Shown in pieces: positions 1 through 64,000 of a stretch of DNA of 64,000 nt. Below the pieces are notes generated by a model that had not been told where the DNA came from, ran no database searches, and was given only the letters and a program-made list of their open reading frames with translations. Position 1 is the stretch's first letter, and every line of letters starts with the position of its first letter. Location: NCBI GenBank assembly GCA_048938105.1, contig JBHLMN010000002.1, positions 160,001 to 224,000 on the forward strand. The letters are read 5' to 3'. This DNA comes from Promethearchaeota archaeon (GTDB lineage Archaea > Asgardarchaeota > Heimdallarchaeia > Hodarchaeales > Hodarchaeaceae). Both the position numbers and the translations under genes were made by a program.

Positions 1-1071
1 TTCATCTGTTGATAATTCGTCCCACTTCTCTAATTTCTTTGTTGCATAAAACAAGTCTAGTTTTAGTGATTCAGCTTCTTCTTCAGAGGATCCTAGCTCT
101 TCTATTGCATCTGTTATTGAGTGACTTAGAAAGAACTGCATTTCTAGTTCTTCCTGTTTTTCTTTTGAAAGATCTAGGTTATTCAGCATTGAGGAGTATT
201 GTTCTAGTACCAGAGCTCGAGCAACTTCTCTTCTCATGTAATCTCTGAGTTCTTCTTTGATGTGTCCCTCAATGAAATCAAAATATATTTTTGACACAAG
301 ATCCCAGTTTGCTGCCAATTTAGTGCCAATTTTGTCTGCAAGAGGGAACCTTCTAATAGAATTTAACTCAATTTGTCTTGTTTTTACTTTTATATCCTGA
401 TCAAGTGCTGGTAAAGACAAATTATAGCTTGTTTTACAGATTAGAGTTGCAAGATTTTTCCGTGAGTGGAATCCCAGTATTAATGAAAAAATCACAAATA
501 AAGCGAAGAGTATTCCAAAAAAAGCCACATTTAATGGATTTATAATCTGATCTATATAGAGAAAATCCAAGTTTATTGAATTAAAATGAAGATAGATAAT
601 TGTTCCAAGATTTATAATATTCATTAATCCATAACAGATTGAAAAAAGGAATAACGTTTCTCTGAAAGTTAACATTTTCTCATCAGGGATTGTTTCATCT
701 CTAGTAAAATAAGAATCAATGTAACCCCTACGAAATAAAGTTTTTAATCTTGGGAGTAGTTCAATGTGTATATTTCTCTGTAGTTCCTTTTTAGTTTTCG
801 CATCTAAGTCAATTTTCTTTAATAAAAAGATATTATTCATGTTTTGTCTTAATGATTGCGAATATTTTTCTGCAGCTCTACTGACTCTCACTATCAGGTA
901 AGGTGAATAAATATAGAAAATATAAGCTGGAAATACCAGAAGAATAGTTGGAAGAATCAGGAATAGTTCAAATCTATTTGCCATAAAGAATAGATAAGCT
1001 TCGATTAAACTTATCTCATAAATTAAAGGGAAAATAATTCCTAAAACGAATCTATTTTCTCGTAAGGTCAT
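1..1071 (-). CDS. Membrane protein of unknown function, 3'-truncated by the window edge
   Basis: Absent from the ORF track because no stop lies in the window. ATG at 1071-1069 begins MTLRENRFVLGIIFPLIYEISLIEAYLFF with hydrophobic segments; the parts I translated in this frame, including the last codons at base 1, are open. Confidence 0.7.
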   Translation of the reverse strand, partial: MTLRENRFVLGIIFPLIYEISLIEAYLFFMANRFELFLILPTILLVFPAYIFYIYSPYLIVRVSRAAEKYSQSLRQNMNNIFLLKKIDLDAKTKKELQRNIHIELLPRLKTLFRRGYIDSYFTRDETIPDEKMLTFRETLFLFSICYGLMNIINLGTIIYLHFNSINLDFLYIDQIINPLNVAFFGILFALFVIFSLILGFHSRKNLATLICKTSYNLSLPALDQDIKVKTRQIELNSIRRFPLADKIGTKLAANWDLVSKIYFDFIEGHIKEELRDYMRREVARALVLEQYSSMLNNLDLSKEKQEELEMQFFLSHSITDAIEELGSSEEEAESLKLDLFYATKKLEKWDELSTDE

Positions 1072-1246
1072 AGTAAATCAGCTTTATTGAACAATATATT
1101 CAGTTTTTAAAGTAAAAAACTCTCTTTTATAATAACTATTCTTGGTTTTACATTTTTTATAGAGATTTTTATCTTATAATGTTAAAAAGGAGGTAAAAAG
1201 ACAAGGAAAAAAAAAGAGATGGTACCATGAAAGATGATAAAGGTAC

Positions 1247-1450
1247 CTATTTTGTTGCTGCCAACTTAATGTCAGATTCTTTTACTGTCTTTCGACCAGA
1301 GTGACGGGCAATCTCAACCGCATATTTGGCGATAGTCGTCCCGTAGTTTGTGAGAACCTCATTTAAGCGATCGATCGCGTCAGCAGATACACGGTGTGCA
1401 CCAGCGGTTCTTATAAGTTTCTCAACTCTGGCTCTTGCAAAACCGGCCAT
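1247..1450 (-). CDS. Archaeal histone (HMf family)
   Basis: 67 aa histone fold with AGAHRVSADA and HSGRKTVKESDIKLA; GGTG SD upstream. Confidence 0.95.
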   Translation of the reverse strand: MAGFARARVEKLIRTAGAHRVSADAIDRLNEVLTNYGTTIAKYAVEIARHSGRKTVKESDIKLAATK

Positions 1451-1482
1451 TTTTTATACACCTTTTCTCCTAGATAACAGTT

Positions 1483-1546
1483 GTGAGTTCTTGTTTAAGC
1501 TCACTGTAGTTAAAGAAAATCACCTAGTTTATAAATCTTACTCTAC
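1483..1546 (-). promoter_or_regulatory. Histone 1 promoter: BRE/TATA block and 22-nt palindrome at the predicted TSS
   Basis: TTTATAAA at 1528-1535 lies in a 19-nt block identical to 2165-2183. GTGAG-N12-CTCAC inverted repeat at 1483-1504. Confidence 0.65.
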
Positions 1547-1880
1547 TTTTGTCATCTAGTTCCTTGTACTCCTCGCGATAATACTATGTAAATAAGTCAT
1601 ATTAAGATTGATGAAAAAAAGAGGGAGGTATAATGTTTTAATCAACGCTCATATTGTTCATTTTAAGCTTAGTAAAGTCTCTTTTGTTCAGTTTATTACG
1701 GATAAAAGGGCTCTATCTGAAAGAAATAGTTAAAGCTAGGGAACAGTATCGTTCTATAAACTTATGAATATTCAAAAAACGGAATTTAGACACATCTTCA
1801 AAGAACAGGAAGTATAACTATATAAAAAAGGGGGAAAAAGAGGAAAATATCCTCAAACAGCCGTTAGATTGTTAGATTCC

Positions 1881-2084
1881 TTATTTTGTTGCTGCGAGTT
1901 TAATGTCGGATTCTTTTACAGTCTTACGGCCAGAGTGTTGAGCGATCTCAACAGCATATTTAGCAACAGTGGTGCCATAGTCAGTTAATATTTCATTCAG
2001 GCGTTCAATTGCCCCAGCTGACACTCTATGTGCACCAGCAGTTCTAATAAGTTTTTCAATTCTTGCTCTCGCAAAACCAGCCAT
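1881..2084 (-). CDS. Archaeal histone (HMf family), paralog of 1247-1450
   Basis: MAGFARARIEKLIRTAGAHRVS...HSGRKTVKESDIKLAATK. Start placed at ATG 2084 from the GGTG SD and alignment with the paralog. Confidence 0.95.
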   Translation of the reverse strand: MAGFARARIEKLIRTAGAHRVSAGAIERLNEILTDYGTTVAKYAVEIAQHSGRKTVKESDIKLAATK

Positions 2085-2118
2085 TTTAAATTTCACCTTT
2101 TCTTGTAAGATAGTCATC

Positions 2119-2183
2119 GTGAGTTTGTATTTCAACTCACACATATTTGCCAAAATTTTTCTCCTTTATAAATCTTACTCTAC
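2119..2183 (-). promoter_or_regulatory. Histone 2 promoter: BRE/TATA block and 22-nt palindrome
   Basis: TTTATAAATCTTACTCTAC at 2165-2183; GTGAGTT-N8-AACTCAC at 2119-2140. Confidence 0.65.
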
Positions 2184-2293
2184 CACAGTCGTTTTTTGTT
2201 CGTACTCCTGACTTTAGTTCAAGTATGGTAGGTCACATTATTATAGACCTCTTGGTAGCGCGAATAAATAATGAAGACTAAGACAGATAAGGG

Positions 2294-2324
2294 ATAAGAG
2301 GAGAAAATTCATTTCTCCCCTTAT
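2294..2324 (-). terminator. Strong hairpin downstream of gpmA, possible terminator or stabiliser
   Basis: Minus strand ATAAGGGGAGAAA-TGAAT-TTTCTCCTCTTAT forms a 13-bp stem with one G-U pair. Confidence 0.35.
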
Positions 2325-2493
2325 GACGCTATTTGATATAACTTAGGTATAAAACTCCTTCTTTTTGCGATTAAGCCAAGGTGAAAATTTAATATTAAAT
2401 AATCATAATGGTTGAAAATATAAGAGAGAAACTATCTATCTAGGTGCTTCATTTTGATATTCAATATAAAAGATTTAAAAAAAGAAGAACTTC

Positions 2494-3243
2494 CTATTTC
2501 TTAGCCTTTCCTTGGTTTGCTACTTTTTGAATTGCTTTTTTGACTTCTTCTGGATCCCCTAGATAATAGTGTTCAATTGGTTGAATATGATTATCTAGCT
2601 CGTAAATCAAAGGAATTCCAGTTGGGATATTAAGCTTTAAAATCGCATCATTTGGAACCTCATCTAAATACTTTACCAAAGCACGAAGGCTATTTCCATG
2701 AGCAGAAATCAAAACTCTTTTTCCAGATTTAATTGAAGGTAATATAACTTCGTGCCAATAAGGAAGAACTCTGGCAACAGTATCTTTCAGACATTCTGTT
2801 AATGGTATCTCTTGTTCATTTAGATTATTGTATTTTGGATCATTACCAGGATAACGTTTATCATTCATCTTTAGAGCGGGAGGAGGGGTATCATAGCTCC
2901 TTCTCCATATTAAGACTTGCTTTTCACCATGTTTTGCAACAGTTTCAGCTTTATTAAGTCCTTGAAGAGCCCCATAATGTCTTTCATTTAATCTCCAAGA
3001 GCGAGAAACTGGGATCCACATCAAGTCCATTTCGTCCAAGACAATCCACAAAGTTCGGATAGCTCTTTTAAGAACTGAGGTGTAAGCAATGTCGAAGATA
3101 TATCCTTTTTCATTAAGGACTTGACCTGCATTTCTAGCTTCCTCAATACCTTTTGCTGATAGATCAACATCAGTCCAACCAGAAAAAAGACCACTTTTAT
3201 TCCAAGTAGATTCCCCGTGACGAAGAAGCACAACTTTATACAT
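2494..3243 (-). CDS. gpmA: 2,3-bisphosphoglycerate-dependent phosphoglycerate mutase
   Basis: [30 protein letters not shown] and LNIPTGIP motifs. Confidence 0.95.
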
Positions 3244-3350
3244 TTAAACACCCATTTTTTTAACACTATATTGATTAATGCAATGAATATACCCTTATTA
3301 TACGTGAAATATTGTATTTTATTTTAGAATAAACCTGTTGGTGGAAAAAA

Positions 3351-3803
3351 TTATTTCACAATTTGATAGAATATTCCCTTATTCCCTTTTTCTTCCTTTT
3401 TCACAAAGCCATCAATTACTAATTGATTAAGATAAATTGTTTCAGTAATTTTTTTCCGATGACTAATTCGAGCTATGTGACCTGCTGTAACTGGTTTCTC
3501 AAATCTTCTTAAGATACTATAGGTACGTCTAAATCGTCTCGGGATGGGGATAAATCTCTCATGAGCTTTTATTTCCGAGGCGATTTCTCTTGAGATTCCT
3601 GCTTGTCTAGAGTCCAAGATTAAATTGATAGCCTCCTTAACTGTAATGATCTTTGTATCGTTTTTCCAAGAGCGTTCAATGCCAGTAAGTAGGTCGTTAA
3701 TTTGCATATGACTGTTTTTAATAACTTCAAGGGCACTAGGAGTAATCTGGAAATCCAGGGCTTTCAATTTATCTAGGAAATCACTTTCAGACATTATAGA
3801 CAC
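3351..3803 (-). CDS. Hypothetical protein, probable C-terminal winged helix
   Basis: 150 aa; C-terminus PVTAGHIARISHRKKITETIYLNQLVIDGFVKKEEKGNKGIFYQI has a wHTH pattern. Confidence 0.55.
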   Translation of the reverse strand: MSIMSESDFLDKLKALDFQITPSALEVIKNSHMQINDLLTGIERSWKNDTKIITVKEAINLILDSRQAGISREIASEIKAHERFIPIPRRFRRTYSILRRFEKPVTAGHIARISHRKKITETIYLNQLVIDGFVKKEEKGNKGIFYQIVK

Positions 3804-3953
3804 TCTAAGTCAAAAATACTTTTACAAACAAGCAAATATATATTCATCTCTCTCAAAAGCTTTTCGCTTTAAAACACTATTCAGAGAGCTTAATGGACTT
3901 TTAACAATGATTTGATAAAATTTTTAAATTAAAGTACAAAATATAACAATGAA

Positions 3954-4436
3954 ATGAAAGAATTCAATGAAACTCGTAAGACATGCATATATCGGGATAA
4001 TCAAAGGTGTACTTACTGGCAAAACGAAACACAATGCCATTTTTTAGCATGTCCTCTTTATTCTTACAAGATATCTGAAACAACTAAGAAAGGAGTTAAA
4101 AAACGTATTACAGATTCTGTCGTCTTTGATATTGATGATTTTGATAGAAACAGGACTACAACTTTAGACTTGATACAAGAAGTGCGAACCAACGAGTTAA
4201 GACATCTAGATCGAAAAAAACAGAAAACTCAAGGAGGATCTATAGTTAAGAAGCCAGTTCAACGTATGAGGTGTATTGTATGCGGGGAACTCATAGATGA
4301 TGACAAATTTTCGACTATTCGTGACCCAAGTGGTGTGATAATCTATATCCATTCTAAAGGTAAATGTCAAGCTCGAAAAGAACAGTTTCTAATGATACGA
4401 GAAGAATGGTTGAAGACCCATACTTCAGATGATTGA
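3954..4436 (+). CDS. Cys-rich hypothetical protein (N-terminal 4-Cys cluster, C-terminal CxxC/HxxxxC finger)
   Basis: CIY...C...C..ACPLY at the N-terminus; CIVCG...IHSKGKC at the C-terminus. Confidence 0.6.
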   Translation: MKEFNETRKTCIYRDNQRCTYWQNETQCHFLACPLYSYKISETTKKGVKKRITDSVVFDIDDFDRNRTTTLDLIQEVRTNELRHLDRKKQKTQGGSIVKKPVQRMRCIVCGELIDDDKFSTIRDPSGVIIYIHSKGKCQARKEQFLMIREEWLKTHTSDD

Positions 4437-4439
4437 TGT

Positions 4440-4694
4440 TTAAATTGTTTCTGATTCAGTGGGTGGTTCTTTCTTTCTAGTGTAGTATCTTTGTCCGATT
4501 AGATGTGTTGTAATAAGCAAGAAAAAGCTGATAATAAGTAAGGCCAAGCTAAAGAGCTTTGGAAAAGGTTCTTTGAGAGCAAAAAATAATATTACGGAAC
4601 ATATTGTGCTCATAAGGCTTAAGAGGAAAAAAAGAATAAGAAGAAAAGGCGTATCCTCTTTAGGAAGTATTTTCACAACTAGTAACACCACCAA
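4440..4694 (-). CDS. Small two-TM membrane protein
   Basis: Two hydrophobic stretches followed by a basic tail. Confidence 0.45.
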   Translation of the reverse strand: MVVLLVVKILPKEDTPFLLILFFLLSLMSTICSVILFFALKEPFPKLFSLALLIISFFLLITTHLIGQRYYTRKKEPPTESETI

Positions 4695-4906
4695 AATTCG
4701 GGTTGAATCTTACATATTATGTAAACCAATTCTTGATTATCTCATTTTACTCCCCTGTATTTAGAGTTTATCCTCAATAGAAAAAAAATGAAATGAACAT
4801 ACTTGATATAATTTCAATTATCAACTCCAACAGGTTTTTTCGATTTTCTGATTAATTCTTAGAGTCTGCCTCAGAAAACCATTTTAAGAAAGACAGGAAG
4901 TTCTCT

Positions 4907-6982
4907 GTGTACACGAAAATTGAAGTGAGAATCACGATGTCAATCAAGAGTAAAGATTTTGTGCTGTTAAAATTTCCACACTCTCCTGCTATTTCTCCAG
5001 ATGGTAAAAAATTGGTGTTTGCAGTTAAAAAGGTGAATCAGAAGAAAAATCAATATAAAAGCCCAATTTACCTTAAAATCGCCGAAAAGAACGGATATAA
5101 GCAGCTAACTGCAGGAACTCATGTAGATACGGCCCCCCAATTTTCCCCATCAGGTGAATACCTTGCTTTTCTTTCATCTCGAGCTGAAAAAGGAACACAA
5201 GTATTCATAATGCCTATTGATGGTGGGGAAGCCTTTCAGGTAACTGAATTTCCACAAGGAGTTCTGAGTTTTAGCTGGAGTCACGATAGTAAATTAATCC
5301 ATGTAATTGCCCGAGTAAATGAAGAAGAGTTAAGACTCGTTTTGGATCCCAAGAAAGAAAAGGTTCCATCTTTTGTGCTAGAACCCGTGGAATTTAAGGT
5401 CTATAAATCTAGAAAAAAAGAGCTTAAGGAGATAAGGACTGATCCAAGAGTTATTTCTGATGGTTACTGCAGGGAAGGGACATCTTACTTGGATGGTCGG
5501 TTTAATCAACCTTTTATTGTAAATATATCCAAATTTAACACTGAATTCACGCAAGAAATTCCCAAAAAAGTCATTCATATAGGAGAACATGGATTCCATT
5601 TTAATTTGGGGACTTTTTCCCTTGATAATCGGACAATTTTCTTAGCTAAGTATGCAGAAGATCCTAGTGTTACATTAGAACAAGAGATTCTAAAAGTTAA
5701 CATTTCAGATCCTTCAGAAAAAATATTTATTGGACGGGTATTTGGTAGGGGGATAGAAAATCTTCAATTATCTCCAGATGGAAGATATCTCTCTTTTCAT
5801 GCGATAAGAAAAGAGAAAATCGTGTATGATGATAGTCAAATCTTTCTATTTGATGTGAAAAAGCAAGAGGTTGGCAATTTTGTCTGCATTACAGAAAATT
5901 ATAATCGATCAGCGATTCAATCATGTTGGTTAAATGAAAGCACCTTATTATTCTTAAGTCCAAGTAATGGAAAAATAAACATCCATAAGATAGATATTAA
6001 TACAAAGAAAACAGAGACTGTTGTCAAGGGAGACAGAAACATTAATAGCTTTGCAATTTCAAAAAACGGAAGCCGTATTGCTTATGAAGTATCTCATGTT
6101 TCATTTCCAAGTGATATTTTTTGGTGTAAGGCTGATGGATCGGCTGAAGAGAGAGTAACTGAAGCAAACGAGGAATATCTAAAGACCCATGTTCCTGCAA
6201 AAGTAGAAGAGTTTAGTTTTGAAAAAGACGGAGTTAATTTTCAAGGGTGGCTCTTGTTATCAGCAGATTATAATCCTACTGAAAAAATACCCGTTGTTCT
6301 TGAAATTCATGGAGGGCCAGCTGTTATGTGGACTCCACATGAGAAGACCCTTTGGCATGAATGGAATATACTTGTATCAAAAGGTTATGCAGTTGTTTTC
6401 TGTAATCCAAGAGGATCTGATGGATATGGTATTGATTTCCGAGCTGCTATATATAAAAATTGGGGAGAAATCGCTGCAAACGATATATTAAAAGCGTTAG
6501 ACACTGCCTTAGCAAAATATTCATTTTTAGATTCAAATAGAGTTGCAGTCACTGGCGGGAGCTACGGAGGTTACATGACCTCATGGCTTGTCACCCAAAC
6601 CAACCAGTTTAAAGCAGCAATCAGTCAACGTGGTGTTTATGAATTTGTAGCTTTTAGTACAACCACGGATATTCCAGCTTGGTTTGAAAAACAGTACGAA
6701 GGCGAAATTATTGACCGTTTTGCAGATATCTGGAAAGATTCTCCAGTTGCTCATATTAGGAACTTGCAAACTCCACTTTTAATAATTCATTCTGAGAATG
6801 ATTTTCGAGTTCCTATTGTTAATGCTGAACAACTATTTTGGTTGGGAAAAAGATATGGAAAAACTTTAGAATTAATCCGTTATCCTCGAGATGGCCATGA
6901 GCTCTCCCGAAGTGGCGAACCGAGGCATGTAATTGACCGCATAAACAGAATCGTAGATTGGATTCAAAAATACAACAAATAA
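4907..6982 (+). CDS. S9 family peptidase (acylaminoacyl/dipeptidyl peptidase), beta-propeller plus alpha/beta hydrolase
   Basis: PD40-like SPDG repeats, IHGGP, GGSYGG nucleophile, ENDFRV Asp and DGHEL His. The start may be ATG 4937. Confidence 0.92.
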   Translation: MYTKIEVRITMSIKSKDFVLLKFPHSPAISPDGKKLVFAVKKVNQKKNQYKSPIYLKIAEKNGYKQLTAGTHVDTAPQFSPSGEYLAFLSSRAEKGTQVFIMPIDGGEAFQVTEFPQGVLSFSWSHDSKLIHVIARVNEEELRLVLDPKKEKVPSFVLEPVEFKVYKSRKKELKEIRTDPRVISDGYCREGTSYLDGRFNQPFIVNISKFNTEFTQEIPKKVIHIGEHGFHFNLGTFSLDNRTIFLAKYAEDPSVTLEQEILKVNISDPSEKIFIGRVFGRGIENLQLSPDGRYLSFHAIRKEKIVYDDSQIFLFDVKKQEVGNFVCITENYNRSAIQSCWLNESTLLFLSPSNGKINIHKIDINTKKTETVVKGDRNINSFAISKNGSRIAYEVSHVSFPSDIFWCKADGSAEERVTEANEEYLKTHVPAKVEEFSFEKDGVNFQGWLLLSADYNPTEKIPVVLEIHGGPAVMWTPHEKTLWHEWNILVSKGYAVVFCNPRGSDGYGIDFRAAIYKNWGEIAANDILKALDTALAKYSFLDSNRVAVTGGSYGGYMTSWLVTQTNQFKAAISQRGVYEFVAFSTTTDIPAWFEKQYEGEIIDRFADIWKDSPVAHIRNLQTPLLIIHSENDFRVPIVNAEQLFWLGKRYGKTLELIRYPRDGHELSRSGEPRHVIDRINRIVDWIQKYNK

Positions 6983-6998
6983 TAAAGATGTTATTAAA

Positions 6999-8615
6999 AT
7001 GGCTGTGAAATTTTGGAGGCGTCCTCTTTCTGGCCGTTCCGCAGTACATGCATGCAATGGCATGGTAGCTTCTTCTCAACCACTCGCTTCTCAAACTGGT
7101 ATTCATATACTCCAATCAGGTGGAAATGCCTGTGATGCGATCGTGGCTATGGCAGCTGTATTAAATGTTGTTGAACCGTTTTCAACAGGTATTGGTGGAG
7201 ATGCTTTTGCACTCTTGTATATTCCAGGTGAAAAATCACCAAAAGCAATTAATGGATCAGGATATTCCCCTGAAAGTTTATCTTACAATTATCTTGTAGA
7301 AGAATTAGCTTTAGTTCAAATGCCAATAACAGGAGTAATACCTATTACTGTACCTGGTGCAATCAGTGCGTGGGAAATGATTCACAAATCTTATGGAATT
7401 CTTCCTTGGGAAGAAATTATCCAACCAGCAATAACATACGCTCAGAAAGGCTTTCCAGTTAGTCCTGTTATCGCTCAGGTTTGGAATGAGCTAGTCCCTA
7501 AACTCCTTACTCATAATGGTGCGACTAAAAACTATTTAATCAATGGTGAAAGAGCTCCTGTTGCAGGTGAGATATTTAAACAGAAAGCGCTTGCATCAAC
7601 TCTGAAAATTATTGCAAAACAAGGTGCAGAAGCCTTCTATAGAGGCGAACTGGCAAATAGAACAGTAAAATTTCTCCAAAATCAGGGTGGTTTTATAAAA
7701 ATATCTGACTTAGAAAATTATAAGGCTGAATGGACAACACCTATCTCTCAAGAAATCTATAATAACATAATATGGGAACACGGTCCAAATGGTCAAGGAT
7801 TAACAACCCTTCTAATTCTCAATATTGTCGAGGAATTAGACATTGCTAGATATCCCCATAATTCAGTAGCTTATCTCCATCATTTTATTGAATCCAAAAA
7901 GATCGCTTTTGCAGATGCCTTTGCACAAATTGCAGATCCAAGATTCATGACAATTTCTCCTTCAAAATTACTTTCTGAAGAATATACTCAGATTCGTGCC
8001 AGTCAGATTAATCCTAGACGAGCAATGAACCCAATAACCCCTCCTCTTGAAGTAGGAGAAGATACTGTTTATTTAACCGCAGCTGATAAAGACGGGATGA
8101 CGATTTCATTCATCAATTCTCTTTATTATGGTTTTGGTTCTGGGATTGTAGATCCACAAACAGGTATTGCATTTCAGAATCGAGGAGCAGGATTTTCATT
8201 AGTAAAAGGTCACCCTAATCAATACTTACCAAAAAAACGTCCATTTCATACTATTATCCCAGCAATGGTAACTTCGCCTGAAGGTGAACTAGAATATTCC
8301 TTTGGGGTGATGGGGGGTCATCATCAACCTCAAGGTCAAGCACAGGTTTTTCTTAACCTAATTCTGTATGAAATGGATCCACAAGAAGCTATTAGTTGTC
8401 CAAGGTTTCATCACGATCAGATATCGAATGCAGTAGCTTTAGAAGATCCTATTGGAGTTAATGTTAGGGCAAAATTGCGAAAACTTGGCCACACGATAGT
8501 TGATTCTGTGGGAACTAACTTTGGAGGTGGACAGATTATTCGATACGACTCTTCAAAGAAATGTTATGTTGGTGGATCTGATCCACGTAAAGATGGACAA
8601 GCAAATGGATACTAG
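6999..8615 (+). CDS. ggt: Gamma-glutamyltransferase
   Basis: GGNACDA, TGIGGDAF, EDTVY autocleavage Thr, FQNRG, KRPFHTIIP, GVMGG and SDPRKDG. Confidence 0.93.
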   Translation: MAVKFWRRPLSGRSAVHACNGMVASSQPLASQTGIHILQSGGNACDAIVAMAAVLNVVEPFSTGIGGDAFALLYIPGEKSPKAINGSGYSPESLSYNYLVEELALVQMPITGVIPITVPGAISAWEMIHKSYGILPWEEIIQPAITYAQKGFPVSPVIAQVWNELVPKLLTHNGATKNYLINGERAPVAGEIFKQKALASTLKIIAKQGAEAFYRGELANRTVKFLQNQGGFIKISDLENYKAEWTTPISQEIYNNIIWEHGPNGQGLTTLLILNIVEELDIARYPHNSVAYLHHFIESKKIAFADAFAQIADPRFMTISPSKLLSEEYTQIRASQINPRRAMNPITPPLEVGEDTVYLTAADKDGMTISFINSLYYGFGSGIVDPQTGIAFQNRGAGFSLVKGHPNQYLPKKRPFHTIIPAMVTSPEGELEYSFGVMGGHHQPQGQAQVFLNLILYEMDPQEAISCPRFHHDQISNAVALEDPIGVNVRAKLRKLGHTIVDSVGTNFGGGQIIRYDSSKKCYVGGSDPRKDGQANGY

Positions 8616-8685
8616 GATTAATTGAACTTATGAAAGATGTCATGATATAAAACAATCAGTATTCATTCTTATTGGCTTTAAGAAA

Positions 8686-9909
8686 GTGGTTATGATGAAA
8701 AATGATTCGATTCTATCCAAATTATTAAAACAAGCAAGAAAGGAACTATATTCTTGGGCAACAAATGACCTAACCTGTCAATTGGCAAAAGAAGTTATGT
8801 CAATTGGACTAGCAAAAATAAAATTATTTTTTAAGGAGTTAGGTCTCGATTCAAGTGCGATTGTTGTATTTGGCCCTGATGGGAGTGTTACCAGAAATAA
8901 AGCCAGATTCAATGAGGGTGTTGGTTATGGATGCGTAGTCGCTACTAAAAATTATATTTTTCCTAGCTTACTCCACCCGAACGGTTGTGGTTTTGGATTA
9001 TACCAAATTGATAATATGCCATCATTACCTGAGTTGCTGAGAAAGTTAAATAAACTGAAGAAAGAAGGTGTGCCTATTGGGAATCAACAAGGGAAGTGGG
9101 ATGTCTGGAAATCAAACCACTTTATTGACATTCTCAGGTTGGATGGAGTAAGTCCAAATTATTCCCAATACGACGAATGGTTGTCTCAAGGCAATTATGT
9201 TCTTATACATTCATCTCAACAAGTTCAAACTGAACGTTTAAGGTGTTGGAATAAGGGCGAATTCACAACGGTTGATACTCCTCTTGGAATTATTGAAGGG
9301 CTTACTGATGAATCTTTAAAGGAGTATCTTAGATTCTTCCAGAGTGTAGAATCATATAGTAAAAAAAAGCGGGCCTCCATTGCAACTGAACTTTTTGGGG
9401 AGAACAATGTTAGCTGCATATCTAATCCTACTCATCAGGGATATTATCAAGAAAACGACTATTATGTTATGAGACTTGGCCTCTACAATTCCCTTGATCG
9501 AACTGGGGAGAAAAACATACCTATTTTTCCTTTAGCTTTTAATGGTTATTCCTTTATCTATCTTTATGAGGGCCTACCAAACATTAATGAACAACATTGG
9601 ACAAATAAACAGTATCAACAAGCTAAAAATATGAGACAAGTCGATTTCTTGAAGCAGGTAAACCTACTTCCACATGGTGGTGGTTATTCATTAAATTATC
9701 CTTTTTCTATAGTTCGATCAGTTGTATTCGATGGTATTATCTATTTTGAGTTATTTGACGCACCAATGGAAAGTAAACTACTAGTCCAAAATATCGAAGC
9801 ATTGGAATATGGTTATCGTGGTCCAACTGAAATCTTACCCTTAGTCGATCGTTTTGAGTTAGGAAAAAGAGTAGCTCGCTTTGTACCAACCCAGGTGATC
9901 AAATTTTAA
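8686..9909 (+). CDS. Highly divergent RtcB-family (RNA ligase-like) protein
   Basis: Motifs GPD, NGCG, SNHFID, IHS, THQ, PHGGG, GYR and terminal VIK occur in the same order as the RtcB active-site motifs. Confidence 0.65.
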   Translation: MVMMKNDSILSKLLKQARKELYSWATNDLTCQLAKEVMSIGLAKIKLFFKELGLDSSAIVVFGPDGSVTRNKARFNEGVGYGCVVATKNYIFPSLLHPNGCGFGLYQIDNMPSLPELLRKLNKLKKEGVPIGNQQGKWDVWKSNHFIDILRLDGVSPNYSQYDEWLSQGNYVLIHSSQQVQTERLRCWNKGEFTTVDTPLGIIEGLTDESLKEYLRFFQSVESYSKKKRASIATELFGENNVSCISNPTHQGYYQENDYYVMRLGLYNSLDRTGEKNIPIFPLAFNGYSFIYLYEGLPNINEQHWTNKQYQQAKNMRQVDFLKQVNLLPHGGGYSLNYPFSIVRSVVFDGIIYFELFDAPMESKLLVQNIEALEYGYRGPTEILPLVDRFELGKRVARFVPTQVIKF

Positions 9910-10109
9910 AATCTAGTTTCACTAAAAAGGCTCGAATCATACGGATAATATTTCTAATCACTAGGTACTATATTCATACAGTAAAAATTGATTTATATCA
10001 ACTTTATTCAAATTAAATTCATATTAATATGAAAAAGAAGTCACTACATTGAATTATATATGAGTCTTTTAGCAGCCTTTTTAACCAACAATGCTAGAGA
10101 TTACTTGCA

Positions 10110-11024
10110 ATGGAGGAAAAAACACCAAAAGTAAATCCTCGAAAAAAACTCCTCGGGGATCGCGAGGATTTATCTTTTCCTGGGCGAAAATCATTATTAG
10201 AAAATATTCAACGACGCTTCGCTGTAAAGGGAGATGTTTGGATTCATCATGCTTATAACGTCCCAGAAGAAGATCCTCTTGTCATCGATAGCGAAACAAA
10301 GAACATTCAATACCAAGATAAGATAATAGTACCAGCTATCATTCATACTCTCGTGGATAAGGTGGGAGGAATGAGAACTACAAGTATTGCAGCAATAAGT
10401 AGAATGAAAAGCCCTGAGTTACTCCTTTTACAAGATCCAGCTAGTATGAATTTGGCAGTAATCTATAAAGAGAAGCTCTGGATAACTGAAATTCTATTAA
10501 AGGAGGCTGATTTTCTTTATCCTTTTCCTGTTGAGCGAACCCATGCTTTAACAGACAATGATCGAACATTAGTTGATGTGGTACAAGAAGATATCTCAAT
10601 TGAGATCAATGGACATCGTACTAAAGGGGGTATTGTTCAGGAAAAGACCTTTATGCCCCTTGATTCTTATTACCACCCAATCTTGGGAGGCAAGGATCCT
10701 GCAGCTCGGTTTAAGGCAACACTTCCAAGACTTCCTGATGCAGCGGAACTTATCCTTATGATTTCTGATGCAATTTCGAGTTCAGCAAAGATGTATTTAG
10801 GTACTGTGAATGTGCGACTTGATGAAGATCGCTTCGCATTAGAATATCCGCAGGATGTTAATGTGGCAGGTTTGAAAATATATAGAAAATATTTAGATGT
10901 AATAGAAATCCGATCTCCTTCGAATCCCCCTAATATAGAACTCCAACATGTTAGTTTTCGAGTTTTTCGCACGGAAATATCTCGTTCAATGAAAAGCCTC
11001 ATAAAAATGCTTCATATAAACTAG
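10110..11024 (+). CDS. Hypothetical protein
   Basis: 304 aa ORF with ordinary composition and no recognised motif. Confidence 0.7.
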   Translation: MEEKTPKVNPRKKLLGDREDLSFPGRKSLLENIQRRFAVKGDVWIHHAYNVPEEDPLVIDSETKNIQYQDKIIVPAIIHTLVDKVGGMRTTSIAAISRMKSPELLLLQDPASMNLAVIYKEKLWITEILLKEADFLYPFPVERTHALTDNDRTLVDVVQEDISIEINGHRTKGGIVQEKTFMPLDSYYHPILGGKDPAARFKATLPRLPDAAELILMISDAISSSAKMYLGTVNVRLDEDRFALEYPQDVNVAGLKIYRKYLDVIEIRSPSNPPNIELQHVSFRVFRTEISRSMKSLIKMLHIN

Positions 11025-11041
11025 CACAAGGTTAAATCAAG

Positions 11042-11536
11042 CTATTCATTTTCTTCGCCATATTCCAATACTAGCTTTTTTGCTTCCTCAAGCCAAATAC
11101 GTGTAAGTTGAAGTTCTTCTAACTCTTTCTGTTTTTTAATCAATAATGGTTTTCTCGTATCGTACTCTGCTCTGTTAATTCGTCCTAAGACAAAGTCTCG
11201 TTCAAGTTGTTCGATTTCGGCTGTAACAATACCATCCATAGATTGGAAAAATGTAATAATAGAGGTGTTTATGATCTCAATCAATTCGATACCTGGATCA
11301 GATAAATAATAAACGTAGTGCGGTTTCGGAAATGGTTCAACAGATCGTTCGCAAAAATAATTTGAGAGAAGCAGTTTTAAGTGTTTTTCAACTGCGGGTC
11401 TTGAGATACCTAATTTTTTGGCGAGTTTTTGAGGATTTTGGGGGTTTGAAGAAAGTAATTTGAGTATTTTTTGCCTTGTGGGGTCGGCAAGAATCTTGAG
11501 AAGAGATTCTATTCTCTGCTGCAGCGCCTCGCTCAT
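11042..11536 (-). CDS. ArsR-family transcriptional regulator with SHOCT-like C-terminus
   Basis: LADPTRQKIL...LAKKLGISRPAVEKHLKLL; C-terminal LGRINRAEYDTRK. Confidence 0.85.
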   Translation of the reverse strand: MSEALQQRIESLLKILADPTRQKILKLLSSNPQNPQKLAKKLGISRPAVEKHLKLLLSNYFCERSVEPFPKPHYVYYLSDPGIELIEIINTSIITFFQSMDGIVTAEIEQLERDFVLGRINRAEYDTRKPLLIKKQKELEELQLTRIWLEEAKKLVLEYGEENE

Positions 11537-11806
11537 TTGTTTATCCTCACAAGGTTTTTATATATCCCTAATGTCATTTACTACTGATTTTAAGAGTACT
11601 TTTAAAAAAACACTGATTATGGCATCGAATTGCTAGAAAATATTATTCTTACTATGTTTAAACCCTCTGGTTAATTATAATAACTCGGTAGTTACGTTCT
11701 TAAACCTTGGTTTTTAGAATATTATTTAACTAGTCGCAGATCTGATTCATTTAGAATTTGATTATTATAAAAATTTCTCAATAAAATTCAAGAATCCTGT
11801 AAAAAA

Positions 11807-12652
11807 GTGGTATTAATGTCTAATAGAGAGATAAAAGACCTAAAAATCTTGATAAGATCATTGGATATTCGTCTTAAGAATGAGGAGATTTCTCAAGAGG
11901 AATATGACAATTTGAAAGCAAAATATGAAGCTCAATTGAACGAAGAGATCAATCTTGCCAAAGAAAAGAGTTTTCTAAGGAACTTGTCCTACATCAGTAT
12001 CTCTGGCTCTGGAAAGGTAACCGATTCACATATCAAAATCTCTGGCTCAGGACGAATTGATGGTTGGAGGGGAGGATCTATTTCCATTGCTGGTTCCGGA
12101 AAAATTTCTGATGATGAGATTAAGGTCAGTGGATCTGCATCGTTGCCAGGAGATTTGGAAACACACACTTTAAAGGCTTCAGGTTCAATTAAGGCTGATG
12201 GTCCTCTTGAAACTACCATTTTTATTAGTTCAGGATCATGTGAGATTGGTGGTTATTTAGTTGCACACGAAAAATTAACTATCTCAGGGTCAGGTGAGAT
12301 TGAAGGAGACATCAATGGAGGTCATGTTATATCAAGTGGGTCGTTAAAAGTAGCAGGTACAATCTTATGCGTCACTGCTGAGCTTAATGGATCATATAAT
12401 ATTAAAAATAATGTGGAATGCCAAGAATCATTTTCTTCTGAGTTGAACTCTAAGTGTACCATTGGAGGGGATTTACTTTGCAATGGAGACGTTCAAATTG
12501 AGCAAGGTAGTGGTCGTGGTCAGCTCCAAGTTGAACAGATTCTTGCCGAAGGTGATGTTTACCTTGAAGGGGTTATTACTCATTATGTTAGTGGCAAGAC
12601 AGTTAAGCTTGGCCCTAACTGCAAAGTTGAAAAAGTTGAAGAAAAAAGCTAA
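11807..12652 (+). CDS. Bactofilin-like (polymer-forming cytoskeletal) beta-helix protein with N-terminal SHOCT-like helix
   Basis: Repeated ISGSG/ASGS/SSGS-x-I-x-G beta-helix rungs; N-terminal EISQEEYDNLKAKY. Confidence 0.7.
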   Translation: MVLMSNREIKDLKILIRSLDIRLKNEEISQEEYDNLKAKYEAQLNEEINLAKEKSFLRNLSYISISGSGKVTDSHIKISGSGRIDGWRGGSISIAGSGKISDDEIKVSGSASLPGDLETHTLKASGSIKADGPLETTIFISSGSCEIGGYLVAHEKLTISGSGEIEGDINGGHVISSGSLKVAGTILCVTAELNGSYNIKNNVECQESFSSELNSKCTIGGDLLCNGDVQIEQGSGRGQLQVEQILAEGDVYLEGVITHYVSGKTVKLGPNCKVEKVEEKS

Positions 12653-12676
12653 ATTAGATGCTTAGAAATAAGCTGA

Positions 12677-13498
12677 ATGGTCAATCCATTGAGCTCAAAC
12701 TACCCTTTTTCATCTAATCAATCCACTCCCTTTATTTTATGGTGTTACACTGGTGGGGGTCATTTTTTTGAAGAAATCTTTGAACAAATTAGGAAAGTGA
12801 ATCACGAATCTATTTCTATCACTTTTGTTTTTTCCAACGCTGGAGCTCTCGTAGCAAATAGATACGGATTTTTCTGGAATTTAATACATTCAGACGTGAG
12901 AAAAGAATATCTTCATTTTATTTTTGAGAACAGTGTGGCAAAATATAATATCGAAAATATGCTTAAAAAAGCTGATTTTTCTTATTCAATAATTTCAAAA
13001 GATCCTAGTTTTTCAGTTGCGGTGAGTCTTGCCAACAGCGGGACCAAATGCATCATTGCATGTCCTTTGACCGCTAATACGGCAGCAAAATTAGCCTTGG
13101 GGATAACAGATTCCTTCATCTCCAATTTAGTGTCTAGTGGGTTAAAATCAGGAAAAAGAGTGGGAATTTTGCCGACAGATGTTATACCACAGAAAATTAA
13201 GACAAAATTGCCAGTACGGATAATTAAGTCAGTTTCTTCTAATCACATTAATGTTTCTGTATGTAAATTCAACGCCATAAAAGAACTAGACAATAAAAGG
13301 ATCCAATTTCACCCTCAATTTTGCGTGGGTTGTCAGGAATGTGTGAAAAAATATCCTGATGTGTTTTCTTACGGAGATGAGATTGAAGTAATGATCCGTG
13401 ATATTGACTCGAGGAATATTCAGAATTTAAGCTCGGAGCTAACTGTTCTGCAGAAACCTAGAGAGATATATCCTTTTATAAAGCAATTCTTCAAATAA
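12677..13498 (+). CDS. AfpA/DmrX-type flavoprotein (dihydromethanopterin reductase-like) with ferredoxin insert
   Basis: WCYTGGGH, PLTANTAAKLALGITDS, ILPTD and CVGCQECVKKYP. Confidence 0.8.
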   Translation: MVNPLSSNYPFSSNQSTPFILWCYTGGGHFFEEIFEQIRKVNHESISITFVFSNAGALVANRYGFFWNLIHSDVRKEYLHFIFENSVAKYNIENMLKKADFSYSIISKDPSFSVAVSLANSGTKCIIACPLTANTAAKLALGITDSFISNLVSSGLKSGKRVGILPTDVIPQKIKTKLPVRIIKSVSSNHINVSVCKFNAIKELDNKRIQFHPQFCVGCQECVKKYPDVFSYGDEIEVMIRDIDSRNIQNLSSELTVLQKPREIYPFIKQFFK

Positions 13499-13515
13499 AA
13501 TGAGAGTGTTATCTA

Positions 13516-14070
13516 TTATCTCGATGTTTGAGCTTTGTATGTTTCAATATATCCTTTGATTGTACGACCTAATTGTGTGAAAGCTTCCGTTACGTTTAAA
13601 CCAGACTTAGCTGATGTATTGAGATAAGAAATCTCAAAAGAAACATCAGATATTTCTTTCTGTGATTTTTCAACAAAACTTGTTAATTCTTCCTGATTTA
13701 TTGCATTGGATAAATCACTTTTGTTTCCTAAGATTATATAAGGAATCTCACGGCCTACATTTGTAAAAAGTTCCCTTTTCCAGTTTACGAGATTATAAAG
13801 AGATTCAGGTCGAGTTCGATCAAAAACTAATATTGCTCCATGTGATCCTTTATAATAGAGAGCTCTCACAGCTTCAAATCGTTGTTGTCCAGCTAAATCC
13901 CAAATTTGGAATTTATATTGCATCCCATCGATTTCGAGGTTTTGGACGGCGAAATCAGCTCCAATCGTTAAAATATAGCCACTTTGGAATCCTTTTCCTA
14001 GAAAGCGTTCTCTTAATGACGTTTTACCGACCCCCCCATCTCCCAACAGACAAATCTTATATAGAGGCAC
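13516..14070 (-). CDS. Rab-like small GTPase (Ras superfamily)
   Basis: GDGGVGKT, TIGADF, WDLAGQ, GNKSD and TSAK; no C-terminal Cys motif. Confidence 0.93.
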   Translation of the reverse strand: MPLYKICLLGDGGVGKTSLRERFLGKGFQSGYILTIGADFAVQNLEIDGMQYKFQIWDLAGQQRFEAVRALYYKGSHGAILVFDRTRPESLYNLVNWKRELFTNVGREIPYIILGNKSDLSNAINQEELTSFVEKSQKEISDVSFEISYLNTSAKSGLNVTEAFTQLGRTIKGYIETYKAQTSR

Positions 14071-14350
14071 ATTGTTACCCTCAGGTGAAGAAAATGTTGT
14101 CTAAATTATTTTAAGCGTTGAATAATTAGGCATCGTCGATTATTTAGATTAGTAAATCCATGTATTGGGGTTTAATCTTGTATGTTAAATAAAAGAGGTT
14201 AATGTATAATAATATTATTCAATAGTAGTAATTGATTTATTGTCCATCTTCTTGCCCAAAATAAAAAAGAATCACTTTTTTTATTTTTATTATTTTAGAA
14301 GGAAGAGTTAAGATCGAGTAATGATTAAGAGGATTAAAAGGAGTTATTGA

Positions 14351-15826
14351 TTACAGGGTGAATTTTTTTATCATGTCTAGCTTCAAGTTGTATAATTTTT
14401 CTGTTAAACTAACTTTATAGACGTGGGGATTCAATAATCGTTTGAATGTTGAATCTAAACAACGTAATTGTTTCTTACAATAGTCTTGAGCCACTCTCCA
14501 ACTGCCATAATTTTCGTTTGTTTTAATTCTACCATTTTTCAACAAAATTTCATGTAGAGGTTCAACTCGAATCTCTTCGGGTAATTGATATTTTTTTAAA
14601 TGTTCAATTGGATGATGAACCCAATCAGCAGAACGAGGTTTGGTCTCATTATAAAGGCCGATCACGTCAACTAAAAATTTACCAGTATTATCACTAATTC
14701 TCCAAATTTTTTTAATCCCAGGGTTTATGGTTTTTGTTACATTTTCACTCACTTTAATTCTAGGTTCCTTATTTAACGCAACTAGTTTATAAACTCCTCC
14801 TAACGCGCTCTGATGTCCCCCAGTAATTAATTTTGTCCCCACACCATATGTGAGGTGTGAAATCGTTTCTGTGCAAATCATCTTTTCTTCTTCATTTTTA
14901 TTACCTCTCTCTTTGATTTGATGAACAATTGAATCAATTGTATACTCATCAAGTTCATTGGAAAGGACGATGCTAACATTGGGGAATCCTGCTTTTGTAA
15001 ACTCGCGATAGACTTCAACAGAAAGATATGCTAAGTCACCTGAATCGATTCTAATACCTAATATTTTCTTACCACTTTTTTGTAGTAATTCAGCGACTTT
15101 AATAGCATTAGGAAGGCCCGATTTCAACACATCATAAGTATCAATTAAAAGTAGGCATTTATTTGGGAAAACCTCTGCATAAGACTTAAAGGACTCCAAT
15201 TCAGTGCTGAATGCTTGAACCCATGAATGAGCTTGGGTTCCTATTATTGGACAGTCCCAAATTTTCCCTCCCTGTACAAATGATGTTCCAACGCATCCAC
15301 CAATTAATGATGCACGAACACCGATAAAAGCACTATCTCCTTGGGCTCTTCTTAATCCAAATTCAATGATTTTTCCTCCCCTTGCTGCATTAACTATTCG
15401 GGCTGCTTTTGTAGCGATCAACGTTGAATAATTAATAATATTGAGTAATGCAGTTTCTACCAACTGTGTTTCGATTATTGGGCCTGTGACAGATATTATT
15501 GGAGTATAAGGAAATATTATTGAACCTTCCTTCACTCCCTCAACTTTTCCTGTGAACCGAAGTTCTAATAAATACTCCAAAAACTCTTCTGTAAACATTT
15601 TCTGTTCTCTTAAATAGTTAATATCACTTTCTGAGAATTTAAAGTTGGAGAGATATTCTAGGGCAAGAGGAATACCACATGCAACAGTATAACCTCCGTT
15701 AAAAGCATTTGACCTAAAAAAAAGGTCAAAAGTTGCGTTTTTTTTGATATTCAAATCGTAATACCCTTGACTCATTGTCAATTCATATAAATCTGTAAAT
15801 AAAGCCCGATCTTTTTCGTAGAACAT
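14351..15826 (-). CDS. pncB: Nicotinate phosphoribosyltransferase
   Basis: TDLYELTM, EFGLRRAQG, GTQAHSW, LIDTYD, IRIDSGD and GGVYKL. Confidence 0.95.
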   Translation of the reverse strand: MFYEKDRALFTDLYELTMSQGYYDLNIKKNATFDLFFRSNAFNGGYTVACGIPLALEYLSNFKFSESDINYLREQKMFTEEFLEYLLELRFTGKVEGVKEGSIIFPYTPIISVTGPIIETQLVETALLNIINYSTLIATKAARIVNAARGGKIIEFGLRRAQGDSAFIGVRASLIGGCVGTSFVQGGKIWDCPIIGTQAHSWVQAFSTELESFKSYAEVFPNKCLLLIDTYDVLKSGLPNAIKVAELLQKSGKKILGIRIDSGDLAYLSVEVYREFTKAGFPNVSIVLSNELDEYTIDSIVHQIKERGNKNEEEKMICTETISHLTYGVGTKLITGGHQSALGGVYKLVALNKEPRIKVSENVTKTINPGIKKIWRISDNTGKFLVDVIGLYNETKPRSADWVHHPIEHLKKYQLPEEIRVEPLHEILLKNGRIKTNENYGSWRVAQDYCKKQLRCLDSTFKRLLNPHVYKVSLTEKLYNLKLDMIKKFTL

Positions 15827-16015
15827 CTATTATCATCACTAGACTAAGCAAAATATTGATTTTTTAATTTTCCATTATCAATAAATAAAAATCAAAAATG
15901 TGATAGAAAGATGGTAAAATTATAAAGTTTATTATTACAGAAATCATTTGAACTGTTAGAGTATAAAGTGTCATAATCCATCTGAATGTATAAAATAGAA
16001 TGATTCCATATAAAG

Positions 16016-16705
16016 GTGAGACCCAGAATGCAGATTGAAGGTGTTGAACTAGCTGGTTTTATTATGATCACAAGTAAAGACGCTTTACTTGTGATTGATA
16101 TGCAGAATGATTTTGTACCAGGTGGAGCATTACCTGTGGCTGATGGTAATCAAATCATTCCTGGTATTAATATTTTAACAGATAAATTTCATCAAACTGA
16201 AAATCCAATAATTTTCACCCAAGATTGGCATCCTGTAAATCATCACTCCTTTGCTAGTGCTCATCCTGGGAAAAAACCTTATGATCCTTTAGAAGCGCCT
16301 GGTATAGGACCAATATTATGGCCAGATCATTGTGTTCAAGGGACTCATGGAGCCAATTTTGTCCCAGGATTACAGGCTGTCAATGCAACTCTAATTTTAC
16401 GAAAAGGTTTCCATAAAACTATTGATTCCTATTCTGCTTTTTTAGAAAATGATAAAACTACTGAGACAGGTTTATCTACTTTTTTACACACTTTAGGTAT
16501 TGAACGGATTGTTTTATGTGGATTAGCATTAGATTATTGTGTCTATTTTACAGCTCTTGATGCAAAAAATTATGGATTTGAAGTTATAGTTATTATTGAT
16601 CTAACAAAGGCTGTAAATGCACCTGAGGACAGTGTATCAAATGCTTTCGAAAATATGACAAAAAAAGGCATAATCTTTACTACTTCAGATAAAATTCTTA
16701 GTTGA
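16016..16705 (+). CDS. pncA: Nicotinamidase/pyrazinamidase
   Basis: IDMQNDF, QDWHP, WPDHCVQ, DSYSAF and GLALDYCV; divergent from pncB. The start may be the later MITSK. Confidence 0.93.
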   Translation: MRPRMQIEGVELAGFIMITSKDALLVIDMQNDFVPGGALPVADGNQIIPGINILTDKFHQTENPIIFTQDWHPVNHHSFASAHPGKKPYDPLEAPGIGPILWPDHCVQGTHGANFVPGLQAVNATLILRKGFHKTIDSYSAFLENDKTTETGLSTFLHTLGIERIVLCGLALDYCVYFTALDAKNYGFEVIVIIDLTKAVNAPEDSVSNAFENMTKKGIIFTTSDKILS

Positions 16706-17296
16706 AGAGCGGATGTGCTTCTGAACTAAGTAGATTAAGAGAATAATAGCTACTGAGATAGTAATTCCTAATGTTCCATACTCTCCTGTACCCAGTTCGA
16801 TATAGAAATTATGTCCTATTAACAAAATTCCCCATGAAATCGATAGGACAATCCATGCGAGAACAAAAGTAGAACCAAACTGGCTTTGAAAAGTTTTCAG
16901 AAGCTTTTGTCGTTCCATACTATTGGAGGGATAATTTGCGTATTCTTGATTGAGTTGGTGATATTTATATGAAATAAACCAGATTTCATAGAACATCCAT
17001 GATAGTATAACACCAAGAGTAAGTAAGTATGGGTTTTCAATCCAAAAGAAAATTCCACAAGAGAAAAAAACAGTAACAAAAGGTCTAAATCCTAATCTTA
17101 AGGTTAAAATCCCAAAGATTGCTATTAATCCAAGAATTGTTAGTAAAACAGTTGAAACAAAGAATAACATATAATAAATGGATAGATTGGAGAAAAATAA
17201 TATGAAAATAAACCAAAAAATTGGGATAAATGAGAAAATGAGAAAGCCTAGTGTCAGAGTAATTTGAAGACTCCAAATAATCTGCTGCATTTTCAT
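16685..17296 (-). CDS. Multi-pass membrane protein, last gene of the MoxR operon
   Basis: About 6 hydrophobic segments; 4-nt overlap with the DUF58 gene. Confidence 0.75.
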   Translation of the reverse strand: MKMQQIIWSLQITLTLGFLIFSFIPIFWFIFILFFSNLSIYYMLFFVSTVLLTILGLIAIFGILTLRLGFRPFVTVFFSCGIFFWIENPYLLTLGVILSWMFYEIWFISYKYHQLNQEYANYPSNSMERQKLLKTFQSQFGSTFVLAWIVLSISWGILLIGHNFYIELGTGEYGTLGITISVAIILLIYLVQKHIRSSTKNFI

Positions 17297-18558
17297 TTTA
17301 TACGTCTCATCTTGATTGATTCATATTTGGGGCCCTGGGGGTACCAATGAATTTGCGTAATTCCCCATTGAGCTATCTTTTTTAATGTAATCCCTTGATC
17401 GAGAGATAAGAGAGCATTTGCAATCTGGGATAGATGTGAAGAATCGGGTTCTCCTTCATCCTCACTTTCAAGCCGAGGTAGAATTAATATAATTTCATAA
17501 TTTCTTTTAACTAATTCATGTAAAAATTCTACAATAATGCGATTATAAAGCGGACTAATGAAAAAAACTTGAGAAAAAGGCGGTAATGTAGGTAGGAGTC
17601 TTTTAGTTAAGCGTAGATATAGTGTTTCCTCATAAGGAGGATATGATCCCTCAACATCGATAAGAAACTCGTTAATTCTGAGAAGCTGGCGTTTACCTGG
17701 TGCTACAGGAATCTCATGGATGAATTCTCCAACACCAATAAATCCAATTTTATTCCGTTGGGAAATAAGGTACTCTGCTGTGGCTAAAGCAGCTTTTACA
17801 CCTTCTTCGAGTACACGAATTGTTGACTCAGTATGATCTAAAATTACATACACACAGGCTGATTGATCTAGAGCATATTCATTAGTTGCTAGTCTGTTAA
17901 ATTTGGCTGTAACTCTCCAATTTATAGCTTTAACTTCGTCACCCTCTTGGTAATCGCGCACTCCCTGAAAATCAAAGTCTCGGCCTTTGTAGATTAGACT
18001 AGGGATGTAACCTGTTTCTGGTAACAAACGATGACGATAAATAGGTAAATATTTCAATTTGATCAGGGCTGGGACCACATCAAATGAGTTAAAGACTGGA
18101 TATTCATTCGATTCAGAATGAAAATGGAAGAAGTCAGATCCAGTTAATTGCACCGACCCAAGATTGTAACGCCCTCGGTGATGACCTTGAATTGCGTAAG
18201 ATAATGTCATTTTTTCTCCCTCATTAAACTCTAGGAGCCAATGATTCGACCCCTCATTTATTGTACACTCCTCGGGTATTAAATCAAGTATTTCAAGGAT
18301 AGGTATTCGCTTTCCTTTGTTTTCAACGGTTAATTTTACATAAATAAGCTCACCTTTTTCCTCGGTTTTGTTTCGGGAGATCGATCGGGTTATAACAAGA
18401 TTCTTTAGGTCAATTTCTTCGGGAGTGAGCGAAAAAAAGAAAATAATTAGAATTGGAAGGATTATTGCGGCAACCAGCCAATACTGAAATATAATAGCTA
18501 ATATTAAGAGTATAAATGTTAAATTTAGAAGAACTTGAAATTTATACTTATATTTCAG
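17293..18558 (-). CDS. DUF58 (vWA-like) MoxR-associated protein, probable CTG start
   Basis: GRYNLG and DFQGVRDYQEGDEVKAINWRVTAK. The frame stays open for 116 codons upstream of the ORF-track ATG, to a CTG preceded by GGAGGA. Confidence 0.85.
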   Translation of the reverse strand: MKYKYKFQVLLNLTFILLILAIIFQYWLVAAIILPILIIFFFSLTPEEIDLKNLVITRSISRNKTEEKGELIYVKLTVENKGKRIPILEILDLIPEECTINEGSNHWLLEFNEGEKMTLSYAIQGHHRGRYNLGSVQLTGSDFFHFHSESNEYPVFNSFDVVPALIKLKYLPIYRHRLLPETGYIPSLIYKGRDFDFQGVRDYQEGDEVKAINWRVTAKFNRLATNEYALDQSACVYVILDHTESTIRVLEEGVKAALATAEYLISQRNKIGFIGVGEFIHEIPVAPGKRQLLRINEFLIDVEGSYPPYEETLYLRLTKRLLPTLPPFSQVFFISPLYNRIIVEFLHELVKRNYEIILILPRLESEDEGEPDSSHLSQIANALLSLDQGITLKKIAQWGITQIHWYPQGPKYESIKMRRIK

Positions 18559-18603
18559 AAAAAATCCTCCAGAGATGGGATGTTATGATCTAATTGTTTG
18601 TTC

Positions 18604-19560
18604 TTATTCACGACGAGGTGCCTTGATTTGATCCAAAATTTTCTTGATGAGGAGTTCTGATGAGGTTCCTGATAACCAAGAGCTAATCTCAAGAATCAAG
18701 CGATGTGCCAATGCAATAGGAGCAAGTTCTTTGGTATCTTGTGGAATTACATAGTCTCGCCCGTTTAAAGCCGCGTTTGCGCGTGATAAAGCCATTAAAT
18801 CTAATGATCCTCTTGGAGACGATCCTACTTTTACTTGAGGGAGATCACGAGTCTTTTGTACAATTTCAACAATGTATTCATTGATTTCATCAGAGACATG
18901 AACACTTTCAACTGAACGTTGCATATCCCAAAATGTTTTCCTATCTATCACTTGAGAAACATCAAAGGCTTTTTTCTTCCGAAAAATCCGATTCGTAAGA
19001 ATAGTCCTTTCTGCTTCTTTTGAAGGATAACCAATCTTGATCATTGCAAGAAATCTATCAATTTGAGCTTCGGGTAATGCAAAGGTTCCTTCAAGTTCCA
19101 ATGGATTTTGAGTAGCAACAACCAAAAAGGGTTTCTCTTTCGCTAAAAAATAAGTTATTCCTCCAACAGTCACCTGATATTCACCCATGGCTTCCAATAA
19201 AGCACTTTGAGTTTTTGGGGTTGCTCGATTAATCTCATCTGCTAGAATTATATCTGCAAAAACGGGTCCTGCTTTAAATTCAAAATCATTTTTCTTTTGA
19301 TTGTAAATCTCCGATCCAACAATATCTTGGGGTAACAGATCAGGAGTGAACTGTATTCTATTAAATTCACACCCAAGTGCTGTTGCAAATGATCGACAAA
19401 TCATTGTTTTTGCTAGACCAGGATAATCCTCGAAAAGAATATGGCCATCTGCTAGAAAAGCCAACATAACATGACGGAGAGTTTTACTTTTACCTATAAT
19501 ATGCTTATTAATTTCATCTAAAACCTTCACACAAAATTCTGCAGTTTCCTCAATGTTCAT
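18604..19560 (-). CDS. moxR: MoxR-family AAA+ ATPase
   Basis: EDYPGLAKT, RIQFTPDLLP, LADEINRA, ATQNPLE, LPEAQIDRF and GSSPRG. Confidence 0.95.
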   Translation of the reverse strand: MNIEETAEFCVKVLDEINKHIIGKSKTLRHVMLAFLADGHILFEDYPGLAKTMICRSFATALGCEFNRIQFTPDLLPQDIVGSEIYNQKKNDFEFKAGPVFADIILADEINRATPKTQSALLEAMGEYQVTVGGITYFLAKEKPFLVVATQNPLELEGTFALPEAQIDRFLAMIKIGYPSKEAERTILTNRIFRKKKAFDVSQVIDRKTFWDMQRSVESVHVSDEINEYIVEIVQKTRDLPQVKVGSSPRGSLDLMALSRANAALNGRDYVIPQDTKELAPIALAHRLILEISSWLSGTSSELLIKKILDQIKAPRRE

Positions 19561-19568
19561 GATAACCG

Positions 19569-20060
19569 TTACTCCATTATGGAAATCAATGGGATTCCAA
19601 GCACTTGTTGAACTTCTTCTATAATTATGAGTAATTTCTGATAGAAAATTTCAGAAGAATCTTTCTTGCGAAAAATCCTAGAATATAATGTACCAGAATG
19701 AGTTTTGAGGGCCATTTCGTCACTGTAATGGCGATACCAACCGTTTGGATCTTTGATAAGTAGAATAAGATTTTCACTACACTTTATTTTATCTTCTTCT
19801 CCAGTAAGTTTCATATAATCCCGTATTAACTGTGATAACATCAATATTACTTGTTTGTGTCTTCTTGAATAATTACTTGATATGAGACGAATTAATTCAT
19901 TATATGAGTTGCTATTAGGTCTAGGAGGGTCGATATATCTTGTTTTTGCTTTTTTAAAGTCATAATCGGATTTTTTGATCTGCCCTTGGCTGTAAGAATT
20001 TATGGTTCGATAAGTAAAAATGATTACTACTATTAAAATGATAATGTAAAATATATTCAT
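19569..20060 (-). CDS. Single-TM hypothetical protein of the MoxR operon
   Basis: N-terminal TM segment; operon context. Confidence 0.7.
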   Translation of the reverse strand: MNIFYIIILIVVIIFTYRTINSYSQGQIKKSDYDFKKAKTRYIDPPRPNSNSYNELIRLISSNYSRRHKQVILMLSQLIRDYMKLTGEEDKIKCSENLILLIKDPNGWYRHYSDEMALKTHSGTLYSRIFRKKDSSEIFYQKLLIIIEEVQQVLGIPLISIME

Positions 20061-20962
20061 TCTATCTCCTCTGGTTCTTTACATTCATTGAGGTCAGACG
20101 ATAAATCTGAAGAGAAAATGATTTTTGAAGCTAAAGATTTAGCTTGGTCAACTTTTTGATCTGTAATGCTATGATTTGAGAACTTTGCTTCTTCAAACAA
20201 GTTTGTAAGGTCGTCAATTAAAGGGGGTGGACTTAAGGTTTTTGTGACAACATCTACATGGAATTCCGTAGGAGTAAGACTTGGTGAATTATTAGCTCCA
20301 CGTTCTTCTAGACTAGTTGATGCTTGATAATAGCACTCTAATACTGTTCTCATTCTATAATCCCTTTCTTGGCTGATAACTGGGCTTTTATCAGTGTCCA
20401 CTAAAGCAATTCTCTTCATTATGGATTTTCGTCTGGATAATAATATTAAGAATAAAGGTAAAAGAATTATTACAATTAGAAAAAGACTTCTCAGCTCTAG
20501 TAAAAAGTTTAGAAAGAAGTTAAAATCAGGTTGACCTGATTCTATTGTCTGTGGGGGTGGTAAAACTGGCCCAGTAGTTTTTTGTGTTGCCATTGTAGTC
20601 GTGATAGGAGTGGAGGTGTTAATTTCTGGTAAGACGGGAGATTCTTCTTCAGGTAGTGTGGTAATCCCCAATAATGCGATTATGAAACACGATATCAACG
20701 TGACTCCTATGAATATGATTAGTGGGAGAGGAGAAAATTGTCGATTCGATTTGTTGCTAAAAAACAGATATATTCCTGTAAATAACGGTAAAAATAATCC
20801 GATGATTTCAAATAAAGAAATATTCAGTGTCATAAATGGTTTAATCATGTTGTTACTAGATAATTGCCCTAATGCGATTTGTGCAAAGGTTAAAGACAAT
20901 AACAGAAAACATAGAATAACAAATTCCTTTTGTTGTAAGAAGTTAAAATCTTTTGTATTCAC
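20057..20962 (-). CDS. DUF4129-like membrane protein of the MoxR operon
   Basis: TM segments, Thr/Pro linker and C-terminal SLTPTEF...LTNLFEEAKFS. Confidence 0.8.
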   Translation of the reverse strand: MNTKDFNFLQQKEFVILCFLLLSLTFAQIALGQLSSNNMIKPFMTLNISLFEIIGLFLPLFTGIYLFFSNKSNRQFSPLPLIIFIGVTLISCFIIALLGITTLPEEESPVLPEINTSTPITTTMATQKTTGPVLPPPQTIESGQPDFNFFLNFLLELRSLFLIVIILLPLFLILLSRRKSIMKRIALVDTDKSPVISQERDYRMRTVLECYYQASTSLEERGANNSPSLTPTEFHVDVVTKTLSPPPLIDDLTNLFEEAKFSNHSITDQKVDQAKSLASKIIFSSDLSSDLNECKEPEEIE

Positions 20963-21306
20963 TTTGATACCTACAATTATGTATTTGCTTATTATTGTTC
21001 ATTTCAAGTTTGTTTATTACTTTTTTCTCTTGATGCAAGTTTTCTTGATTTTTAACGACTTTTTACTAATTATTCTCTAGTTTTAGCCTCAATTTTCCCT
21101 ATTTGATTTAAATTTAATTCCTATGAACAAATTTTTATAGCAGGATTTTTCTAAACCTTAACCTAACATAGACTTGTTGACATTTGGTCTTCATTCAATG
21201 TTCTTCATCAAGTAAAAGACCTTCTTTCTGCTGATAATCGAGTTTAATGATTAAGATATAATCTACTAAATCAAATCTTAATAGGAAAGGAAGATGAGAT
21301 TCAAAA

Positions 21307-21735
21307 ATGTTTCTTTATTGGATCGATAAACATCGTTTGGCTGGATCTAGCGAACCACTTGCAGAAGATTTTCCTTTTCTCAATACAATTGAATGGGGTG
21401 GGATGGTTTGTCTTCAGGAGACTCCAACTTCAGAAGAATTAGCCAGTCTATTAGCAGTACCTTATCTACATCTCCCAATTAAGAATTTTTCAATTCCAAC
21501 TGAGACTGATCTCGAATCCATTCTAGAGTTTTTCCATGAGAGTCAGAAGGAAAACCCAAACATCCCTGTGTTGATTCACAGTACAGAGGGACATGGACGC
21601 GCTGGTACAATACTCGGAGCTTTATTGGTAGTTATTGACCGTATCAACCCAGAGGATGCTATCAAACATGTAAGAAAGGTAAATCCCTTAGCAATCGAAA
21701 CTGAAGAGCAAGAGGAGTTTATAAAAAGCCTCTAA
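21307..21735 (+). CDS. Dual-specificity phosphatase fold, predicted pseudophosphatase
   Basis: LAGSSEP, HLPIKNFSIP, VLIHSTEGHGRAG and AIETEEQ; catalytic Cys replaced by Ser and the general-acid Asp by Asn. Confidence 0.85.
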   Translation: MFLYWIDKHRLAGSSEPLAEDFPFLNTIEWGGMVCLQETPTSEELASLLAVPYLHLPIKNFSIPTETDLESILEFFHESQKENPNIPVLIHSTEGHGRAGTILGALLVVIDRINPEDAIKHVRKVNPLAIETEEQEEFIKSL

Positions 21736-21885
21736 AACTTTCAATAGACAAATCTACTCTAGCAGATTTCCTTTAATTAAGAGAAAGAATAAATATTTTT
21801 CTGCCAATACCTTTAGGTAGCGTTATAGTCCTCATAGCTGGTATTTGGAATCTTGTAAAATCTTAAATCAAGTTATTAAGAGAGT

Positions 21886-22977
21886 TTGGAAATGATGTTG
21901 CTTTTACCTGACGCAGATGAAGTTTTTAACACATTCTTGACTAATAATAGTTCAAAAGAATTGAAGAAATCATTCGGTATTGAAAAAGAAGCAATTACTG
22001 CAGCTGAATGTGTAAAGGAAGTAGAAAAATCAGCCTTTCTTTTTTTTCATTCGCAATTTTCAAGAAAGAAAAAGACTTCGATAGAGAAAGAACTAAAACC
22101 TGAAAAGATTGATGTATTGAAGTTAAACGATATAACTTTTTTTTCATTTTCCTCTGAAGGTGTTGATGCTAATGTTTGGAAAGGGAAAGATTTTGTACCT
22201 ATGTTAAAGAATCTTAAGGAAATTCGCTGTAGAGAATGTAATGGAAAAGGTTTTAAGAGTTGTAACCGCTGTAATGACTCCCGATTTATTACTTGTGAGG
22301 AATGTAACGGTAAAGAAAGAAGTTGTGATAAATGTAAGGGTTCAGGGAAAATTATTTTTGATTTAGATGTTAAAGAAGTAAATAAAAGAGGGGATGAAAA
22401 AAGGAAAACAGAAAAAAAGACATACCAATGTACTTCATGTTTTGGAACAGGTAAAATCGTGTGTAAAAAATGCGGTGGAAGTGGTAAGATTGTATGTTAT
22501 GAATGTAAGGGGAATCCAATAGTTTGCCCTGAGTGTAAAGGATTTGGGAAATTATATGAACTCCATGATAGTCATGTCCCTATAATATATATTCCTAGTA
22601 GAAGTAAGAATTCTTATTCATTTATGGTGAAGAAAGACAAATGGATGTTGAAAGAAAAGGATTATAATCAAAAGCTAGAAGATGCAGAATCTTATTCCAT
22701 ATCTGACCCAAAAAAACTGAATGACAAAGATCTTAAAGAATTATTTGGGGTTATTTCTTTAGATAAAGACCTAAAAAAGTGCATTGATGAAACGAAGAAA
22801 ACTTTTGAGAATTTATCCAAAGATTATGATAGTGGTAAATCCTCTGAAGAGCCATTAAAACCTATTTCATTAGTATTCCTTCTTCGACTTGTAATAGAAA
22901 CTCCTAAGAAAAAGAAATTTGATATATATGCTTTGGGGACAAAGAAGAAGTATAGTATCATGACAAACAGGTTTTAA
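21886..22977 (+). CDS. Protein with eight tandem CxxC(xGxG) DnaJ-type zinc-finger motifs and no J domain
   Basis: CRECNGKG, CNRC, CEECNG, CDKCKGSG, CTSCFGTG, CKKCGGSG, CYECKG and CPECKGFG; no HPD. Confidence 0.8.
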   Translation: MEMMLLLPDADEVFNTFLTNNSSKELKKSFGIEKEAITAAECVKEVEKSAFLFFHSQFSRKKKTSIEKELKPEKIDVLKLNDITFFSFSSEGVDANVWKGKDFVPMLKNLKEIRCRECNGKGFKSCNRCNDSRFITCEECNGKERSCDKCKGSGKIIFDLDVKEVNKRGDEKRKTEKKTYQCTSCFGTGKIVCKKCGGSGKIVCYECKGNPIVCPECKGFGKLYELHDSHVPIIYIPSRSKNSYSFMVKKDKWMLKEKDYNQKLEDAESYSISDPKKLNDKDLKELFGVISLDKDLKKCIDETKKTFENLSKDYDSGKSSEEPLKPISLVFLLRLVIETPKKKKFDIYALGTKKKYSIMTNRF

Positions 22978-23033
22978 GATTAGGAGACCATTTTGAGAAT
23001 TAGATAGTTATTCACATCAAGCTTTAAAGGAAA

Positions 23034-24170
23034 CTATTTGTTTATTTGAGTAATTTTCTTCAAAAACTTGATAAGGACTGATTCTACCTCTAAAACCTCT
23101 GAAATTAAAACCCGCTCATTTGCGTTATGAATGGCCTTTGGATCACCAGGACCATATATGACAAAGGGTATTGATTGTGGTGCTTGAGTGACGAGAACAG
23201 CGGCGTCAGTTCCATAGTTCAAACCGATCGGTGTCTGATTATTACTCACATCCATAAAATGTTGTGTAAATTTATTTTCTTGAGAATTAGATATAGGTAG
23301 CATAATCTGATTTATTTCGGTTTCAAATAGAGCAGGGCTTGATTTTTCAATCTCTTTTATTTTGTAAGTGATTTCATTAGCAAAATTAGTTATATTTATA
23401 GGTGGAACTAATCGAAAATCACATTGAATTTCAGCGTTTTCAGGGACAACGTTTGCACTTTCACCCCCCTTAATTTTACCAATATTCAGAGTACTTTGGC
23501 CTAAAATAGGATGGAAAACCAGAGGAATGGCGCTTTTCAATAATGGAAAAAGCTTTACCAATTCTTCAATAGCGTTAATTCCTTTTTCTGGAGTTGAACC
23601 ATGAGCAGATTTCCCATAAGATCGAATAGTCATCCATAAAACTCCTTTTTCTGCGATTCCGACTTTCAAGTTTGTGGGTTCTGCCACAATGAGAAATTCC
23701 GCATTATCCATGACTCCTAGCTTCATTGCAGCTTTAGCTCCGCCAAGGCCCACCTCTTCATCAGATGTTCCAAGAAATACTATTTGATAATTCAGTTTAT
23801 CTACATTAACGGTATTATTTAAGGATTTAAGTGCTCCTAAACAAGCTGAAACCCCCCCCTTCATATCAGCTGAACCACGACCATAAATATATCCCTCTGT
23901 TTCTTTCGCGCTAAAGGGATCATAATTCCAGTTATTTAAATCACCAGTTGGGACAGTATCTAAATGTCCACACATTACTATTGATTTCGTTGCCTTTCCA
24001 ATAGTTAAGATAATATTTGCTTGATTTTCCTGATACCATTGGGTTCTAACTGTGATGTCATTTCCCTCTGCCCATTCTTGTATGTATTCAATGTTAAGAC
24101 GTGTATTTCCAGGAGGATTCTCAGAATTTAAGCGAATTAAACTTTTTAGAATTGTTAAACAATCCGACAC
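23034..24170 (-). CDS. M20 metallopeptidase (ArgE/DapE family)
   Basis: GHLDTVP, YGRGSADMKGG, DEEVG, AEPT, GKSAHGS and HNANE. Confidence 0.92.
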   Translation of the reverse strand: MSDCLTILKSLIRLNSENPPGNTRLNIEYIQEWAEGNDITVRTQWYQENQANIILTIGKATKSIVMCGHLDTVPTGDLNNWNYDPFSAKETEGYIYGRGSADMKGGVSACLGALKSLNNTVNVDKLNYQIVFLGTSDEEVGLGGAKAAMKLGVMDNAEFLIVAEPTNLKVGIAEKGVLWMTIRSYGKSAHGSTPEKGINAIEELVKLFPLLKSAIPLVFHPILGQSTLNIGKIKGGESANVVPENAEIQCDFRLVPPINITNFANEITYKIKEIEKSSPALFETEINQIMLPISNSQENKFTQHFMDVSNNQTPIGLNYGTDAAVLVTQAPQSIPFVIYGPGDPKAIHNANERVLISEVLEVESVLIKFLKKITQINK

Positions 24171-24173
24171 AAT

Positions 24174-24434
24174 TCACCCTCCTGAAGAGGAGTTTGTATC
24201 GGCTACTAAATCTAGACTTTCATATTGCTTTTGGTCTATTTCAGCAAAAATTGCTCCTTTATATCCACAATTTCGGCATAAATAATATGGAGGAGATAAC
24301 AATCCTAAGAAACTATTGGGGATTACCTCAAGATTATTTGTAAGACAGATGGGACATACCTTTACAACATCTTTTGGTGATCCTCGGCGAATAAATTTAC
24401 GAATATCGCTAAATGATCTTAAGAATTGTCGCAT
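24174..24434 (-). CDS. Small zinc-ribbon protein
   Basis: CPIC...YLCRNCGYKG. Confidence 0.7.
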   Translation of the reverse strand: MRQFLRSFSDIRKFIRRGSPKDVVKVCPICLTNNLEVIPNSFLGLLSPPYYLCRNCGYKGAIFAEIDQKQYESLDLVADTNSSSGG

Positions 24435-24709
24435 TTCTATTCATCAAAGGTTGAAAAGATATAATATTTCTATTTTTCGTGTGGGATTGTAGGAATTTTG
24501 ATGTTCAAAGTGTTTGTTCTTAAAATTGGAAACTTATTTTAATTCCTTTTTCGTGTAAAGTGTGTGACAAGAAAGAATATTTACTTAAATTTTCACTTCC
24601 AAATAGTAGCTTATCATTTGGTATTCATCTAATGGAACTCGTAAAAGGAAACACTCAAGTCTTCTATACTACATATGCCAAGACTATATCAAACATTAAT
24701 TAATAGCTG

Positions 24710-25288
24710 TTGATCAGAATGACAAAAAGGATTGATTATAATTTCCTAGCAAAAATCCTCCTCCTTGGCGAATTTCGTGTAGGAAAATCGTCGATGGTCT
24801 TACGTTATGTTGAAGATCGATTTCCAGGGGATTACATGGCAACAATAGGTGCTAACTTCTTGGTTAAGACTGTAAATCTTCCTTTTGAGGGTAAAGAGTA
24901 CAAAGTCGGGCTCCAGATATGGGATATCGGCGGACACGCTCGGTCGTCTCAAGTTGGTCGTGTCTTCTTTCAAGGGGTATCAGGTGCTCTTCTGGTGTAT
25001 GATCTTACCAGAAAAGAGACACTTGAAAAATTACCGCTATGGATAGAACAATTGACAAAGTTTTCACCTGATGTCAGAATGTATCTTGTAGGAAATAAGA
25101 ATGATCTAATTGATGAGAGACAAATTTCGTTTAAGGAGGGGGAACAAGCCAAAGACCGCCTCCAGATGGTCAATTTTTTTGAAACTAGCGCCAAAACTGG
25201 GGATCATATACAAGAAACATTTGAAGATCTAGCAGGACTACTCGTGTATACTAATCGTGACAAAATTGTAACTACGGAGACAGACTAA
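24710..25288 (+). CDS. Rab-like small GTPase
   Basis: GEFRVGKS, TIGANF, WDIGGH, GNKND and ETSAK. Confidence 0.9.
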   Translation: MIRMTKRIDYNFLAKILLLGEFRVGKSSMVLRYVEDRFPGDYMATIGANFLVKTVNLPFEGKEYKVGLQIWDIGGHARSSQVGRVFFQGVSGALLVYDLTRKETLEKLPLWIEQLTKFSPDVRMYLVGNKNDLIDERQISFKEGEQAKDRLQMVNFFETSAKTGDHIQETFEDLAGLLVYTNRDKIVTTETD

Positions 25289-25346
25289 AAAAAAACCAAT
25301 AATGCTATTTTACGATAATTGATATTTTCTATTGTTTCCTCGGTTT

Positions 25347-25709
25347 CTATACAGCCATTTTCATCATTAGATCTTCAAGAGAGCTGATTTTCTCCAGCTG
25401 AGTCTTATATAGATTAACTTCTTCTGAAGAAATCTCATTATTACCCATTAAAAATTCAAGGATGTCTAGAAACATGTCCTTTGCATATGAAAAATTCGAG
25501 TTTGCTTCAGGAAGGGAGGTGAAAGCAAATGTTAATTTATCAGAAAGGGTGGCATCTTCAACTTTTAATGCGTTTCGAACTGTTTGAACATAAATCTGAT
25601 CCTCGGAAATACCTCGTGCAATTTCGATTCTTTTCTTTGCTTCACGTGAGGCATCGTGTGAGAGCTCTGGGACAAACAGTTTTTTAAAAAATCGGATGAA
25701 TCTATTCAT
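25347..25709 (-). CDS. Hypothetical protein
   Basis: 120 aa helical ORF with an ATG start. Confidence 0.6.
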   Translation of the reverse strand: MNRFIRFFKKLFVPELSHDASREAKKRIEIARGISEDQIYVQTVRNALKVEDATLSDKLTFAFTSLPEANSNFSYAKDMFLDILEFLMGNNEISSEEVNLYKTQLEKISSLEDLMMKMAV

Positions 25710-25915
25710 TGCTTTTGGCTCGGATATACTTGATAATTGAATGTGTCTAGTACTGACTTAGTTTTCATTCTATACTTACTTTATAAAAATGAAGCTTCTT
25801 AACAAATCCTTTTTAAATCATCTTTACCTTTTGATTTTTACTAATTTATATAGATATAAATCTGTTATTATATTTTTGTCGAAAGCTCTATATCGAAAGA
25901 TTAGAGGTCTAAAAT

Positions 25916-26953
25916 TTGACTGAACCACGCCCGAGCCATTCTGAAGCGATTGCTGGAGTAAAAATCAAAAGATTTTTAACTATGGCTGTAATGAAACTGT
26001 CACAGGAACTAATCGATCGGTCGGACACATTAGAAACTAGAAAGTCAATAGAAACTATGATTAACGACCTAGTGAAATCTAGCTTCACTTTAACTTCCTC
26101 TGATAACACACTAACTCAAGCTAAATTATTCTTAGCTTCATTAGGTTTTTCTCCTTGTGAAATTGAGTGGGCAGAAGATGTACGTCTAGGAAGAGTTCTT
26201 CTAGGTAGGGGTCGTATTTGGAGAGCTACAACAGAAAAAGATGCAGAATTAATTAAACTTCTTTTATTAGCGATTGTTAAAGGTCTTGGATATTCATTTG
26301 TAGAATCTAATGTAAAAGTTTCTTTCATTGAAAATGAGCTTCTTCCCCCTCGCTTTGCTTATGAGCTGCAGTTTAGAGCTTCTGAGGATGTTTTTGCGGA
26401 ATCAGTCCAGCCAACTGCCGAAGAAAAAAAGGAGGTTCTACTCTCTGCAGGATCCTTACTTAATCCGATTCTCGGTAGAGGCATTAGTATTCAGGATGCA
26501 ACCCGTTTCTTACTGGAGGGAACACGAACTGTTGTAGAAGAATATGAACCAGCAATTCTAGAACGTAAAGATATTGAAGATTATCCTCTGAAGTTAATTG
26601 AAGTTTTTTATCTTAAGTTACAGGAGGATGAGCGTCTCGAAGAACTTGCCCATCAAATTGGTGTTCTAATGGTCAGAAGTATAAGACAAACATTCCACGG
26701 GATAGAGAGGCACCAAATTCTAAAAGGAATTGGTTTATTACCTCCAGATGAGATCGATGAATTGCTTTTTTATGGTGATGTTGATATCTGTGGAAAGGAT
26801 CGGGGGAAAAATATTTCTTTCTGTAGGTTCTTAGGTCATATTTGGAGTGGGTATGCCTCTGAAGTACTTGGAAAGAAGTTTCGGATGACCGAGGATCCAT
26901 TATGCGCTACCAAGACAGGAACTAAATGCATATTTACACTAGAAGGAATTTAA
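25916..26953 (+). CDS. V4R/Bet3-fold protein, probably tandem domains
   Basis: C-terminal ICG...FCRFLGHIWSGYASEVLGKKFRMTEDPLCATKTGTKCIFTL is a V4R signature; the N-terminal half has a similar layout without Cys. Confidence 0.65.
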   Translation: MTEPRPSHSEAIAGVKIKRFLTMAVMKLSQELIDRSDTLETRKSIETMINDLVKSSFTLTSSDNTLTQAKLFLASLGFSPCEIEWAEDVRLGRVLLGRGRIWRATTEKDAELIKLLLLAIVKGLGYSFVESNVKVSFIENELLPPRFAYELQFRASEDVFAESVQPTAEEKKEVLLSAGSLLNPILGRGISIQDATRFLLEGTRTVVEEYEPAILERKDIEDYPLKLIEVFYLKLQEDERLEELAHQIGVLMVRSIRQTFHGIERHQILKGIGLLPPDEIDELLFYGDVDICGKDRGKNISFCRFLGHIWSGYASEVLGKKFRMTEDPLCATKTGTKCIFTLEGI

Positions 26954-27176
26954 TTTTAATAAAATACTACTTATTTTTCCTGATAGTGGAGATTACTCAT
27001 AATCAACTAGATGTGTGATGTCCTTATTAAAAACTTTAAAAGGGAGAAAAGTAACATTTAGAAAGCAAACATAAAAACCACTCTTCCGTCATGTTCTCAT
27101 GAAAAAAATTACTATCCAATTATTAAAGTGATCAAACGAGATAATTTATCAATATTCTAGGAATGGTGAGTCTCTA

Positions 27177-27512
27177 GTGGTTAGTTTTTGTGAAAAATGT
27201 GGCGCACTCCTAATTCCTCAACGAAATAAAGATGATACTATCACCTTGGTTTGTAGAGTATGTAAAACAGAATCGAAAGACAAATTTAAAGAATCTTCTT
27301 ATCAAATCTCAAGTAGGATCACTCATGATGAAAAAGAAAAGATGACAGTGGTTGAAGAAGAATTTGATATTCGACCAAGTATTAAAGTAGCGTGTCCCCG
27401 TTGTAATCATTACGAAGCTCGGTATTGGGAAGCAGAGAATAGAAGGAAGGAGGAATGGGAAACCACAACTTACTATAAATGCACAAAATGTGGATGGGTT
27501 TGGTCGGAATAA
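27177..27512 (+). CDS. TFS / RpoM-family double zinc-ribbon transcription factor paralog
   Basis: FCEKCG...CRVC and CPRC...YYKCTKCGWVWSE. Confidence 0.85.
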   Translation: MVSFCEKCGALLIPQRNKDDTITLVCRVCKTESKDKFKESSYQISSRITHDEKEKMTVVEEEFDIRPSIKVACPRCNHYEARYWEAENRRKEEWETTTYYKCTKCGWVWSE

Positions 27513-27549
27513 AGGTAATCCATTCTTCTTTCAATATTTGGAAGTTATT

Positions 27550-28068
27550 CTACATAGTGAACTCCCATCCACAATGAAAATCACGCTCCATTGGATCTGG
27601 GGGACATGCGATAACATTTGTCTTTATTCTATTATCAATGGTACTGGCAAAACCACTATATTCAACGATTCCTACCTCTTTGCAAGGAAATAATGGAAGA
27701 TTTTTTCTTTCTCTCGCTGATTGAACTCGACATGTTTTCATTTTTAGAATTAACTTGTTTGAGGAGACTCGCTTAACTTCTTGGGTGTTTATAGATGAAT
27801 ATAAGCGTAGATCCAAAGCTTTTTCTAATCCTTCTAACCCTGAATTTTGAGGAATGTCAAATTCATTCATTATTCGTTTTGCTTCAACTACAGTAAAATG
27901 CTTCCATCCTTCTTTGTCAATCTGGATTGCCTCAGCAAGTCCATGTCTTTTTTCGGCTGCTAAAAACCAACATCCGTCATGAGCTAACCAGTTTTTAGCG
28001 TACATTCTGATTATTTTAATTAAATCTTGTTTTTCTAGTTCTTCGAGGTTCATGTTGTTACTCTCCAT
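27550..28068 (-). CDS. DUF6125-like protein
   Basis: KNWLAHDGCWF, CRVQSAR, PCKEVG, CPPD and CGWEF. Confidence 0.75.
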   Translation of the reverse strand: MESNNMNLEELEKQDLIKIIRMYAKNWLAHDGCWFLAAEKRHGLAEAIQIDKEGWKHFTVVEAKRIMNEFDIPQNSGLEGLEKALDLRLYSSINTQEVKRVSSNKLILKMKTCRVQSARERKNLPLFPCKEVGIVEYSGFASTIDNRIKTNVIACPPDPMERDFHCGWEFTM

Positions 28069-28741
28069 GAATTGAGGATAATTTCTTATCTAGGAATTTT
28101 TCGATCATTTCCTTGAGTTCTTCTATAGAATACCCTTCATTCCGTAAAGTAAGGTCAAAATTTTTCTTATCTCGAAACGATATACCATAAATTTCTTCTA
28201 AGCGTTCTCCGTCAGTTCTATCTCGAGATTTAATTCTCTGAATGAGTTCATCTTCATTCATACCATACTCAGACCTATTTACATCATGAGAAATACGATT
28301 AGCTATTACTTGAGCGACTACTTCTAACCAAATGGTTATTCCATGGGTTCCAATTGCATAGGGGGCCATTCGTCCGATAAAAATACCCCCTTCCAAAAGT
28401 GCAGTTTTTAAAGCATATTTTTCAATTTCAATGTCTACTTTTCTGGCGAACTCTTGGTTTTGGGTTTTTTGAATGTGTTTCATAAATTCATCTAGGTTTC
28501 TTTCTTTCCATCCTGATTCAATGGCTATTTTCCGTACAAAATCGCCAGCGCCAGTGATTTTTAAAGAAATGTTAAATTTTTTCTCAAAGTATTGATGGAC
28601 AAAACGAGCAACTGTATCTTTTCCTGTTCCTGAAAATCCTCCAATAGCAATTATAGGTGTTGTTCGTTGTTTAATCTTTGTTGAGAATTCTTGAAAGAGA
28701 TATTTCTCGAATTCACATAGGTGGGGGATAAACGTGCCCAT
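28058..28741 (-). CDS. cmk: Archaeal-type cytidylate kinase family protein
   Basis: IAIGGFSGTGKDT, AGDFVR, VDIEIE, GRMA and RDRTDGERLEEIYGI. Confidence 0.7.
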   Translation of the reverse strand: MGTFIPHLCEFEKYLFQEFSTKIKQRTTPIIAIGGFSGTGKDTVARFVHQYFEKKFNISLKITGAGDFVRKIAIESGWKERNLDEFMKHIQKTQNQEFARKVDIEIEKYALKTALLEGGIFIGRMAPYAIGTHGITIWLEVVAQVIANRISHDVNRSEYGMNEDELIQRIKSRDRTDGERLEEIYGISFRDKKNFDLTLRNEGYSIEELKEMIEKFLDKKLSSIHGE

Positions 28742-29014
28742 AAATTGAACCAGCTTGCTAGTAATTGGTTATCATAATTGTAATATACTCTGGGGTTTTA
28801 GTCTGGACATTATTTAATACTATTTTCAGATCTCATGAATATAGATAGATAAAAGAGCTATCTGTTTAAGGATTCAAATATGATTTGTTTGAGAGGGTTA
28901 AATCACCCTCCAAGTTCTATAACTATCACGAAGGGGATATCTATAGACTTGTCAAGAAAGATATCCAGAGAAAAACCTATCTATATGCAAACTTCATCAC
29001 TTAAGAGGTCTTTT

Positions 29015-29332
29015 TCAGGTTGTTTCAGTTTGATATTGAGCTACCCATGTAGGGATAGTTAAGGAGGAGTGTGTTAACTGATAGTAGGCATCACCAACCA
29101 GAAGGATGGCATTTGCAAGGAGTATCTTCCTTTGATTTAGGGCCAATGAGGGGATTTTTGGTAGAACTTGACGAAGTATTTTTTGAAATATAAACTTCTT
29201 CATAGGGAGTTTAATCTTTTTCCTTAAAGCTAAGGTCTGAATAGCAGTATAATGAAAAACTCCTTTGATCAGTCCACAGAATTCCTTTTCCGTCTGGACT
29301 TGGGGGATGAGATTCAGGAGGGTATCATGCAA
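29015..29332 (-). CDS. Hypothetical protein or gene fragment
   Basis: 105 aa ORF. The frame is open further upstream to about 29490 without a canonical start. Confidence 0.35.
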   Translation of the reverse strand: MHDTLLNLIPQVQTEKEFCGLIKGVFHYTAIQTLALRKKIKLPMKKFIFQKILRQVLPKIPSLALNQRKILLANAILLVGDAYYQLTHSSLTIPTWVAQYQTETT

Positions 29333-29447
29333 TCCTTCGCCTAATTCTTGCTGAAACTGGTTTATTGGTAGTCTTCTTTGCTTTTGGGACTTCTGTAAAT
29401 CACAAAACAGTTTTGTACACTGCCAAACAGTTTTGTAGGCAAATTTT

Positions 29448-29999
29448 TTGTCATATTGGTCTTTTTCAAAGTATGTTTGGATCCGATTACGTCATAAAGC
29501 CATTTATCTAGAAGCTAAGTGTAGCCATCTCAAACGTTTCTATGCTTATCCCATCTGGATTCTTTTTGAATCCTATTGGCCCATTGGGGAGTTGTTATAT
29601 CAAACATTAAAGCGGTTAATGCCCTCTGTTGACCAAATCATTACTAGTTCAGATGATCTACTCGAATATCTACGAGAGTATCTTAGTAAAAACAAGATTT
29701 CAAAGGATGGAAGATTTGGTTCTTCCCTTCCTCTCTCCTCACATCATACTCTACAACCCACTTTCGGGAATTTTAGACAAAAGACTCCTCATAACTTTTC
29801 AACACAAAATTATGGTTCTTATATTATGCCTGAAAGTAATTATGATAGACAACAAACCTCACATCTACGAAATTCCTCTTTCACCAATTCCAGGAGTGTA
29901 TGTAATACTTATTCACATAAGCTGAAAAAAATTTCATCGAGAGATCTGGAGTATTTGAAATATGACCGACGAGTTAGATTTTTTCTCCAACTTCTATGA
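29448..29999 (+). CDS. Hypothetical protein, uncertain (possibly degraded)
   Basis: 183 aa ORF overlapped by an alternative 98 aa ORF; the second half has unusual composition. Confidence 0.3.
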   Translation: MSYWSFSKYVWIRLRHKAIYLEAKCSHLKRFYAYPIWILFESYWPIGELLYQTLKRLMPSVDQIITSSDDLLEYLREYLSKNKISKDGRFGSSLPLSSHHTLQPTFGNFRQKTPHNFSTQNYGSYIMPESNYDRQQTSHLRNSSFTNSRSVCNTYSHKLKKISSRDLEYLKYDRRVRFFLQLL

Positions 30000-30696
30000 G
30001 TGTTCGTTCCAGCTGGTACCAATTTCTAAAGGAACAGATTTACTTGAGGATATTTTTGAGCAAATTGAGGTACAGGTAAAAACTATCAATCAATTACTAC
30101 ATTGGAAGCGTAAACACCTATTATTTCCTAAACCAACATTAAGTACTGATCAAATCTTTGTTTTCTGGGTACATCCCTCTATAGTAGACAAAGCCTTACG
30201 ATTAACAAGAGTAAGAGGAGGATTCAAAATATGTCAAATTGATCGTAAAAGACCTGATTCCTCCACTTACAAGGGTAAAAAACAAAACTCACGACCCCGT
30301 CGGATTTTATTGGACGTTGGTTGTGATGATCCTTTATTTGTCCAGAAATTAATTCATATGGGGTTAGAAGTGGAATTAGTCTGGCGTCATGCTGCGAATC
30401 TTATGAACTATGAAATTATTGAAATTTGTACAGCACAATACATTGATTTGTTTGTGACACGCAACGAACAAATACTGACTCCTACAGAAGAATGGCTCAC
30501 TTATCTTATGCCTCATAGAATAAGGTTATTCTTCCCACCTTCGAAGTTATTGAAGACTCCAGAGGTTTTAGCTCAGGCTATTTATGACCGAGCTCATGCA
30601 AAACGGAAGCGAAAACGACCAAAACCCCACCAGTTACAACTCGTATATTTTAACAACTTAGAACAGAAATCCTCGGAGAATATTCAATCAAAGTGA
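29962..30696 (+). CDS. Hypothetical protein with possible C-terminal PIN-like (DUF5615/Mut7-C) domain
   Basis: RILLDVGC...KLIHMGLEVELV...YEIIEIC...LFVTRNEQI follows the DUF5615 pattern. Confidence 0.5.
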   Translation: MTDELDFFSNFYECSFQLVPISKGTDLLEDIFEQIEVQVKTINQLLHWKRKHLLFPKPTLSTDQIFVFWVHPSIVDKALRLTRVRGGFKICQIDRKRPDSSTYKGKKQNSRPRRILLDVGCDDPLFVQKLIHMGLEVELVWRHAANLMNYEIIEICTAQYIDLFVTRNEQILTPTEEWLTYLMPHRIRLFFPPSKLLKTPEVLAQAIYDRAHAKRKRKRPKPHQLQLVYFNNLEQKSSENIQSK

Positions 30697-30700
30697 AGTT

Positions 30701-31916
30701 TTGCAGTTGATGGTCACTCGTACAGAACAGATCTGGGTAAAACCGAATAGAAACTTCTCTTGGCTTTGTCATTTATCAAAGAACCTCTACAATGAAGGAA
30801 ATTACCTGATCCGTCAGGAATTTTTCAATAATGATAAATGGATTCGGTATAATTCCTTGTATCACCTGCTTAAAACTTCTGATAATTATCACCAACTTCC
30901 AGCTCAAACAGCGCAACAAGTACTGAAAATTCTTGATAGGAGCTGGAAATCCTTTTTCATAACCATCAAAGCGTGGAAGAATGACAATTCAAAATTTAAC
31001 GGAAGACCAAAACCTCCTGGATACAAATCGAAGAATGGAGAGTTTATACTGGTTTTTACGAACCAACAGGTGAAAATAAAGGATTACATCCTTCTTTTCC
31101 CAAAAAAAGTGAGTTTTCGACTAAAAACCAGACTTTACGACAAAGCAGACATCAGAGAGGTACGAATTATCCCAAAAGGGTTGGGGTATATGGTAGAAAT
31201 TGTCTATAAGAAAGAAGTTCATCCTAAACCCTTGAGTAAGGATAATATCATTACAATTGATTTAGGGGTGCGCAACATCATAACTACTGTCAATAATAAT
31301 GGCTTAAAACCATTTATTATCAAAGGTGGGGTTGTTAAATCCATTAATCAATATTATAACAAAAAACGAGCCCGAATTCAATCAACCTATGACCGTCAAG
31401 GAATAAAAACAGGGAAAGTCATACAAAAATTAACTATTAAACGCAATAAGAAAATAAACAACCATTTTCATAAGATCAGTAAGAAAATAATTGAGTACTG
31501 TGTACTACATGACATCGGAACAATGGTGATTGGATACAATCCCGATTGGAAACAAAACTGCCACCTAGGTAAAAAAAAATACCCAGAATTTTGTCACCAT
31601 TCCTTACTACAAGCTAATTCAACAACTAAACTATAAAGCCACAGAACATGGAATAACGGTCATTAAACAAGAAGAAAGGTATTCGAGTAAATGTTCTTTC
31701 TTGGATAACGAGTCCATCGAACATCATAACCAATATCTAGGCCGAAGAATAACTAGAGGGTTATTCAAATCTCAACAAGACATTATCATTAATGCGGACG
31801 TGAATGGGGCGTATAACATTCTGAAAAAAGCATTCCTGAACGCTGTTAATGCTGACAGGATAGAGGCTGTTGGGTTACATCCTACACGATGGAGGTTAGC
31901 TGCGGCAACGGGCTAG
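30701..31916 (+). pseudogene. tnpB: TnpB RNA-guided nuclease (IS200/IS605 family), +1 frameshift in an A9 run
   Basis: SKNLYN, PAQTAQQ, IDLGVRN (RuvC-I) and VIGYNPDWKQ. Removing one A from 31571-31579 continues into NTQNFVTIPY...QEERYSSKCSFLD...INADVNGAYNI (RuvC-III), about 400 aa in total. Confidence 0.9.
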
Positions 31917-31971
31917 TTGATGACCTCGTGTGAATAAAATTGAATAATATATTTTCATCAATTTTGATAAC
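30701..31971 (+). mobile_element. Stand-alone tnpB element (IS1341-like, no tnpA seen)
   Basis: tnpB followed by AT-rich hairpins (ATCAA-TT-TTGAT) typical of a right end; boundaries are approximate. Confidence 0.55.
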
Positions 31972-32309
31972 TTGATTTGTTTGAATTAATATGTTTAAAT
32001 GGGAAGAGAATGAGGAAAGAATTGACAAGTCTTAATTCGCTGCTTAACGCTTTACAGGATACCATATACTTTGAACGAGGTATCTTATAATATTAAGCCA
32101 AATGAAAAATTTAAACACAATTTAACGGCGGTCAGTGTAAAATTAGGAATTCCTTTAATTGAAATTTTGACTAAAATTTCAGTGAGTACTAGTTTTGACG
32201 CTGTTTTTAAGTCGATAACAGAATTAATTATTGATGAGATTCCTTTTATTTCAAAGGTTTTCTTTTATCTTGTAGATCATGAAATTGAAATTATTCAGTG
32301 TATAGGGGA
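31785..32309 (+). repeat. Direct repeat copy 1 (about 525 bp): tnpB 3' end, right end and 5' part of the histidine kinase
   Basis: Aligns with 33287-33809 at an offset of 1502 then 1500. Confidence 0.95.
31800..31990 (+). ncRNA. Putative TnpB omega/reRNA, copy 1
   Basis: Overlaps the tnpB 3' end and right end as in IS200/IS605 elements; nearly identical to copy 2. Confidence 0.45.
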
Positions 32310-32316
32310 TATATAA
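32059..32316 (+). pseudogene. Truncated duplicate of the histidine kinase 5' end
   Basis: Matches the first about 83 codons of 33559-35763; the start ATG is changed to ATA and a stop follows the breakpoint. Confidence 0.85.
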
Positions 32317-32440
32317 TCTGATTAAAACGAAATTATATTCTTTATAGTAAAATAAACTTTGGATATTAAGGATTTGACTGGATTCTATCCTTAATTTCTC
32401 AAGCATACTTAATTAAATTCTCACCATTTATCTTCAATAA

Positions 32441-33016
32441 TTATGACTCAATTGGTTTATAAAACTTATTTAGCCAATTTGCACTTATTAAACAGATAAT
32501 CCCGATGAACATTATTACCAAGAGGTATATATTGAGGACAGGCGGATACCAAGTACTTGCAAAAAAGGTTCCAACTATCCATGGTTCTTGAATCATTATT
32601 ACGATCATGAGTAACCATTCCATAACAATTGAAATAATGGTTAACATGGATAACCACCAAAGGATGGAAAAATTCTCTTTCTTCAAGAACTCAACTATCG
32701 CAAGAATTAGTACTAGAATTCCTAGCAGAACCATACTCCAACCTGGGATTGCGAGATAATCAATTTGGTCTTTAATATGAAAATTCTCAAAATAATATCT
32801 TATATATCCAGATTCATGAATGTAGTACGAGTCAAAGAAATAAGAAAATTTGAGAGTATATGAATAATCCCCCCCTCCCCAATGCCATTCACTCCGTTCG
32901 AAAAAAGGAATTATTTTAGCTGCAGGGATTATCACACATGTGATAAAAAATCCGATAAATAGTAAGAAGCGAAATAGAGGCCCTGTTTTTTGGTCCAGAG
33001 TCAGTTGAAAAAACAT
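32441..33016 (-). CDS. Four-TM membrane protein
   Basis: Four hydrophobic segments with an aromatic-rich loop. Confidence 0.7.
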   Translation of the reverse strand: MFFQLTLDQKTGPLFRFLLFIGFFITCVIIPAAKIIPFFERSEWHWGGGDYSYTLKFSYFFDSYYIHESGYIRYYFENFHIKDQIDYLAIPGWSMVLLGILVLILAIVEFLKKENFSILWWLSMLTIISIVMEWLLMIVIMIQEPWIVGTFFASTWYPPVLNIYLLVIMFIGIICLISANWLNKFYKPIES

Positions 33017-33286
33017 TGGATTTCTCCCTAACCATCACTTACTGTATGTGAATTCATCTTATATGTAGTTATTAAATTTTATACTGAAGACCCTAATAAG
33101 TTTTACGTATATCTTTCTGTTCACGAATCCAGTTTTCTGATCAGATAATCAGATACAGTCCTGATTTAGAAACTATCTATAATTCTCATGGAATTTAGTT
33201 AAAATTCTCTATTTTTTAGTTTATATTCTGGAGATATTTCTCCAATTAGTTAAAGTGACAAGGTTTCATTGTAATAAAAGTATGAA

Positions 33287-33809
33287 ATCATAAATGTGGA
33301 TGTGAATGGGGCGTATAACATTCTGAAAAAAGCATTCCTGAACGCTGTTAATGCTGACAGGATAGAGGCTGTTGTTACATCCTACACGATGGAGGTTAGC
33401 TGCGGCAACGGGCTAGTTGATGACCTCGCGTGAATAAAATTAAATAATATATTTTCATCAATTTTGATAACTTGATGTGTTTGAATTAATATGTTTAAAT
33501 GGGAAGAGAGTTAGTGAAGAATTGACATGTCATATTCCGCTGCTTAACACTTTACAGGATGCCGTACACTTTGGATGAGGTATCTCACAGTATAAAACCA
33601 AGTGGAAAATTTAAGCGTAATTTATCAGCGGTCAGTGTCAAATTAGGAATTCCCTTAATTAAAATTTTGACCAAAATATCAGTGAGTACTAGTTTTGATG
33701 CTGTTTTTAAATCGATAACAGAATTAATTATTGGTGAGATTCCTTTTGTTTCAAAGGTATACTTTTACCTTGTGGATCATGAAATTGAGATTATTCAGTG
33801 TATAGGGGA
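33287..33809 (+). repeat. Direct repeat copy 2 (orphan tnpB 3' end/omega RNA plus kinase 5' end)
   Basis: Aligns with 31785-32309. Confidence 0.95.
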
Positions 33810-35763
33810 AGTGGATACCAATTTAAAATTCATATCTGGCAATGAAAATAGATCTGGGATCGAAATTATTCAAGATTTTCATCGAGGTATCTTGGGAAAG
33901 ACTGTACAAACAAAAAAACTTACATCCTCATATTCAGCCACTTCAAGTCAATCCCAAATAGATAATCTTGACAAAAACGAAATTTGTATCCCTATAAAGT
34001 TCGAGAATGAAATCATTGGCATATTACACATAAAAAGGCAGAATATGCAAAGATTCACTGATGAGGATCAAGAAAAATTAATTTTTATCTCTAACGCGCT
34101 TGGAGGTTTTATTAAGTCGAAGCTTTTAACCTATCAGCTTCAACGATCTAAAAATAATATTCTGAAAGCAAAAATTGACTTAGAAGAATTAAATGAATTT
34201 CAGGAAGAAATTTTTAGATCAATAGATGAGGGTTTGATTCTAGAAGATGAGAATTTTCGAATCCTCTACCTGAATCCTAAGGCTGAAGATGAATTAGGAT
34301 ATACTACTGAAGAGTTGAAAAATAAAAGTTATGCGACAATAGTTAGTGATAATGCAATCTTTAAAGTGCACACTGAAACCAAGAAACAAAAAATGGGGAT
34401 CCGTAGTTCATATCGAGCAGAATTACTTAAGAAAGATGAGACAACACTTCCAGTTTTAATTCAAGCTGCACCGTTTTATAGGGAAGGGCATTTTAAAGGA
34501 GTAATGCTTGCATTTACAAATCTGAGTCCTATTATAAAAATAGAAGAAGAAATCTTGGAATTAAAAGAGTATCATCAAGCAATTTTGAATAACTTACCAA
34601 TTGGTATAATTGGTATTAATATAGATAAACGAATTGGGTATATCAATAATTATCTACAACAATTGATTGGGGTAATAGTGCTAGGAGATCATATGAATGA
34701 TATTTTTTTAAAGCATTTCAAAGGTCTTGCTTCAACATCAATATTACACCTCATGGAGGAGAGTTTCGACGAAAGAAGTAGTTTTCATTCAAATGAAATC
34801 CCATTAACTATAAAAAAGAAAAAGATCATAGTAAATATCTCATTTACACCTTTATTTGGCTATTCAGATGAATTTATTGGAGCAGCGTTAGTGATTGAAG
34901 ATGATACTGCGATTTATACTCTTATTGATAGATTAAAAGAAACAACCAAAGCATTAGAAGACAGACAAGACCGACTTATACGTGAGACTCAACAAAAGAC
35001 TGAGTTTCAACATAAACTCATCAAGCGAACTAAGGCATTAAGACAAAAACATATTGAAATGGAAAGTTTTGTATACTCTATTAGTCATGACTTGAAGGCT
35101 CCTATTGTTTCCATCCAAGGATATATCCAAGCTCTCTTGGAGGATCTCGGAAATTCCCTAAATTCAGAGATAAATTTCTATATTGATAGAATCAAGAAGA
35201 ATACTGACTATGCTAAACGGTTAATTCTAGATATTTTAGAATACAGTAGACTGGGTCAGGATACAATTGCCATTCAAGAAGTTTTATCCTTAGAAATCAT
35301 CCATAGTGCAGTTAATGCAATAAAATCCAAAGTAGGGTTCGAGAATTTCGAAATTAACATTAACCCAGCAATTTATCCTAAAATTAAGTGTCAACCTGAA
35401 AGAATTCATCAAGTGTTTGTAAATCTGATAGATAATGCCCTAAAATACAAAGATAATACAAAAGAGAAATCTCATCTAGATATATTCCTTGAAGAAGAGG
35501 AAGGTTTTTATATTTTCGTATTTCAAGATAATGGAATAGGAATTCCAGATAATCAACGTGATAGAATCTTTATTATGTTCGAACGAGGTCATGAGTACTC
35601 ATCAGACATAATTGAAGGAAGTGGAATTGGATTAGCATTCTCTAAAAAAATAATTGAGATCCATAATGGTCGTATTACTGTTGATAGCCAAGTCGGAATT
35701 GGATCTACTTTTCGAGTTTGGCTTCCAAAACGACCTAGTTTCCAAAAAGATAGGTTATTTTAA
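33559..35763 (+). CDS. Sensor histidine kinase GAF-PAS-PAS-HisKA-HATPase
   Basis: EICIPIK...IIGIL (GAF), two PAS domains, SISHDLKAP, NLIDNALKY, DNGIGI, GSGIGL and GSTF. Confidence 0.93.
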   Translation: MPYTLDEVSHSIKPSGKFKRNLSAVSVKLGIPLIKILTKISVSTSFDAVFKSITELIIGEIPFVSKVYFYLVDHEIEIIQCIGEVDTNLKFISGNENRSGIEIIQDFHRGILGKTVQTKKLTSSYSATSSQSQIDNLDKNEICIPIKFENEIIGILHIKRQNMQRFTDEDQEKLIFISNALGGFIKSKLLTYQLQRSKNNILKAKIDLEELNEFQEEIFRSIDEGLILEDENFRILYLNPKAEDELGYTTEELKNKSYATIVSDNAIFKVHTETKKQKMGIRSSYRAELLKKDETTLPVLIQAAPFYREGHFKGVMLAFTNLSPIIKIEEEILELKEYHQAILNNLPIGIIGINIDKRIGYINNYLQQLIGVIVLGDHMNDIFLKHFKGLASTSILHLMEESFDERSSFHSNEIPLTIKKKKIIVNISFTPLFGYSDEFIGAALVIEDDTAIYTLIDRLKETTKALEDRQDRLIRETQQKTEFQHKLIKRTKALRQKHIEMESFVYSISHDLKAPIVSIQGYIQALLEDLGNSLNSEINFYIDRIKKNTDYAKRLILDILEYSRLGQDTIAIQEVLSLEIIHSAVNAIKSKVGFENFEININPAIYPKIKCQPERIHQVFVNLIDNALKYKDNTKEKSHLDIFLEEEEGFYIFVFQDNGIGIPDNQRDRIFIMFERGHEYSSDIIEGSGIGLAFSKKIIEIHNGRITVDSQVGIGSTFRVWLPKRPSFQKDRLF

Positions 35764-35840
35764 CATTTTTTATAATTTATTTACGATTATAAATTAAATA
35801 GCTCTGGAATAATAAAGTATATAAGAAAATAATACGTAGA

Positions 35841-37277
35841 TTGGTATGTTCTTACAGAAATGAGGGCCTTATTGTGGAAAATGAGTTGAATTTTTCAGTC
35901 TTTGTTCAGGAGCATCTTAAAGGCAGGTCGTCAACTGAACGCGAAGCACTCGCGTTAGCTATAGGGTTTAATCCTCAGTTAGAGAGAAAATTTAAGCTAA
36001 AACAGTTGAAAGACGCTGGAAAGAGCCAGGACTTGATAATAAAACGGGCTGCTCTAACTGGACTAGCATTTTCATCAGTCCAAGATTCTAAAGGAGGAAA
36101 AGAGCAGAAAAAAACGTTAAAAGACTCTCTAAATGATCCCTTAACAACAATAAAGATGACTGCAGCAATAGCTATAGGAATAAATAGTTTCTTCTCTAAC
36201 AATAAAAAAATCCAAAAAAAAAGCTATAATGAATTTAAGAAAAAGATCAAAAAAGCTGATCATTTTGTAAAGCAAGGATATGCAGTTGGTTTAGGCCTTC
36301 TGGCGAAATTTCAAGATACGCAGAAAGATAGTCTTAAAGCAATTTTAGAAGCTTACAATCCAGGAGAAATGGGGAGTCCAGACAATTATTTAGTGGGACT
36401 CACACTGGCAGCTATCAACGCTGAAAGAGCAGAAGAGGGGTTTGACTTTATTTCTGAATCAATCATTCCCAACTTATCAAACAAGGAGAGTCGCAGAATT
36501 GCAATGATGTGTGCTGCTTTCTTGCTTCCGTTGATCTCTGATCCAGGAATTAGAGTGGGAAAACTTGAAAAAATAATAAAAAGAGGTATAGAGTTCCATT
36601 CGAAGTTCGGAACAGATTCAGCACTAATTCTAACCTATTTATCACTTCTTAATGATGAGAAACAGAAAGAAAATTTCCACATTCGCTTATTAGGACTTAA
36701 GGATCTAGATCCTGATTATGAACAGATTTTCAACATTCTCAAGGAGAATAAAACAATCACAGATGTTTTAAAGGCGTTATTACAGTGTAATACTTTAGAT
36801 ATTAAAGCAGCAGGGATTACTGCGAGTTATTTTCTGGAAACTGAAAAGTCTCTTGCTGATTTAGGGGCATTCATTGAAGAAGGACTTCAACAACGGGGTT
36901 CTGGTTACTTTGATCGGTTTCTTGTGTTGTTAAGAGCATTCTCCTTCATTCTCATGCGTAGAGAGTATAATCGGGCAAAAGAGTTTGAAGCTTTTTTCTA
37001 TTCAAACGATCAACGGATAAAACGCTTTGCTGGCCTTTCTTATGCTTGTCTTCAAGCTTTGCAAGAAAACTTTCAAGATGTCTATACTAGATTAGAAAAT
37101 GAGATAGATGAACATGTCCGTTGGGGATTACTTGTTGGTATTTCTATCTATGAAAGTATTGGTAGAGATATATTAGAGGACGAATTGATTATTGGACTCT
37201 TATTGTTGTGTCTTGGTTTTATTGATGTGAGCACAATATTATTGCTTTCTCAAGCTATGATTTCAAAATTTTATTAA
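35841..37277 (+). CDS. PC/HEAT-like alpha-helical repeat protein
   Basis: About 11 repeats of roughly 35-40 aa with G/A-rich hydrophobic helices (KRAALTGLAF, KMTAAIAIGI, VKQGYAVGLGL, HVRWGLLVGISI). Confidence 0.7.
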   Translation: MVCSYRNEGLIVENELNFSVFVQEHLKGRSSTEREALALAIGFNPQLERKFKLKQLKDAGKSQDLIIKRAALTGLAFSSVQDSKGGKEQKKTLKDSLNDPLTTIKMTAAIAIGINSFFSNNKKIQKKSYNEFKKKIKKADHFVKQGYAVGLGLLAKFQDTQKDSLKAILEAYNPGEMGSPDNYLVGLTLAAINAERAEEGFDFISESIIPNLSNKESRRIAMMCAAFLLPLISDPGIRVGKLEKIIKRGIEFHSKFGTDSALILTYLSLLNDEKQKENFHIRLLGLKDLDPDYEQIFNILKENKTITDVLKALLQCNTLDIKAAGITASYFLETEKSLADLGAFIEEGLQQRGSGYFDRFLVLLRAFSFILMRREYNRAKEFEAFFYSNDQRIKRFAGLSYACLQALQENFQDVYTRLENEIDEHVRWGLLVGISIYESIGRDILEDELIIGLLLLCLGFIDVSTILLLSQAMISKFY

Positions 37278-37287
37278 TAAATTATAG

Positions 37288-38772
37288 CTATAACCTAAGT
37301 CGCCAACGGTAATAATTAACCATATAACGAAAAGCTTGAACCATTCTAGCGGGGCTAGGGAAGATAGGATAGTCTTGTGACTCAAGAAATTGTATTGATG
37401 GCGAATTATGAGCTGTCAATAAAGTCGTTATCAGAATAGGTTTATTGTAACTTCGCGAGAGCTTGATAACTTCTTTAAAAAGATCTACTTCTAAATCAGA
37501 GATAAGATCAAGTTGATCTTTGTTCTCATCAAGAATGAAAGGGGATTTTTTCGCTAGATTTGCTAAATAAGCTATTCCTCCAACTCCCAAGAGAAATATA
37601 GCTTCAACCATAGGCATTTCATCAAAGATAATTTGGATAATTTCTTTAACATCGTTTAAGTTTAGTGAAGCAACGGTATCAATCGGATTTCCTTTCGACC
37701 AATATGGTGGGAGTAGCTGATCAATTTTCTTGTACGCATTTTCATTTAATGGAACTAGATTTATTCCCTGTCTTGAGCATTCGTCCGCTGCCATTACCCC
37801 CCAACCACCACCCCTTGTTAAAATAACAACTTTACCTCGTGGAAACTTCATTTCGGCCCATAGAGAAAAAACTAACACAAGGTCAAACATTTCGTCAAGG
37901 GAATCAACAAGTATCGCTCCTGCATTTTCTAGAATATTTCGAAAGACTTGGTCATCGCCAGTAATTGCTCCCGTATGCGAAAGGGCAGCACGACTACCAG
38001 CTGTTGTTCCTCCTGCTTTTAATATAATGACTGGCTTGTTCTTTGATATTTCTTTCACTAATTTCACAAATCGCCTCGGATTTTGTACCCCTTCGACATA
38101 AAAGCCAATAACTTTGGTTTGCGAGTCATATCTACCAAAATATTCTAAGTAATCAGCCATTGTTAGATCGGCCATATTACCAGCAGAGACATAGACATTA
38201 AGGCCGATTCCTCTTCTTGAAGCTACAGTTAATCCAATGGTACCAATATTTCCTGATTGGGATACAAAGGCCATTCCCCCTTGTTTCAAGCCCGTAACTG
38301 GCCACATAACAGCTGTTAAATTCACACGAGTTGAAACTACACCCATTCCATTAGGACCAATAATTCGAATGCTGTTCTGTTGAGCGTATGCAACTATTTT
38401 CTCCTCTAATTTACGCCCCTCTTCTCCTGATTCTCTAAAACCAGCAGAAATGATAACTACATGATGTACATTTCTCTGTTTTGCCTGTTCAAGAATCGAT
38501 AGGACAGATTTTGCGGGGATAATTATAATAACAAGGTCAAGTTGTACTTCTTTTGGAATGTCAAGAATTGATGGATAGGATTTATATCCTAGGATCTCTT
38601 CTCTCTTAGGATTAACAGGAAAAAATTGCCCAGTATAGTTATTCTGGACGATATTATGTGCAACAATAAACCCCCAACTTGAAATCTTGTCGCTAGCACC
38701 AACTAGGGCGATCGCTTGAGGTTCAAAGATTGGATTCAAATTCAGATCCTTGTCTAGATCCATATACATCAT
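37288..38772 (-). CDS. acdA: ADP-forming acyl-CoA synthetase (acetate-CoA ligase) alpha subunit
   Basis: ALVGAS, ISAGFRE, IIGPNGMG, SQSG, AALSHTGA phospho-His and NPIDT. Confidence 0.88.
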   Translation of the reverse strand: MMYMDLDKDLNLNPIFEPQAIALVGASDKISSWGFIVAHNIVQNNYTGQFFPVNPKREEILGYKSYPSILDIPKEVQLDLVIIIIPAKSVLSILEQAKQRNVHHVVIISAGFRESGEEGRKLEEKIVAYAQQNSIRIIGPNGMGVVSTRVNLTAVMWPVTGLKQGGMAFVSQSGNIGTIGLTVASRRGIGLNVYVSAGNMADLTMADYLEYFGRYDSQTKVIGFYVEGVQNPRRFVKLVKEISKNKPVIILKAGGTTAGSRAALSHTGAITGDDQVFRNILENAGAILVDSLDEMFDLVLVFSLWAEMKFPRGKVVILTRGGGWGVMAADECSRQGINLVPLNENAYKKIDQLLPPYWSKGNPIDTVASLNLNDVKEIIQIIFDEMPMVEAIFLLGVGGIAYLANLAKKSPFILDENKDQLDLISDLEVDLFKEVIKLSRSYNKPILITTLLTAHNSPSIQFLESQDYPIFPSPARMVQAFRYMVNYYRWRLRL

Positions 38773-38901
38773 CCAACTGCTGGTTCATCATGGAAAAAGG
38801 CAGGTTTAAGGAAAAAATTCTGAAATAATAAAGATTCTTTTAAGATTCAGGGGAAGGCTTTTATGGTTATGAAATACTCACTTTTCAACAGGTGGACTTA
38901 A

Positions 38902-39357
38902 GTGCGGTTCTTGAAAACTGAAGAGCTAGAAGAAAGTTGGAAATCCCTCATCTATCCTCCTAAGCAATTAGGAGACGTGACTCTTGATCTAACAGTAAAA
39001 AAAATCCTTAGATTTAAAAATCAAGGAGTTCTAGATTTTGGGGGTAGTGAATATCATCCTGCAGACCTAGAACCACTATTACCAAAAATCGAAGATGATC
39101 CAAAGTATGGTTGGTGGAATCTCTCCAAAGGAGGTTATTTTGTAGAGTATAATGAGACTCTTCCCAAAACTAACAATTTAGTGTTGATTTATCCTCATCA
39201 GCGTCTTCTTATGACAGGATGTTTTCAAATACCTTTTATCTTCAGATACTCTGATGATTCTAAAGCGATTCAGGGATTATTGGTTGTTAATAAAGAGGGG
39301 GTTCGAATTAAAGAGAATGCTCGGATATCTACAGCAATCACAATCTTAATAGATTAA
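38902..39357 (+). CDS. dCTP deaminase/dUTPase-like protein
   Basis: LDLTV, LDFGGSEY, YGWWNL, YFVEYNE and ENARIS. Confidence 0.75.
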   Translation: MRFLKTEELEESWKSLIYPPKQLGDVTLDLTVKKILRFKNQGVLDFGGSEYHPADLEPLLPKIEDDPKYGWWNLSKGGYFVEYNETLPKTNNLVLIYPHQRLLMTGCFQIPFIFRYSDDSKAIQGLLVVNKEGVRIKENARISTAITILID

Positions 39358-39427
39358 AAGAACCTCCTAATCTCGGTAAGACCTCCTCTACTAAAGTAGC
39401 AATAGTACTGGAAGAGAAAAAAGGTCA

Positions 39428-40021
39428 CTATTCGTTAAATTCATCAATTTCTGGAATTTTCGTTCGAGCAATGCGGTCAAAAAACTCTAACTCATTGAAA
39501 TAACGGGTTGGCATAATTTGACCTCTCTTAAGCTTGAAGTAAATTTTCTGGCCTTGAAAGAAGTCATCACTTAGAACAATCAAGCCAGATTCCTTATTAT
39601 GAGACGAATTAAAGTCAGTTAAGTGTGTTGGAGACCACATTAGGGGTTTCGAATTAAGAATAATGTAACCTTTTGAGGGTATAATCTCGAAACCTAATAG
39701 CAAATCTTTCATAATCCATAATGGTATGGCAAACTGCTTATTTTCGAAAGATCCGAGGAGAGCAAGCTCAACTCTATCGGAATTAGAATCATTTGGATCA
39801 TATTTTCGAAGAATGAAACTAATTTCGCCATCTTGAAGAAAAACCTTTAGAAAGTTCCAGAAACAATTTTTACTCTGGATTCGATATATTTTTGCTGGAA
39901 GTTCAAAAAGATTGGCAAATGATGCCCCAAAATCGCCAATCTCGAACTCCACAATCCATTCTCGTTGTTCTAAATCCAGATAATCATTAATTGATTGTTG
40001 TTTCAGCTTTTTCTTCATCAT
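39428..40021 (-). CDS. Hypothetical protein, possibly NIP7/PUA-like, with N-terminal PIP-box-like motif
   Basis: QQSINDYL at the N-terminus; LLGSFENKQFAIPL...GYIIL loosely follows pre-PUA/PUA spacing. Confidence 0.55.
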   Translation of the reverse strand: MMKKKLKQQSINDYLDLEQREWIVEFEIGDFGASFANLFELPAKIYRIQSKNCFWNFLKVFLQDGEISFILRKYDPNDSNSDRVELALLGSFENKQFAIPLWIMKDLLLGFEIIPSKGYIILNSKPLMWSPTHLTDFNSSHNKESGLIVLSDDFFQGQKIYFKLKRGQIMPTRYFNELEFFDRIARTKIPEIDEFNE

Positions 40022-40129
40022 ATTTTCTCACTTTCACTATTCACTCTCAGAGTCCCTTTATATACACCCTAAAATTTTTGGAGGAAATTCTGAAAAGTAC
40101 ATTAAACTAATTAAATTGAGGATTAAAAA

Positions 40130-40918
40130 ATGGACTTTGAGCTTTATGAAAAAGTTGCGCTAGTAGCTGCTTCCAGTACAGGACTAGGAAAAGCAGTTGC
40201 CATAGGATTGGCAGAAGAGGGTGCTAATGTTATTATCTGTTCAAGAGATCCAAATAAACTAAAATTGGTACAACAAGAAATTCAAGAAAAGGAGAGAAGA
40301 TGTCTTGCTATTCCTACAGATCTAACTAATTATTCCCAGGTGCGAGACCTAGTGACTAAGAGTATAGAATATTTTGGGAAGATTGACATTTTGGTTACTA
40401 ACTGTGGCGGTCCTCCCTCTGGGGGTTTTTTGGATTTTCAAATAGAAGATTGGAACTTGGCAATTGATTTAAACCTTATGTCTACGATTTATTTATGCAA
40501 AGAAGTTATTCCATACATGATAAACCAAAATCGTGGACGAATCATTATGATAACTAGTGTTTCTGTAAAGCAACCTATACAAGGGCTTATTCTTTCAAAT
40601 GTTGCCCGAGCGGGAGTTGCTGGATTAGCAAAGAGTTTAAGTAATGAATTTGGAAGAAATAATATACTTGTGAATATAGTTTGTCCAGGATACACGCAAA
40701 CACAACGCGTTAATCAACTTGCTATAGATTTATCTGTTGAACAGGGATTGAAACCAGAAGAAATGATCCAAAAATGGGCAAAACTGAATGCTTTAGGACG
40801 GATAGCAACCCCCGAAGAATTTGCGAATGTAGTTGTATTTCTCGCGTCTGAAAGAGCCAGTCACTTAACAGGAACAGCTATTCAGATCGATGGAGGACTT
40901 GTAAAATCCCTCTTATGA
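40130..40918 (+). CDS. SDR family oxidoreductase
   Basis: AASSTGLG, DILVTNCGGP, SNVARAG, VCPG and IDGG. Confidence 0.9.
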   Translation: MDFELYEKVALVAASSTGLGKAVAIGLAEEGANVIICSRDPNKLKLVQQEIQEKERRCLAIPTDLTNYSQVRDLVTKSIEYFGKIDILVTNCGGPPSGGFLDFQIEDWNLAIDLNLMSTIYLCKEVIPYMINQNRGRIIMITSVSVKQPIQGLILSNVARAGVAGLAKSLSNEFGRNNILVNIVCPGYTQTQRVNQLAIDLSVEQGLKPEEMIQKWAKLNALGRIATPEEFANVVVFLASERASHLTGTAIQIDGGLVKSLL

Positions 40919-40930
40919 AAGAAAATGGGG

Positions 40931-41698
40931 CTATTTAAATTTGGCTTTTCTTTTCTCCAAAAATGCAGAGACTCCTTCTTCCATATCCTCGTGAGAGAAA
41001 CAAAGTGAGAAAATATTTGCTTCCATTTGTATAGCATCAAGTAAAGCCATTTCTGCTCCACGATCGATAGCTTCCTTTGCTTGTGATAAGGCAAAACTTG
41101 GACCGCGAGCTAGTTTTTGAGCTAATTCAGCCACTGTTGAATCTAGGTCTTCTGGGCTAACTACTTTATTTACAAGGCCAATGGCGAAAGCTCTATCAGA
41201 GTCAATGTTGTTTCCAAGGAAAATCATTTCTTTAGCCACGGTCTTACCAACTAATCGAGGAAGGCGTTGTGTTCCACCAGCACCAGGAATAATACCCAAT
41301 TTTATCTCTGGTTGACCAAATAATGCTTTAGATGAAGCAATTCTTAAGTCACATGCCATGGCTAATTCACAACCCCCTCCTAAGCAAAAGCCATTAATGG
41401 CTGCGATCACAGGAATCTCAAGAAGTTCAATATTGTTTAAAGCTCGTTGCAATCTTAATGAAAATGATTTAATTTGAGCAGCTGTTTTTCCTCGAAATTC
41501 ATTTATGTCAGCACCAGCAATAAAAGCTCTTCCTGATCCTTTAAAAACTAGAACTCGAACCTTTTCAGTCTTTACCTTTTCAATAGCTTGATTTATTTCT
41601 TCTATAGTCTCTGTGTTGAGAGCATTAAGGGCTTTCTCTCGAATAAAGGTAACAGTAGCGATTCCTTCAGTCACTTCATAAGTTAGATTTTTATACAT
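40931..41698 (-). CDS. Enoyl-CoA hydratase/crotonase
   Basis: LNALN, AFIAGADI, INGFCLGGGCELAMACD and QPEIKLGIIPGAGGTQRL. Confidence 0.93.
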   Translation of the reverse strand: MYKNLTYEVTEGIATVTFIREKALNALNTETIEEINQAIEKVKTEKVRVLVFKGSGRAFIAGADINEFRGKTAAQIKSFSLRLQRALNNIELLEIPVIAAINGFCLGGGCELAMACDLRIASSKALFGQPEIKLGIIPGAGGTQRLPRLVGKTVAKEMIFLGNNIDSDRAFAIGLVNKVVSPEDLDSTVAELAQKLARGPSFALSQAKEAIDRGAEMALLDAIQMEANIFSLCFSHEDMEEGVSAFLEKRKAKFK

Positions 41699-41852
41699 GA
41701 TTTTTCCCTATAACTGATTTTGAGTGGTACCAAGCGCTTAAACATAAATGTTCAAATATTTTTGCATAAATAATCAGGATTCAGCAAACATTTAGTTATA
41801 TTCTAATCATTATTAAGAAACTGATAAAATCTACCTAAATTGAGTGGAAAAA

Positions 41853-42412
41853 ATGACTTTATATGAATTCGAAGGAAAACAGCCGAGAATTGCAAGAACT
41901 GCGTTTATTTTTCCATCGGCAGACATTAACTAGATAGTATCTGTTAACTGTAAATTATAGGAAAAGTAACTATAGGGGAAAATTGTTTCATTGGCCCCAA
42001 CGCTGTTCTACGCGGAGATTGGGGATACATTGAAATTGGAAACGGTTCCAATATACAGGATACCTGTGTTATTCACTCAATCCCAGACGAAGGGACTATT
42101 TTAGGTGAAGACTGTCATATTGGGCACGGTGCTGTTGTTCATCAAGCGGAATTAGGAAAACATGTATTAGTAGGTAAAAATGCTGTAATAATGAACCGAG
42201 CGAAGATTGGAGACGATTGTATAATCGGTAGCGGTTGTGTTGTCCCCCAAAACAAAATAGTTGAAGCTAATAGTCTTGTACTTGGTGTTCCAGGCAAAGT
42301 TATAGGAAAAGTTTCAGAAAATCAGAAGAATTATAGCTTAAACGCAACTAAACTTTATCAAACGTTACCTAAACGCTATCACGCAAGCTTAAAGCTCCTT
42401 AAAAATCATTGA
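41853..42412 (+). CDS. Gamma carbonic anhydrase family (CaiE/YrdA/PaaY-like) protein, join(41853..41924,41954..42412), 176 aa after removal of a 29-nt intron
   Basis: Exon 1 MTLYEFEGKQPRIARTAFIFPSAD joins exon 2 IIGKVTIGENCFIGPNAVLRGDWGYIEIGNGSNIQDTCVIH...HIGHGAVVH...LVLGVPGKV; the three His ligands are intact. Confidence 0.88.
41925..41953 (+). other. Candidate bulge-helix-bulge intron in a protein-coding gene
   Basis: GCAG(41919-22)/CTGT(41948-51) 4-bp helix, bulges ACA and AAA, intron stem TTAAC/GTTAA and a long exon-exon stem. Cuts after the second bulge nucleotide restore the frame. Confidence 0.8.
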
Positions 42413-42648
42413 TAAGGAGAAAAACTAAAATTGCGTTAACGGACGATAAACTGAAAATTATTAAGATAATTCATAAGCCATAACAAATCAAGAAGAAAAA
42501 AAAGAAAAATACCATATATAAAACTTAGTTCGTTTATAGCGCGTTAGAAAGACTTAATTTGTAAGTGCGTGCTAAATTATGGGGTTTGAAATTTATTCAG
42601 GAAGTGTCTCCTTTCTTGAAATTTATTTAGGAAGCGAAAATCAAGAGG

Positions 42649-44109
42649 TTGATAAGAATGATCACAAAAACGAAGATAGTTTGCACAATTGGCCCAGCAT
42701 CAGAGAAACCAGATGTTTTTAAGAAATTATTTGAAGCAGGAATGGACGTTTGTCGTCTTAATTTCAGTCATGGGTCTTATTCAGATCATCGAGCTCGTTT
42801 TGAACTTATTAAAGATATTAGTGACGATCTTGCGGTTTTAGTTGATTTGTGTGGACCAAAAATTCGAACTGGAGAAGTGAAAGAAGGAACTGTAATTAAA
42901 ACAGGACAAGAATTCAAGATTTCTGCAGACATCAATGTAGAAGGCAATTCAAAGATCTGTACAACTAATTATCCACCTCTTATAGAGGATGCACAGGTAG
43001 GACATCATCTGGCGATCGATGATGGGTTACTACTACTGAAAGTTACAAAAAAGACAAAAACTGAGCTAGTTTGCACAGTATTGAACGGTGGCCCTTTGAA
43101 ATCGAGAAAGGGAATTAATGCTCCAGATGTACCATTATCATTGTATTTCCCTCTAGAAAAGGACTTGCAAGATATCCGTTATGTTATACGAAAATTAGAT
43201 GTTGATTTCTTCGCAGCATCTTTTGTACGAAGAAAAGAAGACATTCTGAAAATAAGAGAAATATTAGATGAGGTACATTCCCCTATCGGTATTATTAGTA
43301 AAATTGAGCATCGTGATGCAATAGACAATTTTGATGAAATACTTGAAGTATCAGATGGAATTATGGTGGCTAGAGGGGATTTAGGGATAGAGATTCCTAC
43401 AGAACAGGTGCCTATTGTACAAAAGGATCTGATTTCTAAATGTAATCGCATTGGTAAGCCCGTTATTGTAGCCACTCAGATGTTAGAATCAATGATTAAC
43501 AATCCACGTCCAACACGAGCTGAAGCATCAGATGTAAGTAATGCAATTTTAGATGGCGCTGACGCGGTCATGTTATCTGGAGAAACTGCTGTAGGGAAAT
43601 TTCCAGTTGAAGCAGTTCAATATATGGAGCGAATAGCTAAAGCTGCAGAAGATCATGGATTTAGCCGTCCAATTGGTTATGGTATCAAACAGCCCTCTAT
43701 AACCGAAGTATTTGGACGGGGAGTCTATATAATAAGTAAGGAAGACCATTTGAATATCAAAGCTATTCTTACAAATACAAGAAGAGGTTCAACAGCAAGA
43801 CTTGTAGCAAAATATAGGCCAAAAACTCCTATCATAGCAGGCACTCCCTATCCATCAACCAAGCGTCAATTAAATCTTGTTTGGGGAGTATATCCAATAC
43901 AAGTTGAAGTAACGAATTCATCGAATAAACTAAAATACTTATTAGCCAAAGAAGCGCACGAGAGAGGCATCTTGAACCCTGAAGATCAGGTACTTATCAT
44001 TGGTGGCAGTCTCTTAGGTTTTCCAGCAGCAACAAACCTAATTCAAACGATGAAAGTGGACGATATTCTCCTTTTCGGACAACAACTCAGACAACCATTG
44101 ATGGGATAA
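42649..44109 (+). CDS. pyk: Pyruvate kinase
   Basis: TKIVCTIGPAS, RLNFSHG, ISKIE, GIMVARGDLG, ATQMLESM and DAVMLSGETA. Confidence 0.96.
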   Translation: MIRMITKTKIVCTIGPASEKPDVFKKLFEAGMDVCRLNFSHGSYSDHRARFELIKDISDDLAVLVDLCGPKIRTGEVKEGTVIKTGQEFKISADINVEGNSKICTTNYPPLIEDAQVGHHLAIDDGLLLLKVTKKTKTELVCTVLNGGPLKSRKGINAPDVPLSLYFPLEKDLQDIRYVIRKLDVDFFAASFVRRKEDILKIREILDEVHSPIGIISKIEHRDAIDNFDEILEVSDGIMVARGDLGIEIPTEQVPIVQKDLISKCNRIGKPVIVATQMLESMINNPRPTRAEASDVSNAILDGADAVMLSGETAVGKFPVEAVQYMERIAKAAEDHGFSRPIGYGIKQPSITEVFGRGVYIISKEDHLNIKAILTNTRRGSTARLVAKYRPKTPIIAGTPYPSTKRQLNLVWGVYPIQVEVTNSSNKLKYLLAKEAHERGILNPEDQVLIIGGSLLGFPAATNLIQTMKVDDILLFGQQLRQPLMG

Positions 44110-44131
44110 GCAAAAGGATCGGAAGATTCAA

Positions 44132-45358
44132 TTGAGTAAACGAAATATCATTCATGCTGCAAAAGAACTAAGGAATGTCGCTACTGAATACTACCAGAAA
44201 TTAGATTATGCAGCGAAAGATCCTTCAAAAAAAGTTGCTTGGTGTTCGAGTGTTGGGCCAGCAGAGCTCTTATTGGCCTTTGATTTTAGAGTCTATTATC
44301 CTGAAAACCATACAGCAATGCTTGGCGCTAGCCGAACTGCAAATGAGTACATACCTACTGCTGTCGCGCTGGGGTATTCACCAGAAATATGTTCATACCT
44401 CACAAGCGACATTGGTGCATTCCTAATGAAAAAGACGGCGTTAACTAAGGCATATGGCGTTGAAGAAGTCCCAAAACCAGACGTACTCGTATATAATACC
44501 AATCAATGTAGAGATATTCAAGAATGGTTTGCGTTTTATGCTCGTTATTATAAGGTACCGTTGTTAGGGATTCACTCTCCAAAAAATATTGAGGAAGTCG
44601 ATCAGAGCCAGTTTATTTACGTAAAAGAACAATTGAAACAAATGAGCGAATCACTTGAAAAAATATCGGGAAATAGCTTTGAAAAGAAGAAATTAGAAAC
44701 CTCAGTTAGACTATCGCTTGAAACATCTGTTTTATGGACAGAAATTCTAGAAACAGCGGCAAATATTCCGTCTCCTCTTACATTCTTCGATGGATGTATT
44801 CATATGCTTCCAGCTGTTGTCCTACGAGGTGAGCAAATATCCATCGATTATTATAAGCTATTATTACGAGAACTTGAAGAACGAGTTAGTAATAAAATTG
44901 CAGCAGTCGAAGACGAAAAATATCGATTATATTGGGAAGGAATGCCAATTTGGGGGAAGTTGAGAGCCTTATCAGAGCAATTCATGGAATTAAAAGCATG
45001 TGTTGTTGCTTCTACATATTGCAACAGCTGGATATTCAATGATTTCAATCCTCAAGAACCCTTTGCAAGTATGGCTAAAGCTTATACGTCCTTATTTATC
45101 AATCGATCAGAAGAAATCAAAGAAAGATATTTACATGAAATGGTTAAAAAATACCAAATCGATGGTGTAATTTTTCATAACGCTCGAACGTGTCCTCATA
45201 ACTCTAATACTAGTTATGGTTTACCAAAACGGATTGAAGAACAAACCAAGGTACCAAACTTAGTGATTGATGCAGATCTCAATGACTTAAATGTTTATAG
45301 CGAAGAACAGACGAAGACAAATATTGAAGCCTTCATTGAACAGTTAGCTGGTATATAA
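44132..45358 (+). CDS. 2-hydroxyacyl-CoA dehydratase / benzoyl-CoA reductase subunit (HgdA/B family)
   Basis: YPENH, EICSY, NQCRD, WEGMPIW, RTCPH and IEAFIE. Confidence 0.88.
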   Translation: MSKRNIIHAAKELRNVATEYYQKLDYAAKDPSKKVAWCSSVGPAELLLAFDFRVYYPENHTAMLGASRTANEYIPTAVALGYSPEICSYLTSDIGAFLMKKTALTKAYGVEEVPKPDVLVYNTNQCRDIQEWFAFYARYYKVPLLGIHSPKNIEEVDQSQFIYVKEQLKQMSESLEKISGNSFEKKKLETSVRLSLETSVLWTEILETAANIPSPLTFFDGCIHMLPAVVLRGEQISIDYYKLLLRELEERVSNKIAAVEDEKYRLYWEGMPIWGKLRALSEQFMELKACVVASTYCNSWIFNDFNPQEPFASMAKAYTSLFINRSEEIKERYLHEMVKKYQIDGVIFHNARTCPHNSNTSYGLPKRIEEQTKVPNLVIDADLNDLNVYSEEQTKTNIEAFIEQLAGI

Positions 45359-45433
45359 CAGGGTAATTATCAATATGTAGGTATTAGCAATTATTGAATC
45401 TAATAAATTATGGTAATCTGGGAGATAAACTGC

Positions 45434-48400
45434 CTAAATATATTTTCGTTTAAACTTTCTTATTAGAACTAGAATTGATAATAATATCAACGCCTCAATT
45501 ATCCAATACCCAGATGCTGGTTTCTTAGTTTCTGTTGTAATTTCCTCACTTACAATTGAAATTTCTACTGTATCACTCGCAACATTGCCAGAAGTGTCAA
45601 AAATTTGAACTTCTATGATGAAGATACCCTCCGACCAGCCAGTTACTGTCAAACTTATCTCATGACTACTACTCGTCCATTCATCTGCTCTTATTTTTTC
45701 ACCATCTAATTTTATTATAATGCTTTCTGGATGCAGATCATAGATCTGCCAAGTTATCACAGCATTTGGATCACCTTTAGCAAATCCACAGTCAGCTATA
45801 TGCTGTATTATTGGTGTTGTAATATCAACTACTGTTACAACAGTTGAGCTGCTGTGAGAAAGTCCAAACTCATCATTTACAGTTAATATATAGCTGTAAG
45901 CTCCCAATTCTAATCCATCTATTGAAATTGTTACATTTCCCACATCATACGAACCACTTTCTAACAATGTATTGTTTCGATATATTGAATATATTGAGGG
46001 ATTAGCCTCTAAAATTTCCCAAGTAAGATAATTTCCTGTTGAACCCTCAGAATAAACGATATTTGGTGGTGATCTAATGTATGGAGGAGTAAAATCGGTC
46101 ACTTCTACTGGTACTGTATAATCATCAGTATTTCCAGTCTCATCACTGACAACCAACTTATAATTAACCGTACCTGGTGTATAAATATCAATCTGTACAA
46201 ATACAATTAGATAGTCATTTGTTAATGAACCAGTTTCTATTAATGTGTTATCTTGATAGAGATAATATGTATCTGGATAGGTCTCTGTGATAATAAATTC
46301 AAACCAATCTGCTGTGTATAGGGGTTCGTATTGAATTGCTTCTATTGGCCAGATATAAGGTGATAATATATCATTGATAGTAACATCAACAGATGATTCT
46401 GCGAAATTTCCGCTGAAATCAAAGAAAAACCCAGTAAAAGTATAAGTTCCTGGAGATAATCCCAAAATTGGCACATCAATTGTATTATTTCCTTGTAACC
46501 AACTCCCTTTATCTACTATTTCACCATCCTGATAGATTTCAAAATAACCAGGTTGAGGGTCGTTATCCTGAATTTCCCAAAATGGTGCTTGTAATTGTGA
46601 TATATTATGTTCATATAAACTGGAATCCTTAGCCATTCTGATAATATTGGGAATATCTAGATCATAGAGTGTAAGGATTGTATTAGTTTCAAGAGAATGG
46701 TTTGATAGGTCATAAACAATTATTGAGATGTTATTTTCACCAATTTTTAAATTTAAGTCATCCACATTGAACTGAATCAGCTCATTTGATGCCCAACTAC
46801 CTTCTTGTATAATGTCGGAATCCAACCACAGTTCATATCTATCGGGAAAAGCATCTGAAGAATTTATTGAAATAAATTCGCCCTGAGAATGAATCGCTGA
46901 AGATTGAAAGCCTTGATGTAATACTGGACTGGAAAGATCGTCAGGACTAACATTAACAATGATAGTTGAAGAAGCACTATTGGATCCCATATCTTGGACA
47001 AAAAGTGTGAAGTTATGGACTCCCACACCAAGTTTTTCAGGTTCGATAATACATTTGGTTCGGAAGGTTTCAGATTCATCAATTTCTTGTTCTATAAAGT
47101 ATTCTTTTAATGGAATTTTTGTTCCATTATGAAAAATACTAGCATTCAGTAAATATTCTTCCGAACAATTCCACGTGATTAGCTGTTGCTGTACATAATT
47201 CCTTGGCAGATTCAAAGTATCGATGAGTGGAGTGAGAGTAGGGTCACTAGTGTCTGGTGTTGTTATAGTCACCCATGCTTGTACACCTGAAATTTTTCCC
47301 GTAGTGTCATTGAAAGTAATGGTTACATTATAGAATCCTTCAGCTGTTATTAATGAGTTTGAACCCGTTACAGGAACCTGAATGGGTACCCCTTTGTACC
47401 ATTTATCTGAAAATTTCAGGCTTTCATTTATATAGATCTCATATGAATCATGAAAATCATCAAAAGCCACCCAAGAAGGTCCTAAACTCAATGGAGAGTA
47501 CGGATAAATCAATTCATCTGAGGAATAAAATGGTCTGACGTATTGAACACTTGGGGGGGTCTCATCGGGATCTAGGATAGTTAGAGTAACGTCCCCTACA
47601 TGGAACACTTCAGTACCACCACTTTCTTCAGATATTGCTTTAATCCGAAACATATATTCTCGAGGATCAACAATACTAGGATCAGGAATACTCAAGGTAA
47701 CGGTAATTATTTCGTAGTCTAAAGATTCCAGATGTGTAACTCTGTCTGGAAATGTTAAGTATCCATCCCAACCTTCTGAAACTAATGTGAAGTTATCTCT
47801 AGCATTGCCTGTATTATTCAGGATCATGGTGAAATTATAGGCGTAGTTAGCATGAAGTGTTTCTTCGATTGGTGTTATAGATGATTTCAGGTCATATACA
47901 GTTGTAAAATTTAAAAATAGGACATATTTCTGAATTATTGTAGGATCTCGTAAGCTCCTAGCTTGTATGTGTAAAGAATAAATTCCTGGAGATGGAAACA
48001 CATCGCCAAGTAAGAAATTAAATCCATATTGACCATTAAAATATTGACCTGAACCTGATGCATACGGGTCAAGAATGTAAACACTATCCCATGTCTTATT
48101 AATAGTATCAGTGTATAAAGTAGCATTTATGAAGAATGTATCGTTCATATTTCCTGCATTACTACCAAAATAATTGATGGGAATAAAATCTCCGTCTTGC
48201 ACAAGTATAACCTCAGAAAGATTATGATCGAGATTAAAGAACATGTCAGTGTATTCTGGAACTGTAACTGTAACTTCTTCTGTTGTTGAGGGATTTGGTA
48301 AATCTAAATACGTTTTCGCGTTGCTAGTTGCGGTAATAGTAAAATTTTGATCTCCTGGAGGCACCTCAAAATATTTAGGAGCTTGTACAATCAATGTAGC

Positions 48401-50068
48401 ATTAGTTGGTGTGGAACCAATTTCATATCTAGGATTTCTGCGCAGGAAGAAGGCAGAATAACCTTTAGGTAATCCAGAAATTTCCAGTTCGACAGTATCA
48501 GACCTTCCTCCATTTTGTAGCCTTATTTCATATATCTGATCATATTCATTAAGAGTTGTAAGAGTTCCCTGTCCTTGATCGGGAAATATGTTTGTAATAC
48601 TCATATTAAAGTCATAGGCATCACTAGATGTGTATGAAAAATCAGAAGTAGAGTAAGAAAATTGTGTTGGAATGTTTATACTACCTAAGCTCAATGGTAG
48701 AAGATCTATCTCAAATTCACCAAAAATGTCCTCTAGAGGGAGCTTAAATCCCTTAAATTCAAGATTTTTCAGACCGATAAAAAAGGTTGGTGTTAGAATC
48801 ACTTTACTAGCGTGATATTTCAATTTTGATACCACTAATTTTAGAAACAGTTCTTCTGTATCAGGAACTCTGAATTTCATTGATTTAGTTTCGCCAGTAG
48901 ACGTCCAAGCTGTTTCTTTAGTAAATTCAGTGTCACCAGTGGATGCTGTTAATTTTCCCTGAACTTTATCACCTTTAACTGTAAGACTGCCAAGACCAAT
49001 GCCTGCTCTTAAGAATTTAGCCATTTCTTTCATTATAATATTTTTTGATATATTTAACAGATTAATCTTGCCTGGGAGACTCATTGTAACGGTTTCTCCA
49101 GATAATGGAGTTTTGTAACTTTCATGTTCATTAATATCAACTCCTACTCCCTGACCATAAATTCCTACCCACTTCCAATCCAATTCGGGAACTGTTATTC
49201 TAAATTTTATCCCAAAGATTTTGACTGTTTTCCTTTTCCATCTAAGCACTGGAATGTTTATTTGTACTTCAAAACCAAATCCTATTTGAATAGTACATTG
49301 AAATTCATCATAACCAGATAGATTTATAGGATCTACTGTACACTTGAGATCGTATTGTGCACCTTTTATTACTTCTTTTGGATGTTCTATTGTCACGTTT
49401 ATTGGAAAGCTAAAATGAAATTTAACATTAAAAATCGCATACGCATAAAATCGAATTAGTCCAAGACTAATTATAATTTCCTTTCTAAAACCAGGTAATT
49501 CAAAGTTAAGACCAATATTAACCGTTTCAGAACGAGTATAAACACTTGGTACAAAATCTTCGGTTTTGGATCTAATTGGCACAATTATATCATTAGTTTC
49601 TGATAATTCTGCTTCTACCAGTTCCACACGAGGTTTTCCTGTAAATCTTGTTTCTTCAATTATTTCACGTCCATCTTCATATGTTTTTTTGCAAAATTCA
49701 TAATTTGAACCACTTTGTCTATACACTTCATTATTGCCTATCCATTTTCCATTAGAACTAGGATAGACTGCTGAATTAACCCAATCTTCAAAGTACGAAG
49801 ACTTGAAGGCGTCAGTTATGTTCGTTAAATCATCTGAAGGAAGGTGTAATGAAAAATTCTTAGGATTCCAGGTTTCTGATAAATAATTATAAGTATCATT
49901 AGAGATGTGTTCTTCATCAAAATATTCTTGGAGTATAGATTTTTCTTTTGAATAACTTTTTCTCACAGGATTTTCAATAATATTATTTGAAAAGGAAAGA
50001 AGGATTGTTAAAATTAAAATACAACCGAAAATTCTTGTTTTATAGTAGCAAATTTGATTAAATCTCAT
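45434..50068 (-). CDS. Giant cell-surface protein with Ig-like repeats and C-terminal sorting/TM signal
   Basis: N-terminal signal; repeated D-x-x-x-P...W...Y-x-I-Y...G-x-W...G-x-Y Ig units; C-terminal ASGYW-TM-RKFKRK. Confidence 0.85.
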   Translation of the reverse strand: MRFNQICYYKTRIFGCILILTILLSFSNNIIENPVRKSYSKEKSILQEYFDEEHISNDTYNYLSETWNPKNFSLHLPSDDLTNITDAFKSSYFEDWVNSAVYPSSNGKWIGNNEVYRQSGSNYEFCKKTYEDGREIIEETRFTGKPRVELVEAELSETNDIIVPIRSKTEDFVPSVYTRSETVNIGLNFELPGFRKEIIISLGLIRFYAYAIFNVKFHFSFPINVTIEHPKEVIKGAQYDLKCTVDPINLSGYDEFQCTIQIGFGFEVQINIPVLRWKRKTVKIFGIKFRITVPELDWKWVGIYGQGVGVDINEHESYKTPLSGETVTMSLPGKINLLNISKNIIMKEMAKFLRAGIGLGSLTVKGDKVQGKLTASTGDTEFTKETAWTSTGETKSMKFRVPDTEELFLKLVVSKLKYHASKVILTPTFFIGLKNLEFKGFKLPLEDIFGEFEIDLLPLSLGSINIPTQFSYSTSDFSYTSSDAYDFNMSITNIFPDQGQGTLTTLNEYDQIYEIRLQNGGRSDTVELEISGLPKGYSAFFLRRNPRYEIGSTPTNATLIVQAPKYFEVPPGDQNFTITATSNAKTYLDLPNPSTTEEVTVTVPEYTDMFFNLDHNLSEVILVQDGDFIPINYFGSNAGNMNDTFFINATLYTDTINKTWDSVYILDPYASGSGQYFNGQYGFNFLLGDVFPSPGIYSLHIQARSLRDPTIIQKYVLFLNFTTVYDLKSSITPIEETLHANYAYNFTMILNNTGNARDNFTLVSEGWDGYLTFPDRVTHLESLDYEIITVTLSIPDPSIVDPREYMFRIKAISEESGGTEVFHVGDVTLTILDPDETPPSVQYVRPFYSSDELIYPYSPLSLGPSWVAFDDFHDSYEIYINESLKFSDKWYKGVPIQVPVTGSNSLITAEGFYNVTITFNDTTGKISGVQAWVTITTPDTSDPTLTPLIDTLNLPRNYVQQQLITWNCSEEYLLNASIFHNGTKIPLKEYFIEQEIDESETFRTKCIIEPEKLGVGVHNFTLFVQDMGSNSASSTIIVNVSPDDLSSPVLHQGFQSSAIHSQGEFISINSSDAFPDRYELWLDSDIIQEGSWASNELIQFNVDDLNLKIGENNISIIVYDLSNHSLETNTILTLYDLDIPNIIRMAKDSSLYEHNISQLQAPFWEIQDNDPQPGYFEIYQDGEIVDKGSWLQGNNTIDVPILGLSPGTYTFTGFFFDFSGNFAESSVDVTINDILSPYIWPIEAIQYEPLYTADWFEFIITETYPDTYYLYQDNTLIETGSLTNDYLIVFVQIDIYTPGTVNYKLVVSDETGNTDDYTVPVEVTDFTPPYIRSPPNIVYSEGSTGNYLTWEILEANPSIYSIYRNNTLLESGSYDVGNVTISIDGLELGAYSYILTVNDEFGLSHSSSTVVTVVDITTPIIQHIADCGFAKGDPNAVITWQIYDLHPESIIIKLDGEKIRADEWTSSSHEISLTVTGWSEGIFIIEVQIFDTSGNVASDTVEISIVSEEITTETKKPASGYWIIEALILLSILVLIRKFKRKYI

Positions 50069-53000
50069 TTTATAAACCTCCTTCTGGCTTTAGCAGTACG
50101 AATCACTGAAAAATAGACCAGTAACAAAATAACAACACTAAAAATATCAAACCCTGGAGAAGATCGGCTTTCAGTAATAGTGATCGTGATATCATCGAAG
50201 GCTAAGTTTCCAAATGTATCGTACACAATACATCGAAAATCATACGAACCTACTGTGAGGTTTGAGAAAATAAATGTGATTGATTGTCCATCCCAAATTT
50301 CATTAGCGATTTCTTCACCATTAATGATTAATATTATCACAAAATGGGAAGGATTAGGATCAGATGCTTCCCATATTATTTCTATATCCTCTCCTTCGGA
50401 AATTGAAACATCAGGTGGATTATCAATTGTGGGTGGTGTAATATCACCAATTACTGTCACAGTAACAGTTTTTGAAGCAGTATTTGCATAAAGATCCCAT
50501 GCAGTAAGGTTTACAGTGTATAATCCTACTGATAATTCATCAAGTGAGATATTAACTTGCTGATTTGGCTTTTTCCATTGAGTTTTCAAGATCTGATGGT
50601 TGTTTAGAAGAATTTTATAATAAGAGGGATGTTCATCATATAAATGAAACTGTAGGGAATTCCCAGTGGAACCCAAATTGAATTCTTGGTCTGGAGGTTG
50701 TGATATTTCAGGAGCAGTCATATCTAATTCGCTCATAGGGACAACCATTACTATAGCAATACTAGAAGCACTATTTCCTGATAAGTCCCACAATGTTAAA
50801 TTAAATAGCCAAATACCTACTGATAATGAATCAAAAGAGTACCGTATCAACCCTGATTCCCAGTAACTAGATTGGAAAATTACAGTTCCATTTTTAAGAA
50901 TCAAATAATACCCCGGGTGTTCATCACTTACTTCCCAAATGATTATGCCTCTAGCCCCCTCTCCAATATTTTGTTTCGCAGGTTGATTAACTATCGGTGA
51001 TTTTTCATCAGGTAATGGGGGAATTACTGTAAGAAGTACAATTGTTGAATTGTTGTTCCCTTTAAGATCCCAAACCGTTAAATTAATATACCAGAGGCCG
51101 ATAGTGAGACCATCCACACAAACAGTAATATTACCTCCATGCCAAGGAGCATACACTACTTCTTTATCGTTAAAAAGTATTTTATAGGCATAAGGATGAT
51201 CATCGTGACAGATCCATGTCAAATAATGTCCTTCAGTTCCTTCTTCATATTCTAAGAGTTCAGGAGTAACAATAAATGGTGGTTCAGAATCAGGTACTCG
51301 GGGGTACACTGTGATATTAACGATATCGAATATTGAGTTACCTGTCTCATCGAAGAGCGTACATTTGTATTCTGTTATTCCTACAGGAAGACCATCAAGA
51401 GAGATAATAATTTCATTCCCAAACCATGCTTGATCATATATTATCGTTTCATTTTGTGTAACAATGGCCCACCATGGAGATCGATTATCTGATCCTGACC
51501 ACATAATTGAATAACCAATACTTCCCTTCTCAAGAATAAGATCTTCTGGATGGGATATTGTAGGAGGGTCTACATCTGGAGTTGGAGGGTAAACGGTCAC
51601 CCATACTTCACTTGAAGCTGTTAAACCAGATCCATCCGTCACAACACAAGTGAAATTATGTAATCCAGGATCCAACCAATCTAACCAGATAAAAACGGTA
51701 TTTGTCCATTCTCCTTCTTTATATATAGTACCATTTCGATACACAGTATAACTGGAGGGATAAGCATCAGAACCAGTCCATAACAACGATTCCCCAGTAT
51801 CCCCATAAAATATTGATTGATTAGAGGGGGGATTTATCACAGGGGGAATAACATCAAGAACAGATACCTTTACTGAATCATTATCTTCATTCCAATCGAG
51901 ATCATAGACAAAACAATTGAAGGTATAAGTCCCCCATTTTAATCCATCAACATTAATTTCAATGGGATTGCCATCCCAGCCACCACCAACATAGAATTCA
52001 TTACCTAAGGTGACATTAAAATAGTTAGGATTATAATCACTGGCAATCCATATGATAGTATTGCCTGTAGAGGATTCTTCATAATCGACATCATTAGGAT
52101 TATCAATGATGGGAGAAGTTGTATCATTTACAGTTACTATGACGGTATCGCTAGAATGAGTATAAAAGTAATCATAGACATTACAAACATAGGTATAACT
52201 ACCCCGAGCTAATCCATTAATATCAATAAAAATCTCGGCACCGTCCCAAGTATCACCTACCACCAATTCTCCATTTCTCGTGATATTATAATAAGTTGGA
52301 GTGATATCAGAGGGAGACCAAGTGATATTATTGGCTGTTGAACCCTGTTCATAAGAAATATCATTCGGGTGGTCTATATTGGGGGGAGAAGTGTCAATTA
52401 ATAGAGAATTGGGGGAAGTAAATAATCCTAAATCTCCAGTAGAATCAATAGCTGCAATTCTCCAATACCATATACCATCACTCAAAGATATGGAAGGCAT
52501 ATAACTGGGTACACTGGTGGTTTCATTTATGAGGACAGGAGGGAGAAATGAAGAATCTGAATCTAATTGAAAAATATAATCTGTGGCATCTGCATAACTT
52601 TCCCACTCAAAAAAGGGTAAATTATAATTTATCGTTGTTTCATCCACAGGAGATAATGAAATGGGAGGATTAAATACAAATTTATAACTGAATGAAATTA
52701 AAGACATTGTTGGTCCTTTAAATGGATCAGATGTTGTAAAAATCGCTCTCCATCTAAGTTTAGAACCAAGATAAAGAAATGTATGAGGAATACCTACCGT
52801 TACTTCCTCCCAATGTGTACCAGCATCAGCAGAGAGGAAAAATGAAATAGAAGTACCAATGGGAATGATTGCTTCATCTCCCATAGGTTCGATAGTACAT
52901 TCTACAAAAGTTGCATTATCTGGAGAATAAATGGTGGTAGATTGACAAGTACCAGTAGGTAGGTATTGACGATGTTTATTTTTCTTAACTTCAATTATCT

Positions 53001-54987
53001 GCATATTATTTTGATCAGCAATAAAAGCAAAATCACCATCTATTGCTATTTCAAATGCATACCCAGGAGTATCATAAGCCTCCACAAGGGTTGGACTATA
53101 AGGATTGGTAATATTTATAATAAACATACCACTATCGTAATTTCCAATGTAGGCATAATCACCATCAACTGTGACTTGTTGAGCACCATCTGGGGTGTTA
53201 TATGATCCTATATACACGGGGTCATTAGCTGGATCTTGAACACGAAAGACTTGTAATCCAGTATACCAATCAGCTACATACGCATAATCACCAACCACTC
53301 TAATATCCCGAATCGCGCTAGATGTTAATAACGAGCCAATCAATTCTGGATTAGTTGGATCCGTTATGTTTACCACTCTAATTCCAACAATGTCATCTAC
53401 AACATACGCATAATTCCCTGCAATATCTAAGCTAAATGCATAATCAATATCAGTATAAGAACCCACTAAAACAGGATTGTTAAGATCTGTGATATTTATT
53501 ACTTGCAATCCTCCTTCATAATCCGCTAGATACGCATAATTTCCAGAAACTACAACATCTTGAGCGATGTTTGCCGTTAGACATGAACTCCTTAAAATAG
53601 GATTGGTAGGATCTGAAATGTCGATAATTTGTAACCCTTCTTGCCTGCTTGCGGCAAGTAAGTGGTTTCCATGTTTTGTTAATTTCATGGGGCTACTTGA
53701 CGTATCACAAGATCCAATAACTATAGGATTCACTGGATTTTCAATATTTAACACCTTAATGCTAGTAGAAGAATCACTACAGACATAGGCATAATCACCA
53801 TCTACTACAATTGATTTAAAGAGTCCTGATGTACCCCCATCAGTTCCAATAAAAGAGGGTGGAACAGGATCACTAATTTTTACAATTTGTAATCCAAGAT
53901 CTGTATCAGTAATGTAAGCGCAATTACCTTCTATTGCTAAATCAGTTACAGGTGTCCATACATCAGAATACATATCAACTACTATTGGATTTACTGGATC
54001 TGAAATTTCTACAACTGACATTCCAGATGACGCTATAGTAGTATATGCATAATTACCTTTAATTTCTACAGCCCAAGCAGTTCCTATATCACAAGATCCA
54101 ACCAGTATTGGATTGGAAGGGTTAGAGATATCCGCCACTTGTAATTTATCATCATCTGCTATAAAAGCATAATCACCAGCTACTGCGACATCTCTAGCTG
54201 AAGAAGTACTACATGTACCAGCTAATATTGGATTTCTAGGATTGGCAATATTTATTATTTGTAAACCAACGTTGAGTTTAACTAGATAAGCATAATCACC
54301 AGCAACTTCAATCCCTCCAGAATTTCCAGCGGTGTTATATGCACTAATCAAAGACGGATTTGCAGCATCAGTAATATTTATTATCTGGATTCCACCTCCA
54401 TCATAACCTGTAACAAATACTATATTTCCATCAACGAAGACATCATAAGCAGTACCAGGGGTGTCATAAGTGCTGATAATTGTTGGAGAAGCAACAATAT
54501 CAACAATTTGTAGCCCCTGATCTCCATCTGCAATGAATGCATGGTGACCAGATACTGCTACATTTTGAGCAAATCCAGATGTATTGCATGTCCAAGTTAG
54601 AACTGGAGTTGACGGATCTGTAATATTAAGAATTTGAAGTCCCTGATTTCCATCAGCGATATAGGCATAATTTCCATCTATAGCCACACCATTCGTATCT
54701 CCAGGAAGGTTATATTGAGCTATTAATTCAGGATGCCTTGGAGGAAGCTTTATCACACCTGATGGAGACCCCCATCCTACTGTACTGGTGTTTGCTGAAT
54801 CTTCATATATAGTTGTAGTGAAATTCTCTGTAAACGTACCTGAATACCCTTTTACGGGTTTTATTCTTAATGGGGATGTAAATGGTATTAAAACTAATGT
54901 CATAAATAATATACCAAGTAAAACTCTACCCCTCAAATATACTTTCATTTTCTTATCAGAATTTAAGTCCTTATTCAAATTTCTCAA
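50065..54987 (-). CDS. Giant cell-surface protein: LVIVD beta-propeller repeats, Ig-like repeats and PGF-CTERM-like anchor
   Basis: About 14 V-x-G-x-YAYxAD...GLQIINIxDPxNP repeats; Ig repeats; SSPGF-TM-RRR. Confidence 0.9.
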   Translation of the reverse strand: MRNLNKDLNSDKKMKVYLRGRVLLGILFMTLVLIPFTSPLRIKPVKGYSGTFTENFTTTIYEDSANTSTVGWGSPSGVIKLPPRHPELIAQYNLPGDTNGVAIDGNYAYIADGNQGLQILNITDPSTPVLTWTCNTSGFAQNVAVSGHHAFIADGDQGLQIVDIVASPTIISTYDTPGTAYDVFVDGNIVFVTGYDGGGIQIINITDAANPSLISAYNTAGNSGGIEVAGDYAYLVKLNVGLQIINIANPRNPILAGTCSTSSARDVAVAGDYAFIADDDKLQVADISNPSNPILVGSCDIGTAWAVEIKGNYAYTTIASSGMSVVEISDPVNPIVVDMYSDVWTPVTDLAIEGNCAYITDTDLGLQIVKISDPVPPSFIGTDGGTSGLFKSIVVDGDYAYVCSDSSTSIKVLNIENPVNPIVIGSCDTSSSPMKLTKHGNHLLAASRQEGLQIIDISDPTNPILRSSCLTANIAQDVVVSGNYAYLADYEGGLQVINITDLNNPVLVGSYTDIDYAFSLDIAGNYAYVVDDIVGIRVVNITDPTNPELIGSLLTSSAIRDIRVVGDYAYVADWYTGLQVFRVQDPANDPVYIGSYNTPDGAQQVTVDGDYAYIGNYDSGMFIINITNPYSPTLVEAYDTPGYAFEIAIDGDFAFIADQNNMQIIEVKKNKHRQYLPTGTCQSTTIYSPDNATFVECTIEPMGDEAIIPIGTSISFFLSADAGTHWEEVTVGIPHTFLYLGSKLRWRAIFTTSDPFKGPTMSLISFSYKFVFNPPISLSPVDETTINYNLPFFEWESYADATDYIFQLDSDSSFLPPVLINETTSVPSYMPSISLSDGIWYWRIAAIDSTGDLGLFTSPNSLLIDTSPPNIDHPNDISYEQGSTANNITWSPSDITPTYYNITRNGELVVGDTWDGAEIFIDINGLARGSYTYVCNVYDYFYTHSSDTVIVTVNDTTSPIIDNPNDVDYEESSTGNTIIWIASDYNPNYFNVTLGNEFYVGGGWDGNPIEINVDGLKWGTYTFNCFVYDLDWNEDNDSVKVSVLDVIPPVINPPSNQSIFYGDTGESLLWTGSDAYPSSYTVYRNGTIYKEGEWTNTVFIWLDWLDPGLHNFTCVVTDGSGLTASSEVWVTVYPPTPDVDPPTISHPEDLILEKGSIGYSIMWSGSDNRSPWWAIVTQNETIIYDQAWFGNEIIISLDGLPVGITEYKCTLFDETGNSIFDIVNITVYPRVPDSEPPFIVTPELLEYEEGTEGHYLTWICHDDHPYAYKILFNDKEVVYAPWHGGNITVCVDGLTIGLWYINLTVWDLKGNNNSTIVLLTVIPPLPDEKSPIVNQPAKQNIGEGARGIIIWEVSDEHPGYYLILKNGTVIFQSSYWESGLIRYSFDSLSVGIWLFNLTLWDLSGNSASSIAIVMVVPMSELDMTAPEISQPPDQEFNLGSTGNSLQFHLYDEHPSYYKILLNNHQILKTQWKKPNQQVNISLDELSVGLYTVNLTAWDLYANTASKTVTVTVIGDITPPTIDNPPDVSISEGEDIEIIWEASDPNPSHFVIILIINGEEIANEIWDGQSITFIFSNLTVGSYDFRCIVYDTFGNLAFDDITITITESRSSPGFDIFSVVILLLVYFSVIRTAKARRRFIK

Positions 54988-55674
54988 CCAATAATCTCAT
55001 TTTAAGAAAAATCCGATTTTTCCTCTTTATTCAATTACAACACTCAAAAATTTTTCTCATATTTATGATTTTGCATTGTAAAACGCATCTACTGTGTAAA
55101 AAAACGGTTTTTTTCAAAATCATTCAAACAAAAATAATATTACAGGCGTTAATTCTTGTTTATTGATTCTAAAGATTAAAACTTCCAATTATACGAGATA
55201 ACCAAACTTTAAATGGCAGGAATTCATCTATTTTCTGAGATCTGTTAAGAACTTAGAGAAATGATCAATCAAAAGCATGACTTTAGAGAAAGTAGAAAGT
55301 TAAGTAAATTCACTATTGTCTATGAAAATATATAAGGGAGAATGGCTTCTAAAAAAAGAGGAAATCTTCCAAAAAAGAAAGAAACTTGGTACAAACCAAG
55401 ACTTCAGGGAAGTTTTTTCTCCATTTATTCATCCATATCTCTGACTTCTATGGGGATTGAGGGATCGACAATCCCTAAGAAGAATATTATTAAAATACCA
55501 GCACTACAACTCGCCTCAATGTTTTCTGGATCAACCTCATAAGGTGAATTCCTGAATCTTGCTTTTTTATCATAGAAAATTGTAGAAATCACTCCTAATT
55601 GTTTAAGTATCAAAAATTCCTTATCTGTTATCAAGTGGTACTCATTTGAAATTGAAAGAAATGGAGAAAAGAAC

Positions 55675-56469
55675 TTGTCTCACATGCCTCTGTTTGCTGG
55701 AATAGATGTTGGTTCATCATTCACAAAAGTGGTGGTAATCGATCAATCAAAAAATATTTATGGAACAGATATTCGTTTTTCTGGAACAAATTTGCGTAAT
55801 ACTGCTGAACAAAGTCTGTATACAGCTCTACAAAATAACAATCTAGAATCTAGGATCAAGGGAATAGTAGCGACTGGATACGGAAGAAGAAATGTTCAAA
55901 TTGATGAACAAACTATTTCTACAATCACTGAGATCAGTTGTAATGCCAAGGCTGCCCAGTTTTATTATCCAAATAAAGAATTATCAATTATTGATATTGG
56001 TGGACAAGATACAAAGATCATCAAAACAAAAGATGGAAAGCGAACAAATTTTAAAATGAACCGAAAATGTGCTGCTGGTACTGGGATGTTCTTAGAAGAA
56101 CTCGCGCTGAAATTGAGGATTCAACCAAACGATCTTAATATTTTAGCAAGTGAATCTTCAAATCCAACATCAATCAGCAGTTACTGTACAGTGTTTGCAG
56201 CGACTGAGATTCTCAGTCGAATCAGAGAAGGCGAGACTATGGAAGATTTGGTTCGAGGCGCTTTTCATTCTGTTGTCAAACGTGTCATGGAAATTGATGT
56301 CCTTGAAAATGAGGTTGTTTTAACTGGAGGGGTGATAGCTCACAATTCTATCATTGTTGATATTTTTGAAGAAGAGCTAGGTAGATCTGTATCTGTACCC
56401 CCTTCCCCTCAGCTATTTGTCGCCGTAGGTGCTGCATTATATGCTTTGGAAGAAGGTACATCTGTTTAG
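55675..56469 (+). CDS. Acyl-CoA dehydratase activase (HgdC/BadF family ATPase)
   Basis: GIDVGSSFTK, ATGYGR, IDIGGQDTK, KCAAGTG, SYCTVFA and LTGG. Confidence 0.92.
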   Translation: MSHMPLFAGIDVGSSFTKVVVIDQSKNIYGTDIRFSGTNLRNTAEQSLYTALQNNNLESRIKGIVATGYGRRNVQIDEQTISTITEISCNAKAAQFYYPNKELSIIDIGGQDTKIIKTKDGKRTNFKMNRKCAAGTGMFLEELALKLRIQPNDLNILASESSNPTSISSYCTVFAATEILSRIREGETMEDLVRGAFHSVVKRVMEIDVLENEVVLTGGVIAHNSIIVDIFEEELGRSVSVPPSPQLFVAVGAALYALEEGTSV

Positions 56470-56797
56470 AGGTTGGATTATTGTTAACTACAGTTATCGA
56501 TGAACAAAAAAGATCTCTGAAGAGCTTGATATGTACAAAGATCAGATTAAAAGTAATACTCCAATCCAAGAAAGACTTCAAGCATTAAAATTAGAAGTAT
56601 ATTTAAAGGAAGCAAAAAAAATAGTTGATATATCCAGGGAAGGAAAATTCACTTAATTGCCTAGATAATAATTGAGGATTTCGGAACTTAATTCTGAAGT
56701 CTTAAATATTCCGTAAAGGGTAGACATATAAAAATATTAATTCATTTTTCTCTCTGCATACATTTTTCATATATTAGAAGTAAGGTGAAAGAAAAAT

Positions 56798-57169
56798 ATG
56801 GCCTATAAAATGGATAGAGAACGAATTGATCCGACTCACGTAATGGTATCAACCACTGATGGAGTTCCAGGCTTTGAAATTGTCCAATATCTTGGAATCG
56901 CATTTGGAATCACAGTTAGAGCAAGAGGCCTTGGTGGTCGATGTATTGGAGGATGTGAAGCTTGTTTCGGTGGAGAAGTCACAGCGTATACACAAAGTGC
57001 TGTAGAAGCTCGGAATGACGCTATATTTCGATTATGTACAGATGTAGCGGAGCGGGGGGGGAATGGCGTTATTGGAGTGAAGTTTGATTCATCAAGATCA
57101 GGGCAAGATGCCTCAATGACAGACATAGTTGCTTATGGCACTGCAGTTCGTGTACGGCCAAAAGGATAA
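56798..57169 (+). CDS. YbjQ/UPF0145 family protein
   Basis: STTDGVPG, GGEVTAY, GGNGVIGVKFD and AYGTAV. Confidence 0.9.
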   Translation: MAYKMDRERIDPTHVMVSTTDGVPGFEIVQYLGIAFGITVRARGLGGRCIGGCEACFGGEVTAYTQSAVEARNDAIFRLCTDVAERGGNGVIGVKFDSSRSGQDASMTDIVAYGTAVRVRPKG

Positions 57170-57180
57170 GGATCTGTAGG

Positions 57181-57876
57181 TTGATACTATCAAATAACGC
57201 GTTTATAAAGATGTTACCAAAGAATAATCGTTTCTATCTCTATAAACGTTATCTGCAGATTTTACTCCCTTTTCATTTTGCACATCATCCTTTATGCTCT
57301 GATTATCGTCAAGAAGTATTTCATATCGGTAGTTGGTTCATCTGTAGAGGATGTATATGGACATATAGTTCAGCGTTGATTACACTATTAGTGACTTCAC
57401 TGATAGATCCATTTAGTAACTTTTCGTTATTTGAAGTCTTCTTGATTGTTTTAGGAGTTATTAGTCCCGCTTGGATTGGATTAGTTCATTCCTTTCATAG
57501 TCGTATGATCAAAGATGTTATTAGAATCTCTCTGGGTGTTGGGTGGGGAATAGCATTGGCTGAACTTTGGTTAGTCAAGCTTTGGATTGATAAGATCATA
57601 ATATTTCTGTTTATAATTATGTTTTTAGTAGTTTTTCAAAGAATGAAGCGTTTACAATCAAGTAAAAACGAGATGAAGCTGTGTAAAGATTGTTCAGAAT
57701 TGACTGAAAATGCTTGTTTAGATTTCAAAAAACAGTTTGAGGCAGAACGTCTCTACAGTCGTGAAATTAGCGATTTGTTGCAACAGAAATTAAACTGGGA
57801 TGACATCAAGAATGCATTACCACAACCCACAAGTCCTCAGAGTGAAAGTAAAAATTCCTATCTGGATATAGAATGA
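57181..57876 (+). CDS. Membrane protein with Cys/His motifs (DUF2085-like)
   Basis: AHHPLC and FICRGC followed by TM segments; C-terminal CKDC...C. Confidence 0.65.
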   Translation: MILSNNAFIKMLPKNNRFYLYKRYLQILLPFHFAHHPLCSDYRQEVFHIGSWFICRGCIWTYSSALITLLVTSLIDPFSNFSLFEVFLIVLGVISPAWIGLVHSFHSRMIKDVIRISLGVGWGIALAELWLVKLWIDKIIIFLFIIMFLVVFQRMKRLQSSKNEMKLCKDCSELTENACLDFKKQFEAERLYSREISDLLQQKLNWDDIKNALPQPTSPQSESKNSYLDIE

Positions 57877-58057
57877 AACAATCACAATTACGTAAGCCTT
57901 GGGGGAATATATCTCTTTTTTGATTATAATTAGAGTTAGTGTCAAAAACTTATTATTAATAAATAGAAAATAATCCTCTGTTCTTGTTAAATGAATTTTC
58001 ATTCCACAACGTTAAAATGATTCTTATATAACGGATGAAAAGCTTGAGGGTTACATT

Positions 58058-58999
58058 TTGACAGATAAAGATTATAAAGTTGCTATAATAGGAGCAGGTC
58101 CATCAGGTGGTATTCTTGGTTCTTTTCTCGCGAAAAAGGGCATTGATGTGACATTAGTAGACATTTGGAAGGCGCACGTGGAAGCAATCAGAGATTATGG
58201 GCTCCAAATTATTGGGGCTGCTACAATCACTGCTCAATTTGATTCTGATCACTTAAAACTATCTGTTTCTGAATTAAAAGATACTGATGTGAATCTTGTT
58301 ATTATCTCAGTAAAAACCCCCTATTTAGAACGAGTAGTTCAAGATCTTAAGCTGGTTATTTCTGATGATACCGATGTGGTTAGTCACCAAAATGGATTTG
58401 GAACAGAAAAGGTACTCGCGGACGCATTTGGTGAAGAACGAGCGTTTCGGGATGTGATTAATTATGCTGGGAATGTGTTAAGACCTGGTATTATTGATAT
58501 GACTTTTTTTAATCCTCCAAACTATGTTGGAGCATTTTCACCTAGAAACCAGGACAAAGCTCGTGTAATAGCAGAATTAATATCCTCACCTGACTTTGCA
58601 ACAGAAGCTGTAGAGGATATTCAGCCTGAAGTGTGGAAGAAGGTTATCTTAAATGCAGCTCTTGCACCAGTGTGCGCAATCACTGGTCAAACAATGAGAG
58701 AGGCAATGGAATTCGAAGACACGAATAATGTGGCCAGCCAAATTATCAAAGAGGGAATTGCTGTAACTGAAGCTCTGGGAATTTCTTTTGGAGCCAATTT
58801 CCATGATATTTGCATGGGTTATCTCTCTAAAGGCGGCCATCATAAGCCAAGTATGTTGATAGACATTGAGAATCGAAGCCCAACTGAAATAGCATTCATA
58901 AATGGTAAAATTGTTGAGCTTGGAAAACAATACAATATTCCTGTCCCCTATAATGAAGCTACTGTAACTTATATACGTGCTTTGGAGTCGAAATATTAA
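58058..58999 (+). CDS. panE: 2-dehydropantoate 2-reductase
   Basis: IIGAGPSG, SVK, QNGFG, WKKVILN, PSMLID and TEIAFING. Confidence 0.88.
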   Translation: MTDKDYKVAIIGAGPSGGILGSFLAKKGIDVTLVDIWKAHVEAIRDYGLQIIGAATITAQFDSDHLKLSVSELKDTDVNLVIISVKTPYLERVVQDLKLVISDDTDVVSHQNGFGTEKVLADAFGEERAFRDVINYAGNVLRPGIIDMTFFNPPNYVGAFSPRNQDKARVIAELISSPDFATEAVEDIQPEVWKKVILNAALAPVCAITGQTMREAMEFEDTNNVASQIIKEGIAVTEALGISFGANFHDICMGYLSKGGHHKPSMLIDIENRSPTEIAFINGKIVELGKQYNIPVPYNEATVTYIRALESKY

Positions 59000-59181
59000 T
59001 TTCTTACGACCATTCTCCTCTATTTAGTGTTTACTTAACTTTTGAAAGTTAGAGTTGTAGATTGTCAACTTTGTCCTATTGATATTATTGTTTACAATTA
59101 ATACTTTCTATGATCTCCTATATGTTTATAGTTTAAAGATAACGAATAAAAGTAAGAAACAGATTATCAGAGGTAAGATGA

Positions 59182-59850
59182 ATGAAGCTTGGTGAATTCA
59201 CAGAAGAACAGATTATTGCACTAGCTCGAAAGGCATACGAGGAAGGAGATGCAGGTTTTGAAATAGTGGAAGAGAAATGTGCCCTTCTTGTAATTGATAT
59301 GGAAGATGAGTTTGTTAAACCTCATTGGACACCTTTTTGGGTTCCAGAAGCCACCCTCCAGGTGGAGAAAATAAAAACATTAATAACACATTGTAGGGAT
59401 AAAAATATTCCAGTTATTTTTACTGCTTCTGCATATACCCATTTTCGACTTGATCGTCCAGCTACTGGAGATTTGATGCCTAATAGGTATCCAGAATTGG
59501 GGGTAGAGGATCCTTCTATATTCAGAGATGGACGTATTGTACAAGAGTTGGCACCTCTAGCAGAGGAGATAGTAATTTACAAACCCTCCTATGGAGCTTT
59601 TTATGAAACTCCATTAGAAACAATTCTTCGAAACTTGAAGAAAGATACCATCATTATTTGTGGAACTCTTACAAATTATTGCTGTGGCATGACTGCACGA
59701 CAGGGGTACGAAAGGGGTTTTAAAGTCGTTGTAGGAAGTGATGTAACTTCAACTAATGATAAAACATTACACGAAGCAGAACTAAAAGTACTCAGAGCAG
59801 GATTTGCTCGAGTTCTCACTTCGGATGATATTATCAAAGTATTGAGTTAA
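59182..59850 (+). CDS. Cysteine hydrolase (isochorismatase family)
   Basis: LLVIDMEDEF, KPSYGAF and GTLTNYCC. Confidence 0.88.
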   Translation: MKLGEFTEEQIIALARKAYEEGDAGFEIVEEKCALLVIDMEDEFVKPHWTPFWVPEATLQVEKIKTLITHCRDKNIPVIFTASAYTHFRLDRPATGDLMPNRYPELGVEDPSIFRDGRIVQELAPLAEEIVIYKPSYGAFYETPLETILRNLKKDTIIICGTLTNYCCGMTARQGYERGFKVVVGSDVTSTNDKTLHEAELKVLRAGFARVLTSDDIIKVLS

Positions 59851-59930
59851 ATCAAGCCTTTCTTTTATATCTTAGAATAATACTTATATTTTCTAGTTGC
59901 ATTAAAAATACCTAGTGAGAGATAGTACGA

Positions 59931-60746
59931 ATGAAAGTCAGTTTTCGAGAAACCAAGAGTATTATCACAAAAAGTAATATCCCCTCGATTGATTATGTTA
60001 TTAATCCTTACATTGGATGTCAGCATGGGTGTGTTTATTGCTATGCTGAATTTATGATTAGATTTACTGGTCATAAAGGTGATAGATGGGGAGAATTTTT
60101 AGATGTAAAGGAGTTTAATATTGATAAGATAAAGCCTGAGAAATATCAAGGAAAGAGGATTTTACTCAGTTCTGTAACTGATCCTTATATACCTTTAGAG
60201 AAGAAGTATCAAAATACTCGCCAAATTCTAGAAAGACTTGTTGGGACTGATGCAGTAATCTCTATTCTTACAAAATCAAAATTGGTTGTTAGAGATATTG
60301 ATTTATTTAAAAAATTTAAAAATATTCAAGTTGGAATCTCAATAAGCACATTAGATGCAACTTTTGCGAGAAAAATTGAGCGGGGAGCATCGAAACCTTT
60401 GGATCGTTTAGAAGCCATCAGAACCGTCTCTGAAGCAGGGATAAGAACGTATACTTTCATTTCTCCATTTTTCCCAGAGATTACTGATTATAAATCGATA
60501 ATTGAAGAATCTGTAAAATATACTCATAATTATATGTTTGAGAATCTGAACTTCAGACCCCATAATGTCCCGCGGATTATGAATGTTATCAAAGATAATT
60601 ATCCCAAATTAATCCCTAAATACCAAGAAATTCGTAAAGATAGAACCTACTGGGATATTATAGAAACAGAGATCAGGGAATATTGTGAAAAAAGGGGTCT
60701 CGATTATTCAATTGAATTTCATCATGGGGGATTCTCCAAAAGTTAA
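59931..60746 (+). CDS. Radical SAM protein, SPL-like (Rv2578c-type)
   Basis: INPYIGCQHGCVYCYA, SSVTDPY, ILTKS and RDID. Confidence 0.9.
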   Translation: MKVSFRETKSIITKSNIPSIDYVINPYIGCQHGCVYCYAEFMIRFTGHKGDRWGEFLDVKEFNIDKIKPEKYQGKRILLSSVTDPYIPLEKKYQNTRQILERLVGTDAVISILTKSKLVVRDIDLFKKFKNIQVGISISTLDATFARKIERGASKPLDRLEAIRTVSEAGIRTYTFISPFFPEITDYKSIIEESVKYTHNYMFENLNFRPHNVPRIMNVIKDNYPKLIPKYQEIRKDRTYWDIIETEIREYCEKRGLDYSIEFHHGGFSKS

Positions 60747-60764
60747 GCCTCGCCATCTAACAAT

Positions 60765-61394
60765 TCATAATTTCACTAGAAAGACTAAAAATCCAGATAA
60801 AATACAAGTGATTGCTAATAAGGTAGTTATATTATCAGGAAAGACTATACCAATTCCAAGCGATACAATAACAATCAATAAGACTAGAAATAGTGCACGA
60901 TTACGACCAGTTTGACGAAAAAGAAAGAAAACTAGTGGCAAACCAACCAGCGTTATCCCAATTGGAAGAATGAGATCGATATATTCAGGAACGAGCAATG
61001 CAGTTCCAAAAGTGAGAATAACGAGCGCTAGTGAAATGAAAAGGGAATAATCTTGTTCTGAAGCTCTGGAAATTAGATATACAATCAATAAACCAAGGAT
61101 CATGATCACGACTGGTAATATAATAGATGCTTCCTCAGGGGAAATCAAATCAGGGATTATTGCACTCACTCCTAAAAGAATGTAAAAGATACTAAAGACA
61201 ATAGGCAGGAGACGAATCAATCTAGATAATTTAGAACGCTTCACCTTGAAAGAGAAAACTTCATGATCTAGATCTTCCTTTGTCATATCATTTTTAGGTT
61301 GAATCCTTGATTTCACAGCGAAACTTTGAGTACAAGCTACACAAAAAACAGCCCCGTCTTCAATTTGTTTCCCACATTTCTCACAATTACCCAT
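60765..61394 (-). CDS. Zinc-ribbon membrane protein
   Basis: CEKCG...FCVAC followed by about 6 TM segments. Confidence 0.75.
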   Translation of the reverse strand: MGNCEKCGKQIEDGAVFCVACTQSFAVKSRIQPKNDMTKEDLDHEVFSFKVKRSKLSRLIRLLPIVFSIFYILLGVSAIIPDLISPEEASIILPVVIMILGLLIVYLISRASEQDYSLFISLALVILTFGTALLVPEYIDLILPIGITLVGLPLVFFLFRQTGRNRALFLVLLIVIVSLGIGIVFPDNITTLLAITCILSGFLVFLVKL

Positions 61395-61572
61395 TTGTTA
61401 GTCACCCTTTAACAAGGAAACGTATAAAAAGAATCAAATCCTTTAACCTTTATTCTCTTTCGGAAATAAGTAAATATATGAATAAATACCAGGATGGATA
61501 GCACAGACTGTAAGGAATAGAATTTGTTGTTGTCAATCGCAGCAAATCTCCTTCTAAAGGTGTGAAATTTCA

Positions 61573-62937
61573 ATGATAAATAAAAAATTAATGATTTTTC
61601 TCGTTAATGTCTCTCTAATTACATTAACTATCAATTTTATGCCATTTGATATTACTGAGTCGTCCGAGGCAGCTAATTCGGGAGAGAATTTAACGTATAG
61701 GCAAGAAGTACTGTGGAATAAGACCTATGGAGAAAAAAATAATGAAGAAGCATCTGCCGTCCTTCAAACAACTGACGGAGGTTATATCCTTGTAGGTAGA
61801 ACTGATGGTCTTGGTGTTGATTATCGGGGAATTGTTGTGAAAACTGACATAAATGGCCTAGAACAGTGGACTAAGAATTATCTGGGTTTTATTCGTGCTC
61901 TCATCCAGACCCCAGATGGAGGTTACGCGTTTGTAGGCGAAAAATGGTCTTTTGATTTTTTCTATTTCAGTAAAAATGATATGTGGCTCATCAAAACCGA
62001 TAGTAATGGAGCAGTAGAGTGGAATCAGAGTTATGGAGGGAATTTTAATGAGGCTGCGTATGGACTAATTCAAAGTGCAGATGGTGGGTATATCCTTGCT
62101 GGGTACACTGATTCATATGGCGCAGGAGAAAAAGATATGTGGTTGATCAAAACAGATGCCAATGGAACACTGCAGTGGGATCAAAGTTATGGAGGAAACA
62201 TGAACGAGGAAGCGTTCGGGCTCATCCAAACTGTAGATGGCGGATATGCCCTCGCTGGGTACACTGAGTCATACGGAAATGGGAAAAAAGATGTGTGGTT
62301 GATCAAAACAGATGTCAATGGAACTATACAATGGAATCAGACATATGGAGGAACTGAGAATGAAGAAGTTTACACACTCGTTCAGACTGTTGATGGAGAT
62401 TTTCTCCTTGCTGGTTATACTGAATCATATGGTGTTGGTGAAGAGGACATATGGTTGGTAAAAACGGATCAGAGTGGAGCTAGGCACTGGGATAAAACTT
62501 TTGGGTCCTATTGGAGTGATAAAGCTCAAGCTCTTATCCAAACTACAGATGGCAACTTTGCCCTTGCAGGTAGTATCTATTGGGATCCTAGATGTGAACA
62601 TCCATGTCACTTTAACATGTTTCTAGCAAAGATTGACATAACTGGGAACGAACAGTGGAATCAGAGTTATGGAGGAGTGAATGGTGATAAAGCATATGGA
62701 TTACTACAAACTTCTGATGAGAACTTCCTCCTTGCTGGGTACACTGAATCATATGGCGCGGGAGGATGGGATATGTGGTTAGTAAAGACAATAAAAAGAA
62801 GATATGAGGAAACAACAACTACAACTAGTTGGGATACAGCGGAGATTGGGATTTTTCCCTCATTAATTGCTTCGGTAATTCTAATCAAACTATATAAAAG
62901 GAGAAAACAAACCAAGAGAATCGTTGGTTACCATTGA
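61573..62937 (+). CDS. Secreted beta-propeller repeat protein with C-terminal anchor
   Basis: About 7 repeats of W-x-x-x-YGG...E...QT-x-DGGY-x-LAGYT-x-SYG-x-G..D-x-WLIKTD; Thr-rich linker, TM segment and KRRK. Confidence 0.88.
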   Translation: MINKKLMIFLVNVSLITLTINFMPFDITESSEAANSGENLTYRQEVLWNKTYGEKNNEEASAVLQTTDGGYILVGRTDGLGVDYRGIVVKTDINGLEQWTKNYLGFIRALIQTPDGGYAFVGEKWSFDFFYFSKNDMWLIKTDSNGAVEWNQSYGGNFNEAAYGLIQSADGGYILAGYTDSYGAGEKDMWLIKTDANGTLQWDQSYGGNMNEEAFGLIQTVDGGYALAGYTESYGNGKKDVWLIKTDVNGTIQWNQTYGGTENEEVYTLVQTVDGDFLLAGYTESYGVGEEDIWLVKTDQSGARHWDKTFGSYWSDKAQALIQTTDGNFALAGSIYWDPRCEHPCHFNMFLAKIDITGNEQWNQSYGGVNGDKAYGLLQTSDENFLLAGYTESYGAGGWDMWLVKTIKRRYEETTTTTSWDTAEIGIFPSLIASVILIKLYKRRKQTKRIVGYH

Positions 62938-63413
62938 TCAATCCTTTGTTTCTAAAAGCTTTAAAGTTCTTTTATTATCAAATGAAATCTTCAAACATTA
63001 CATGGGCGGTAACTGGGAGTTTAAGTATGGCATTACAAGGGATTCCTGTTGTCCCTCACGACATTGACATTCAAACTGACGAAAAAGGAGCATATTCAAT
63101 TCAGAAACTTTTCAAAAAATATATAAAAAAACCAGTCACTTTCTGTGGGGATAAAACAATAAAATCACATTTTGGAAGCATTAAGCTTTTTGATATAGTA
63201 TTAGAGATCATGGGAGGAGTCCAAAAACAGCTTGTAAATGGATCTTGGGAACCACCAGTTGATATACAACCTCATCGTCGCTTTATCAAGCTAAAAGGCA
63301 TGAATTTACCAGTATTATCTTTGGAGTATGAGGAACAGGCATATAGAAAGCTAGGACGAATTGAAAGAGCAGATCTATTGAAAAAGTATTTAGAGAAAGA
63401 TTATCAGGAATAA
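62934..63413 (+). CDS. Nucleotidyltransferase superfamily protein
   Basis: WAVTGS...QG...HDIDI (GS plus DxD). Confidence 0.8.
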   Translation: MINPLFLKALKFFYYQMKSSNITWAVTGSLSMALQGIPVVPHDIDIQTDEKGAYSIQKLFKKYIKKPVTFCGDKTIKSHFGSIKLFDIVLEIMGGVQKQLVNGSWEPPVDIQPHRRFIKLKGMNLPVLSLEYEEQAYRKLGRIERADLLKKYLEKDYQE

Positions 63414-63524
63414 TCATATCATTAAGAAATTTAAGTTTTGTTGGTTTCTATTAATACCAAGATAATCACTTCGTAACTCATCTCTCTCCTCTTTTTTAGT
63501 CTTATAAAGACATTTCTCTGTTTT

Positions 63525-63767
63525 TTACCTCTTCTTAGTCACTTCTATATCTCGTGTGTATATCACTCTGAATTTGTTACAATCAGCTTTAAAACATTCT
63601 GCACAGCCTTCCATTTCCCCTGGAACTACAGGTTCAACGCGTACTTCTTGATTCAATGATTTATACAATTCTACGTATTCGTTCACTCGATGTGTTTCGA
63701 TTGTAAACTTTCTCTCCCATCCCTCTTTCTCTAACCTTGATTGTTCTGTGTTTTTCTCGTTTTTCAA
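63525..63767 (-). CDS. Small hypothetical protein with CxxC
   Basis: GWERKF...YKSLNQEVRVEP...CAECF...VIYTR. Confidence 0.65.
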   Translation of the reverse strand: MKNEKNTEQSRLEKEGWERKFTIETHRVNEYVELYKSLNQEVRVEPVVPGEMEGCAECFKADCNKFRVIYTRDIEVTKKR

Positions 63768-63799
63768 GTTTATTCTCTTTTTCCTACAGATTTTTTTGG

Positions 63800-64000
63800 T
63801 TAAAATAGATCATCATCTAAGTCTTCATTACCTTCTGGCATTCTCCCAAATTCATGCATGAATTGTTGGAGTAATTCACTTTCTTTCTTTGTGTACATCG
63901 GATCCTCTTCATAACCAAAGTATTGTGCTTTTTCATTAGTGTTCAGCTGTTCTTCTAATGCTTGACGTAGATTGGGAGTTCCTTGGATGAATATAATTTG
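63800..64000 (-). CDS. C-terminal part of a gene starting beyond the window
   Basis: Open frame QIIFIQGTPNLRQALEEQL...YEEDPMYTKKESELLQQFMHEFGRMPEGNEDLDDDLF ends with a stop at 63800-63802. Confidence 0.75.
   Translation of the reverse strand, partial: QIIFIQGTPNLRQALEEQLNTNEKAQYFGYEEDPMYTKKESELLQQFMHEFGRMPEGNEDLDDDLF

What the first reader, a model, noticed from the sequence alone, without database searches (positions are those of the whole stretch)
41905..41969. Bulge-helix-bulge intron inside a protein-coding gene (gamma carbonic anhydrase family)
Seen: the gene starts at ATG 41853 but hits TAG at codon 27, and the rest of the protein is in another frame. Removing the 29 nt ATTAACTAGATAGTATCTGTTAACTGTAA (41925-41953) gives a seamless PSAD-IIGKVTIG hexapeptide repeat and a 176 aa protein with no other lesion seen. 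The junction folds as an exon stem TTATTTTTCCAT/ATAGGAAAAGTAA (closing G-U, one mismatch, one bulge), a 4-bp helix GCAG/CTGT, two 3-nt bulges ACA and AAA on opposite strands, and an intron hairpin TTAAC-T-AGAT-AGT-ATCT-GTTAA. Known: archaeal tRNA splicing endonuclease (EndA) cuts after the second nucleotide of each BHB bulge and RtcB ligates the exons; the well-documented archaeal mRNA case is crenarchaeal cbf5. Those cut positions (AC|A and AA|A) are exactly the frame-restoring excision. Inference: this probable Asgard archaeon splices an mRNA with tRNA-splicing machinery. A short frame-switching intron recalls XBP1/HAC1 non-spliceosomal splicing and could act as a regulatory switch.
Basis: partly seen in the sequence, partly recalled or inferred. 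Interest (0 to 1): 0.95.

Follow-up and report, generated by a model that had tools for sequence, protein, structure and literature searches.

The report
tRNA-type intron inside an Asgard protein gene
A 29-base insert shaped like an archaeal tRNA intron splits a conserved enzyme gene of a Heimdall/Hod-type Asgard archaeon; the split gene is still under strong selection, so its mRNA is very probably cut and rejoined by the tRNA-splicing enzymes, which papers document inside a coding sequence for only one other archaeal gene (cbf5).

Summary
Observation confirmed. A gamma-carbonic-anhydrase/PaaY-like gene (ATG 41853, stop 42410-12) is broken by 29 nt (41925-41953) that bring an in-frame TAG and a frame shift. 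The junction forms a canonical bulge-helix-bulge (BHB): GCAG/CUGU helix, 3-nt bulges ACA and AAA, and a 5-bp intron stem. Cuts after the second base of each bulge give exactly the frame-restoring excision. The 176-aa product aligns without a gap to 13 intact orthologs.

A congener, G007 (CP070665.1), has a 41-nt insert at the same site with the same BHB core. The spliced genes of the two carriers differ with dN/dS 0.08 at dS 0.56, so the interrupted gene has stayed functional. The other 19 genomes of the family lack the insert. The genome encodes alpha and beta EndA subunits, RtcB and archease.

Best reading (about 0.85): an mRNA intron cut by EndA and ligated by RtcB, gained recently. The XBP1/HAC1-like "regulatory switch" idea has no support.

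A GH38 mannosidase gene in the same genome carries a similar 31-nt insert. A partial census suggests only a few such introns per genome.

This scan has reported similar mRNA introns before in other Asgard and DPANN genomes. In the papers searched, only cbf5 and one Haloferax 5' UTR intron are reported.

The parts
41853..41924 (+). Exon 1 (24 codons, MTLYEFEGKQPRIARTAFIFPSAD)
   Evidence: It matches the N-termini of 13 intact orthologs. Against G007 it has 5 synonymous and 2 conservative R/K changes.
41905..41914 (+). Outer exon helix h, 5' strand (UUAUUUUUCC)
   Evidence: Pairs with 41960-41969 in both the MFE and the BHB-constrained folds.
41919..41922 (+). Central 4-bp helix, exon strand (GCAG)
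   Evidence: Pairs with CUGU 41948-51. Identical in G007.
41923..41925 (+). 5' bulge ACA; predicted cut after 41924
   Evidence: The rule 'cut between the 2nd and 3rd bulge residue' comes from PMC2738675.
41925..41953 (+). 29-nt intron, holding an in-frame TAG (41931-33) and a TAA (41951-53) in the exon-2 frame
   Evidence: 26 of 29 aligned bases are identical to the 41-nt insert of G007. No other copy exists in the genome.
41926..41947 (+). Intron helix h' (UUAAC/GUUAA) with inner hairpin AGAU-AGU-AUCU
41948..41951 (+). Central 4-bp helix, intron strand (CUGU)
41952..41954 (+). 3' bulge AAA; predicted cut after 41953
   Evidence: The bulge is AUA in G007, where the cut again restores the frame.
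41954..42412 (+). Exon 2 (152 codons plus stop), hexapeptide-repeat left-handed beta-helix
   Evidence: Pfam Hexapep 9.9e-20. NCBIfam PaaY, CaiE and gamma-CA profiles are matched from profile position 23-25 onward, below their cut-offs.
41960..41969 (+). Outer exon helix h, 3' strand (GGAAAAGUAA)

Best explanation
The 29 nt at 41925-41953 are an archaeal bulge-helix-bulge intron sitting in the mRNA of a gamma-carbonic-anhydrase/PaaY-like gene of a Hodarchaeales-type (Heimdallarchaeia, Asgard) archaeon.

Proposed mechanism:
- After transcription the junction folds into helix-bulge-helix-bulge-helix.
- The heteromeric (alpha-beta) splicing endonuclease cuts after the second base of each 3-nt bulge (AC|A and AA|A).
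- RtcB, helped by archease, joins the exons to give GGCAGAC|AUUAUAGG, an open frame for a 176-aa protein, and probably circularises the 29-nt intron.

The intron was gained recently, in the lineage of this genome and one sister species. It is most likely a tolerated passenger rather than a regulator.

Shown here: the sequence anatomy, the orthologous insert, selection on the split gene, and the presence of the enzymes. Inferred: the actual cleavage and ligation.
For: (1) The anatomy is exact: a 4-bp helix, two 3-nt bulges 3' of each helix strand and a 5-bp h' stem. The canonical cut rule yields the only frame-restoring product. The cut rule is taken from PMC2738675.

(2) Chance expectation is about 3e-4 per insert.

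(3) G007 (CP070665.1) has a 41-nt insert at the same codon boundary. It has the same GCAG-ACA-UUAAC...GUUAA-CUGU-AUA core, and its BHB core is part of the MFE fold. Canonical cuts again give D|IIG in frame.

(4) The spliced CDSs of the two carriers differ with dN/dS = 0.079 at dS = 0.56, with no other lesion. Exon 1 alone shows 5 synonymous and 2 conservative changes.

(5) The intron is 26/29 identical between the carriers, against 61% identity at synonymous sites (P = 6e-4).

(6) The spliced proteins align gaplessly with 13 intact orthologs in conserved synteny (enoyl-CoA hydratase, this gene, pyruvate kinase). G000 has no close paralog.

(7) The machinery is present:
- an EndA catalytic subunit most like the A. 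pernix alpha subunit (E = 5e-41, aligned end to end from residue 13);
- a second, beta-like EndA;
- RtcB with archease directly upstream.
PMC5829648 reports that Asgard archaea have (alpha-beta)2 EndA with the L1 loop, which gives broad specificity.

(8) The same genome has many BHB-type tRNA introns of 19-58 nt. One example is a 33-nt intron in tRNA-Ile with a strict core.

(9) A second gene, GH38 mannosidase, has a 31-nt strict-BHB insert. Its canonical excision restores HTHWD|REWY, and the junction peptide matches the Pfam GH38N profile continuously across the join.
Against: Only two carriers are known, so there is conservation but no compensatory covariation. One inner-stem pair is in fact broken in G007.

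The folding energy of the region is not exceptional (z = -1.18), and in G000 the MFE uses a slightly shifted register.

The outer helix next to the core is weak: G.U, mismatch, then 2 bp in G000, and two mismatches in G007.

My motif-plus-ORF genome scan showed no excess over shifted-cut controls. Genome-wide statistics therefore do not back the claim on their own.
Confidence: 0.85

Rival explanations
1. Inactivating insertion: the gene is a pseudogene and the BHB shape is a coincidence, or a relic of how the DNA was inserted.
For: The unspliced gene has a premature TAG and a frame shift. There is no RNA evidence. Another BHB-like 29-nt insert in this genome lies in a truncated, frameshifted gene fragment.
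Against: dN/dS is 0.079 over dS 0.56 between the two species that carry the homologous insert. Neither species has a second lesion, and exon 1 is constrained in its own frame. The chance of a product-equivalent BHB is about 3e-4. The intron is more conserved than synonymous sites. G000 has no intact paralog.
Confidence: 0.06
2. Translational bypass (ribosome hopping, as in phage T4 gene 60): the ribosome takes off at AUU 41925-27 and lands on AUU 41954-56, skipping 29 nt.
For: G000 has matching AUU codons at both ends of the gap, a hairpin and a stop codon within the gap. The protein product would be identical to the spliced one.
Against: In G007 the only matching landing codon (AUU) would delete one residue of the hexapeptide register that all 13 orthologs keep, whereas the BHB cuts give the full D-I-I-G. 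The stop codon is not adjacent to the take-off codon. From my own knowledge, bypassing is not reported in archaea. The exact BHB geometry would be left unexplained.
Confidence: 0.03
3. Assembly or sequencing artefact.
For: The genome is a 65-contig assembly with 7% estimated contamination. A plain frameshift at a poly-T run in another gene (C61) may be such an error.
Against: A diverged homologous insert (41 nt, 26/29 aligned bases identical) sits at the same site in an independent assembly, CP070665.1.
Confidence: 0.01
4. The intron is a regulatory switch: splicing is conditional and controls production of the enzyme, analogous to HAC1/XBP1. This is a special case of the best explanation, not an alternative to splicing.
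For: The unspliced mRNA can only give a 26-aa peptide, so expression depends wholly on splicing. Removal of the Haloferax 5' UTR BHB intron appears to matter for expression of HVO_1309 (PMC7714728).
Against: The intron is absent from 19 of the 21 genomes of the family, including an equally close relative (G003), so the gene works without it. No sensor or conditional element is evident. An Ire1-type RNase domain was not found, though that search had no positive control.
Confidence: 0.08

Closest known systems
cbf5 pre-mRNA BHB intron of Crenarchaeota (Watanabe 2002; Yoshinari 2006; Yokobori 2009, PMC2738675)
   Same: A short ORF-less intron (16-44 bp there, 29 and 41 nt here) inside a protein-coding sequence. 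The predicted cuts fall between the 2nd and 3rd bulge residues. The hosts have hetero-oligomeric EndA with broad specificity. Distribution among relatives is patchy, implying gain and loss.
   Different: The gene differs (gamma-CA/PaaY-like metabolic enzyme versus an RNA pseudouridine synthase), and so does the lineage (Hodarchaeales-type Asgard versus Desulfurococcales and Sulfolobales). The BHB core here is strict, whereas most cbf5 motifs are described as unconventional or relaxed. This intron is much younger, present in 2 of 21 family genomes. Splicing of cbf5 is shown experimentally; this one is not.
Archaeal tRNA and rRNA BHB introns (Marck and Grosjean 2003 motif definition)
   Same: The hBHBh' architecture, cut rule and size class are the same as for tRNA introns in the same genome (19-58 nt), and presumably the same enzymes act.
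   Different: The exon part of the motif is made of coding sequence rather than a tRNA arm. Correct removal is read out as a reading frame.
Haloferax volcanii HVO_1309 5' UTR BHB intron (PMC7714728)
   Same: An mRNA is the EndA substrate. In that study the excised intron was found as a circle and cleavage was confirmed in vitro.
   Different: That intron lies in the untranslated leader and does not interrupt a reading frame.
HAC1/XBP1 unconventional splicing (Ire1 plus tRNA ligase/RtcB)
   Same: Non-spliceosomal, protein-catalysed removal of a short frame-shifting intron, with ligation by a tRNA ligase (RtcB in metazoa). This comparison rests on my own knowledge.
   Different: The nuclease (Ire1 kinase-RNase) and the recognition motif (two stem-loops) differ, and that system is stress-regulated. 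No Ire1-type domain was found here (search without a positive control).

Membership tests
Archaeal BHB (EndA-dependent) intron | [quoted passage not shown] | tested here: met
   GCAG-ACA ... CUGU-AAA. The same core occurs in G007. Chance is about 3e-4.
Archaeal BHB (EndA-dependent) intron | Flanking helices h (exon) and h' (intron) | tested here: met
   h' is 5 bp plus an inner 4-bp hairpin. h is relaxed next to the core (G.U, mismatch, 2 bp, 1-nt bulge) and then 10 bp. In G007 the first two h positions are mismatched, so the motif there is of the relaxed HBh' type.
Archaeal BHB (EndA-dependent) intron | Cuts after the 2nd bulge nucleotide give the functional mature RNA | tested here: met
   Excision of 41925-41953 gives a 176-aa ORF that aligns gaplessly with 13 orthologs. 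The same holds for the 41-nt insert of G007.
Archaeal BHB (EndA-dependent) intron | Host encodes the splicing endonuclease and an RtcB-type ligase | tested here: met
   Two full EndA paralogs, alpha-like and beta-like, are present. RtcB and archease lie next to each other.
Archaeal BHB (EndA-dependent) intron | Motif maintained in orthologous introns, ideally with compensatory changes | tested here: inconclusive
   The core is identical in the two carriers, and the intron is more conserved than synonymous sites (P = 6e-4). With only two sequences, no compensatory pair change was seen.
Archaeal BHB (EndA-dependent) intron | Excision and exon ligation observed in RNA (spliced junction, circular intron) | not testable with these tools
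cbf5 intron lineage | Located in cbf5 at the codon of the catalytic Asp | tested here: not met
   The host gene is a hexapeptide-repeat gamma-CA/PaaY-like protein. This intron works like the cbf5 intron but is not a member of that lineage.
Programmed translational bypass (T4 gene 60 type) | Matched take-off and landing codons that preserve the protein, with a stop directly after the take-off codon | tested here: not met
   G000 has AUU/AUU, but the stop lies one codon further on. In G007 the matched landing codon would delete a residue conserved in all orthologs.

The most novel reading that the evidence does not exclude
This 29-nt intron and the GH38 intron would be fresh products of that process. 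Protein-coding genes in this lineage would then already tolerate interruption before any spliceosome existed.
Probability: 0.35. Interest if true: 0.8.

Novelty: new member of a known kind. Interest (0 to 1): 0.62.

Why it matters
In the papers I could search, splicing of an archaeal coding sequence by the tRNA endonuclease is confirmed for one gene only, cbf5 in Crenarchaeota, plus one 5' UTR intron in Haloferax. None of those papers reports it for Asgard archaea.

This case places a young, cleanly datable intron in an ordinary metabolic gene of the Heimdall/Hod lineage. Intron-free and intron-bearing alleles exist in sister species. That makes several things directly testable: intron gain, the minimal exon context EndA needs, and whether Asgard cells routinely process mRNAs.

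There is also a practical point. Gene callers will annotate such genes as pseudogenes or fragments, which understates the metabolic content of Asgard genomes.

Tried and rejected

Rfam and ARAGORN found nothing in the window.

The intron is not a repeat. blastn-short of both introns against the genome gave only chance 11-14-mers.

Genome-wide motif scan:
- There were 513,087 strict BHB cores.
- Filtering by ORF fusion gave about 12,000 hits, both for canonical cuts and for each shifted-cut control.
- A codon-usage filter did not separate them.
- This approach is therefore uninformative, and I draw nothing from it.

Census against 2.8 Mb of the intronless congener G009, done both motif-free and motif-guided:
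- Only this gene came out as a homology-validated BHB interruption.
- The other split alignments were spurious ORFs or a plain poly-T frameshift.
- The census covers about 57% of one comparator and needs exons long enough to align, so it gives a lower bound.

A metagenome scan with an exon-1 pattern returned only intronless G003-like alleles.

The protein and nucleotide trees could not resolve whether G000 and G007 are sisters to the exclusion of G003. A single gain is not excluded, but it is not proven either.

ARAGORN's intron boundaries were too unreliable to calibrate the BHB rule on this genome's tRNAs. Only tRNA-Ile gave a strict core at equivalent cuts.

The GH38 and 46-nt cases could therefore not be compared base by base with relatives.

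A simple -1 or +1 frameshift is rejected. The frame-0 TAG (41931) lies upstream of the TAA (41951) that closes the exon-2 frame, so there is no overlap window.

Full report
**What is there.** The window lies on contig C6 (160001-224000) of a 5.85-Mb, 35% GC, 65-contig archaeal genome. At 41853 an ATG opens MTLYEFEGKQPRIARTAFIFPSADIN and meets TAG as codon 27. From 41954 another frame reads IIGKVTIGENCF... to the stop at 42410-12, with a TAA directly upstream in that frame. The downstream part is a hexapeptide-repeat protein (Pfam Hexapep 9.9e-20). It matches the PaaY, CaiE and gamma-carbonic-anhydrase NCBIfam profiles from profile position 23-25 onward, below their cut-offs. Exactly the first ~22-24 profile positions are missing, and the 24 codons of the upstream piece supply them. 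Removing 41925-41953 gives a 176-aa ORF.

**The structure.** The element order is GCAG (41919-22), ACA, UUAAC, U, AGAU-AGU-AUCU, GUUAA, CUGU (41948-51), AAA. This is the textbook arrangement: a 4-bp helix with a 3-nt bulge 3' of each strand, an intron helix on one side and an exon helix on the other (UUAUUUUUCC 41905-14 with GGAAAAGUAA 41960-69).

The published rule for archaeal BHB substrates, including cbf5, places the cut between the second and third bulge residue (PMC2738675). Here that gives AC|A and AA|A, which is the 29-nt excision that restores the frame.

The BHB-constrained fold is 0.7 kcal/mol above the MFE. The region's energy alone is unremarkable (z = -1.18).

As a null, I shuffled the insert 200,000 times in its fixed exon context. 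Only 3.4e-4 of shuffles gave a strict core whose canonical cuts yield the same product.

**Relatives.** The family holds 21 species genomes in a single genus. Their public titles read Candidatus Heimdallarchaeota, Hodarchaeota or B3_Heim.

Thirteen congeners have an uninterrupted ortholog reading ...PSAD-IIG... or a close variant, in conserved synteny between an enoyl-CoA hydratase and pyruvate kinase.

One congener, G007 (CP070665.1, 90% protein identity), has a 41-nt insert at the same codon boundary.
- Its core is the same: GCAG-ACA-UUAAC...GUUAA-CUGU-AUA.
- It differs by a 12-nt internal duplication and a few substitutions.
- Its BHB core is part of the MFE fold.
- Canonical cuts give GAC|AUAAUUGGA, which is D-I-I-G in frame.

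A pattern search finds this insert in G000 and G007 only. A metagenome scan with an exon-1 pattern returned only intronless alleles.

**Is the split gene alive?** The spliced CDSs of the two carriers differ by 45.5 synonymous and 17.5 non-synonymous changes (dS 0.56, dN 0.044, dN/dS 0.079), with no further lesion. Exon 1 alone shows five synonymous and two conservative R/K changes. Both pieces have therefore been translated in their own frames, as one conserved protein, since the insert arose.

The insert is 26/29 identical between the carriers, against 61% identity at synonymous sites (P = 6e-4). This points to constraint on the RNA.

G000 has no close paralog that could replace the gene.

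These results make the pseudogene and assembly-artefact readings very unlikely.

**Frameshift and bypass.** A simple ribosomal frameshift is impossible, because the stop codons of the two frames leave no overlap.

Ribosome hopping from AUU to AUU would work on paper in G000. In G007, however, it would delete one residue of a register that all orthologs keep. It would also leave the BHB geometry unexplained.

**Machinery.**
- The genome encodes a 188-aa EndA most similar to the catalytic alpha subunit of the Aeropyrum pernix heterotetramer (3P1Z_B, E = 5e-41, aligned end to end from residue 13).
- It encodes a second, 218-aa beta-like EndA, plus a degenerate EndA fragment.
- RtcB is present with archease immediately upstream.
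- PMC5829648 reports that Asgard archaea carry (alpha-beta)2 EndA with the L1 loop associated with broad substrate range.
- tRNA genes here are heavily interrupted. ARAGORN recognises only 20, most of them with introns of 19-58 nt. tRNA-Ile carries a 33-nt intron with a strict core.

**How common is this in the genome?** My motif-plus-ORF scan was swamped by noise and is uninformative.

I then compared 2.8 Mb of the intronless congener G009 with the genome.
- The motif-free search for split alignments recovered this gene.
- The motif-guided search with shifted-cut controls also recovered it.
- Neither search found any other convincing BHB interruption.

Following leads from earlier notes of this scan:
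- I confirmed a 31-nt strict-BHB insert in a GH38 mannosidase gene (C35:96129-96159). Its canonical excision restores HTHWD|REWY, and the junction peptide matches the Pfam GH38N profile continuously.
- A 46-nt candidate (C35:100312-100357, minus strand) precedes a 95-aa segment that in relatives lies inside ~450-aa frames. This fits an interruption but is not settled.
- A 29-nt insert in a PMDh-like copy lies in a truncated, frameshifted fragment.

mRNA introns therefore seem to number only a few per genome here.

**Evolution.** On the gene tree G000, G007 and the intronless G003 form a near-trichotomy (nucleotide identity 0.86-0.88 in each pair). One gain, with or without one precise loss, is compatible with the data. 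The insert has no other copy in the genome, so its source is unknown. It is flanked by a 4-nt repeat, AUUA.

**Comparison with the literature.** In the held library the only coding-sequence case is cbf5 of Crenarchaeota ("no confirmation ... for genes other than cbf5", "only one example"). There is also the 5' UTR intron of Haloferax HVO_1309. The recent preprint on Asgard tRNA introns does not treat mRNAs, and searches combining Asgard or Heimdall with BHB or mRNA introns found nothing else. Earlier agents of this scan have reported similar mRNA introns in Loki-, Hel-, Baldr-, Odin-type Asgard and DPANN genomes. Those are unchecked notes, not publications.

**Verdict.** The regulatory-switch idea is speculation. 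I class this as a new member of a known kind: it uses the cbf5 mechanism, in a new gene and a new lineage that matters for evolution.

Noticed in passing
G000 contig C35:96129-96159 (+), outside the window (L255:6129-6159): A 31-nt strict BHB insert (UGGG/CCCA helix, ACA/ACA bulges) sits in a GH38 alpha-mannosidase gene after 24 codons. Canonical excision restores the HTHWD|REWY motif, and the junction peptide matches Pfam GH38N positions 2-39 continuously.
   Followed up: partly
G000 contig C35:100312-100357 (-), L255:10312-10357: A 46-nt BHB-like candidate lies between a 1317-aa open frame and a 95-aa tail. In congeners the tail lies inside ~430-465-aa open frames, so the gene is interrupted or rearranged here. 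Whether an intron is responsible was not settled.
   Followed up: partly
G000 contig C46 about 55660-56030 (-): A partial inverted copy (about 118 of 399 aa, 77% identity) of the neighbouring gene at C46:50893-52089 carries a 29-nt BHB-like insert in the NPAGMD motif and a further 1-nt frameshift. It is a decaying fragment, not a working spliced gene.
   Followed up: partly
G000 contig C61 about 206300-206330 (-): A small regulator-like gene is frameshifted at a T-run (TTTTTTCCC) relative to its G009 ortholog. This is a plain indel or an assembly error, not an intron.
   Followed up: yes
G000 contig C38:22018-22119 (-), L256 about 2018-2119: A third, short EndA-like match (28 bits) with an internal TAA lies in a region full of stops. 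It looks like a degenerate fragment of a splicing-endonuclease gene.
   Followed up: partly
whole genome G000: ARAGORN recognises only 20 tRNA genes in a genome estimated 99% complete, most of them with introns. This fits the heavily, often multiply interrupted tRNA genes described for some Asgard classes (bioRxiv 10.64898/2026.10.13.758758).
   Followed up: no
G000 contig C6:308137-309976 (+), outside the window: Archease and RtcB are adjacent on the same strand, a likely ligase operon on the same contig as the finding.
   Followed up: partly
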